Source of the DNA: Mizuhopecten yessoensis
Lineage: Eukaryota
Assembly: GCF_002113885.1 (NCBI RefSeq)
Contig: NW_018407298.1
Coordinates: forward strand, 129,462-193,461
DNA: 64,000 bases
Reading direction: 5' to 3'
A model generated the notes under the pieces. That model had not been told where the DNA came from and did no database searches. It saw only the letters and a list, made by a program, of their open reading frames with translations. A program made the translations under genes and the position numbers. Shown one piece after another: positions 1-64,000 of this stretch. Within the stretch, counting starts at the first letter, position 1. Each line of letters starts with the position of its first letter.

Positions 1-71
1 AAAGGTGCTCATAGTAACTCTAGATAAATTGAGGGTGAAAAGCTAAAAAAGAATTGATCGACTTGTTTCAG

Positions 72-2961
72 GATGGGTCTCTTCTTCAGTCCTTTGATAC
101 CATTCATGTGTTTCCTGAAGTGTTTTATTGTGTTTTATGTCAAAAAGGTGAGCCTTGTCTTTTTTTCTCTCAAAAATCCTTATCATTAATTTGTTTATAT
201 GTTAGATGGTCAGTTTATATAAGCTGATAATGTGAACTCTAATTAAGTTAAATACTACAGATATCTTGCTACAGAGATACAATGAGATTCAGACTATTTA
301 TTTGTAGTACATGTATGTCACGTACAGTTTTAAAATGTTGTTCCTTTTATATATATTATGTCACATTTTTACTTTAGGTTCCTAAATATTATGTTAAATT
401 CTATTATATGGCTCCTGAATGATATGTTACAGTTTACTCTGTTAAACAACTACGTGGCTCCCACTCGTCCTTACAGAACAACACATTCCAACTCCCTCTT
501 CATAGGCATGCTCTTCATCTCCTTCCTGATGGCAGCCATCCCCATCACCTACATGGTTGGCAAGTACGTCTCCTCATCTATACATCCAACAAATATTTTG
601 TAGGCTTCAATTCTATTCCCAGGCCCTGTTACAGGACAGATGTAGAGTATTTAGCTATAAATGCCACAATCAAGCTGAAGTCACTGGCTCAAAATTCAAT
701 GTCCCATATTTAGCATAATCATGAAATGATATTGATTTATAAATGTTTTTGTAGTAATAAGATACATCCTATGATATATTTAGTCGTCTAGTGTAATGTC
801 CTTTGTACATATTACACCTTTAGATTTGCATTATATTACATGTTAAACCATTTGCATTAACCATAAATACATTAACAGACATAAGATTTTAACTCAGATG
901 CATATACATTATGATATACCAGAACATTTTGACGCTGTCATTTTTTTCTGTCCAGAGGTTCAAAACTATCAGTGGATTCAAAAATTCCACATCTGAATCT
1001 GTCAGGTGTTTTCCAAGCTCACTGATAAAGAATTGATCCCAGTAAAAAAAAAAAAAACAAGCTCAGTGAAAATGGGATTTGTTGCAATTGCAGTTAATAT
1101 TAATGGTCTTTTGTTTTCATGTGACAGCTTTAACCCTTCCCAGAGCTGTGGCCCATTCCGTGTATACGCCACCAACCATACTGTATTCTTTGACACCGTG
1201 GCACATGTTATCTTGGAATGGCCTCAAGAGGCTCAGGATGTGTTTTTCTTCCTTGGCAAGACCAATTTCTTTATACCAGCAATACTAGTGATGTGGTGAG
1301 TAATGATAGCATGACATGTTTTTTTTATAGTACTGTAGTTAATCCAAGTAAGCTGTAGACTGAACAGAGAAATTGCATCAGGGGAGATAATCATCCTGAC
1401 TCTGTCATTGTGATTAACTACCGGTATATGAATCAGTGATTTCTTTTGCTCAATTTAACAGCCAAATGCAGGCTGCTTCCCCTAGCTGAAAAGTGCCTTA
1501 TTTTCCCAAAATGACAAAAAAATGAGGGATATATTCCCAATTTCAATAAAATTAATGCTGAATTTTCTTAATTCATAAAGGAACAGGCTGTTGTAAAATT
1601 TAGATAAAAAAACCCACTGTGAATTATATCACATTATATTTATCATAATAATAAACCCACTGTGAGTTATATCACATTATATTTATCGTAATAATAAACC
1701 CACTGTCTACTTGAAGTAGATGTCACTGAATAAAAGGACCTCTGTTACATGAATCACAACTTATTTTGCTTTATAACTGATGATGATCAGTGATGATAAT
1801 CATAATGGTGGTTATCCCCACAATAAAGTTGAAATAGGGGGAATCCGTCTGTCTATCTGTCTCTAAATGGGAAGGATTCCTGACATCATTTCTTAACTTA
1901 ATTGAAAGAAACTTTGCACACATTACATGTAATATGTACTGTAAAGCCATCTGCTTTTAAACTTCAGTTTCTGCATTTTTTTAGCGAGTTATTGCCCTTA
2001 ATTAAAAAATCTGTTTAAGATTAATTTCAATTAAAGCTTAATTTGTACACATGACCAGTATATCATGTAATTGTGTCCCTGCATTCCAAGTTCAATTTAT
2101 CCCCTGTTAAGGAATTATGCCTTGGCCTTCATTTAAAGTTTTCAGGAAAGCTACACATTCAGTATAAAGCCTGTGTCACTGTTAGGCTATGAGTATTTAT
2201 GAGTATCTTATTGGGCAATGGGTAGGGCAGAAGGTTGACACTTATTGATACTTAAAAATTATGATATGTAGGCATGCATGTTCCAAAGTATTTGTTAAAT
2301 TTTTAAGCTAATACAAATCTTTTCAAATGTGAAATCATCAGCGTCAGAAGTAGTGTTTTTTTATCACAAATGTTTATTTGCTCTAGATGAAGGCCAATTC
2401 TTAACTTTCAGTTTTTGTCTTAGATTTTGTTCAGTCTATGATATTCAATCTGTTAAATACTTTCCAGCTTAATCATGTATTACTACTGGGCGGTCAAGGA
2501 GGGACTAACAAAGATGGAGAAAATGCTTCAGGAACAATTGAAATTGGTAAGTACTTATATATATCAGCATTATTTCCATTTATTCAGTTTAAAATATTTC
2601 ACTCTGTGTAATTAGATAATTTTAGATCAAAATCAGACTTATGATAATAAAAGTGTTATCAAATTATGATAAAGAAAATTTAGTTTGCCAGATAAGAATA
2701 TATTGGAGCAGGAACACTTATATCAATGGTATAAGGTATGGCTGGTAGCTATAGTGTCTAAAATGATTGCCAAACTAAATGTGAATTGTTGGAAAGGGGA
2801 ATAATTGTGGGTGATATGAACTCACCAAAAAAGTGTATATTTAATGTGTTTTATTGGTGTCACCTCTTTCCCTACAGGAGGGGCGTGATAAGCAGTTCCT
2901 GTTGGCACGTGTCAATGAGATAGTGCAACACATGGACACAGGGGGCGCCACTAATGGATGA
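72..2961 (+). CDS. TMC7: Transmembrane channel-like protein (TMC7-like), paralog A, 3' part only; gene starts upstream of the window
   Basis: GT-AG exons with consistent phases: 72-147 (MGLFFSPLIPFMCFLKCFIVFYVKK), 433-563 (FTLLNNYVAPTRPYRTTHSNSLF...), 1128-1295 (FNPSQSCGPFRVY...), 2468-2546 (LIMYYYWAVKEG...QLKL), 2878-2961 (EGRDKQFLLARVNEIVQHMDTGGATNG*). PSxxCGPF and EGRDKxFL are TMC-family C-terminal motifs. Family is secure; TMC7 orthology is inference. Confidence 0.92.
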
Positions 2962-3455
2962 AGGGTATCACGTAGTGCAACACATGAACACAGGGGGCGC
3001 CACTAATGGATGAAGGGTATCACAAAGTGCAACACATGAACACAGGGGGCGCCACTAATGGATGAGGGGATCAAATAGTGGAACACATGAACACAGGGGG
3101 CGCCACTAATGGATGAAGGGCATCACATAGTGCAACACATGAACACAGGGGGTGCAAATAATGGATGAAGGGTATCACATAGTGCAACACATGAACACAG
3201 GGGGTGCCACTAATGGATGAAAGGTATCACATAGTGCAACACATGAACACAGGGGGTGCAAATAATGGATGAAGAGTATCAAATAGTGCAACACATGGAC
3301 ACAGGGGGCGCCACTAATGGATGAAGGGTATCACATAGTGCAACACATGGACACAGGGGGCGCCACTAATAGATGTAGGGTATCACATAGTGCAACACAT
3401 GGACACAGGGGGTGCAAATAATGGATGAGGGTATCACGTAGTGCAACACATGGAC
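2921..3455. repeat. 52-bp minisatellite, ~10 copies; the first unit contains the last codons and stop of TMC paralog A
   Basis: Unit TAGTGCAACACATGGACACAGGGGGCGCCACTAATGGATGAAGGGTATCACA. Confidence 0.95.
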
Positions 3456-4744
3456 GCATGGATATTGATGAATTGGCAGTTCAACGATTTGAACAATTCA
3501 GAGAAATTGTGATCAAAGATTTATAATCTGGATACCATGTGATATAAACTGAGTTTTATTCAGTATAATATTTACCACCCTGTAAATTGACTCTGTGTCT
3601 GATTCCATACCTGGAAATCCCAATATGAGTTGTGATAATTCAGATATTGTAATTATTTGAGCAATGAAAAGGAGGGAGGCAGTGTGCTAAGCTGATCTTT
3701 ATGTATGAGCCATTCAAAAATTTCTGTCACCATACCAACATGCAGCAATTACCACATGGATAGCGTGATTGCTAAAGTGTATTTCTGCTAAGTGGGGATA
3801 CTTCGAAGGATTGTAATAGAAAGACCAAACTATATTTATCATACATGTGATTCCTGACAGGAGTGACAGAATGTATTGAATGTCCCTCATACTGTTGACT
3901 GTGGTGACCAGTCAGTTGAATTGGTAGAAAATAAGTTATTATTGGCTCATCTGGCACAAAGTGCTTGTGAGCTTACTGTATGGTATGTCATCCATCTATC
4001 ACTACTATCTGTCATTATTTGTTCCAAGAAAAAGGCAAAAACAGGTATATGTCATTCCCTAAAGGACAATCAGAATTTTATAAAAGATAGTTTAATCATT
4101 TAGAAACCTCATTTTCTCAAAACCAATTTGCAAAATAGGTCACAAATTTTAGACAAGCTTTTCTAATTTCCACTGATAACAATGATTACATATTTTACAT
4201 CCTTTAGTAAAAATGGATACAGATTTCATAAATCATGCAGTTTCCAACCTACATTTATGATCAAGGCTGGAGATTTTAGAAATCTTTTCTTAAACCTTCA
4301 ATGTCTACAGATTTCTGATATCCCTAGATATAAGATGTAAGTGGTAACAGGCATATATTGTTCTCCACCTGTGATACTTGTTTGTAAATGGGATACTATA
4401 ATAAAATCTTCTCATACAATTGCTTAATCCAGGAGTTCTTCAAGTTCTTTCACAGAATAAAGATCATGTACAGAAAAAATGTACATGTTGTATAGACATT
4501 CAGACATGAAATTAGATATAGTCTCTGGCTTGAAAAACAATCAACTCTGCTTAATGGAGTCTAAGAAAAATGTTGTGCTTAAATAATTTGACAGGTGTAG
4601 AAATACATGCGAGATTTTGACAATAAAGTTTTAAGAGCAATTATTTTGTTTATTTGCATGTTTATCTGGTTAGTCTGTATGGGGAGATAAATATCAAATT
4701 TCAGGACATGTCAACATTTGGAGCCTATATATTGGCTCCTATTT

Positions 4745-6783
4745 TTTTTTTAGCTCAACTGCCCAGAAAATGCTGATGAAGAGGCCTGGAAGGCCAAATG
4801 AGATTTTGCCATGGTGCAGTGTCCATCTGTTCACTTTAATTTCTACATTAAAAAAAGGGGGATTGAAGGGTGAGGTTTTATGCAAAGTCTGTAAGAGGTT
4901 GCAAATGTTGATGTTCTGCATCTTTGATTGGTTTATACTGGGACTCGAGGGTGATAAACATGCAATACATGTATATCCCATACATATGTTCATCTGATGT
5001 CTCAGATTGCATGAGTGCATTGCATGCATGGATATATTTCTTTAGGGTATATCCATTTGTGTAATACACAAGGGCCACTTGAGATGTCGGATGAACACAT
5101 GTAGTATTGCTTTTATTATAAACCTACAATTGTTCTTCATATGCATATAATATTTCTACAAAGCATAACTCATCATTACCCCTTTGTTTATATGTTCAGT
5201 TTTCTTCTCAGAAACTTGAACCAAAAAACAACGGTGGACAAAATGATGTCGGGTATGGAATCTTAACATCAGGGTAACCATAGTGAAAATTGCGCTATAA
5301 TGATAAAAACTTATTATTGTTTCAAATTGTCAGTTAGATGAGGGGATAAGTTCCAGCCAAAAAGGAGATGAGCTACTGCGATACAGTGTGAAGTACATTA
5401 CCTTGTATTGCATGGCCTGAAAACTGGTTGTACCACTAGAGTAACATTCACCAGATATTTTATAAATTGGGACAAACCCAGGGAAATATGAAATCTTGAA
5501 AATCTTCAAAAATGTGCTACAACAGGCCTTTTAAAACATCCTGAATTATGATCATTGATTCCATCATAAGCATGGTGTTACTTATAAGACAACTGGCATT
5601 ACTAGTAATTAAAATATTATACACAGTTAAAACCTCGTTATCATGTCTCTCTTTTCATTTGGCAACTAGCTTTATGCAAATACATTTCAATAATTGTCCC
5701 CTTTTCTTATTTTTAGAATGATTCCCTTATATGTCAAAGTCTCCTTTGATATATTACCAAACACTTTGTAATGCCAAAATTGTCCTCGACAAATTGTGGA
5801 GGTATATCAAGATTATATGTAATATGTATTGTTAGCACACTTGGATTGTAAACGGGTTCATATAGCACAACCAGTGAAGTGTGTGTAAATTGTACAAAAG
5901 GTGAGGCTATAACCCCTGGCTGTCTGAAGGATGGGACCTGCAAATAAAAGAGCAAAATTACCATATTGTTTAAACAGATTTGTCTGTATACCTATGTGAT
6001 GGATATTGAACACACATGTATGCGGTTGAAAGCATGTTCACCTGGTGGGGATAATGGCTGGGCTGACATCCCCAGGGGTTGAGGACATGCATGGCCAGAA
6101 CAAAAGAGAAATTGGCCTTGTTGCAATTTCTCCTCTAGAACTATTAGATGGATATCATCCTTGGGGGATGCTGATTGAAAAATACATGCACAAATGAGGG
6201 GATAACCCCCAGAAGGCTGAGTGACCGGGCCAAAAAGGGGTTGTAACTTGAAAATGAATGAGATCCTCACCCATTAATCATGTATGCAATTGCTGGGCAT
6301 GGGGAGAAGAATACATATATCATACCGAGATTGAATTCAGGATCCTTTGGTAACTTATATTAATAGTCCCTGGGTCAGAATTAAGAAGTGTTTGACATCT
6401 TCTTGTTAATATGAAACAAACACAACCATGCTCTCAGAATTGGTTCCAGGTTTTCCCCTGTCTCTGGGGACTTATTCCTTTGGTCATGACATAGAAATGG
6501 CTGTGATGCCCAACCTATGACGATGTCAGAAATTCTTGATGAGTGCACACATCCCTTCCGACTAAGTTCTTGGTTCAAAACTTTGAGACTGTTGAGATCA
6601 CCACTCTATAACATATACCTGGGTATGAATTGACATATATTTAGACATATAATTGTCACAATAACTATTAGCACCAGGGTCTGGCCCCATACCCCGGAGC
6701 CTTATGTGCTTTAAAAGAGAATATTTTTCTATTATTGCTTAAATATCTAGGTGAGCGATACAGGCCCTCTGGTCCTCCTGTTC
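4745..6783 (+). mobile_element. Degenerate Helentron/HINE-like non-autonomous element
   Basis: 5' end tttttttagctcaactg...ggcctggaaggccaaatgag...gccatggtgcagtgtccatc and 3' end aggtgagcgatacaggccctctggtcctcctg resemble the termini of the intact copy at 26606-28217; interior decayed, so the two ends may not belong to one insertion. Confidence 0.5.
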
Positions 6784-9059
6784 AGATATGACTTTTATCT
6801 CTTTTCTTTTCAATAGACACAGATTATTTGTGTAGAAATGTTGTTATATACCAGTATAGTTTATAACTTGTATAACTTACACTGGTTGCATGTGAGTGTA
6901 CTTTATGATCCTTTTATGATTCAGCCATGTAATTCTACTATATCTGATGTGAAATCAAGATCAAGTGAAATGTGTAAATCTACCTAAAGAACTTGAACCT
7001 GTGATGTTTGGTCATGCCATGTGTCTAAAAATAGAAAATAATTCATTCTTCCAATGGCTAGCTTAGCTTGTTGAGGACAATAGACCCACCCAAGCTACAC
7101 ATACTGTACATGTACAATGAAGTCTGACCCAGTACACCTTTCAGGTAAACTCCACACATGCAAATACCAAGAGGCTGTAAACGTTTGAATACCAGGGTGA
7201 TCAAATTATCGTGTACATGGAAAGGATTGGTTCCTCAAAATAGGCATTGGGGGTGTCAGCTGCTTATAGAGCTATAGTGGCGCAGTTACTTAGCATATAC
7301 TCTCACATGTGCAGCACACCTGTACAACGTACATATTACTTGTATACATCAGAGGCTTAAATGTGTGATATGACTTGTGAGGCATCAGTCTCTGCTATAT
7401 ACTTCATTATGGTAACATTTTAATTATGTGAATCAGATATCAGATATGGAAGTTTGATGAGTACAGGTGGTGAATAAATTACCTGTGGATTTTTACCTGG
7501 TGTATACAAACATCTGTAGGTAAGTATACCTGTATATTCCTTACCTAAACTCAGTGATGTGTACACTGGGTATATCGATGATCAGCCATACATTAATGTA
7601 TGGAAAAGGTATCCATTTAGATTCATCATAAACTATGGAATTTAAAAAGCTCTGCTCTGTATGTAGTGAAAGGCACTTAGACTGGACAGATTAATTTACA
7701 TTACTTCTCTGAACCTTATATATATAAGAAAATGATCAGTAGATCATAACATTATGAATTTTTCTTTTACAGATTTAAATCATCTGGCTCTAGAATGCTG
7801 AATCATATGTATAATGGATTTCGAATGAAATTCCTAAGTATTCTTAATGAAATGACATTAATTAAGGAGACTTCTGGTTTATTTGAACTCTATTTGTCAG
7901 GGATTTAAACAAAACGGTTTGTGAACAAAACATAAATAACATGGTCTTCAGAAAAGGGTGACAGCTAGTCACTGTACAAGGAAGAGAACAAAGTGTTGAT
8001 ACTCGCTGAAATTAAAAGCCGCTCCTAAAAGGATGTGTTGGTTAGTTAGTTTTATGAGCTGGTAAGTTATGGTAATAAAAATGATAAATAGTTAAAGTCC
8101 TGTTCACAGAGCAAATGGTATACACATCATCAGTCCAACACTATAGGCATGTACGTCAAACTCATCCCAGATCACACTGTTTTTTAAATTCATGTACATT
8201 CTGTGATTTAATTATGTATAATTAATCAACTGTAATTAGGGAACCAAGCTAAGGTCACAGGAACCATATATAATAGTCATCCAGAATAAAACCTCCTTAT
8301 CATGATCTTATCTGGATTGAACTTAATATCATCCTGATTGTGTATTACTGCCTTTGATAATAACTGGTGTGAATAGCTACATCCTAACATGTTTTGATAT
8401 AATTAGTATAGGTAATGATCATGCAGTGATTAACTCATTTGGTGGAATAGCCATCTGAAGTTTGGAGTTCCCTATAGGCTTGAATCCCAAGTCCCTCACA
8501 TTTTGTTAAGGTAGAGAGACATAGTGTTGTATCTCCTACAAAGAAGACTTCCGATTTATTTGGCATTTTTCTAACTTGGAGTTGCTTTGCTGATTTAGTA
8601 TAAAGGGTATGTGAAAGAAAGATATCTATTATAATATCCTTCTTTTATAATAAAAACATATCTGCCAGGGGATTCAATCCCTGGAGCTCTTGTTTATAAA
8701 GAACTGAGGTTTATATCTGTACAACACTACTAGTCATGATATTTGTTTTGTGAATACTTTCAGGCAACATCACTGGAAATCATTTCAAATAGTTCTAACT
8801 CCATAAAAAAGGACAACAACCTGAATAATGTATTCGTTTGACAATAGAAAAAATAGTAAATTTAACGAAAAATTAAATTTTGGAGACTTCAATGTACAAA
8901 GTGTATTAGAAAATTGCTTGATGTCTCAACCCTATCACAGATTGCTGCCTGCTTCCTATCTCTTCTTACAAGTACTGCTTGTATACTCGAACTAATTGCC
9001 TGCCACACAGGCAAATAGCAATTTACCTGTTTTCATATGAGGAGCATAGAATCATATGT

Positions 9060-10520
9060 AGTCTAGAACCTGTCTAACCACAGTTTTTTATAATCTATAA
9101 TATATGATATTATCTAGGCCCTGTTTTACCACTGTAGTCTAGGACCTGTCTATACACCATTATTATCTAGGCCCTGTTTTACCACTGTAGTCTAGGACCT
9201 GTCTATACACTATTATAATCTAGGCCCTATAAAACTACTATAGTCTAGACGTGTCTGTATACCACTATAATCTAGGCCCTGTTTAACCACTTTAGTCTAG
9301 GACCCACCATTATTATCTAGGCCCTGTTTAACCACTTTAGTCTAGGACCTATCTGTACACCATTATAATTTAGGTCTGTTTAACCACTTAAGTCTAGGAC
9401 CTATCTGTACGCCATTATAATCTAGGTCTGCTTAACCACTTTAGTCTAGGTCCTATCTGTACACCATTATAATTTAGGTCTGTTTAACCACTTAAGTCTA
9501 GGACCTATCTGTACACCATTATAATTTAGGTCTGTTTAACCACTTTAGACTAGGACCTATCTGTACACCATTATAATTTAGGTCTGTTTAACCACTTAAG
9601 TCTAGGACCTATCTATACATCATTATAATCTAGGCCCTATTTAACCACTATAGTCTAGGACTTGTTTGTACACCATTATTATCTAGGGCCTGTTTTACCA
9701 CTGTAGTCTAGGGCCTGTCTATACACTATTATAATCTAGGCCCTATTTAACCACTATAGTCTAGGACTTGTTTGTACACCATTATTATCTAGGTCTGTTT
9801 AACCACTTAAGTCTAGGACCTATCTGTACATCATTATAATCTAGGCCCTATAAAACTACTATAGTCTAGTCGTGTCTGTATACCACTATAATCTAGGCCT
9901 TGTTTAACCACTTTAGTCTAGGTCCTATCTGTACACCATTATAATTTAGGTCTGTTTAACCACTTAAGTCTAGGACCTATCTGTACGCCATTATAATCTA
10001 GGTCTGCTTAACCACTTTAGTCTAGGTCCTATCTGTACACCATTATAATTTAGGTCTGTTTAACCACTTAAGTCTAGGACCTATCCGTACACCATTGTAA
10101 TCTAGGCCCTGTTTAACCCCTTTAGTCTAGGACCCACCATTATTATCTAGGCCCTGTTTAACCGCTATAGTCTAGGACCTGTCTATACACCATTATTTTC
10201 TAGGCCCTGTTTTACCACTGTAGTCTAGGTCCTGTCTATACACTATTATAATCTAGGCCCTATTTAACCACTATAGTCTAGGACTTGTTTGTACACCATT
10301 ATAATCTAGGTCTGTTTAAGCACTTTAGACTAGGACCTATCTGTACACCGTTATAATCTAGGTCTGTTTAAGCACTTTAGACTAGGACCTATCTGTACAC
10401 CATTATAGTCTAGGTCTGTTTAACCACTTAAGTCTAGGACCTATCTGTACACCATTGTAATCTAGGCCCTGTTTAACCACTATAGTCTAGGACCTGTCTT
10501 TACACCGTTATTATCTAGAC
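9060..10520. repeat. ~52-bp minisatellite made of two related TCTAGG-containing half-units
   Basis: Unit approx. CATTATAATCTAGGTCTGTTTAACCACTTAAGTCTAGGACCTATCTGTACAC. Confidence 0.93.
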
Positions 10521-11357
10521 TCTCTTAAGTCACCCTATACTATGGTGTAGGACCTTTCTATTCACTCTAGTTTAGCCCCCTTTCTAACTAATATATTGGC
10601 TAGACTTAGTCTAATCAATGTCTAGGCCAACATTTCTCACTTTTAGGCCCTGTCTCATCGCTAAATTTTTTAAGACCAGTAGTATCTATATATAAATGTA
10701 TAAACACTCTTTGAATGCGTTACTTAATTGATTAGGTACAGGAGAGATCAAACATCCATGAGGTTAAGCAAGGCAGTAAATGTACATTATAGAGTGAAGT
10801 ATGTAAAGAAAATCAATACAGTAATCAAAGTGCAGTACTGTAACTACAGTACTGTAAATAATGTACAATAGGCGCTACATGTTAACAGGTCTTTTGATTC
10901 CATCACTCCTGACTAATTTACCGTAATTAACTACACAATTGTAAGGAGTTAGCATTTTTTAAGATTGATATTATGGTACCCATATGAACATGTATTGCAT
11001 ATTTGCATAATAGAATATTTTTATGTGTTCATGTAAATTCTATAACATTTTGTAAAACAATATTGTTACTTGCATGTGTATAACTTGGACATTGCTATAG
11101 CCAGCTGTCTACCACTTTTTGTTTTACGTTATGACTTGACCTTCAACTCCTTGTGACCTCGTCCTTGAGGGAAGAAACATGAGTTTAGTACTTGACACAC
11201 AATTTACTCATTATGCATCCATCAATTAAGTTTGATAGCATATAACAAAAAAAATGAATGCCTTCATGCCTAAGCATCAAAATTGGATATATTGTATGGT
11301 CTGGCCTCGACCTTTAGGCAATTAACCTGTATTAAGTATACAATTGCACATCCGCTG

Positions 11358-11535
11358 TTAACTCATTCACCCCTGAAAACACATATGAACTCTTTCAAAT
11401 CAAAGGTTGGAATAGTTTATTATGAAATTTCAGGGGTGAATGAGTTAACCCTTTCACCCCTATGTAACTTTAAAAAAGTCTACAATGCATTGATCTGGCT
11501 AAGTCTATTATGGTCTATAGTGGTGAAAGGGTTAA
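11358..11535. mobile_element. Two adjacent 83-bp TTAA-flanked MITEs (piggyBac-like target site)
   Basis: TTAA-[11362-11444, 17-bp perfect TIR CTCATTCACCCCTGAAA]-TTAA-[11449-11531, 10-bp TIR CCCTTTCACC]-TTAA. Confidence 0.75.
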
Positions 11536-13468
11536 CAGGACATTAAACCTGATAAAACCAAACCAAAAGCAGTTTTTAAGTTTAAGTTTAACTTAAAAAC
11601 TTAAAACTTAAACAAACCAAAAGCAAAATATACTCACAGGCATGAGTTACAGCTGTTCACTCTTCCGTACAGGATACCTTATCATTGCTGTGTTTTATCC
11701 AGTGTTATTATGGTAATGTGGCCAAACAGTGTCCCAGGTGGGGGAACTAATCAATATTTGTGTATAAAATCTGAAAAACAACAGCTAGGTGGTTGTCAGG
11801 GAAACTTGGCCACTGTTAACAGGTAAATTGGTGTGTTGGGCTAGTCAGCTATACAACTTTACTGTGTGGTAGATTTTAAGTGAGAATTTTTTTTCCGAAT
11901 CCCCATATTTGTGTTGCCTGGGAGACTGTCCATATACAGAGTGAAGAATGTGATGTAACATGTTTTATACTATTGGTGGTCAGGGCCAAGATATCTATAC
12001 AGAGAGATGGTTTGACCGACATGGGACAATCTCTGTGTTCATAGGAAAGGATATCGATTTTTAAGTATCAGTAAATTGTGTTTCTTAATGTGAAACTGAT
12101 TTGGAACAATTTACACCTGTCAGCAAAGACTGAAATTTCACAGTCTTAAGAGATCAGAGGCTATAATTACAAGAGAACTTGTCTAGGGTGAGAGTATATC
12201 ATTTGTCTAGATGTACAAAATGTCATCATTCTGGACAGACCAGGTTACACATGGCTAGAGAGACTACCGACCTGTTTTGAGAGAGACCCTAAAATACCTG
12301 TCTAAAGGAACTAAAAAACTGTTGTCTACTGAGTCTTAAGTATTACATGGATGTAGTGACCAAACACCACCTGTCCAGATATCACCTGCCTCTAAGTGCA
12401 TCATTTAAATTGGAAAGAGAATTTTCTGAGTGAATTTTCTGATGGAAAATACCTGAGCTTGTTAACGTTCCTCTATGAAAATCATGGCAACAGTATTTGT
12501 TTTAGTAAAAAATGATAACACAGAAATATAAGCATTTTTAAAACTTGGTTTACGGTGGGGATTAACACTATATAAGGAGATAAATAATTTCATAAATAAT
12601 TTTTGCTTTAGGGCATGCTTGAATTTTGAATATTTTAAGATCTATAAAACTGAATATTTTTCATCTTATACTTTTCTATTTTATTACTTGTATATTTGCA
12701 ATTTTTCCCCAAACATATTGTGTTTTAATATATTTACTGGAAACTCTGCAAGTGTACTGAGTCAATCACCAGTCTAAATATGTACCGGGGAAGTGTTTGG
12801 ATTCAAGTTCTTAAAATGACACAACTTTGTTTAGTTTAACTTGTATATATTTCTCTTATAGACCTTATTAAGCTCTTTTAGAGATAAACAAAATATGTAT
12901 GTTTATATTAAGAACGATGGAAATATTAATTTGTATAATCCAAAAATGTTCATATCCAATTATCTTGTTAAGATATAGTAGTAAGGTTCTTTTGTCAAAT
13001 ATAAAACTATCTAAATTAGTTAATATTATAATTTTTAATTAGATAAAGATATTGTAATATAAAATCTTTGTTTGCATGATGCAGAAAATGCAGTGATATG
13101 TATTAGATACTTGGTAGATGAATTTAATAAGGATATTTCAGAATGACCTGCGTCTTTATGTAGACGACAGCAGTTGTTATACATGTACACATACAAACAC
13201 TTTTGACTAACAGGTACTAAGTCTTAGCTGCCTTTATTGGTGTACTTGACTTTATAGTTTATACGATTTTATATTTGTACAAGACAAGATAGAATTTTAT
13301 CTTCCTTTTGGTAGACAAGAATGCTATGTAATTATCAGACTAAAGATTTTTTGATTTTTTTTTTACAATGAACTTGTGTACATGTATGTGTATGTATGTA
13401 TATTAGTTCAGTTGATCGACTGGAAATAGCTTGTGTGTATTAATATTGAGGTCATGAAACTGTAAACA

Positions 13469-16400
13469 ATGGCTGAAAGGGGAACTTGGGAGGCAGGAGA
13501 GACGTCTCCCTTGATGGTTGATCCCGATACAGGTTGTACAGTTTGATGTCCTGTATTTTTCAGTGTGTTTTTGACTTAATCATAGCCTTAGACTGACAGT
13601 TAAGGTACATATACTGTAGCACTGTATATTATATATATAGACCACCGTGTTTACATGCCTGGTACATAATCAGACAACATGATCACAACACCATACGACA
13701 CCTGTTTTGATGATCACCCTTAACGCGGTTACACCACCTGTATTAATGATCACCCCTACCACATCTGTATTGATGATTACCCTTACACCACCTGTATTGA
13801 TGATCACCCCTACACCACATTTGTATTGATGATTACCCTTACCACACCTGTATTGATGATAACCCCTACGCCACATCTGTATTGATGATCACCCCTACAC
13901 CACACCTGTACTGATGATCACCCCTACCACACTTGTATTGATGATTACCCTTACCACACCTGTATTGATGATCACCCTTACCACACCTGTATTGATGATC
14001 ACCCTTACCACACCTGTACTGATGATCACCCCTACACCACCTGTATTGATGATTACCCTTACACCACCTGTATTGATGATCACCCTTACACCATCTGTAT
14101 TGATGATCACCCCTACCACACCTGTCATGGTGTCTAATATTAATGATCACCCATACCTCATGTGCATTTTTTCCCCGAATGTTTCTAGAATCAGCACACC
14201 AGAAACAAGAAAACATGGACAGGAGACAAGACTTTACAGGAGTAGCTATAGATCCTACATTTCATGTAAACAGTCAACAAGATGCAGATGGCAGCAGATA
14301 CAGGTAAGCACTAGTTTAAAAGCAGGTAGTACAGTAATATGGATAAGACAAGATAGATTACAGTAGCAAGCTGATTTACCTGGTCTCACTGGTCAGGGGA
14401 AAGCAAACTGATTTACCTAGTCTCACTGATCAGGGGACAGGAAACTGATTTACCTGGTCTCACTTGTCAGGAGAAAGGAAACTGATTTACCTGGTCTCAC
14501 TGGTCAGGGGACAGGAAACTGATTTACCTGGTCTCACTGGTCAGGGGACAGCAAACTGATTTACCTGGTCTCGCTGATCGGGGACAGGAAACTGATTTAC
14601 CTGGTCTCACTGATCAGGGGACAGGAAACTGATTTACCTGGTCTCACTGATCAGGGGACAGGAAACTGATTTACCTGGTCTCACTGATCAGGGGACAGGA
14701 ATCTGATTTACTGGTCTCACTGGTCAGGGGACAGGAAACTGATTTACCTGGTCTCACTAATCAGGGGACAGGAAACTGATTTACCAAGTCTCACTGATCA
14801 GGGGGACAGGAAACTGATTTACCTAGTCTCACTGAACACGGACAGGAATCTGATTTACTGGCAAATGGCTTGCAAGTGGGAAAGCCAGATTAGTTGTGAA
14901 TAGATTGACAAGATTCAACTGTGAATATGTACTTTTACATTCAAGAAAAAATATGCTTTTAAATGTTAGGTTTTTCTACGATCTTAAAGATATTAAAATG
15001 CCTAAATAAGTAAGTATTTCTATCAACATTTATATTATGGTTTAATTAACATTTTAGGTCCGATAATGGTGACTTTGAAAGTCATATGGGGCATCCAAAC
15101 TCACGTTATTCTAGCAGTGAAGGGGGAGCTACACTGGTACGAAGACGAAAGTCGTCGCGTCATCACGGTCAAGATGGTCAATATGAAGACTGGGATGAGG
15201 AGGAGTCCAACATGTTACCAAGTCTACGATTTCAACAACGTTCTCGTACAAAATCCCTGAAACAACGACATAAGGAACTTCAAGATGAGCATGTACAAAG
15301 TCAGAATAATAAACCACAGACACTGCGGGAACGGTATGCTGAGATGAAGGAGCGAGAGGAAGTGACAGCTGGCAATTTGGCTAGCTTGATGAGGTAACCA
15401 TTTACACTAGTAATGTGACTAGCTTGATGAGGTAACCATTTACACTAGTAATGTGACTAGCTTGATGAGGTAACCATTTACACTAGTAATGTGACTAGCT
15501 TGATGAGGTAACCATTTACACTAGTAATGTGACTAGCTTGATGAGGTAACCATTTACACTAGTAATGTGACTAGCTTGATGAGGTAACCATTTACACTAG
15601 TAATGTGACTAGCTTGATGAGGTAACCATTTACACTAGTAATGTGACTAGCTTGATGAGGTAACCATTTACACTAGTAATGTGACTAGCTTGATGAGGTA
15701 ACCATTTACACTAGTAATGTGACTAGCTTGATGAGGTAACCATTTACACTAGTAATGTGACTAGCTTGATGAGGTAACCATTTACACTAGTAATGTGACT
15801 AGCTTGATGAGGTAACCATTTACACTAGTAATGTGACTAGCTTGATGAGGTAACCATTTACACTAGTAATGTGACTAGCTTGATGAGGTAACCATTTACA
15901 CTAGTAATGTGACTAGCTTGATGAGGTAACCATTTACACTAGTAATGTGACTAGCTTGATGAGGTAACCATTTACACTAGTAATGTGACTAGCTTGATGA
16001 GGTAACCATTTACACTAGTAATGTGACTAGCTTGATGAGGTAACCATTTACACTAGTAATGTGACTAGCTTGATGAGGTAACCATTTACACTAGTAATGT
16101 GACTAGCTTGATGAGGTAACCATTTACACTAGTAATGTGACTAGCTTGATGAGGTAACCATTTACTCTGTAACGAGACAAACTAATTTAAATCTTGCTAA
16201 TAAGTTCCGGTAAATTGACCAAGTGCTCTTTTAGAGTTGTCATGAGGCTACCTTGATGAGGTAATCAATTACAACAGTGAATTGGCTGACTTAACGAGGT
16301 AACAAATCACAATTGTAAGGTTAATTACCCGAAAGACAGACGAGCTTACACCATGACAATTATCTATCTACTTTTCATTTAAAAGAGTCCAGAATGGTTG

Positions 16401-19400
16401 GCAAAGGAGACTCAATTTTATATCATAGGGAAAATTGAGTAAATATTTAGGTGCCTACTCTTAAAGTAAATATTTAGGTGCCTACTCTTAAAGTAAATAT
16501 AAAAGGATTTAAGCTAACTTCAATTGATGTCAGGATATCCCTAGGCCAGGGGTCTCATTATTTTATAAATGAACAGTGTGACCTTCCATATCTAAAAGCT
16601 ACTTCTTCAGTACAGGTTAAGTGATTTAGACCATATTGGCATCACCCTGGGACAACTCCTGTATGAATCAGGAATCACATTCATACAGGAGTTGGTCCCA
16701 GGGTGATGCCCCCAGTTTACAGTTCGTGTATCAACTTAAATGCCTGGTGTACCTATTTAAGTCACAGTTGTACCCATTTCATTGTCTGGTGTACCCATTT
16801 CAATGTCTGTTGTACACAACAGACATTGAAATGGGTGTTATATGTCTAACACCAAGGGATCTCAAGGTTATATAAATCACATGGGGGCAATGAGGTGGAG
16901 CCCAATAGAGGAAATACAAGTGAAGTTTATTCTTTCAGTGGAGTTAAGTGATTTTAACGTACCTGATTTATTATGAAGCATCTTTGAACAAAGGGGATTC
17001 AACTTTGTATCAACAATGGATGTGAAGCCCTTGCCTTCAGGGCAGAGTGGCCCGTAGCATAGGGTTTTTGTCATGAACAGGCAAATACTTACTAATTTTG
17101 CCAATAGTGAAGCTGCTATGTCTTGGCTTGCATCAAGTGTTTAAGTTTATATAAGTCACTTTTTGCATATAAAACATTGTATCTAGAGAAGGGATTAAAA
17201 TATACAAAATAAACATCTATATTTATTTGGATTTCAAATTAAGTCTGTTGAATATCTACATTTTGTTGTATGTACCCAGTTTACAGTTGGTGTATCAACT
17301 TAAATGCCTGGTGTACCAATTTAAGTCACAGTTGTACTCATTTCATTGTCTGTTGTACCCATTTCATTGTCTGGTGTATCCATTTCAGTGTCTGGTGTAC
17401 CCATTTTAGTGTCTGGTGTACCCATTACGGTGTTTGTTGTACCCATTTCAGTGTCTGGTATACCCATTTCAGTGTCTGGTGTACCCATTTCAGTTTCTGG
17501 TGTACCAATTTCAGTGTCTGGTGTACACATTTCAGGGTGTGGTATACCCATTTCAGTGTATGGTCTCCCCATTTTAGTGTCTGGTGTACCCATTTCAGTG
17601 TCTGGTATACCCATTTCAGTTTCTGGTGTACCAATTTCAGTGTCTGGTGTACACATTTCAGTGTGTGGTATACCCATTTCAGTGTCTGGTGTACCCATTT
17701 TAGTGTCTGGTGTACCCATTTCATTGTCTGGTGTACCCATTTCATTGTCTGGTATACCCATTTCATTGTCTGGTATACCCATTTCAATGTCTGGTGTACC
17801 CATTTCATTGTCTGGTATACCAATTTAAGTCACAGTTGTACTCATTTCATTGTTTGTTGTACCCATTTCAGTGTCTGGTGTACCCATTTCAGTGTCTGGG
17901 ATACCCATTTCAGTGTATGGTATACCCATTTCAGTGTCTGGTGTACCCATTTCATTGTTTGTTGTACCCATTTCAGTGTCTTGTGTACCAATTTCATTGT
18001 TTGTTGTACCAATTTCAGTGTCTGGTGTACCCATTTCAGTGTCTGGTGTACCAATTTAAGTCACAGTTATACCCATTTCATTGTATGGTGTTCCCATTTC
18101 AGTGTCTGGTGTATCCATTTCAGTGTCTGGTGTACCCATTTCAGTGTCTGGGGTACCCATTTCAGTGTCTGGTATACCCATTTCATTGTTTGTTGTACCC
18201 ATTTCAGTGTCTGGTGTACCCATTTCATTGTTTGTTGTAGCCATTTCAGTGTCTGGTGTACCCATTTCAGGGTCTGGTGTACCCATTTCAGTGTCTGGTA
18301 TACCCATTTCAGTGTCCGGTGTACCAATTTAAGTCACAGTTGTACTCATTTCATTGTCTGTTGTACCCATTTCAGTGTCTGGTGTACCCATTTCATTGTC
18401 TGGTGTACCAATTTAAGTCACAGTTGTACTCATTTCATTGTTTGTTGTACCCATTTCAGTGTCTGGTATACCCATTTCAGTGTCTGGTGTACCAATTTCA
18501 GTGTCTGGTGTACCCATTTCAGTTTCTTGTGTACCCATTCCAGTGTCTGGTGTACCCATTTCACTGGTTTTTGTACCCATTTCATTGGTATAACTATCTC
18601 AGTTTCTGTTGTACCAGTTTCCTTGCTTTTAGTGCTGTTACAGATGGTAGTTAAGATAAACAACTTTTTAAACATGAACATTGTAAATGTTGATTTATTT
18701 GCATGCTAACTATTGCATTGTAGAAAGACTAACACATTGATGTAATCTGAGTTTATTTTTTCCTGACAGAGACAAAAACCAGTAAGTAGTGTTAATGTAA
18801 TGAGGGAGTAGTCAATCCAATGTGCACTTCCCAGACTGTTATACAGAAGAATAACATTAGCAATAGGTCTCTTAAATAATATGCTAACATGCTAAATCCC
18901 AATATTCTCTACAACTCTTTCTTCATTTTCAAAAGTTACTAAGATTTAAAGACCAGGTATTGAAGAACTACATCTGGTATTAATCTAACAAAATCTGCTA
19001 ACAGGTGCTCGATTTCCATTTAAAATTCGTCTTGTTAATAATATAAAAAAACAACACATAAACATATTAAATACCTAACACTTTTCTCTTTAGTTTTACA
19101 TGGTACTCTTCTAAGCTTTGAAATATAACTATAAAAACATAAGAGATTGGGTTTGTCTCAGGATAGATACAGGATAAATTATTTTTTTGAGAAAAAAAAC
19201 ATGGTTTGTCAAAGGATTATGGGGTTTGTTTCAGAAAAAATGATTGTACGTGTGACCCTGAGTAACTCCTCACATAAAAATAGAGCTACTGCACCCCGGT
19301 AATAGATCTTGTCAGTGAACACAGGAATGGTCACAGGGAGTTGTTTTTTAAACAGATTTGACATATCTTGTATTTTTTGTGCATGAAAAGAACACAATGT

Positions 19401-22400
19401 ATGCAGGATAGAACTTTTCATCTGTCCTGTTTCTATCCAATACTTAACCATGCCGTGATGAAATTTCCATATGAAACATGTAGATGTTTACACAGTATTA
19501 TGTGTAACTTCAGGGCCAGACGTGGGACAGACTTTAAGTTAATGAGGTAACCCTGCACGAACCAGCCTATTATGGTATATACAGTAGTACGTTCATCTGC
19601 CTCCTCCAATTATCTATGCCCACAACACAAAGCAGTACACCCTGATGGTCCAGGCTCCGGTATAAACCAGACCTTTAGCTTGGCGACACTTTATCATTTG
19701 TATTTAAGGCTTTATGATCCCTGACACATTATGCTTGTTACTTTTATAAAGATTGTTTTTCCTTACTCCCATGAAGGCAGGTGTGTCTGTATGTTATTGA
19801 GCGAGGAGCTTTCCACCTGATCAAAAAGTGGCCATGCATGGTCTTTTAGCCTGTTTATTGAGAATATTCTGATGATACAATTGCATATCAAGCTGAAGGA
19901 TACAGCGTATATTGTATATATGTTACCTCCCCTTAGATTATGTGGGGTGAAGTCTGAAAGATATGTATGGCTATAACTCAGGATTTGTGTTATGCACAAT
20001 ATTCTTATACAAATATATCCATGTCATTATATGTATAGGTAAATTGACACTAATTCCTAATATCAAATATCATATCAACTCTGTCTTAATCGATTTGATG
20101 TAATGAATATGAAAAATTATATTATATGTATTCTTCAGTTTATATTGCATGTCTATTTGAAGTATTGTTTGTGTAAGCTATATAAACATAATCACCTGTG
20201 AAGAACCTTACAGCTCCTTGAGGGTTCATTCAATCTAAGGTGCTACAGAATAAATAAACACAAACTGTGTTCACTACCTGTATTATTTGAAAGTGAGATT
20301 CCATTTACCTCAATTAAACAGATGATAGCTGAAGTCATTTTGATGCAGGATAATTATTCAACGCTTTTTCTCATTCTTAACCCGTTTATTTAACTAATCT
20401 TAACCAAAACATCTGATGGAGTGTAGATTAAAATCACTATTTAACTACTGAAGATGTTTTAGCGATTGACATGCCCTTATGTTTTAATGAAGCCTGTCTT
20501 TTGAGGGTTTATACAAGACATTAAATCAGTATTACAAAGACAGTTTACAATGTTATAATGTGCAATTTTACACAAATGTATGAAATTTTACAATCATATC
20601 TAAAACAGATTTTTACATACTTCAAAAACTTTGAGGCCATGTAAAAGAACTTTGAGGCCATGTAAAAGAACTTTGAGACCATGTAAAAGAACTTTGAGGC
20701 CACGTAAAAGATTAGATGTTAAAGTGTAAGCTTGATAATGAAAACTATCATGTTAAATCTGTGTCAAATATCTCTCGTAAGTAGAATTACACTTTTATAA
20801 AGTCAAAAACGCATGCTACAGGGTTATACTGTCATGAGGGTTAGAAGTTGCTTGGGATACAGTCATGATCAACCTCAAGGTCCTATTCCAGAATGTTGCA
20901 TCTTTGGTGGAGGAATCACTTGAGTGGAAGACTTAGGATTTAATGCACTGAAGTAATAAATTCACATCTATTATATACATGTATGTGCACTGAAGAGTTA
21001 ATATTGTACAGCTTCTTTTGCAGGAGATGTTTGTAAGTATTAAATTGTACTCGAATATCTTATTTTACTTTTAAAAAGATATAGTCTACCCTATAATTAA
21101 TAATTAATAAAAATTGGCTATAAGGATGAATATTTAGCCATTGGTTTATTACAAGAAAGTTTAATTAAAGTAAAATTGTTATTCCCTTGTTTCCCCAGGG
21201 ACTCCACTCTCAACAAGATGAACAGATCTAGAATGCTCAAGGGCACGGAATCCAAGGTACAGACCCCCTCTTATGACAGGCCATATATAGATATGTACCA
21301 CTCAAATGTGTACTCGTAACAGCACATTAAAATTTCAACATATACAGTAGGAGTGTTCATATGATTTTTATGTAAACATTGTTATTGGTCATTACATAAC
21401 CCAACACCGAGCAGGTATGATTCACAGTTCATTTACTGGAGCCAGATTTTATAAATACTTGTTTCACTAACCTACATACTTTTTTTTGTATTTGCTTATT
21501 ATGATCTGGGAGAGGTTCAGATATCTGCCCATATTTGTATTTCCCTAGCTAGCTGTCACACACTGGTGGGGCATTAAATGATGCTATTGGGACAACCTTA
21601 AGTTTTTCCAAATGACATCTTCGGTAGACTTAATTGTGTTTATCTTCATTATTCTTATACCTGTACTATAAGTCCAACAGTCATCAAACTTCATTATTCT
21701 TATACCTGTACTATATAAGTCCAACAGTCATCACACTTCATTATTCTTATACATGTACTACAAGTCCAACAATCATCAAACTTCATTATTCTTATACCTG
21801 TACTACAAGTCCTACAGTCATTAAACTTCATTATTCTTATACCTGTACTACAAGTCCAACGGTCATCAAACTTCATTATTCTTATACCTGTACTACAAGT
21901 CCTACAGTCATCAAACTTCATTATTCTTATACCTGTACTACAAGTCCAACACTCATCAAACTTCATTATTCTTATACCTGTACTATAAGTCCTACAGTTA
22001 TCAAACTTCATTATTCTTATACCTGTACTATAAGTCCTACAGTCATCAAACTTCATTATTCTTATACCTGTACTACAAGTCCAACAGTCATCAAACTTCA
22101 TACTTTTATGCATCTTGAAAAGTACATACTAACACTCCAATATATCAAATGTAGATCACTGTGACCTATAATTTTTGGTTCAGTGACTTTGGGTAAGACT
22201 GACATTAAGGACCCCTGTCCCACTGCACTGTGGTTTTTCATATATACAGTAATAACCTCCCCTTACCGGTCAGTTTGATTTGGATTTTTGTCATGCAGAT
22301 TTTGAAAAATAAAATTTGTGATAATCATAAGCTGCTGGTAAATCAAAATATATACTGAAAAACACTTAATTTGAGGGGGATTAAGGTGGGGCTGTAAGTT

Positions 22401-25400
22401 GTCACAGAATAAAAAAATCATCGTCAAGTTTTTAATGCGTGATATCTCTCTTAGGAGTACTATACCATTATAGGGCCTATAGGTCACTTTGACCTGAATG
22501 TTCTGCTTCACTGACATTGATTACATTTACATACATGTAGCTGAATTTGTGTGGTTAAACTCGGGGTTGTTTAGCTCCATTTCTTTGCTTAGACTGAAAA
22601 GATACTTTTATTTCCATCTATATGTTTAAAACATTTTCTAGTTTATCTTAACCTTTCACTTGGAAATAAACATGAATTTTAAGTATCAAGGTGAAGGTCA
22701 ATCATAAGTAGAAATGTATACACAGAGATTTATGGAGTTTTAGAACTTCTATGATGCAGTGATGGATCTACAATTTATTTCCATCGATCCTTTTCCGCTG
22801 TATTGCTAAAACAATGGGTCAACAATGATAAATTTCAGTATTTCTAGAAATTCTTTGAGTCCCATTAAAATTTTATGAGTAGAGGCCTCGGGACTAGATT
22901 GATCACTGTTGACAGTAAATCAGTTTGTCATGATCTACTGAGCTGTTGATCAGGAAGTTGTCCAAAATACACTGTAAAATAACATGACGCTGTTTGATTA
23001 TCAGATGTGGCACAAGCTGAAAAGACAAAGTAAAGAAGTCCTACAGCACTTTACCATATGGCTGAGTGTGTTCAAAGAAATTGAAGGCAAGTGTTGATCT
23101 CTTATCGAAATATTTAAACACATTCACCTGTAACTACATGTAAGAATCAAATCGGTCAATATTTATTTTGTGAACGTTTGTTTTTTGTGTATTCCTGAAT
23201 CAACTCAAGAAGACATTGATAAACATGTATTATTTTTACAGTAGGAGTACATGTAATGATTTTGTCTTCTTTACAGAGCAAACCTTTTTTTTCATACAGA
23301 GTGTATAACAATTAATCTTAAAGATCGGCATGGTACAATTTTCTTGTAACTCACTTAAGTCATGTCAAACAATCAAAAAGTCAAAATGTGAACATTGAAA
23401 ACAATATTTGGCTTCAAGTCTCTTCAAATTTTGTCCAAATCATTGACAAAATAAGATTTTTATTTATTAGTTCATAACAAGAACAAGAACAAGAAATTAA
23501 GCTTGAGCACAAAATCCATGCTTAAGCTTGAAATGGTTTCATGATTACAGGCTCATGTGTTCAGTTGATTTATTCTAGATAACCTTACTCATTAGACCTT
23601 TATTTGATGTCAGAGTTATCTCCCTGAAAAACTTTTTTGTCCCAAATGTATTGTAGTCAATGAAATGCTTTCCAAATATGTCATAAAAAAAATCATTTGT
23701 CAATGAGGCAATATTATAATTAATGGAAGATATTTGACAGGCATACAATAAATGTGAACCTCTTTTTAAAAGGATAAGATTGATATCACTGGCGGTGTAG
23801 CCTACATACAGATCAATTTCAACAAATTGTATCAATAGTATTCAATATTGTCAATTGTTCTAAATGAGGCTGAGTCTAAGTAAGACATCTGTTAAAAGAT
23901 ACATTGTGTTTATGATGATATTACTGGGGGAAATACATGCCAAACTCAACATTTGTGATTCTACCTGTTTTGGGGTGAAACCCATCTTTACTGGCGGAGA
24001 GAGATAAAAATAATAAAAGTGAATACATCAGAAGCTATCTTGTATGTACATACATCATGTCATAGAACATTAGTGAAAATGTAAATCTTTGATTTTCAGG
24101 CTCATACGGGACAGCCATTATGACTTACTTTCGCTTCATAAAGTGGCTAATGTTTCTCAACCTCTACATCATGATAATAATGTTTGGGGTGATCACAGTG
24201 CCACACCTAGCCCTAGGGCCCTATGAATTTCAGGAATCTGTGAGCCCTGAGGTTGGGGGATACCTAGAATCTGTCAACTGTACACTGGACTACATTGACT
24301 ATAACATCAACTACACAAACTCAGAGTCCACGTTCGAGAAGGTCCTTGATGTTCTACAGGGAACAGTAAGTCACCTTTGTTTTACATAACACATTAAAAA
24401 AATGTCTTTAATATTTAAAATTTTGTTTCATTCTGTCCTCAATATGTCTATGTGAATAACACTTGTGATGTGAGAGGAATGAAACCAGGGCATCCCAACC
24501 CTGGCATCCCTCCTAAAACATACTGGGGAAATAAAAAATTGAACCTAAAAGAAAAAGAATTACACTTCGCATTAAGATGTTTGATTCATTATGTGTAAGT
24601 ATAGTTCCTCTGGAATGTATACTTGCTGACCAGCTTTGCCACTAACCAAGACTTATTTTGCTGTGTAGGGTTGGATGGAGAGGAAGCTGTTGTTTTATGG
24701 AGTGTACTTCAACAAGACCTACAGTGTAGGAGATGATACAGAGGTCTACAATATGAGCCTAGCCTATCTGCTGGCTGTGGGGGCTAGCTTCATCATCAGC
24801 TTCCTTCTTCTAGTAAAAAAGTTAGTATGACCTAACTGGTCGACGGTTTCATGGAGAAGGGTGTGGTAGCTACGTATAGACCTGCATGCATCTGGGGACA
24901 TCACTGACTTCAATTAACGATATGTCATTCTGTGTCATGTTAGTTGTGTGGTTTTAATATTTTATCAAGTTAAATTGGATTCACTGTTTTCATAAACTTT
25001 CATTGAAAAAGAATGCATGTTATATTTTATGAATTTATACTAAGGAATATTCTCTTGTCAGACTTAAACCATTGAATTAATTGGAGAAAATCTAACCCAA
25101 GAAAAAATGTGAAATATAAGACTATTAACCTGTAACTTAAGGACATTCTTACGCTGAAAAATTGCGTGTGATTAGATTTCAGTGTATTTCTTGATTGTCA
25201 AATTATCTGTTAAACTTTCAATTGCTGATTGCAGTGTTCATTGACTCTGCTGATTGGTCAATCTTTCCGTTACAGTTCTGCCAAGAACGTGAAAGTGACC
25301 CTTGGAATAGAGAAGACTGTAGCTCGGTACTGTAACAAAGTGTTTGGTGGCTGGGATTATTGTATCAAGGAAGACCGGGGTGCAAACATCAAAAGGGCAA

Positions 25401-28400
25401 ACCTTAAGACTGATATAAAGGTAAAATTATTACCAATGGGCTGATATAAAGGTAAAATTATTACCAATGGTCTGATATAAAGGTAAAATTATTACCAATG
25501 GGCTTATATAAAGATAAAATTATTACCAATGGGCTGATATAAAGATAACATTATTACCAATGGGCTGATATAAAGATAAAATTATTACCAATGGGCTGTT
25601 ATAAAGATAAAATTATTACCAATGGGCTGATATAAAGGTTAAATTATTACCAATGGGCTGATATAAAGATAAAATTATTACCAAAGGGCTTATATAAAGA
25701 TAAAATTATTACCAATGGGCTGATATAAAGGTAAAATTATTACCAATGGGCATATATAAAGGTAAAATTATTACCAATGGGCTGATATAAAGATAAAATT
25801 ATTACCAATGGGCTGATATAAAGATAAAATTATTACCAATGGGCTTATATAAAGGTAAAATTATTACCAATGGGCTGATATAAAGGTAAAATTATTACCA
25901 ATGGGCTTATATAAAGATAAAATTATTACCAATGGGCTGATATGAAGGTAAAATTATTACCAATGGGCTGATATAAAGGTTAAATTATTACCAATTGGCT
26001 GATATAAAGGTAAAATTATTGCAAATATACATGGTCAGGACAAGCATGTTTCTCAGACCAATTTTGTCTGTCATGTAATATAATGAAGATTAAAATAATA
26101 ATGTATTGGAGATATAAAAAAGCAATGTTACTGTAAAAAAATGCATGTATTTCATATATTGCTGTATTGCTGATAAAGAACAATAAAATTCTGTTGATAT
26201 GATCAGGAAGCTACAATATGTATTGTTGGTTGTGTTACACTAAAATTACAATGACGTAAGTTGCCATTGTTGTAAGAGAGATGCAATGTATATGTTTGGT
26301 CATTGAAGGCTGACCTTCAGGAGCAGAGTCTCAAACTGAAGCTGTCCAAGCAGACGATGAAGGACAAGTGCCAGCTGTACATGATTCGTTTGGTGATCAA
26401 CATCCTAGTGCTTGCTCTCCTGGGGGGCGCCTGCTACCTTATCGCCTTCACCACAGAGAAGATGTTGGACGTAAATATCAACCTTTACTCTCTGCTTCTG
26501 TTTCTTTTGGAAAACCCAAGTCTCCAAGGTTTACTGACACAAACTATGTCCACATGAGATGAATCCCACACTCCTATATTTCCTGAGACAAATCCTTCCC
26601 TCCTATTTTTAGCTCACCTGGCTCGAAGGGCCAAGGGAGCTTATGGCATGGTGCGGCGTCCGTCGTCAACAGTTTACTTTAAACAACTTCTTTTCAATAA
26701 CCAAACTGCCCAGGGAGATGATATTTGGCCAGTAGCATGCTTGGGTGAAGGGCTACCAAGGTTGTTCAAATGAATGACCTTCAATTATATTCAAGGTCAC
26801 AGGGGTCAATTGTTTAAAAAAACCTATAAACAACTTCTTCTGAATAACCAAAATGCCCAGGGTGCTGATATTTGGCCAGTGGCATGCTGAGATGAAGGGC
26901 TACAAAGTTTGTTCAAATGAATGATCTTCACCCATATTCAAGGTCACAGGGGTCAAATATGTTAAAAACTTTAAACAACTTCTTTTCGATAACCAAACTG
27001 CCCAGGGAGATGATATTTGGCCAGTAGCATGCTTGGGAGAAGGGCTACCAAGGTTGTTCAAATGAATGACCTTCAATTATATTCAAGGTCACATGGGTCA
27101 AATATGTTAAAAACTTTAAACAACTTCTTTTCGATAACCAAACTGCCCAGGGAGATGATATTTGGCCAGTAGCATGCTTGGGTGAAGGGCTACCAAGTTT
27201 GTTCAAATGAATGACCTTCAATTATATTCAAGGTCACATGGGTCAAATATGTTAAAAACTTTAAACAACTTCTTTTCGATAACCAAACTGCCCAGGGAGA
27301 TGCTATTTGGCCAGTAGCATGCTTGGGTGAAGGGCTACCAAGTTTGTTCAAATGAATGACCTTCACCCATATTCAAGGTCACAGGGGTCAAATATGTTAA
27401 AAACTTTAAACAACTTCTTTTCGATAACCAAACTGCCCAGGGAGATGATATTTGGCCAGTAGCATGCTTGGGTGAAGGGCTACCAAGTTTGTTCAAATGA
27501 ATGACCTTCAATTATATTCAAGGTCACATGGGTCAAATATGTTAAAAACTTTAAACAACTTCTTCTGAATAACCAAAATGCCCAAGTTGATGATATTTAG
27601 CCAGTATCATGCTGAGATGAAGGGCTACAAAGTTTGTTCAAATGAATGACTTTCACCCATATTCAAGGCCACAGGGGTCAAATATGTTAAAATCTTGAAA
27701 CAACTTCTTCTGAATAACCAAAATTCCCAGGGTGATGATATTTAGTCAGTAGCATACTAGGATCAAGGGCTACGAAGTTTGTTTAAATGTATGAACTTGA
27801 ATCATATTCAAGGTCACAAGGAGCAAATATGTTCAAAATATTTAAACAACTTGTTCTGAATAACCAAAAGGCTCAGGATGTTGATATTTAGTCAGTAGCA
27901 TGCTGGGATCAAGGACTACTATGTTTGTTAAAGGGAATGACTTTGACTTATATTCAAGGTCACAGGGGTCTTCTGAATAACCATGTGTCCCAGGATGTTG
28001 ATACTTTGCAAGTTGCATCCTGAGATGAAAGGCTATAAAATTTGTTCGACTTTCAATCACATAGGTGAAATGTTTTAAAAAAAATTAACAGGATCTTTTG
28101 AATGAATTTTAATCATAAATACTGATATTTTGCCTGTAGCTTTATTTTAGATCACTTTTAAGGTTACATGTGTGAGATTTATACCAGGTGAGCGATGCAG
28201 GCCCATTGGGCCTCTTGCCCTGAGACAAATCTCACCCTCCTATATTTCCTGAGACAAACCCAACCCTGCTATATTTCCTGAGACAAATCCCACCCTCCTA
28301 TATTTCCTGAAACATATCCCACCTTCCTATATTTCCGGAGACAAATCCCACCCTCCTATATTTCCTGAAACATATCCCACCTTCCTATATTTCCTGGGAC

Positions 28401-31400
28401 AAATCCCACCCTCCTATATTTCCTGAAACATATCCCACCTTCCTATATTTTCTGGGACAAAACCCACCCTCCAAAATCCTGGGACAAACCCCAACCTCCT
28501 ATATATCCTGGACAAACCCCACCCTCCTATATTTCCTGGGACAAATCCCACCCTCTTATGTTTCCTGAGACAAACCCCACCCTCCTATATTTCCTGGGAC
28601 AAATCCCACCCTCCAAAATCCTGGGACAAACCCCATCCTCCTCTATTTCCTGGACAAACCCAACCCTCCTATGTTTCCTGAGACAAATCCCACCCTCCTA
28701 TGTTTCCTGAGACAAACCGTATCCAGCCATGATTCCAGAGACAAACCCCATTCTCCATGGCTTCCTGAGACAAACTCTAGCCTGCAATGTTTCTTGAGAC
28801 AACCCCCCCCCCCCCTACTTTACCATTTCTTCTTATAGTTACATTTATTTTTTTTATTTTGAGATATTTATATTCATGTCAGTTTATAAATAGAGTAACT
28901 CATAAACCCATAGATCTTCTTAAGAATCATTCAGACATTTTTAATAGATGTCTTGTTTATTATTACTTAAACTTTCATAAGTTGAATGAAACTTAGTCTA
29001 GTTCCAAGTAATCACAAAACTTCAGTGAATTAATGTAAACATACTTATTTCATTGGGCTAAAATTTTAGTACATTATGTGATTGTAACAAATTATTGCAT
29101 TGATGAATTTAAACAGATAAATTTAGTGCACTCTTAAAAGCTTGAAAAGTGCTAAAATAAGATTACCACTAATATATGTACATCTATAATCATTTTTACA
29201 GTGTGTGTTTCAGTGTTTCATGTTTGTGTTTCAGTTATTAAAGAAGGACCTGTCGGACATCCTGGCCCTTTTTGTTCAGTATGTGCCTTACATAACCATC
29301 ACAGCTCTCAACCTTATCCTCCCCATTGTCTTCCAAAAGCTGGTTCAGTTTGAGCGATACTTCCATGAAAATGAGATCAAGATCACATTGACTAGGTGAG
29401 TATAAGTCATCATGTATACTACTACTACTAATGATAATAATAATTTGAGATTCTTATATGATGCTTTAACCACAACCTAGTTCGTAGGTTTCTTAAAGTG
29501 GTACCCGGTTCACAAATGATTATCCGTGGTTATAGGGCCTTTGCAACCAGCCAATATCTTAATCAACTCGCTGGGGAGCATACAGCCAGTGTTGCCATTT
29601 CGGAACTCACAGCTAGCTTTCAACAATTCTAGCACTGCCTAACCACATACTCATTTACAGCTGAGTAGACTGGAACAAGCAAAGTAAAGTATCTTGTTCA
29701 AAGATACAACACAGTACTGTGACATGACTCGAACCTGCAACCCTTTGGTCATGAGCCGGGCATCCTTCCACTAGACTACTGTGCCTCTTATTAGGGATAT
29801 ATGTATACTAATTAGGGATACATGTGTACTAATTAGGGATACATGTGTACTAATTAGGGATACATGTATAATAATTACGAATACATGTTACTGTAATATG
29901 AATCTGCTTTCCAGTAGAGTTCCCAGCTAAGAAACTTCTAGAATATCTGAAGTTAACAGTATTTGCTGTTATATATAGAGCTCATCATGGAGCTGAAATA
30001 GTTTCTAAGTAAGTGATGTCTGTTTGGTGTACTTGTACTCATATCTAGTAACTTCAATAACAACAAAAATAGAGGAAACAACAGTTGTACCAGACAAGCT
30101 ATTAAATCCTATTGTTGGTGGCACAAACAATATATTAAAAATAATATCAGATTGTTGTTATTGATTAGAATACTACAATATGTTGGAGTCTTTAGAAAAG
30201 ATATTAAGTAAGAAAAAGACATCCAACATTATTCAAAATTTCTTATATTGAATATGTGCTCTTTATGTGAAAATGTTTCAACATTTCAGATCCATATTAT
30301 TGCGACTGGCCTCCCCAATAGTTCTGATAGCCATCTTGTATCAGCAACTGATCGGGGTGGGTGGGGAAGAGGATCTGGGGCGATGTGGCAATACTCGCTG
30401 GTCAACCAGCTCTGGAGGGACTGTCAAAGGCAGCGTCAAGGTAGAATTATCAAGGAGAAAGGCTGTAGGGAGAGATTCACTTGATCAAAAGTAATATAGT
30501 GAACTTTGTCAGGGGAGAAGGCGGGACACTTTCTCTAGTAAGACCTCTCTAGGGAGTTTGTCAAAGTGTAAATGAAAATAAAAACTTCTGCTGGGGGAGG
30601 GGAATGGTGGGGGTACTTTCTTTAGAGCCTCTTTGTAATGAACAGAACATCTTATACTGTGTAGTTGTACACTTGTTTCTTTTCAGATATGATAATTTAT
30701 AACAAGTAAAAGATCTTTATGCTTGATAACTTATAACAAGTAACAAAATCTTAATAGAATTAGCCATGTCATGTAGAGTATTCTTTATCAAGTAGAATGA
30801 AAAGATACCATAGGATGGATGGTTTGAATTAGGTTTAGAATGAATCTTCCACATTAATTTCATATTCTTGAGCGTATGTGGTAAACTGAGAGATACAGAC
30901 ATGCTGTGAGATAAATCTAATTATAAAGTACTGACTAACATACAGTGTATATGTATGAGAAATGATATGTAGGGCATATAGGCATCGATAGATGATATTA
31001 TGTTGCCAAAGTTATAAACACTTGAAGTATAGGCACTTGGTTTATTTGTATGTAAATGAGAATAATGTTTACCTGTGTTGTCAGTGTTGGGAGACCTATG
31101 TTGGACAGCAGATCTACAAGCTGGTATTGTTAGACCTGATTGTGGAGACCGGCATCGTCATATTTGTACACCTACCCCGCAGGTGAGATTACTTATTCTT
31201 GCATGCTAGACCGAGATATCCGCATTTCCAGCGGTGCTGAAAAATTCTATCTGACCCACGGGTCTAGATCGCTTACACATGCAGACTGGTGGAGGGAGTT
31301 ATAGTGACCTTTCAGGGTCACGCTATTGTTTGTGATGTCATTTTATGATGTTTTGGGGTCATTCAGGATCATTGACGTCACTAACAATTGACATCCGGGC

Positions 31401-34400
31401 TTCATATGCAAATGGGAAATGTGCAGACACTTTACAACTTTACTAGAAGAGCAGCTGTTTTTACAGGTTTAAGGTAATGAGCAAGAAATAGAATCCATCT
31501 ATGATGTGAGGTAAGGATAAGGTTATTCAAACCCTCAGGATAAAATATTGACCAAAAGACCCTCGGCATAGCCTCAGGTCTCCTACTCAATATTTTATCG
31601 CTTGGGTTTGAATAACCTTATCCATACCTCTCATCAGGGATGGATTCTATTACTCTATCCCTACTCCCTACCATTCAGTCTGAGGTTCTGTACACCAGGT
31701 AGATAAATAACTCCCTACCCTACCAGTCTGAGGTTCTGCTCTATCCTTACTCCCTACCATTCAGTCGGAGGTTCTACTCTATCCCTACTCCCTACCATTC
31801 AGTCTCAGGTTCTACTCTATCCCTACTCCCTACCATACAGTCTGATGTTCTGCTCTATCCCTACTCCCTACCATACAGTCTGAGGTTCTGCTCTATCCTT
31901 ACTCCCTACCATACAGTCTGAGGTTCTGCTCTATCCCTACTCCCTACCATACAGTCTGAGGTTCTACTCTATCCCTACTCCCTACCATACAGTCTGAGGT
32001 TCTACTCTATCCCTACTCCCTACCATACAGTCTCAGGTTCTGCTCTATCCCTACTCCCTACCATACAGTCTCAGGTTCTGCTCTATCCCTACTCCCTACC
32101 ATACAGTCGGAGGTTCTGCTCTGTCCCTACTCCCTACCTTACAGTCTGAGGTTCTACTCTATCCTTACTCCCTACCATACAGTCTGAGGTTCTACTCTAT
32201 CCCTACTCCCTACCATACAGTCTGAGGTTCTACTCTATCCCTACTCCCTACCATACAGTCTGAGGTTCTGCTCTATCCCTACTCCCTACCATACAGTCTC
32301 AGGTTCTGCTCTATCCCTACTCCCTACCATACAGTCTGAGGTTCTGCTCTATCCCTACTCCCTACCATACAGTCTGAGGTTCTACTCTATCCCTACTCCC
32401 TACCATACAGTCTGAGGTTCTACTCTATCCCTACTCCCTACCATACAGTCTGAGGTTCTGCTCTATCCCTACTCCCTACCATACAGTCTGAGGTTCTACT
32501 CTATCCCTACTCCCTACCATACAGTCTGAGGTTCTACTCTATCCCTACTCCCTACCATACAGTCTGAGGTTCTACTCTATCCCTACTCCCTACCATACAG
32601 TCTGAGGTTCTACTCTATCCCTACTCCCTACCATACAGTCTGAGGTTCTACTCTATCCCTACTCCCTACCATACAGTCTGAGGTTCTACTCTATCCCTAC
32701 TCCCTACCATACAGTCTGAGGTTCTACTCTATCCTTACTCCCTACCATACAGTCTGAGGTTCTGCTCTATCCCTACTCCCTACCATACAGTCTGAGGTTC
32801 TACTCTATCCCTACTCCCTACCATACAGTCTGAGGTTCTACTCTATCCCTACTCCCTACCATACAGTCTGATGTTCTGCTCTATCCCTACTCCCTACCAT
32901 ACAGTCTGAGGTTCTGCTCTATCCCTACTCCCTACCAGTTTGAGGTTCTGCTCTATCCCTACTCCCTACCATACAGTCTGAGGTTCTACTCTATCCCTAC
33001 TCCATACCATACAGTTTGAGGTTCTGCTCTATCCTTACTCCCTACCATACAGTCTGATGTTCTGCTCTATCCCTACTCCCTACTATACAGTCTGAGGTTC
33101 TACTCTATCCCTACTCCCTCTATCCCTACTCCCTACCATACAGTCTGAGGTTCTGCTCTATCCTTACTCCCTGCTATACAGTCTTAGGTTCTGCTCTATC
33201 TCTACTCCCTACCATACAGTCTCAGGTTCTACTCTATCCCTACTCCCTACCATACAGTCTGAGGTTCTACTCTATCCCTACTCATTACCATACAGTCTGA
33301 GGTTCTGCTCTATCCTTACTCCCTGCTATACAGTCTTAGGTTCTGCTCTATCTCTAATCCCTACCATACAGTCTCAGGTTCTACTCTATCCCTACTCCCT
33401 ACCATACAGTCTCAGGTTCTGCTCTATCCTTACTCCCTTCCATACAATCTCAGGTTCTACTCTATCCTTACTCCCTACTATACAGTCTGAGGTTCTGCTC
33501 TATCCTTACTCCATCCCATACAGTCTCAGGTTCTGCTCTATCCCTACTCCCTCCCATACAGTCTGAGGTTCTACTCTATCCCTACTCATTACCATACAGT
33601 CTGAGGTTCTGCTCTATTCCTACTCCCTACCATACAGTCTGAGGTTCTGCTCTATCCCTACTCCATACCATACAGTCTCAGGTTCTGCTCTATCCTTACT
33701 CCCTACCATACAGTCTGAGGTTCTACTCTATCCCTACTCATTACCATACAGTCTGAGTTTCTGCTCTATCCCTACTACCTACCACACAGTCTGATGTTCT
33801 GCTCTATCCTTACCCCCTGCTATACAGTCTTAGATTCTGCTCTATCTCTACTCCCTGCCATACAGTCTGAGGTTTTGCTCTATCCTTACTTCCAACCATA
33901 CAGTCTGAGGGTCTGCTCTATCCTTACTCCCCGCTATACAGTCTTAGGTTCTACTCTATCCCTACTCCCAACCATACAGTCTGATGTTCTGCTCTATCCT
34001 TACCCCCTACCATACAGTCTCTACTCCCTACCATGCAGTCTCAGGTTCTGCTCTATCCTTACCCCCTACCATACAGTCACAGGTTCTACTCTATCCCTAC
34101 TCATTACCATACAGTCTGAGTTTCTGCTCTATCCCTACCCCCTACCATACAGTCTCAGTTTCTACTTTCTCCTTACTCCCTACCATACAGGCTGAGGTTC
34201 TTCTCTATCCCTACTCCCTACCATACCGTTTGAGGTTCTGCTCTATACCTACTCCATACCATACAGGCTGAGGTTCTGCTCTATCCTTTCTCCCTGCTAT
34301 ACAGTCTTAGATTCTGCTCTATCTCTACTCCCTGCCATACAGTCTTAGGTTCTACTCTATCCCTACTCCCAACCATACAGACTGAGGTTCTGCTCTATTC

Positions 34401-37400
34401 CTACTCCCTACCATACAGGCTGAGGTTCTTCTCTATCCCTACTCCCTGCTATACAGTTTTAGGTTCTGCTCTCTCTCTACTCCCTACCATACAGTCGGAG
34501 GTTCTACTCTATTCCTTCTCCATACCATACAGTCCGAGGTTCTGCTCTATCCCTACACCCTACCAGTTTGAGGTTCTGCTCTATACCTACTCCATACCAT
34601 ACAGTCCGAGGTTCTGCTCTATCCTTAATCCCTACCATACAGTCTGAGGTTCTGCTCTATCCCTACTCCTACCATACGATCTGAGGTTCTGCACACCGGT
34701 AAAATAAAATAACTCCCAATAAAACTAATCCCTAACATTCAATCCTAAGTACTATGCATAGTGGGCAAGTAAGATTACTCCCAATTACTTAACACACATT
34801 CAGAGAATTTGTACAGAGATTCAGTACTCCAAGTAATTCCTCAACAAAAGACAATCACAAGGTTTATTGAGAAGAAGATATACAATGTACCTGTTTACTG
34901 TGATATATTTATGTTATTTGGAGAATGGACAGGTGTTGAGAAATGTGTACAGTAATTTGGTAAATCTTTTTCACATTTCAAAAACGTTTCCTACAAATAA
35001 AAGGCCATATGTATGACATTGTAAATCAAGACACATACCGGTACATCCATTGTGAAATAACCTAACTTGTAGTTTACTAATGGCAGTTACTTTGTTCCAG
35101 ATTGGTATTTAATAGATTTAGTTCAACAAGTAAGCTTATCAAAATTATTGGAGCCCAGGAGTTCAGCGTTCCCATCAATGTGGTGGATATTATCTACAGT
35201 CAGATTCTCTGCTGGTAAGTCACAGTGACATCATGTTACTCATTACAGATAGGTCTCTGGTTGTCAAAATAATTTGACCAGGTGAAATTTCATGCTACCT
35301 TTTCCAGGTTCAGAGAGATTACACTTTAAAATTGCCCTTTAGTGGCCCAATCGTCTAGGAAAAACACATCTTTATATGATTTTATTTATTGCAAGGACAC
35401 AGAACCCTGAAACAAAACTCAAGCAGTTCAGTATATATCAATGGTATCCTGTAGGCCTACTAGCTATAGGTAGTGTCCTGTCTTGTTTCTGTGGTGGATG
35501 TCATTAGTTGTCTGAACAAGGTATTGTCCTATCTGATTAAAAGTAATTAGGATGTTCGTTTAATTGTTATAACAAAGACCTCCAATAGTGACCCATACAT
35601 GGATATGTTTGAGTTATCTTTAATCATTTCCAGACAAGACTTAAGATTGATTTCTACAAAGTAATGTGTTATTCAACTTTGGTGAAATTTGGTAAGATGT
35701 ATATTTTCCAACCCCAGCCATACTTTGGAATATTTGTCATTTATGTGATTTTTTTGAAAGAATATTATTCTCCCTGACCAAGAGATAGCAATGTGTACAA
35801 TTTTATAAATGTTCTATTTGAAGTCCTCTCTCCAGAAATAGTGCTGTGTAATAAAATTCAGAAAGGATGTTGAGTCAATGTGTAAAATTAACAATGCTGA
35901 TAAAAAAACACCCAGCTTGAAAGTGATAGGTGTGGTGTTCTGTTGCAGGTTGGGTCTGTTCTTTAGTCCCATCATTCCATTCATGACGTTTGTCAAGTGC
36001 TTCCTCTTCTTCTATATCAGAAAGGTAAGAGTTCTTGTAGACTTTCTCACCAGTTAGTTATACCTTGGTACATCAGTAATTGCAAGCACTGTGATTCTAC
36101 CAGACTTTTTCACTGGTAAGTGTATCATCATTTGACACAGCAGTCATGACTGAGAAAACCAGCAAGTTTAATTTAAATGTACATATATATAAATAATACT
36201 GATGACAAAGTTATTTTGAAAATGCAGGAGTATGGATTAAAATTTCTTTTATAATATTATTGCCTGTAAGCAATTAATTTAAATAAATGAGAATACAGCA
36301 GTATAATAGCATGTCCTGTTTGTATCTCCCCCAGTTTTCCCTAACTAACAGCCGTATAGAAGATCGTCCCTTTAAGACGTCACGCTCCAACTCCCTGTTC
36401 ATGACCGTACTACTGCTGTCCTTTATACTGGCTGCACTCCCCATCGGTTACATGATTGGAACGTAAGTACTCCATTCCAAAACAGGATATTTTTATATTT
36501 TATTGTGATATTAACACAGTTTCTTATAAAGTCTTATTACTTGTTTGCTAAATACTGCTCTTAGTGGAGGAGAAAATGATGTGATCTTTTCCTGAAAGGT
36601 TGAATTTTATGAATAATATACATTATTCCACTCAGCTTAAGGAAGTAGCTGTCCAGTAAAGAAATCTTCTGATAGGTAACAATCATACTTATTATCTCTC
36701 CGATTGAGATCAGAGGGAGTGTTGTAATCACACTTATCTATTGATCCATCTATCTGTCCCTCCACACTCAGTCTTCAAGCAATAACTAAATCTACCCAAA
36801 ATTAATACACAGTTCTTCTTTACGAAGTGCTTGCTTGGGATTGCTTTTCAAGTCTTAAGATAAAAGGTCAAGGTCACTTACTATAAACAGAAAAATAATA
36901 CACTGCTTCTTTATGGAAAGTACTTGCTTAGGACTACTTTCAGATTGGAAGTTCAAAGGTCAAGGTCATTGTTGCTTCAAATCAAAAATAATAATGCTCA
37001 ATAGCTCAAGTTCCATTGGTCCAATAACACTCAAACATCATTTATGCTACCTGACTGAAGATGCAAAAGTCAAAGGTCAAGGCCACTGTTACTAAAAGTA
37101 TTACATTCTACAATATAAAAATACCTCTGTATCAAATCTCAAACCATGTCACCCTCCTGTGATACCATGCTAAAACTAACTTTCTGAGTCCACCTCAGGT
37201 CAGACAAGATAATCCTGCTTTATAAAAATATGATCAATATGAAACCACTTTGACCAGTAACATCTTGTTTTGTTCATGTAGCATCGCTCCTAGTCAGAGT
37301 TGTGGGCCTTTCCGAGTGTACAACAGCACCGAAAGTGTCATGTTTGATACTATTACCAGCACCGTACAAAGATGGCCGCCAGTGGCTCGTGACATTTTCT

Positions 37401-39340
37401 ACTTCCTGGGTACTGCAGGTTTTCTGGTTCCCCTTATCATCATTCTGTGGTAAGTAGTAACATGTCCCAGGGGAGTGGCTTTCTGGTAAAGGATTTTAAT
37501 ACTGGTGAACTAAGTGTATAGATTTGATAAAGTCACAGATTACACTGGCTTCTGAAACCTTGTACAATGCTACCAAATACTTAATAGATGACAAATTCTG
37601 ATTATTTTACAATCAATATTATTTCCACAGCCTTATTTAATTCTAAAACCTTTTTATCATATCAGAATGTTAAAACACATCTTTGATTTACATAATACAA
37701 TCCACTTTTTAAAGTATTCCCAGCTAATGCTAGATGTTAATTTAAATTTTGAAATAAGAATTTCCTGTATGTTAAAGCAATAAAAAATGTCTTTATATTT
37801 CTAGTTCTCACAGATTGTATTGAATCCATATATATCCTGGTGAAATTCTGTGTCCATCAATTTTAAACATTTAAAAATAAAGTTCATTAATCTCAGTGGT
37901 TCAGGGTAAGGATAACTGGGTATATCTTTTGATTGATGTATAACATTATAATTTATGTGATTTCAGTCTCATAATGTATTACTACTGGCTTCTTGGATCA
38001 GGCTACAAGAGGACAGAAAAATTGCTTCAGCAACAACTAGTTCTGGTAAGTCTGCTAACTGGGGCAAAGTGTAGGATTTATTATAAAGTTTATTTGTTTG
38101 TGTTAAACTATTCACTGTTTCCTTGGTCAATATATAACTGCAAAAAATAGATCCAGTAAATATATACTTCTGATAAACCATTTCACATTAAAAAAAACTA
38201 AGAAAAACATATCTATGGAATTAAATTGTTTGTGTAAATCGGAAACATTGACAGAAGTGGGAAGTTTGATAGGACATTTGAAACATTTACAGAATAGGGG
38301 GTTATGAGGACATTAGGACTTTGATAGAACTAGGGTGTTTCCATTATTACTACGACGTCTTCATTTCTGATTGGATTTTGACCAAACATCATACATTAGT
38401 CAATGATAAGAATAACAAGTTCATATTTCTCGGTGTCATGGTCACTATGACTGATAAAATTGTTATCTTTTGATAAAAAAATCCCCAAAGAACAATAATG
38501 TTTCTATGTCAGATATAATGAAATTGATTATCAGAGAATGAAGTTGTCGTAGTGATAGATTAGATATAGGTCGTGTTGGTAAGCAGCAGCACAAGGCTCT
38601 CCAATAGACTCTGCTTATGCCAGTATTCACTATATTGTGAGAATAGATATAGGTCTTGTTGGTAAGCAGCAGCACAAGGCTCTCCAATAGACTGCTTATA
38701 CGAGTATTCACTATATTGTGATGTATATTTCTAAACGTTTTATTCAGGTTGGTAAGTATGGATTATGAAGTTCTTTTTACACAACCAATACAATTTTCTA
38801 TGTGACGTTTCGATGACCAGTACAACATGTACACTGTCACCTTCATCAGTCAAATGACCAGTGAAGCGTATGCACACAAAGGTGTAAAATATGTATTGTG
38901 TTAACTGGGCACCTTATATTCAAACTTGAAGGTGGTATATGCAAGTCTCTTCATCTCAACGTAAACACAAGGTGATTTTTACACCTTTGTGTGCATACGT
39001 TGGTCATTTGTCTGATGAAGGTGACAGTGTACGTGTCATACTAGTCATCGAAACGTCACATAGAAAATTGTATTGGTTGTGTAAAAGAACTTTTCATAAT
39101 TGTGGTGCATAGTTTGACGTCTTTGATTGAAGGAGGGGTGTGAAAAACTAGACTTATCAGTGGTTCATAACCATAGGAAAGGTGTGAGAATACTGATTCA
39201 TCTGTTGTCTTGATTTGTAGGAGGGACGGGACAAAAACTATCTCCTGGGACGAGTTAAAGAGTATCAGCTCCTGCAGCCAAGGGAAGATTCTGAGGATGT
39301 GTTTGATTTTCGACAGACTGATGTACTAGCAGGCACCTAA
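13469..39340 (+). CDS. TMC7: Transmembrane channel-like protein (TMC7-like), paralog B, complete; ~824 aa, or ~842 aa with three microexons
   Basis: Phase-consistent exons: 13469-13532, 14189-14303, 15058-15393, [18770-18781, 19514-19546, 21024-21032], 21199-21256, 23005-23086 (GC donor), 24100-24365, 24669-24820, 25276-25420, 26309-26470, 29235-29395, 30290-30440, 31085-31182, 35101-35214, 35949-36024, 36335-36462, 37282-37449, 37967-38045, 39221-39340. Motifs EIEGSYGTAIMTYFRF, QGTGWME..LFYG.Y, CWETYVGQQIYKL (TMC signature), PSQSCGPF, EGRDK. The first three exons are less certain than the TMC-domain exons; TMC7 orthology is inference. Confidence 0.92.
13695..14125. repeat. 27-bp intronic minisatellite
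   Basis: Unit CCACACCTGTATTGATGATCACCCTTA; explains the repetitive ORFs at 13670-14366. Confidence 0.93.
14385..14860. repeat. 37-bp intronic minisatellite, ~13 copies
   Basis: Unit AAACTGATTTACCTGGTCTCACTGATCAGGGGACAGG. Confidence 0.95.
15381..16165. repeat. 38-bp near-perfect minisatellite, 21 copies, containing the exon-3 splice donor
   Basis: Unit CTAGCTTGATGAG|GTAACCATTTACACTAGTAATGTGA; decayed copies continue to ~16320. Confidence 0.97.
17275..18600. repeat. 21-bp intronic minisatellite; a related short block lies at 16710-16840
   Basis: Unit TGTACCCATTTCAGTGTCTGG; gives the spurious 479-aa CTHFSVW ORF. Confidence 0.95.
18770..18781 (+). CDS. Candidate 12-nt microexon of TMC paralog B
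   Basis: ttttttcctgacag|AGACAAAAACCA|gtaagt; multiple of 3, phase 2-2, no stop (R-D-K-N-Q across junctions). Confidence 0.5.
19514..19546 (+). CDS. Candidate 33-nt small exon of TMC paralog B
   Basis: aacttcag|GGCCAGACGTGGGACAGACTTTAAGTTAATGAG|gtaacc; phase 2-2, encodes ARRGTDFKLM. Confidence 0.6.
20625..20710. repeat. 21-bp tandem repeat, ~4 copies
   Basis: AACTTTGAGGCCATGTAAAAG. Confidence 0.85.
21024..21032 (+). CDS. Candidate 9-nt microexon of TMC paralog B
   Basis: cttcttttgcag|GAGATGTTT|gtaagt; phase 2-2, no stop (R-R-C-L across junctions). Confidence 0.5.
21645..22102. repeat. 45-bp intronic minisatellite, ~10 copies
   Basis: Unit CTTCATTATTCTTATACCTGTACTACAAGTCCAACAGTCATCAAA. Confidence 0.95.
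25410..26020. repeat. 31-bp minisatellite, 20 copies, containing a TMC splice donor
   Basis: Unit CTGATATAAAG|GTAAAATTATTACCAATGGG; the first copy overlaps the exon end at 25420. Confidence 0.97.
26606..28217 (+). mobile_element. Helentron-associated (HINE/DINE-1/pearl-like) non-autonomous element with ~9 internal ~145-bp tandem repeats
   Basis: T-run + AGCTCACCTGG sub-terminal repeat, 5' stem-loop, short GTCC/GTC tract, 145-bp repeats, 3' CCAGGTGAGC and palindrome AGGCCCATTGGGCCT; a second copy lies inverted at 62531-63556. Confidence 0.85.
28218..28810. repeat. 29-bp minisatellite; its first ~2 units lie at 26555-26605, on the other side of the HINE
   Basis: Unit CCTGAGACAAATCCCACCCTCCTATATTT. 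Confidence 0.92.
29420..29785 (-). mobile_element. tRNA-derived CORE-type SINE, decayed
   Basis: Minus strand: A-box-like TAGTCTAGTGG, B-box GGTTCGAGTC, CORE-like segment tgtgttgtatctttgaacaagatacttt...cagctgtaaatgag, (ATT)n-like tail. Confidence 0.75.
31196..31652 (-). mobile_element. Hairpin-ended non-autonomous DNA element (family Y) in a TMC intron
   Basis: Reverse-complement homolog of 54373-54828 with the same termini (TAATAGAATC...GCAAGAA); ~165-bp terminal palindrome. Confidence 0.88.
31653..34692. repeat. 38-bp intronic minisatellite, ~80 copies
   Basis: Unit TCTATCCCTACTCCCTACCATACAGTCTGAGGTTCTAC; homogeneous centre, more diverged 3' third. Confidence 0.97.
36690..37095 (+). mobile_element. 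Decayed HINE-like repeat fragment
   Basis: Stem-loop, degenerate ATCY/GTCY tract, three AAAGGTCAAGGTCA motifs. Confidence 0.35.
38762..39100. mobile_element. Inverted-repeat element with ~130-bp arms, Penelope-like terminal-repeat remnant
   Basis: 38762-38890 is the reverse complement of 38974-39100; each arm carries CTGATGAAG...CGAAACGTC. Confidence 0.75.
39009..39060 (+). ncRNA. Minimal type-I hammerhead ribozyme motif; mirror copy on the - strand at 38801-38852
   Basis: TGT-CTGATGA-A-GGTGAC(loop)GTCATC-GAAACGTC-ACA: core boxes, 6-bp stem II, palindromic ACGT in place of stem III, 3-bp stem I. Confidence 0.6.
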
Positions 39341-40024
39341 CAATTGTATTGACTCTGTGTTCTGTTAAAGGAGCAGTCTCAAATATACTCAGGGTAGGGT
39401 AAGAATCGAGGTTACCTCACATCTCCTGTCTACAATTCTACCTATACTTGTCTCAATGCAACTTCTTCTGTTATGTTGAAGGATCTACATTGAGTATCAT
39501 AGGTGGTGTTATTACTGTAGGCCACCTGGAAAGGATTGGGGTTGTAGTACAACATATAAAGGTGTGCCTATAATTAAATGTATAGAGATTAATATAATTA
39601 AATGTATAGAGATTTATACTACAACAGGTGTCGGTGTGAAAGGTTTCTGTACATAGTACAGTACATTGTATGTAGTAAAAGAGCTCAGAAACAATACCTG
39701 TCAAGTAAGACCAGGTTGTTATGTATGCACACTCATAATGATAATTACATAACATAACCCAGTGCTACTCGGAGCTTACATGTTATTAAATATCATTTGG
39801 TTCCCATAGTAAGATTCCATTCACATTCCCCTTGTATCTTTTCAATGACGGGATCAGAAAGAGACCTGTTTGGCATGCTTAAAAAACGTGCCAATCAAAA
39901 CCCTCAGTTATTTCTGATGTAGGCCATTCTACAGCGATTGGCTGTTGAATATTTCATCAATTGAAATTATGCTATGAAATTTATGATTATCTAATATCAA
40001 CATGTCACTTGTTGTTATACATGT

Positions 40025-40420
40025 ATGGTGTCAACACTAATTACATGGTGTCACCACTAATTACATGGTGTTACCACTGGTTACATGGTGTTACCACTGG
40101 TTACATGTCACCACTAATTACATGGTGTTACCACTGGTTACATGGTGTTACCACTGGTTACATGCCACCACTAATTACATGGTGTTACCACTAGTTACAT
40201 GTCACCACTAATTACATGGTGTCACCACTAATTACATGGTGTAACCACTTGTTACATGTCACCACTAATTACATGGTCTTACCACTGGTTCTATGTCACC
40301 ACTAATTACATGGTGTTACCACTGGTTACATGTCACCACTCATGTACATGGTGTTACCACTGGTTACATGTCACCACTAATTACATGGTGTTACCAATGG
40401 TTACATGTCACCACTAGTAA
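40025..40420. repeat. 18/21-bp composite minisatellite downstream of the TMC-B stop
   Basis: CACCACTAATTACATGGTGTTACCACTGGTTACATGT-type units. Confidence 0.9.
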
Positions 40421-41510
40421 CATAGTGTGTTTCATATTACTGTCACTGATCCAACACTTGTGTTTATAATGCCATGTTATATATGTGTAATATACAAAAG
40501 GACATTTATCTCAAAATATTTTTCATAATTTTGTTGTCCTTTTCATTCTGTGAAACAAGACAAAGAAAGGTAGAGGACAGTTTTGCAAACTTGTTTTTAT
40601 GGAAATATAATTAGAGTTAAAATACACATAAATTTTGAAAAATTCAACAAAATATAAATATATAATTAGAATTGAAAAGAACTGTTTATTCCAGATAAAA
40701 GCCAAAGATACTCAGAATATTACCGGCTATATATGTAATGTAAAACATTGGATCCTATTTAATGGTAGTCAGATCACAGGAAAATGAATATCCTTATAAA
40801 CATGTTAGAAGTCATGTTTGATTGATTGATTGATTGATTGATAGGTTTTACGTCCGCTTCACTACCGAGTTCGGTAATCCAGCAGACGAATAGTCATGTC
40901 ATAGGAAACTGTTTATGAACTTTCTACGGTTCTTTGAGGGGCATTGGTTAGTCTGCAGTTCTGGTGTTGATGAACCTCTTCTCACAAAGAGACAGTACAT
41001 GTGTTATTTTTTACTTCCAAATGTATATTTATATGTTAACGAAAAGTGTTCAAAACTGTTATTTGTTAATAATGTACTTTATTAAATTTCATTAATATAC
41101 AGGCTGTGTACAATCTACTTCATTAGAAACCGGACAATGTAATAGAGAGAGAATTTTATACATAGTTCTGTAGTGCAATCTGTGTGTATGTTGTTGTTTA
41201 TATATATATATATTTATGTGTACATGCTTTATACTATCACATTTTAAAGTTTGTGTTATTAATCTTTTATGTATATCATGTATTGGCTTGTGTGTGGATA
41301 TATGTAACAGTCAAGAAATCCGTTTTTGACATCATGTTTACCTTATTCTACAAAGAATATAGAAATCTCAGTCTTCCTCTCCTCAAATTAAATGTCTTTC
41401 ATGTTTGACATGATGTTTATATTCTGGACACTTGATTCCTAGAATAGTTCAGCTGACTTCTTTATATGTATTTATACATTTGTTTACATGGTACCACTGA
41501 GACTCATGCT

Positions 41511-42232
41511 TACATGTATCTGTATAGTACTACATGTATCTGTATAGTGCTACATGTATCTGTATAGTACTACATGTATCTGTATAGTACTACATGTATC
41601 TGTATAGTACTACATGTATCTGTATAGTACTACATGTATCTGTATAGTACTACATGTATCTGTATAGTACTACATGTATCTGTATAGTACTACATGTATC
41701 TGTATAGTACTACATGTATCTGTATAGTACTACATGTATCTGTATAGTACTACATGTATCTGTATAGTACTACATGTATCTGTATAGTACTACATGTATC
41801 TGTATAGTACTACATGTATCTGTATAGTACTACATGTATCTGTATAGTACTACATGTATCTGTATAGTACTACATGTATCTGTATAGTACTACATGTATC
41901 TGTATAGTACTACATGTATCTGTATAGTACTACATGTATCTGTATAGTACTACATGTATCTGTATAGTACTACATGTATCTGTATAGTACTACATGTATC
42001 TGTATAGTACTACATGTATCTGTATAGTACTACATGTATCTGTATAGTACTACATGTATCTGTATAGTACTACATGTATCTGTATAGTACTACATGTATC
42101 TGTATAGTACTACATGTATCTGTATAGTACTACATGTATCTGTATAGTACTACATGTATCTGTATAGTACTACATGTATCTGTATAGTACTACATGTATC
42201 TGTATAGTACTACATGTATCTGTATAGTACTA
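41511..42232. repeat. 20-bp almost perfect minisatellite, 36 copies
   Basis: (TACATGTATCTGTATAGTAC)36 with one substitution in the first copy. Confidence 0.98.
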
Positions 42233-42949
42233 TTGTTCGCATACATGGTATGCAGCTCATTGTTATTAATAATGTTTTCATAACTGTATTTAACTAAATC
42301 AATTAACTATGCATCATTTTATCTGTATGGTTATATTAAATTGAATAAACTTATTTTTATATTAATTAGAAAGAACTGTGTTCCTGATTTTATTGTTGCT
42401 TTTCTGATGTATTTGTACACTAGTAGTTATAGCTAATGCTGTATGGAAACTATATGAAGGACACCTATAGAAAACTACAGTACATCTTTGTAGACATATG
42501 TACAGGTGTCTTAATTAATGTCCTTGTGGCATCATCGATCATTACTGTGTGATGTCATGGTAATTATGACGTCACAATAGTGCCTTAGTCATACAGTACA
42601 CATAGAAACCATCACAGGTTGGAGGGTGTAAACATTTCCATCCTGAAGGTGTTAAACGATGTATCTTTACCTGAGTACGAACTACTCATAGAGATTCAAG
42701 GTTAAGAGAAGCATTATGTGAGTGTTTCTATGTGTACTGTTCTTTTAAATGTGTCATGCACTGGGCTTTTGTGAAAGACTTGGGAATTGCTGTTGTTGAT
42801 TTAAATGATGACATATCAATGAACTGGCGAAAGAATTGTCATCTAGCGCATCATATGACTTATGACCCAACAAAAGATCTATTGAAGAACCTTACTAAAA
42901 GGATAGCTCCATTTCCAAGGATAGGCAAAGATGTCTCATTCTAGACATA

Positions 42950-44700
42950 AAGGCAGGTTAATTGAAAGGCAATCCGGTGCTGCATTAATATAACCAGGTC
43001 ATCCCTATAGAGTCTTAGTCAGCAGGATTCAAACACCCAACAGAAAGATTGCTGAGTTGGCGAAAACTGAACGGGGTGACCATGTCGTTAAATAGTCCGC
43101 TGCATAAATCTGAAATATGAAGGAATGTCATCAATGCACCAATACCCGGCAATGCTATCCTTTCCTGCTTTGATATGTGTAAATTATACGTATCCATATC
43201 AAGAAAGGAAGGATTTCATGGTATGCAAAAGTCAGAAGATCCTCTCACACCTCTCCGTCAGATGATGTCATGAGTATGATAGCGTACTGTTTAAGACGAT
43301 GATACCTTTAGTCTGGACGAGAACAGCTCAAAACAGACGGGAGAAGTTGCGATTGAGTATACATACAAAGTACTAGGATGAATAACGTCTACGTTGTGAT
43401 TATTGGCTATATTTATTTATATATAATATACATCGGTGACGGGTTTGACTCATGGACAGAAACTCTGGAGCCTCTACTACATAAATGTTACTTTTGCAGA
43501 ATATTCGAACGCACTTCACAAGGATATCAAGATCGAACTTAGATAGAGCAAGGACAAAACGATTTTTAAACATGTGTACATCTGGATACTAAGAATAGAC
43601 AAGTACATAAAGATTGGTATGTGAAACTAACAAACAGTTGTACTTGCAAAGGGTGTTACACAAACAACGGTGCCGTCAATATATCTTCCTCATGTGATAG
43701 AGCACAGTGCATTATTCACGTTACGGAATTTAGTTTACTGTTTACTGTTCAGTAACTGTGACACCACTATTTATACAGAAAATACAAAAAGATACGTAAA
43801 CATGAACAATTGAACAAAGTAAAAAGTCAATAAACAGGCACTTCAGTAAGAGCAATCAATCGTCAAAAGATTTAAACATGTCTCTAGATTGTACCACCAA
43901 CTCCAGAGAAATGGGTTTACAAACAACTCGTTACCAGCTATATCCATAGGGATACATTGCTAAGATAAGCGTTATTTGAGGAGTGCTCTCTGTGTAATTA
44001 CTATGACTAAACCACTATTGCGAAGTCATAATTTATTAAAATGACATTACATGAATTGATGACGTCAAAAGGACCACAGGCACCTGTACATGTACACAGA
44101 TTCACAGAAGCGCAATGCATGCCAAATTTAAAGAGACTGCATATGATTCTCAACCAGATTATGTTTTATTCACAGAATTTAGTTCACTGCCGTTTTGTTT
44201 AGTAACTGTGACACCACTGTTTATGCGGAAAATACAGAAACATACAATGTACGTAAACATGAACACCTGAACAAAGTTGAAAAGCCAATAAACAGGCACT
44301 TCAGTAAGAGCAATCAATCAGCAAAAGATTTAAAAATTTCTATCATAAAGGTGTTAAAAGGTGCCTCTAGATTGCAGCACCAACTCCAGAGAAATGGATT
44401 AGGAAACAAATCGCTACCAACTACTAAAAAAATAAAGTATATCCATATGGATGCATTGCTAAGATAGGCGTTATAACCTGAGTGCTTCTCTGTAAAGCAG
44501 CACTATTGCGACGCCATAATTTATCAAAATGACATCACATGGATTGATGACGTCAAAAGGACCACAGGCACCTGTACATGTACATTTGAACTATCAAAGT
44601 CAACACTACCTAGAACCAGAAGCATATCCACGGTTCATGAAGAAGGCTAGGAGACTGAACATTTGAAGTTATTCTTTGTAATATACAAGTAATACATACA
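42950..44700 (+). mobile_element. Fossil Penelope-like retroelement (RT + GIY-YIG remnants) with a partial tandem 3' duplication
   Basis: Disrupted translations DMCKLYVSISRKEG, TV*DDDTFSLDENSSKQTGEVAI, YIGDGFDSW, FAEYSNALHKDIKIELR* follow the order of Penelope RT motifs; ORF 44195-44467 (C...Y.E...R.HEHL...PINRHF...DLKISII) is GIY-YIG-like; ~43720-44095 is repeated at ~44170-44585. Boundaries approximate. Confidence 0.75.
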
Positions 44701-44984
44701 TGAATAATATGGTCACAGCTTGTCCATGGACTTTACAACTGAAGATTGAAAAAAGGGGAAAGACAAAGTACGTGTTTAGACTGCGTCTGCAGATGGGGGT
44801 AATATCGAAGCGTCATTAAAACCATAATTCGAACTCAAAATCAATAAAACTTGGGCAACATAGGAGCAAAGAAGAGATTGGCGCAGAGACCATTAGAAAG
44901 TACAAAGAGAATAAGAACAGGTGTTCCGAAAAGGGAACCGCTTCATCGATTACATCAGCCATGTAAATCTAAGTCGAATCCAAG

Positions 44985-45400
44985 TAATGTCAGGTCCTCG
45001 TGTCGAGAACTAGGGTAGTGACAACACAACCATAAGTAATGTCACGTCCTCACATAGAGAACTAGGGTAGTGACAACACAAGCACAAGTATTGTCACGTC
45101 CTCGTGTCGAGAACTAGGGTAGTGACAACACAACCACAAGTAATGTCACGTCCTCACATAGAGAACTAGGGTTGTGACAACACAACCACAAGTAATGTCT
45201 CGTCCTCGTGTCGAGAACTAGGGAAGGGACAACACAACCACAATTAATGTCACGTCCTCGTGCCGAGAACTAGGGTAGTGACAACAAAACCACAAGTAAT
45301 GTCACGTCCTCACATAGAGAACTAGGGCAGTGACAACACAACCACAAGTAATGTCTCGTCCTCGTGTCGAGAACTAGGGGAGTGACAACACAACCACAAG
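44985..45400. repeat. 52-bp minisatellite, 8 copies, two interleaved variants
   Basis: GTAATGTCACGTCCTC(GTGTC/ACATA)GAGAACTAGGGTAGTGACAACACAACCACAA. Confidence 0.93.
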
Positions 45401-45509
45401 ACACTGTTATGAGCATAGTCAAAAACATCGACCTTCATATCACAGTAAGAAATAACATATTTCCCTGCGAGATCATGATGACTACCATACAATCTGTCCC
45501 TAATCCAGT

Positions 45510-45830
45510 CGTCTCTGGTCCAGCACAGGTGCTAGTCTGGACGTCATATCGTCTCTGGACCAGCACAGGTGCTAGTCCGGACGTCATATTGTCTCTGGAC
45601 CAGCACAGGTGCTAGTCTGGACGTCATATTGTCTCTGGACCAGCACAGGTGCTAGTCCGGACGTCATATCGTCTCTGGACCAGCACAGGTGCTAGTCCGG
45701 ACGTCATATCGTCTCTGGACCAGCACAGGTGCCAATCCGGACGTCATATCGTCTCTGGACCAGCACAGGTGCTAGTCCGGACGTCTTATTGTCTCTGGAC
45801 CAGCACAGGTGCTAGTCCGGACGTCATATT
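45510..45830. repeat. 40-bp minisatellite, 8 copies
   Basis: GTCTCTGGACCAGCACAGGTGCTAGTCCGGACGTCATATC. Confidence 0.95.
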
Positions 45831-45919
45831 GTTCCTTATACTGTATTTTGATATATTGAAATATTGTAGGTTGAATGTATGAAATGATATAATGTCTTGT
45901 TAGTGGTCTGATACATTAA

Positions 45920-46570
45920 CTCTTGTTCAATGTCTATAACAAATCACCTTGTTCAATGTCTATAACAAATCACCTTGTTTAATGTCTATAACAAATCACC
46001 CTGTTCAATGTCTATAACAAATCACCCTGTTCGATGTCTATAACAAATCACCTTGTTCAATGTCTATACAAAATCTGTTCAAGACCTACAAAAAATGCAC
46101 TTTGTTCAAGACCTATAAAAAATGCACTTTGTTCAAGACCTATAAAAATGCACTTTGTTCAAGACCTATAAAAAATGCACTTTGTTCAAGACCTATAAAA
46201 ATGCACCTTGTTCAAGACCTACAAAAAATGCACTTTGTTCAAGACCTATAAAAAATGCACTTTGTTCAAGACCTATAAAAATGCACTTTGTTCAAGACCT
46301 ATAAAAAATGCACTTTGTTCAAGACCTATAAAAATGCACCTTGTTCAAGACCTAAAAAAAATGCACTTTGTTCAAGACCTATAAAAAATGCACTTTGTTC
46401 AAGACCTATAAAAATGCACTTTGTTCAAGACCTATAAAAAATGCACTTTGTTCAAGACCTATAAAAATGCACCTTGTTCAAGACCTATAAAAAATGCACT
46501 TTGTTCAAGACCTATAAAAAATGCACTTTGTTCAAGACCTATAAAAATGCACTTTGTTCAAGACCTATAC
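45920..46570. repeat. 26-27-bp minisatellite in two variant blocks, just downstream of the carboxylesterase stop
   Basis: TTGTTCAATGTCTATAACAAATCACC, then TTGTTCAAGACCTATAAAAAATGCACT. Confidence 0.93.
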
Positions 46571-46734
46571 ACACCCTTTGTTGCTGAAAGTCTTCTTGAC
46601 CTTAACCAATTGTTTATATTGGATGGGCAGACGCATACTGACATCGTTATAAACTTAATAAAACATGAGTAATGAGTTTCATCAATCATCAAAATACGAC
46701 CGCTGTAGACTGAGACAAGAGTATAGTAGAATAT

Positions 46735-49290
46735 CTACACGTATAACGCTAGAGCATTTAAAACAATCATTCCAACCAAATAAGATACAGGCGTATACAG
46801 ATTTCGGGCTGAGTTGGTTACGTCACTTTTCAGGCTGTTTGGGATCTCTTCCAATAGGAACTTCATGCGGGCCTGGAACAGGTCTTTGCCTTGTGTTGGT
46901 TCATACTTGATGTCTATATATCTACGGTCAGTATTACTGTACTCAGGCCAATAGACTAAGCCGGCATCGTTTGGGTTCCTATGTAGAAACAAAATAAATC
47001 GGTATTAATAGGTTTAGTCTTTCAGTCATTACGAAATAAGGAACACGTTCTAACAATTTCTTGAAAAATAGATTGAAATGAAAATTTTGGTAGCAATGGA
47101 TTTTTAAGTGCAACCTCGTTCAAAATTTTGAAATCATGATATTTTTATTGAAATAATTTAGTTGTTGTTGATCATACAAGAGTAGACCCGCTGATGGCAT
47201 TCCGCTGAGCACAAGTATCCTTACTAACGAGGTAACAGTAAGTACGGAATCACAAAGTTATAGTACACAGAAACAGAATTGTCAGCCCAGCTAATGAAGT
47301 TACACTACACACAGAAATAAAAGTGACGACTAACGCAGCATGCCACTATCTGAAGGTTTCAAGAAATGGTTTGAAAGGTTTTCTTTTTCAATTTGACCCC
47401 TGCATGTGATCTTGAAAATTGGTCAAGGTAATTTGGTTGCACTTTATACCAGCATGATACTGGCCACATATCATGGCTCTGGGTGTTTTTGTTTTTCAGA
47501 AAAAGTCGTTTAAATGACAAGGAAAGGACCAAGAAGCGCTTCATTGCATGATTCTTACTACCATCGGCCTCTGGGTAAAGTCATTTAAGGTATTTTCGCA
47601 TTTAATCCTAATCTGTTTACGTTCTAAATTCCTACCCTATTTGCATACGACACACACTGTTACATGTAACACCATTATTGCATTCCTTGTTTACATTCTG
47701 ATTACCTACCCTGTCTTTGAATACCTACCCTGTTTTAGCAAAATTGACGAAGTACGAGTTGAATGTTTCTGTTAACGCCCGGGCCTGCTCTGTGGCAGCA
47801 AATGCGGGTGCTTGGTTATAAGGACCGAACTGGTAGCCCGTTTCCTCAGCGTGGCCTGCGCCTAGCATCCAATAGGGTTTTTCATACAATGTGGTCGTAT
47901 TCGTCACCTGGGAAAACACATATTGGTATGTTTTACCTGAGCCCTGTCCTTGACTGTGGAAATTCAGTATTTGCACGGTCGGGGCCAAAAAACACGAGTC
48001 ACCATACAGGTTGGCGATGTTCCTGCTTCGCTGAGCCTTGTCATTAGTACTGTATCTCTTACATATCATGTCGGATACGGCGGAACCAGCCTGGAACATG
48101 TCCCTGGCTACAGCTGGGGCCATCACGTTACACAGTAAGGCTGGCGGATAGCCGTCGCTCGTGTTAAACTGCATTGTCCCTTCGTAAGGGTAAAACATGT
48201 ACGTTGCAACCGACCCCTCGTTTTCCATTGTGCCTGCTATCAAGTCTATAGATTTGAAGAAGACAGATTCAGCCGAGTTGGGATCGCTTAAACTGTCGAC
48301 GGGCAGCGTGCGGAAGAGTTGCCTGTCAACGACCGGGTAGAGCTGCGAGGCGATAGAGAAGTAGCCGTAGTAATGGACGCTAGTAGTTGGCTCAAGAGAG
48401 GCCTGCAACAACACGTCAGCCGAAACATACTGAAGGCAGTCTGTCACCACGTTACGATTGATGGTGGAATTGAGAGTCGGTATACACCCCACGTCTTTGA
48501 TGACTTCCCTGGCAACTCGGATTGGATCAAGCGATATCGACATGAGGCTTGTTGCAGATCCACTCTGAGCAATCACTCGATGAAATAAACCTCTGTTGCT
48601 AGGGATACTTGCCAGTAACGTGACTGATATTGCACCCGCCGATTCACCAAATATAGTTACATTGTTGGGATCCCCTCCGAAAGCCGCGATGTTTGCTTGC
48701 ACCCACTTCAGAGCTTCAATCATGTCCCAGAGTCCGTAGTTACCAGGCAGAATATCGTCTCCCGTACTCAGAAACCCAAATACACCCAAACGATAGTTTA
48801 TGTTTACGCCGATGACGTCCTTTATTGCGAGGTAGGACGAGTCATATGCAGTTCCTTGTTCTATAATATACGATCCGCCATGGATCATGAACATGACCGG
48901 CTTCTTGTCTGTTGTAGAGATGGGATACGTGGTAAAAATGTTCAGCTGCAAGCAGTCTTCTGACAGATTCTTGTTTTCTATTCTTGCCCACTGATAGTCG
49001 CCCCCTATAGATTTATATTGCACACATGACGGTCCGAATGCTGTTCCGTCGAGGGTGTCTTCCCACGGCTCTATGGGGACAGGCTTCTTGAACCTCAGCT
49101 TGCCTACGGGAGGTTTGGCGTACGGAATGTTACGGAACTGTGTAACATTCCGCCTGAGAACGGACTTAACCAGTCCCTTTATGGAACCAGATGGGGTTTT
49201 GAGGGTCGTGGTGAACTGACCCGACACGCACATGACTACTGTCAGGGCGAAAAGCAGCCTTGTCGACAGGAGGAGGCTCTGGACTGTCAT
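46735..49290 (-). CDS. Type-B carboxylesterase / cholinesterase-like alpha/beta hydrolase, ~601 aa, secreted or GPI-anchored
   Basis: Exon 49290-47729 spliced (GG|gtaggt...ag|G) to exon 46978-46735 restores NFAKTGNPN. Signal peptide, IPYAKPPVGKLRF, SEDCL, HGGSY, NYRLGVFGFL, GNYGLWD, FGGDPNNVTIFGESAG (Ser), ENEG (Glu), GHAEE (His), hydrophobic C-terminus. Confidence 0.95.
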
Positions 49291-49549
49291 TGTGGCTCCT
49301 AAAACAAAGCAACAAGGAAGTATGCTTTAGTTCTACAGGCAAAATTTCGAAACAAATGACTTCCCGTCCGGAAAAAAGGGAATTCTGGCCTATAAACTGA
49401 TTTGCTCGCCAGAATGCCGAGGAAAATATATAAAATAAACGTGCTACATCTTTGTGAAACAGAATGTGCCTCTGGAAATATATATGCTAGTAAGTATTAG
49501 GATGGTCAGTTTTCTTGCATGTGAGTTTGTTGACAAATCGAGCAGCATT

Positions 49550-49940
49550 TTATACCGTATTAGAAAGTCTGGTTTCTGACGTAATGTAAAATAATTCAAT
49601 TTTGCCTATCTCCCCCATAATAATTTTTTTGGTATATATCGTATATACCTAAAAAGAAAAACAACTGATGACAGAACTACTTTTTACACTTCAGAATGCA
49701 AAATTACAACGCAGCCTTTTATTAGGGCAATTGTTTAGTTTACGTAAAAATTAAATAAATCTTTAACTGTGCATTTACAACGTGTTTGTCTACTTTTTAA
49801 AAATTAAATTATAAAGAAGGCCCAAGATTTTGTTTTAGTATATATGGTATATACCGAAAAAATATTGTGCACTTTTTGCATAAACCGCTTCGCGGATTTA
49901 TGCAAAGTGCACATTTTTTTTTCGGTATATACCGTATAAT
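49550..49940 (-). mobile_element. Hairpin-ended non-autonomous element of a different family, same architecture as X/Y/Z
   Basis: ~98-bp palindrome at 49841-49938 centred on CCGCTTCGCGG; a short copy of the terminal motif TATACCGTAT at ~49551. Confidence 0.55.
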
Positions 49941-50500
49941 AAGAATAATAATAATAATATACAGCATTTATATAGCGCCCTTTATAATTTGTAAAATTAC
50001 TCTAAGGCGCTTTACAACATATGGATAATAGTAATGGTTATAATTGTGAAAATAAACAACAAAGGCTTGCAATCACTTTCATACATTTAACAAGCAATGT
50101 GCACATAATTGAACAAATAATAGGGTGGTATTTACATGACGTCTTTGCAAAGATTCTAAAATGCAGACGTGAAGAGGTGAGTTTTTATGTCCCTCTTGAA
50201 CTTGGCCAGGGAATTCGACTTCCTAATAGCAGATGGTAAGCTATTCCACAACGTAGCCGAAACCCTCCCAAAGCATCTGTTTCTGTAGGTCCCAGTACGA
50301 GATTTTGGGACACACAACAAAGATTCTGACTCCGACCGCAGTGATCTTGACGGCTAACAAGTTCCTGTATATACCAAAACAAAATCTTGGTCATTCCTTA
50401 AATAACCTGGCCTGATACATGTATATCCTGACCTCTTCGAATCCAGCTTCTCCTCACACCTCGAAAAATAAAAAAGGCCGTTCCCTTAATAAGTGAATTC
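49941..50500 (-). mobile_element. L2/CR1-clade LINE 3' fragment with internal deletion
   Basis: Minus-strand peptide CFGRVSATLWNSLPSAIRKSNSLAKFKRDIKTHLFTSAF* (50275-50156), typical of the ORF2 C-terminus; upstream CCVSQNLVLGP resembles GVPQGSVLGP; 3' tail GTAAAGCGCC...GGCGCTATATAAAT...(ATT)n. Confidence 0.8.
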
Positions 50501-53500
50501 GTCATCAGAGATATGTTGTTTAGAGTATGGTTAGCATACCGGCAACTTTACTCAAATCTACTGTCAACATATCCAAATCTTCCATAATTAAAAAAACAAC
50601 AACAACAACACCGCTACAGACACGAAACACAAATATACATACATTTGTATTTATATGCTGAAGAAAACTCGATTTGATTTCTTGTTTCCTCTAACGACTG
50701 CTCAAAGTTTGTGACCACATGATGGGCCGAGATTGATGAAACTTCGGCGTTGTGGAATACAATTGTGGGTGCATATTTGGATTCCTGTAGTATTATAGAT
50801 ACACACGCTTTGCTGGTATCAGATTTATAGTTCCTGCTATCTATATATCAGCATTCTACATTCTTACATCACAGTATAAGGACGTGTGAACTTTGGGAAC
50901 TTTTTCTCATCGAATGATATTGAATTGGTTTAAGGCCATTTTGTTTACGATTAGAAAAGCAAGTTTTCGTTACAGCCTGTTTGAGGTCGCAGTCCAGAGT
51001 TAATTCTGAACCTACGATTTCAGATTTAGCACAGGGAAAGAATTCATATATGAAAATGAAGAAACAAGATTTAAGAACCATCCACTTTCATCGGACGTGA
51101 ACAGGGTTTATTTTTAAATAATTTTTGGTGAAAGTAAAACGCGTCTTTCCCCAACGAAACGTGACAGATATCCAGTTTGAAAGGCGCTACTGTTGTTCTC
51201 GAAATATATATCGTAGAGAAATCTTTCTTATCTAGTAATCAATAATTTCTGCATAAAGTTATATTTTTTGACCAAAATATTTGTTTAGTACATATACTTT
51301 ACTATGTCACAATTCAAGCGCAGTTGATGTTTTAATTTTGTTTTTGACAATGAAGATGACACTTGTAAATCTACAAATAGTTCCTTTCCAAGAATATGTG
51401 GCAGTTTTATACTATTGACGGTAAAATTTTAAAAACATACTAGAAACAAATGTGAGAAACCCGTTTAACTAGTCTGGACCGCTCCTTAAGAGCCACAATG
51501 AGTATGATTTGGTTGATACTATCTTTAAGGTCGTACCCTGGTGTGTGTCATATTTTGATACAGAAGGGTTAGCAGGAATACTACCATTTTAAGGACTCTG
51601 TGTGTCCCTGCCTAAGGACAGAACCTATTGCCTACCTCAGATAACGAACGTTCTGCAATATTAATATGGCCTAAAGTGAGGTGGTGCCAAGGCTGGCATG
51701 ACGAAATATTAAGAAGATCAAGAAAAGAAATACTAGAAAAGTTTGGACAGATCCTCCCAACTTTCACAATAAGATGAGTTACTAATAGCAATACCCGAAA
51801 TCCTCCTGCTGATGACGCAATATATTAAAATCGTCTCGCCGTTAGGAGCTACATTATGGCGCTAGTTACCAATGTACCATTTTACACTTCTCATATGTTG
51901 TAATGGCACATTTAAAAAAAATGGTTAAAAAGGGATGGTTGGATTGCTCTTCGTCTAATCCCTACTCCTTTACCAATCAGGCATTGTTGTACTCATCCGG
52001 CAAAATGGCTCGAAGGTTTATCGGAACACGTAAGCAACCCCTCTCCCCTTCCATCCCGACTACATGGAGTTGGCAATTCATCAAGCACACAATGAATTAA
52101 CACCACATATCAGTAGGATTTCAGACAGAAAAGAAATCTAGACCTACTATTAGTATGTCAGATACAGTGTTAACCCTAACCCTTCAAAGCAAACCCCTAA
52201 ACTATTACGGATTCCTATTTATTACGTTTTTAACCAATCACATCAATAGACCTATTCCCTAAATATACCCGACATTCCCATCGTGATCTTTATTTGACCG
52301 CTGGACCTCGACCTCAATTATTAAAATACAGTGAAATACGGGTTTCTGGAGCATATATCAGCCATTCTTCGTGAATGGACCCCGACCTTTGTATAATGGT
52401 ATATCATATTGAGGCGAAGAGTCGCACACCAAACAGGAAGTCACTAGGACTCCTTTTGACCTTTGATACTAACCTCAAGTATAAAAACTATGGTTTCCTG
52501 AACATATCCAGCCAGTTGCAGGGTAAATCACGGGTAGGCGGTGTGTCATATCCTAAAATGAGGTCACATGGAACGTTTTGTCCTCTGACCTTGACCCCAA
52601 GATCAATAAAATTGTACAACAGTTTTTTTCCGATGCTTACATTGGTTACCGTTTTTTATGGATGGACTTCAGAGGAAACGCTGAAGTTAGGTTACAGTTT
52701 ATGTCGCATAATAAAATTGGTTCCTGTAACCACAATATAGCATCTAGCTTCAAATACGGAATAGGCGTTGGTTTCCGGAGGACATATTTGCTACCATTTA
52801 TGAATGACCATTGTCAGACGGTCATAGTGTCACGAAATGAAACGATGTCATTGAAGTCAACGTGTAACTATCTGACCTTGACCTCAAGTACCAAACATTA
52901 TTTATTTATGGAATAGATATGTGAGGGCGGGGGTATTCTTGAAACCATTTCTTCTAGTTAAATCTGGTTTATTTTGTTTTGGTTTTTAGCTTCTGAATGG
53001 CAATTTTCCTCTCTTTTACTACTGTCAAAAGTAATGTCATGACAAGGGATCGAAGGCTAAACAACAGTGTGTTGAACGTATTAAATAGCTGCTTACGTGA
53101 CTAGCAATGTGCCACAGTCCATATAAAATGTGTTGTTATACAATAAAAATGTTTGCATTTCGTTGTGTTGTGATGTAAGGCAAACACCTGGTTTATCACG
53201 TGTTATGGTCGTCTCCTTTCTAAGTTTTATGAAATTATTTTGCTGTAGGTAAATTCATGTTTATCCAGTAATATTTGACGTGTTTTTACTTCACCATATC
53301 GATTAAAACGTGAGAATTCGTCATGTTTACCAGTAATGATACAGATTAGTCAAACGCGTACACCGGTCTGAGAACAAAGTAAAATATTTGACTAAGATTG
53401 TTTACAGTGTGGGCTAACTCTGATCATTCCATATTTACTTAGTTGAATACTCAAGATATGTACACTCTATATCAGAGGACCTCCTGTTTGTCTGACTAAG

Positions 53501-53914
53501 ACACTCGGTATTACAGTCAAAATCGCTTTCATACAACAACCTTGGCTTTTGCCGAACCAAAAAGGATATACGCTTGTAAAACAATTTTAAGAGTGGAAAC
53601 TAATTAGATTAACTATAAACCTGGAATAGTCCTAACACATTCTATTTGTATAAGACGAGGTGCATAGTACAACAAAAAACGCAGCGTTTCGATCTATCCC
53701 CCCGCTAGTAATTATGCCAATAATTAAGTGTGTCTTCAGGTATAAAACATCACACGTCATGAATCGCTACACACCATGCATCTAACCGTTTGATATAACT
53801 CACAACAAGTCATATAGGTAATAAGCCGATACAAGTCCAGTATATTGACAGAAAGAATACTTGGAGGCCGTCGGGTGGTTTTAATGTTTGATCAAACATA
53901 CCATAAAACCATTC

Positions 53915-55620
53915 GAGATAAGTTCACGTCATAAACCATTCGAGATAAGTTCACGTCATATACCATTCGAGATAAGTTCACGTCATATACCATTCGAGAT
54001 AACTTCACGTCACATACCATTCGAGATTAATAGAATCTCTCACCCCCTTGTGGGTGAGATAGGGGAATCTTAACCCTCGGGGGAAAATTCTTTAGTTACC
54101 AAACACGAGGCTCTGCCGAGTGTTTGGCGACTTAAGAATCTTTTCCGAGGGTTGAGATTCAACTATCTAACCCACAAGGGGATGAATGATTCTTTTTCTC
54201 TTACCCTGTTCTCCTATTGTCATATATATTATGTAATGAAAACGTCACATGCTAAATTCAGGGTTGACGTGACGTTGATGGATTGTTGACGAAACGTCAT
54301 CGTATTGTTGACGTGACGTCATACCATTGTTATGAATAGGGGAATTCCTCCGTCTCTGCCCTAGGGTGAGACTAATAGAATCCATCCCTGATGTGAGGTA
54401 AGGGTAAGGTTATTCAAACCCTCGGGATAAAATATTGAGCAAAATACCCTCGGCAAAGCCTCGGGTCTCCTGCTCAATATTTTATCCCTCGGGTTTGAAT
54501 ACCCTTATCCTTACCTCACATCAGGGATGGATTCTATTTCTTGCTTATCACCTAAAACCCGTAAAAACAGCTGCTTTTCTAGTAAAGTTGTAAACTGTGC
54601 GCACATTTCTCATTTGCATATAGAGCCCGGATGGCAATTGCTTGTGACGTCAATGACCCTGACAGACCCCGAAACGTCATAAAATGACGTCACGAACAAT
54701 AGCGTGACCCTGAAAGGTCACTGTAATTCCCCCGCCAGTCTGCGCGTGTAAGCGATCTAGACCCGTGGGTCGGATAGCATTTTCCAGCACGGCCGGAAAT
54801 GCGGATATCTCGGTCTGGTACGCAAGAAAAGGAATTCTCTTACCCTGGACAGGGATATCCTCCATTTTACCGGTGTGAGATTTTCTTATCTCACCCCAGG
54901 GTTGAGACAAGCTACACGTGTTCTTTGCACGTTCTCAATAATTGTATGACGTCATAGCAACAATAACATGACGTCACGGCAACAATACAATGACGTCACG
55001 TCGACAATTTAGCCGCATCACATCAACATTGTCTTGCATTGATGTAACGTCTATATAAAATACCAGGGTAAACAGGGTAAGAGAAAAATAATCATTCACC
55101 CCCGTGGGAGTGAGACAGGGTGATCTCAACCCTCGGGGTAAGATTCTTAAGCTGTCAAACACTCGGGAAGCCTCGTGTTGGACAACTTAAGAATATTACC
55201 CCTGTCTCATCCCCAAGGGGGTGAAAGATTCTATTAATCTTACACCGGTAAAAGTGCGGATACACCTGTCCAGGGTAAGAGAAAACTTCACGTCATACAC
55301 CATTCGAGATAACTTCACGTCATATATCGTTCGAGATAACTTCACGTCCATATATCGTTCGAGATAACTTCACGTCCATATACCGTTCGAGATAACTTCA
55401 CGTCCATATACCGTTCGAGATAACTTCACGTCATATACCATTCGAGATAACTTCACCTCATATATCGTTCGAGATAACTTCACGTCATATACCGTTCGAG
55501 ATAACTTCACCTCATATATTGTTCGAGATAACTTCACGTCCATATACCGTTCGAGATAACTTCACGTCCATATACCGTTCGAGATAACTTCACGTCCATA
55601 TACCGTTCGAGATAACATGA
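53915..55620. repeat. 26-27-bp minisatellite split by nested insertions (units at 53915-54027 and 55284-55620)
   Basis: Unit TACCRTTCGAGATAACTTCACGTC(C)ATA. Confidence 0.93.
54028..55283 (+). mobile_element. Nested hairpin-ended elements: outer X (54028-55283) containing Y (54373-54828, +) and Z (54835-55236, -); possibly Crypton-like non-autonomous elements
   Basis: All three begin TAATAGAATC followed by a ~150-170-bp palindrome and end (GA/CAA)GAA; removing X regenerates the host unit TCGAGAT|AACTTC exactly. Superfamily assignment is inference. Confidence 0.85.
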
Positions 55621-55790
55621 CATGTTATATGTTACGTTAGAAATAACATCACCTCATATGTAATTATGAAGATTTTGATATTACTCCACACATCAGGTAT
55701 TGGCATCATTCGAGACAATGTTATATACTATATGATGTAATACACCGAACCTTGCTCACGAGAGATTGCTTTAAGCCTATCAACACTTAC

Positions 55791-55870
55791 CTGGTGGTAC
55801 GAGGACGCGATACTCCCTCACTTCGCTAATATGATAGTACCCGCCGCCTTTTCACTGAAATACAAACTCT
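55791..55870 (-). other. Candidate non-coding first exon of the carboxylesterase
   Basis: Consensus donor CCAG|GTAAGT on the minus strand at 55791/55790; an acceptor (tttgttttag) lies 8 nt upstream of the ATG, so an upstream UTR exon is implied. The 5' boundary is approximate. Confidence 0.4.
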
Positions 55871-56159
55871 GTCTGAGAAATGAACCTATCAGAAGGCGTT
55901 GTATTAAGAGGATTACAACCGTAGTATGCACATAGAGAACCGTAACCCACAACCAATATATGTACTACTGCGCAACATATAAACTGTTAACAGAATCCAC
56001 CCGTATCTATAATTTCATGTTCTAATCAATGTAGGAGTTTCTTGAATTTTTTCGACCCTGCTTGAAAAGTTTCCGTAGTTTGCCTTTATCTTGGTTCCTA
56101 CCTGAATCCCAATGTAGAATAAGACCATGCTGAAGGAGAGCTATTCTCTATTCTAAAAC

Positions 56160-59100
56160 AGTGTCTCTACAGCCACTGTGATAACAGTGTCCATACCGCC
56201 ATTGTAATAACAGTGTCCATGGAGGCACTGTAAGAACAGTGTCCATACAGCCATTGCCATAACAGTGTCCACACAGCCACTGTAATAACAGTGTCCATAC
56301 AGCCATTGTAATAACAGTGTCCATACAGCTATTGTAATAACAGTGACCATACAGCCATTGTAATAACAGTGTCCATACAGCTATTGTAATAACAGTGTCC
56401 GTACAGCCATTGCCATAACAGTGTCCATACAGCCACTGTACTAATTGTGTCCATACAGCCACTGTAATAACAGTGTCCGTACAGCTATTGTAATAACAGT
56501 GTCCATACATCTATTGTAATAACAGTGTCCGTACAGCCACTGTGATAAAAGTGTCCCTACATCTATTGTAATAACAGTGTCCATACAGCCACTGTGATAA
56601 CAGTGTCCCTACAACTATTGTAATAACAGTGTCCATACAGCCACTGTGATAATAGTGTCCCTACAGCTATTGTAATGACAGTGTCCATACAGCCACTGTG
56701 ATAACAGTGTCCATACAGCTATTGAAATAACAGTGTCCATACAGCTATTGTAATATCAGTGTCCATACAGCTATTGTAATAACAGACTCCATACAGTCAC
56801 TGTAATGGCCGTGTTCATAGAGCCACTCTAATAACAGTGTCCATACAGCCATTGCCATAACAGTGTCCATACAGCCACTGTACTAATTGTGTCCATACAG
56901 CCACTGTAATAACAGTGTCCGTACAGCTATTGTAATAACAGTGTCCATACAGCTATTGTAATGACAGTGTCCATACAGCCACTGTGATAACAGTGTCCAT
57001 AGAGCCACTGTAATAACAGTGTCCATACAGCCATTGCCATAACAGTGTCCATACAGCCACTGTACTAATAGTGTCCATACAGCCACTGTAATAACAGTGT
57101 CCCTACATCTATTGTAATAACAGTGTCCATACAGCCACTGTGATAACAGTGTCCCTACATCTATTGTAATAACCGTGTCCATAAAGCCACTGTGATAACA
57201 GTGTCCATACAGCTATTGTAATGACAGTGTCCATACAGACACTGTGATAACAGTGTCCATACATCTATTGTAATGACAGTGTCCATACATATATTGTAAT
57301 AACAGTGTCCGCACATCTATTGTAATAACAGTGTCCATACATCTATTGTAATAACAGTGCCAATACAGCCACTGTGATAACAGTGTCCATACAGCCACTG
57401 TAATGACCGTGTCCGTACAGCTATTGTAATGACAGTGTCCATACAGCCATTGCAATAATAGTGTCCATACAGCCATTGTAATAACAGTGCCCATACAGCC
57501 ACTGTGATAACAGTGTCCCTACATCCATTGTTATAACAGTGTCTATACAGCCATTGTAATAACAGTGTCCATACAGCCACTGTTATAACACTGTCCATAC
57601 AGCCGTCGTAATAACAGTGTCCATACAGACACTGTAATAAAAGTGTTCATACATCCATTGTAATAACAGTGTTCATACAGCCACTGTAATAACAGTGTCC
57701 ATAGAGCCATTGTTATCACAGTGGCCGTACAGCCACTGTAATAACAGTGTCCATACAACCATTGCAATAAGAGTGTCCATACAGCCACTGTAATGACAGT
57801 GTCCATACAGCCATTGCAATAAGAGTGTCCATACAGCCATTTAAATAACAGTGTCCATACAGCCACTGTGATAACAGTGTCCATACAGCCATTGCAATAA
57901 GAGTGTCTATACAGCCATTTAAATAACAGTGTATATACAGCCATTGTAATAACAGTGTCCATACAGCCACTGTAATAACAGTGTCCATACAGCCATTGTA
58001 ATATCAGTGTTCATACAACCATTGTAATAACAGTGTCCAAACAGCCATTGTAATAACAGACTCCATACAGTCACTGTAATGACAGTGTCCATACAGCCAT
58101 TGTAATGACAGTGTCCATACAGCCACTGTTATAACAGTGTCCATATAGCCATTGTAATAACAGTGTCCATACAGCCACTATACTAATTGTGTCCATACAG
58201 CCACTGTAATAACAGTGTTCGTACAGCTATTGTAATAACAGTGTCCATACATCGATTGTAATAACAGTGTCCATACAGCCAGTGTAAATAACAGTGTCCA
58301 TACAGCCACTGTAATAACAGTGTCCCTACATCTATTGAAATAACAGTGTCCATACAGCCACTGTGATAATAGTGTCCCTACATCTATTGTTATAACAGTG
58401 TCCATAAAGCCACTGTGATAACAGTGTTCATACAGCTATTGTAATGACAGTGTCCATACAGCCACTGTGATAACAGTGCCCATACATCTATTGTAATGAC
58501 GGTGTCCATACATCTATTGTAATAACAGTGTCCGCACATCTATTGTAATAACAGTGTCCATACATCTATTGTAATAACAGTGCCCATACAGCCACTGTGA
58601 TAACAGTGTCCATACAGCCACTGTAATGACCGTGTCCGTACAGCTATTGTAATGACAGTGTCCATACAGCCATTGCAATAATAGTGCCCATACAGCCACT
58701 GTGATAACAGTGTCCCTACATCCATTGTTATAACAGTGTCTATACAGCCATTGTAATAACAGTGTCCATACAGCCACTGTTATAACACTGTCCATACAGC
58801 CATCGTAATAACAGTGTCCATACAGACACTGTAATAAAAGTGTTCATACATCCATTGTAATAACAGTGTCCATACAGCCACTGTAATAACAGTGTCCATA
58901 CAACCATTGCAATAAGAGTGTCCATACAGCCACTGTAATGACAGTGTCCATAGAGCCATCGTAATAACAGTGTCCATACAGACACTGTAATAACAGTGTC
59001 CATACAACCATTGCAATAAGAGTGTCCATACAGCCACTGTAATGACAGTGTCCATAGAGCCATCGTAATAACAGTGTCCATACAGACACTGTAATAACAG

Positions 59101-61150
59101 TGTCCATACAACCATTGCAATAAGAGTGTCCATACAGCCACTGTAATGACAGTGTCCATAGAGCCATCGTAATAACAGTGTCCATACAGACACTGTAATA
59201 ACAGTGTCCATACAACCATTGCAATAAGAGTGTCCATACAGCCACTGTAATGACACTGTCCATACAGCCATCGTAATAACAGTGTCCATACAGACACTGT
59301 AATAAAAGTGTTCATACATCCATTGTAATAACAGTGTCCATACAGCCACTGTAATAACAGTGTCCATACAACCATTGCAATAAGAGTGTCCATACAGCCA
59401 CTGTAATGACAGTGTCCATAGAGCCATCGTAATAACAGTGTCCATACAGACACTGTAATAACAGTGTCCATACAACCATTGCAATAAGAGTGTCCATACA
59501 GCCACTGTAATGACACTGTCCATACAGCCATCGTAATAACAGTGTCCATACAGACACTGTAATAAAAGTGTTCATACATCCATTGTAATAACAGTGTCCA
59601 TACAGCCACTGTAATAACAGTGTCCATACAACCATTGCAATAAGAGTGTCCATACAGCCACTGTAATGACAGTGTCCATAGAGCCATCGTAATAACAGTG
59701 TCCATACAGACACTGTAATAAAAGTGTCCATACATCCATTGTAATAACAGTGTCCATACAGCCACTGTAATAACAGTGTCCATACAACCATTGCAATAAG
59801 AGTGTCCATACAGCCACTGTAATGACAGTGTCCATAGAGCCATTGTAATAAGAGTGTCCATACAGCCATTTAAATAGCAATGTCCATACAGCCATTGTAA
59901 TAACAGTGTCCATACAGCCATTGCAATAAGAGTGTCTATACAGCCATTTAAATAACAATGTACATACAGCCATTGTAATAACAGTGTCCATACAGCCATT
60001 GTTATGACAGTGTCCATACAGCCACTGTAATAACAGTGTCCATACAGCCATTGTAATATCAGTGTTCATACAACCATTGTAATAACAGTGTCCATACAGC
60101 CATTGTAATAACAGTGTCCCTATAGACACTGTAATAACAGTGTCCATACAGCCACTGTAATAACAGTGTCCATACAGCCATTGTAATAACAGTGTCCATA
60201 CAGCCATTGTTATAACAGTGTCCCTATAGACACTGTAATAACAGTGTACATACAGCCACTGTAATAACAGTGTCCATAGAGCCATTGTAATAATAGTGTC
60301 CATACAACCATTGTAATAACAGTGTCCTTACAGCCTTTGTTATAACAGTGTCCATACAGCCATTGTAATAAGAGTGTCCATACAGCCACTGTTATAACAG
60401 TGTCCATAGAGCCATTGTAATAAGAGTGTCCATACAGCCATTGAAATAACAGTGTCCATAAAGCCATTGTCATGACAGTGTCCATACAGCCATTGTAATA
60501 AGAGTGTCCATACAGCCACTGTTATAAAAGTGTCCATAGAGCCATTGTACTAATAGTGTCCATACAGCCATAGTAATAACAGTGTCCATTGAGCCATTGT
60601 ACTAATAGTGTCCATACAGCCATTGTAATAACAGTGTCCTTACAGCCATTGTAATAACAGTGTCCATACAGCCATTGCAATAACAGTGTCCTTACAGCCA
60701 TTGTAATGACAGTGTCCATACAGCCATTGTTATAAAAGTGTCCATAGAGCCATTATACTAATAGTGTCCATACAGCCATTGTAATAACAGTGTCCATTGA
60801 GCCATTGTAATAACAGTGTCCATACAGCCATTGTAATAACAGTGTTCATTGAGCCATTGTAATAACAGTGTCCATACAGCCACTGTGATAACAGTGTCCC
60901 TACAACTATTGTAATAACAGTGTCCATACAGCCACTGTGATAACAGTGTCCCTACAACTATTGTAATAACAGTGTCCATACAGCCACTGTGATAACAGTG
61001 TCCATAGAGCCACTGTAATAACAGTGTCAATACAGCAATTGTTATATCAGTGTTCATACAACCATTGTTATAACAGTGTCCATACAGCCATTGTAATAAC
61101 AGTATCCCTATAGCCACTGTAATAACAGTGTATATATAACCACTGTGATG
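56160..61150. repeat. 26-bp satellite, ~5 kb, ~190 copies, with higher-order blocks
   Basis: Unit TAATAACAGTGTCCATACAGCCA(T/C)TG; explains all MDTVIT/WLYGHC ORFs. Confidence 0.98.
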
Positions 61151-61809
61151 ACAGAGGTTTTCAAAGTATCAAAAGAAATATAGGTACGAATGTCTGCCAC
61201 GCTTAGCAAATAATATTAATCATACCTGTATTAAAATGGATATAACATTATTGTAGTATTTTAACATTCTAATGCAACTGAAAATAGCAAAAAAAATAAG
61301 AGAGAATACATGGAAAAAGTTAATAAGAAAAATAGAGATATCGGAGGCATCATGGCGGCTACCATTGAAAGGTCATAAAATGTTGACAAAATTTAGGGTA
61401 TTTTCCCTTTATTTACCTGTTTTTTTTTTTATCAACAAGCACCTGTTCATGTACCAAAGTGATCTTTGACTGTTTGAGGTACATTGTACATGTTCGATGC
61501 AATAGTTTCTGATAGTTTCGTAATGATCCTTTCAGAAAAAACGTCGGCTACAGACATTCAATATATATATATAACATTCAACATAGCTTGCGGCAAATGT
61601 GTTTTCCTTACTCCTCTGAATTCGAAACACATTCAACCATATAATAAGGGATCGTGTAGACCATGTTTCGTCGTGGTCTCTTCAGTGGTTGCTGATAAAT
61701 AGCGGTAACAAACTTGAGATGTAGATCCAACGTAAATCGGAGTATACGCCACAAGGGACAAAGGCAAATTGTATCAGGATTCATTCCAAGAAATAGCGGT
61801 TACATATAT

Positions 61810-61985
61810 TCCCCATGCAATATTCATACATAATCCAAAACGGCCTGATAGTCATTTTGTTCTTCTGATTTCACATGCAACATTCAAACATAATCCAAAA
61901 CGGCCTGATAGCCATTTTGTTCTTCTGATTTCCCATGCAACATTCATACATAATCCAAAACGGCCTAATAGTCATTCTGTTCTTC
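61810..61985. repeat. 60-bp tandem repeat, 3 copies
   Basis: CATGCAACATTCATACATAATCCAAAACGGCCTGATAGTCATTTTGTTCTTCTGATTT.. Confidence 0.9.
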
Positions 61986-62530
61986 GGTATCAGCTGAATT
62001 TGAAGCATGCACAACTAGGGACTAGAAAGAAAAAATATACACCAAGACATGTCATGAACGTAGGCATTTCGTTGTTCAGGAGACATTTCAAAATAATCGC
62101 CTTACAACCAGTTTTGTTTTCTCTGATCTATCTCTAATTGAAGCATGCATATCTGTGGATTGTAGGGAATCATATGTATTTGTTCCAAGCTTCATTAAGA
62201 TTCATTTATTAGTTTTAGAAATAGCAGTAACAAAATGTGCATGCTGTGCCTGATGGTCATTGTGTTTTTCCAATCTACTTCAAATTGGAGCGTTTACAAC
62301 TCCCAGTCTCCTGTTGTTACCAGTATCCTTCCTCCCTCCATGCTTGTCTTGCCTAAACACAGCTGACAATCTGTGATGTGTTTTTTTAAAGTGATTGTCT
62401 TTTTCTTCCACCTAGCATTGATTAGAATCTCTGTAATCTTCTTAAGGACCTTATCCTGGAACCTAGGGTACCTGGTGCCGATTTTTTAAAGTTGCCAACA
62501 TCGGAGACGGGGCTGCAAAGCCAACGAAAA

Positions 62531-63556
62531 CAAGAGGCCCAATGGGCCTGCATCGCTCACCTGTTATAAATCTCACACTTGAAACCTTCAAAGTGATCTA
62601 AAATAAAGCTACAGGCAAAAACAAAATATCAGTATGAATATGATTCAAGGTCATACATTTAAACAAACTTGGTAGCCCTTGATCCTAGTATATATGCTAC
62701 TGACTAAATATCATAACCCTGGGCATTTTGGTTATTCAGAAGAAGTTGTTAAGATTTTAACATATTTGACCCCTGTGACCTTGAATATAGGTGAAGGTCA
62801 TTCATTTGAACAAACTTTGTAGCCCTTCATCTCAGCATGCTCCTGGCCAAATATCATCACCCTGGGCATTTTGGTTATTCAGAAGAAGTTGTTAAGATTT
62901 TAACATATTTGAACCCTGTCACCTTGAATATAGGTGAAGGTCATTCATTTGAACAAACTTTGTAGTCCTTCACCCAAGCATGCTACTGACCAAATAGCAT
63001 CTCCCCGGGCAGTTTGGTTATTGAGAAGAAGATGTTTTAACATATTTGACCCCTGTGACCTTGAAAATAGGTGAAGGCCATTAATTTTAACAAACTTTGT
63101 AGCCCTTCATCTCAGCATGCTACTGGCCAAATATCATCACCCTTGGCATTTTGGTTATTCAGAAGAAGTTGTTTAAAGTTTTTTTTAAGACAATTGACCC
63201 CAGTGACCTTGAATATAATTGAAGGTCATTCATTTGAACAAACTTGGTAGTCCTTCACCCAAGCATGCTACTGACCAAATAGCATCTCCCCGGGCAGTTT
63301 GGTTATTGAGAAGAAGATGTTTTAACATATTTGACCCCTGTGACCTTGAAAATAGGTGAAGGTCATTAATTTTAACAAACTTTGTAGCCCTTCATCCCAG
63401 TTTGCTTCTGGCCAAATATCAACACCCTAGGCCTTTTGGTTATTAAGATGAAGTCGTTTAAAGTAAAATATTGACGCCGGACGCCGGACGGTCGGACGAC
63501 GGACGCCGCGCCACGGCATAGGCTCACTTAGCACTTCGTGCCAGGTGAGCTAAAAA
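62531..63556 (-). mobile_element. Second copy of the HINE/Helentron-like element, inverted, fewer internal repeats (~5-6)
   Basis: CAAGAGGCCCAATGGGCCTGCATCGCTCACCTG ... CCAGGTGAGCTAAAAA, inserted in an A/T run; same ~145-bp internal unit as 26606-28217. Confidence 0.87.
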
Positions 63557-64000
63557 CGCATCAACTTCGCAAGCAGCTGTAGGCACACATGAAACAACAT
63601 CCTCTTGCGACATTAACTTAAGCATCGACGAGTCTCAAACGGCTATTAGTATTAGTAATGCCGGACCGACCGAACACAGTTATGATTAGCTGCGATAAAG
63701 TAGCTTTCTGACAACGAGTTTTTTTTTTATATATTGCGTCGTCAGGGGTAGAGGAGGCAGGGTATCAATATTAGTACGAAGTTCTAATCAGTCTGACTCA
63801 TGTGTTACCCCTGATATCGGGAATACAAGCGAGGCCGATATTCGTCTTTCTAAAGTGAAGGTGGATACCGATATCCTGTCAAAAAGAGTTCAAATTCAAT
63901 AGACCTACAAGATAAGATTTGGTTAGCAACTTAGCACAAAGCGATTGTAATGAAATACAACTAAGTCAACGGAGGCGGGTTGTTTTTCCGGAAAGGGTGT

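Follow-up and report, generated by a model that had tools for sequence, protein, structure and literature searches.

The described systems to which the elements reported here are probably closest are the Cryptons, transposons whose transposition has never been demonstrated experimentally (2026 review, PMC13565253). Animal Cryptons have been described as having no terminal repeats of any kind, and Cryptons generally as being marked by 4-6-bp direct repeats alone and as occurring in low copy number (PMC3212892, PMC8969392, PMC13465315, PMC13565253). The genes KIAA1958, QRICH1 and ZMYM2-like are derived from Cryptons (Kojima and Jurka 2011, PMC3212892). Elements of another type, Helentron/HLE2, are abundant in bivalves (PMC7492417). 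Here we analysed three insertions, X, Y and Z, that are nested in one another in the genome of Mizuhopecten yessoensis. Taking all the results together, it is likely that they are non-autonomous members of three related Crypton families and that they depend on a tyrosine recombinase of the DUF3504/CryptonA type; their insertions re-create a dyad landing site. The nest lies at 54028-55283 of the window (the whole stretch of 64,000 nucleotides that was analysed), and its features, together with a further copy of the Y family, are as follows.

53908..54027, no strand: left part of the host minisatellite (27-bp unit, 4.4 copies, 96% matches, TRF), the last unit being cut after ...TCGAGAT
54028..55283, + strand: X, a likely non-autonomous Crypton-type element with 398 bp of its own sequence, hosting Y and Z; start TAATAGAATC, end ..GGGTAAGAGAA
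54030..54201, + strand: terminal hairpin of X, tip GA-GGC-TCT-GCC-GA
54194..54208, + strand: subterminal inverted repeat of X, directly after the hairpin (15 nt, 100%), complementing the 3' end of X at 55271-55283
54263..54331, + strand: internal 22-bp tandem repeats of X, rich in TGACGTCA
54366..54372, + strand: left arm GTGAGAC of the internal dyad of X, with Y inserted immediately 3' of it
54373..54828, + strand: Y, second family, 456 bp, end ..GCAAGAA
54374-54538, + strand: hairpin of Y (81-nt arms, 89%), tip inverted (TC-type)
54829..54834, no strand: AAGGAA, the central 6-bp spacer of the X dyad, lying between both insertion points and separating Y from Z
54835..55236, - strand: Z, third family, inverted, 402 bp; hairpin at about 55086-55236, inverted repeat at 54835-54847 and 55073-55085
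54873..54894, no strand: internal dyad of Z, unoccupied, reading GTGTGAGAT-TTTCTT-ATCTCAC on the + strand
55237..55283, + strand: 3' tail of X, comprising the right dyad arm ATCTTAC and then the end ..CCAGGGTAAGAGAA
55284..55616, no strand: right part of the host minisatellite (28-bp unit, 12.3 copies, 93%), resuming with AACTTC
31196..31652, - strand: second Y-family copy in the window, solitary, 86.7% to Y, with flanks ..GATAGAG^ and ^TAAGTAATCTCAC and a GA-type tip

A preliminary description of this DNA had reported a three-element nest with Y and Z 6 nt apart within the 3' part of X, and all the features that it described are present in the sequence. Its claim that X inserted exactly and without target-site duplication stands, as a minisatellite unit is interrupted between ...TCGAGAT and AACTTC... 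and the intact neighbouring units read TCGAGATAACTTC, that is, the empty site of X, with zero bases gained or lost. The boundaries of X are unambiguous, there being no base common to X and either flank. Removal of Y and Z leaves the 398 bp of X (X'), which align end to end with Z (76.5%), so that the end of X resembling that of Z is restored as had been proposed. Nine uninterrupted genome copies of the X family match X' at 87.6-89.9% over positions 1-398, and the dyad is intact in them. The end of Y at 54828 (...GCAAGAA) was set by tandem junctions GCAAGAA|TAATAGAATCC at other loci, and the hairpin end of Z is fixed at 55236.

The anatomy of the ends was the same in the three elements. X, Y and Z share the start TAATAGAATC, carry a long palindrome at one end only and each terminate in the 13-15 nt that adjoin the hairpin, repeated in inverted orientation, in agreement with what had been noticed at first sight. 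The accompanying claim that terminal inverted repeats are lacking is correct in the strict sense, but an inverted repeat of 13-15 nt does exist, one arm of it having been pushed inward by the hairpin. The X and Y hairpins were folded, yielding -56.1 kcal/mol (z -12.8) for X and -74.4 kcal/mol (z -19.6) for Y, with none of 200 shuffles folding equally well in either case; the hairpin of Z is known from its arms in the inverted-repeat listing. The hairpins, with predicted folds at z values of -13 to -20, have internal loops of the purine-purine kind, 2x2 or 3x3 in size, on the strand that does not carry the ORF. The tip of Y at the nest is inverted relative to most Y-family copies: among 12 classifiable copies at least six have a purine-type tip (at most 10 if degenerate purine tips are included) and two are flipped. 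A first look at the whole genome yielded 2047 candidates for X, about 850 for Y and 1841 for Z, the copies of the Z family being 89-95% identical, and the ends are constant to the base across dozens of copies. With the recombinase gene described below setting the orientation, an element opens with a 5' end TTCT..., continues with its body and an inverted repeat of that end, and closes with a terminal hairpin of 130-170 nt ending in GATTCTATTA. In a hypothetical circle with joined ends, a single long palindrome made up of the short repeat, the hairpin and the 5' end would enclose the joint.

When family members of X, Y and Z that lie in unrelated DNA were aligned, 38 copies in all, the target consensus was RGAY^A-N4-T-N-TCY. 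The counts out of 38 were 26 for G at -3, 35 for A at -2, 32 for Y at -1, 28 for A at +1, 33 for T at +8, 23 for C at +9 and 35 for Y at +10 (binomial P between 1e-8 and 1e-14). The resemblance of the 5' flanks noted in the nest is thus a general one, captured in a target logo of high significance. The preferred target has dyad symmetry, RGAY^(6 bp)^RTCY, with two symmetric entry points 6 bp apart and a 5' stagger, the geometry expected for the core site of a tyrosine recombinase. RGAY always borders the hairpin end of the inserted element, and Y and Z occupy the two points of one dyad, that of X. Within each element there is one such dyad, some 45 bp in from the end that lacks the hairpin, and every insertion re-creates the dyad at both of its junctions. 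Target duplication was absent at X, at a polymorphic recombinase-bearing copy (see below) and in the 38 aligned copies, and terminal direct repeats of 4-6 bp matching the target, a trait of fungal and oomycete Cryptons, were absent at X and do not fit the consensus flanks.

Because the dyad is carried by the element and re-created at its junctions, relatives are favoured landing sites, hence the nests and the head-to-tail arrays. Nesting indeed goes beyond chance, with 12 of the 30 Z copies lying in or against relatives compared with a background of at most 2% (P = 2.5e-13). The hot spot proposed for the 3' end of the element itself was also confirmed: both entry points of the internal dyad were hit repeatedly in independent copies, on one strand at L002, L003, L091 and L109 and on the opposite strand at L017, L019, L028 and L118. 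Perfect head-to-tail junctions are found in the arrays, and the joint in these genomic arrays is the one that a circle would have. Composites moving as units could inflate the counts of nests. One locus, L024, was considered as an inverted insertion at a re-created junction and was set aside, the region being rearranged.

Two kinds of enzyme had been put forward for these insertions, a tyrosine recombinase and an HUH protein, and it is the first that has gained support. In one element whose end motifs, anatomy and flank pattern agree with those of the insertions, a DUF3504/Phage_integrase ORF is the only gene, whereas no Rep-bearing element with these ends was seen at the two Rep loci examined. 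The element, at locus L066, is 2487 bp long, and the sole ORF of at least 150 aa within its bounds encodes 640 aa that match DUF3504 at 3.5e-21. Against the catalytic end of Phage_integrase the 640-aa ORF scores 21.8 bits, below the Pfam cut-off of 27.1, while a 506-aa ORF at L065 scores 40.3 bits, above that cut-off. Candidate active-site residues are R344, T485-x-x-R488, H511 and Y520 in the 640-aa ORF and R250, H382-x-x-R385, H408 and Y417 in the 506-aa ORF. The catalytic histidine of the HxxR motif is replaced by T in the 640-aa ORF. Homologues are named KIAA1958, QRICH1 and ZMYM2-like. The statement that the window contains no transposase agrees with our search, in which none of the 150 DUF3504 matches listed falls on this contig.

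The L066 element has the anatomy of X and Z: it starts with TTCTC, has a subterminal inverted repeat and finishes in a 170-nt terminal hairpin with the end GATTCTATTA, the hairpin having the same blocks and tip (GA-GGC-N3-GCC-GA) as in X and Z. Examination of seven loci of the 640-aa family showed that homology starts exactly at TTCTCCCACCC in six and that the ...GATTCTATTA end is kept in five; a 554-aa ORF with a downstream palindrome proved to be another copy of this family. Blast comparison with the hairpin of Z gave 77-80% identity over 64-68 nt, and 14 of 19 positions match by eye between the 5' ends of the coding and the non-autonomous elements, both of which have an internal dyad near the 5' end and the same flank pattern. 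The L066 insertion is polymorphic. Contigs from two DNA data sets of other studies, representing two other individuals, join position 2565 to 5053 and skip exactly 2487 nt with flawless flanks, and contigs diverge at 2568 and 5054; the boundaries of this copy, unlike those of X, are ambiguous by 4 nt. In RNA libraries the 640-aa element is present as contigs with genomic flanks attached. L066 thus combines a tyrosine recombinase without any other transposition enzyme and insertion without target-site duplication, and its end motifs, anatomy and target recur in the non-autonomous copies.

Two more recombinase families, of 506 aa and 462 aa, also have a long palindrome after the ORF, the sequences being unrelated; the 506-aa family has an inverted repeat as well, and its ends are sharp in seven copies. 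A 46-bp direct repeat round the 506-aa copy at L065 was considered as a long duplication and rejected, being specific to that locus with unrelated flanks at the other copies; it most likely represents two units of a tandem repeat. The palindrome was absent in the 1.2 kb downstream of six DUF3504 ORFs (539, 595, 415, 344, 689 and 547 aa). Among nine recombinase families sampled from at least 150 matches, none was a coding parent more than 90% identical to X, Y or Z at both ends, the closest being the family with 77-80% in the hairpin. What ties X, Y and Z to the 640-aa family is the motifs, anatomy and target that they have in common with it.

How the recombinase might act is suggested by the products. 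Each insertion introduces exactly the element, with its hairpin end against RGAY and with entry at either point of the dyad. Because usually no bases are shared with the target and the polarity is always the same, the recombinase probably exchanges one strand pair only, perhaps at a site folded into a hairpin, like those of integron attC or CTX-phi, with replication then completing the event. We put forward tentatively, as a conjecture that may well prove wrong, that this is an animal Crypton lineage with a copying mode, in which a single strand-pair exchange between a folded hairpin, formed by the joined element ends within a long imperfect palindrome, and a target dyad of 6-bp spacing is finished by replication. 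The internal dyad and those re-created at the junctions would then turn the family into the landing pad that it itself prefers.

Site-specific recombination of the classical double-strand kind, acting on a double-stranded circle (the Goodwin model), with the hairpin as a protein-binding palindrome and neither folding nor replication involved, is an unlikely alternative to single-strand exchange. The dyad with its 6-bp spacing, the re-created junction sites and the exact empty allele of the L066 copy would all suit such a model, and the 4 shared nt at the boundaries of that copy recall fungal Cryptons, which have direct repeats of 4-6 bp (PMC3212892). X nevertheless shares no base with its target and most copies cannot do so, because the consensus has T or C at -1 and A at +1 where the element ends in A and begins with T. 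The spacer at the element's joint (7 nt, TAATAGA) is also unlike the target spacers in both length and sequence, and in well-studied tyrosine recombinases a spacer mismatch stops the second exchange. Moreover, TAATAGA is kept at the hairpin end in 30 of 30 Z copies, so that only one of two possible products is ever seen, and copy numbers in the thousands suit a copying mode.

That X, Y and Z are instead non-autonomous rolling-circle elements of Helentron type (HLE2/HINE), moved by a Rep/helicase, with the hairpin as an oversized 3' terminator and the recombinase gene as captured cargo, was the reading initially preferred; it was dropped once a recombinase-bearing element with the same ends had been found, and we now regard it as improbable. 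The absence of target duplication, the central tandem repeats and the tandem arrays are Helentron traits (PMC4067079, PMC3627910, PMC11417382), and the 12-16-nt inverted repeats of HLE2, with a subterminal right arm followed by a 3' stem-loop, are matched on the opposite strand. A search with the PF14214 profile found at least 56 Helitron_like_N matches in the genome, the relatives of its Rep ORFs are of Helentron type with PIF1 and an endonuclease domain, and a full copy similar to Y is located 2.3 kb upstream of one of the Rep ORFs. Yet of the Rep loci, which number at least 56, two were walked, C217 (20 kb) and C5526 (18.6 kb), and in neither does the Rep-bearing DNA itself end as X, Y and Z do; in C5526 such ends are absent, and the sequence between the flanks lacks a convincing inverted repeat. 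An apparent 2064-aa ORF in C217 was an artefact of a run of 4701 N. The target, too, is neither T^T nor T-rich, being instead a dyad rich in G and A whose two entry points are 6 bp apart, and X sits between T and A. Hairpins of 130-170 nt are 5-10 times longer than the 5-30 nt of described HLE2. Capture is also hard to reconcile with three families of unrelated sequence in which this anatomy goes together with a tyrosine-recombinase ORF and no other gene. A reading as foldback-type MITEs of a DDE transposon or as chance palindromes in repetitive DNA, suggested by the long palindromes and the small size, has practically no likelihood left given the empty sites, which refute it, the lack of target duplication, the one-ended palindrome and the constant ends.

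The element ends, the dyad target and a polymorphic, apparently intact coding copy are here defined to the base, which allows a mini-element, a target and a recombinase to be brought together in an assay. The analysis also explains why these elements pile up in one another and form head-to-tail arrays, and also a possible mix-up in bivalve annotation with Helentron-derived HINEs, which have the same outline. It offers a testable picture of footprint-free insertion by poorly understood transposons.

Placing these elements among known systems, they resemble the animal CryptonA/DUF3504 group in having a DUF3504 tyrosine recombinase as only gene and no target-site duplication (Goodwin 2003; PMC3212892), in the KIAA1958/QRICH1/ZMYM2-like homologues and in non-autonomous derivatives far outnumbering the coding copies. 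They differ from described Cryptons in the subterminal inverted repeat and 130-170-nt terminal hairpin at their ends, in a defined dyad target with usually no shared base and in families of thousands of copies. Such ends or such a target are undescribed in the Crypton papers compared (PMC3212892, PMC8969392, PMC13465315, PMC13565253), Repbase and Dfam entries being outside this comparison.

With Helentron/HLE2 and HINE/DINE-1 elements they have in common a short inverted repeat with a subterminal right arm and a terminal stem-loop, the absence of duplication, central repeats and arrays; where HLE2 elements have T/T insertion, a 5-30-nt stem-loop and RepHel, these elements have RGAY^N6^RTCY, a hairpin of about 170 nt and tyrosine-recombinase coding relatives. 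As in the HUH systems IS200/IS605 and IS91, insertion is precise, is specified by a short sequence that stays outside, involves hairpin ends and leaves no duplication, and the flank resembles the element's other end, but here the dyad target is used on both strands and no HUH gene is linked to these ends. In the integron attC x attI and CTX-phi attP(+) x dif reactions, an imperfect hairpin is formed from two inverted half-sites, the polarity of exchange is fixed, spacer identity is not needed and insertion occurs without duplication, all of which the elements studied here would share. Those sites are bacterial, 60-150 nt long and known single-strand substrates, whereas here the host is an animal and the single-stranded intermediates are ones that we only infer. 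If the copying mode suggested above were true, the integration seen with integron attC and CTX-phi would have a eukaryotic parallel in these elements.

The minisatellite of 27/28-bp units delimited by tandem-repeat scanning is interrupted in the window sequence by 1256 bp lying between ...TCGAGAT and AACTTC..., and because its undisturbed units read TCGAGATAACTTC, element X was inserted there without any other gain or loss, with no base common to both sides at either junction. The neighbouring intact units therefore bear out the preliminary description, in which X had been held to sit precisely in one repeat unit. The elements and their surroundings are arranged as follows.

53908-54027 and 55284-55616, host minisatellite, 27/28-bp unit
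54028-55283, element X
54373-54828, + strand, element Y, inside X
54835-55236, - strand, element Z, inside X
31196-31652, - strand, solitary second copy of the Y family, 86.7% to Y, with the common GA-type hairpin tip

A third tandem array lies about 500 bp past the minisatellite (56150-56500). In the bodies of X (54263-54331) and Z (54946-55008) a 22-bp unit rich in the CRE-like palindrome TGACGTCA is repeated in tandem about three times, and CACGTCA is also present in the host minisatellite unit.

Inverted-repeat scanning identified a terminal palindrome in all three elements (81-nt arms at 89% in Y, 57-nt arms in X, two blocks in Z), a 13-15-nt inverted copy of each element's 3' end directly after its own hairpin, and a 48-nt match between the tail of X and the 3' part of Z. 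Folded as single-stranded DNA, the hairpins of X and Y reach -56.1 kcal/mol (z -12.8) and -74.4 kcal/mol (z -19.6), respectively. Y and Z are separated within X by AAGGAA, and removal of both leaves 398 bp that align end to end with Z at 76.5%, the match to the 3' end of Z having been noted before. Across positions 1-398 it is also 87.6-89.9% identical to nine uninterrupted X-family copies of the genome. Since this remainder is a standard uninterrupted family member, Y and Z were inserted later into X. The composite of all three was not seen elsewhere.

A search of the 988-Mb assembly gave 2047 first-look candidates for the left part of X, 845 for Y and 1841 for Z, and the copies scored (40 per search) were full-length and 87-95% identical. 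Examination of their ends showed them not to be variable: all 30 Z-family copies start with TAATAGAATCTTTCACC and finish with CCAGGGTAAGAGAA, and most of 18 Y-family copies start with TAATAGAATCCATCCC and finish with GCAAGAA, with a few point variants, the latter end being fixed by head-to-tail arrays that show the joint GCAAGAA/TAATAGAATCC.

A shared target emerged from the flanks of 38 copies of the three families lying in unrelated DNA and oriented hairpin first. Upstream, R occupies -4 (35/38), G -3 (26/38), A -2 (35/38) and T/C -1 (32/38); downstream, A occupies +1 (28/38), T +6 (23/38) and +8 (33/38), C +9 (23/38) and T/C +10 (35/38), with binomial P values of 1e-8 to 1e-14. This target, RGAY^A-N4-T-N-TCY, is a dyad because RGA and TCY are inverse complements 8 bp apart, and its symmetric entry point lies on the other strand 6 bp off, with a 5' stagger. 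Such a layout is that of tyrosine-recombinase core sites in general, in which two inverted arms surround a 6-8-bp region (PMC3212892). Y and Z fill exactly both entry points of one dyad in X (GTGAGAC^AAGGAA^ATCTTAC), and the solitary Y copy has typical flanks (..GATAGAG^ and ^TAAGTAA-TCTCAC).

An internal dyad is located about 45 bp from the non-hairpin end in every X- and Z-family copy. Insertion re-creates the dyad at the hairpin-end junction, where the flank gives RGAY^TAATAGA-ATCT, and at the other (...AGAA^N6-WTCT). Twelve of 30 Z copies lie in or against relatives, where the background would give no more than about 2% (P = 2.5e-13), a count that may be inflated if composites move as units. 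Six of these nests are in the internal dyad, with both strands used, and the remainder are in hairpin arms containing GAGAT-ATCTC or directly behind the end of another element; samples of X and Y gave the same pattern. The proposed hotspot in the element's own 3' end, and nesting above random, are thus upheld. Perfect head-to-tail arrays are also present, as are arrays of shortened X units of 351 bp, and the internal dyad together with the re-created junction dyads accounts for nests and arrays alike. In one such array (L107, G000:C5386:1394650-1396180) the units are X-family copies cut shortly past the internal dyad (matching positions 1-361 of uninterrupted X), and this dyad may double as an alternative element end.

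With regard to the enzyme, an outline like that of X, Y and Z read on the opposite strand is found in Helentrons (Helitron2) and their non-autonomous derivatives, HINEs, which have a 5' short inverted repeat with a subterminal partner, a terminal stem-loop, central tandem repeats and no target-site duplication (PMC4067079, PMC3627910, PMC11417382) and are abundant in bivalves (PMC7492417). Helitron_like_N matches number at least 56 in the genome; they are of HLE2 type (DUF6570 marker) and mostly broken, and relatives in other bivalves carry PIF1 and an endonuclease domain. Two Rep loci followed over 18-20 kb each lack these ends as their own, and this reading was given up once a recombinase-bearing element with such ends had been found: the long Rep ORF at one (G000:C217) is a run of N rather than a genuine ORF, and the second has nothing comparable. 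A complete Y-like copy (L061, 2541-2993) lies 2.3 kb upstream of the Helitron-like Rep ORF of G000:C217, on the same strand, that ORF then entering 4701 N; we take this for coincidence.

A tyrosine recombinase, by contrast, is encoded by an element with such ends, which supports the first of the two enzymes previously suggested, recombinase or Rep/helicase. DUF3504, traced to Cryptons by Kojima and Jurka (PMC3212892), has at least 150 matches in the genome, and among the matches listed two multi-copy families have intact ORFs, of 506 aa (at least 8 copies) and 640-645 aa (at least 5 copies). In one 2487-bp element (locus L066) the 640-aa ORF, the only one of at least 150 aa within its bounds, matches DUF3504 and, below the Pfam cut-off, the catalytic end of Phage_integrase. 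The element starts with TTCTCCCACCCTTCACAGG, X and Z starting on the corresponding strand with TTCTCTTACCCTGGACAGG; an inverted copy of its start immediately precedes a 170-nt hairpin (-75.8 kcal/mol, z -19.0), and it ends with GATTCTATTA. Its hairpin has an opening block in common with those of X and Z, as well as an ATCTCAACCyTCGGG block and the tip, where a 2x2 purine loop surrounds GGC-N3-GCC. By eye it also carries a dyad, AAGAT-AAACCT-GTCTT, at the place equivalent to the internal dyad of X and Z. Across seven loci of this family the first base of homology is the same in six and the GATTCTATTA end recurs in five. The ORF has relatives in bivalves, corals, acorn worms and vertebrates, which bear the names KIAA1958-, QRICH1- or ZMYM2-like, QRICH1 being the sole one with a solved structure; the alignment points to R344, R488, H511 and Y520 as candidate catalytic residues, whose equivalents are absent from the domesticated vertebrate protein. 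Long palindromes of unrelated sequence lie 3' of the ORF in two further recombinase families, and none was found downstream in six others (1.2 kb sampled each). The 506-aa family also has the flanking inverted repeat, with sharp ends in 7 copies. Four of seven 506-aa copies appear by eye to lie in tandem repeats (L065, L119-L128), one of them flanked left and right by a 46-bp repeat; for these and X, this may reflect preference or arrays merely offering many target copies.

The L066 copy is an insertion polymorphism, since contigs from DNA runs of two other studies join 2565 to 5053, skipping exactly 2487 nt between flawless flanks, and other contigs depart from the locus at 2568 and 5054. Its empty site shows neither duplication nor loss, with 4 bases ambiguous at the boundary, in agreement with the insertion without target-site duplication deduced earlier from X. 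The element also occurs in RNA-library contigs, which as contigs are no proof of transcription. A deletion form (L066 4269-4957), in which the ORF end is joined through ACTC to mid-hairpin, is present in contigs from a single RNA library and a single DNA run and may represent an emerging non-autonomous derivative.

Taken together, these data demonstrate that the coding relatives have no gene other than a tyrosine recombinase, that insertion is exact, that the target dyad is entered at two staggered points, and that polarity is fixed, TAATAGA being kept at the hairpin end in 30 of 30 Z copies. The usual target has no base in common with the element ends, and the spacer in the joint of these ends is 7 nt long and differs in sequence from the target's, so that classical two-step exchange would be hindered; exchange of one strand pair only, then completed by replication, would fit better and would also suit the thousands of copies. 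In a circular form the joint would fall inside one arm of the long imperfect palindrome, which makes a folded recombination site plausible, of the type known from integron attC and CTX-phi attP. On the strand opposite the ORF, purines face purines in the unpaired hairpin blocks of X, the 640-aa and 506-aa elements and most Y copies. The tip is flipped in the nested Y, unlike the GA-type tip of the solitary copy, and in one other Y copy. In some 640-aa copies (L067-L078) one hairpin arm has lost its own inner segment and carries instead, in reverse complement, the version of the opposite arm (AGAGGG vs TCGGGA), which suggests a flip-type rearrangement inside the palindrome.

Animal Cryptons are said to have no terminal repeats (PMC3212892) and Cryptons in general to be recognisable only through a few repeated bases (PMC3212892, PMC8969392, PMC13465315, PMC13565253), and their transposition mechanism is untested according to a review (PMC13565253). 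Full-text search of the Crypton literature yielded no description of hairpin ends of this kind. To the known Cryptons this locus adds a dyad target with its two entry points, re-created sites accounting for nests and arrays, and a coding copy polymorphic between individuals' DNA.
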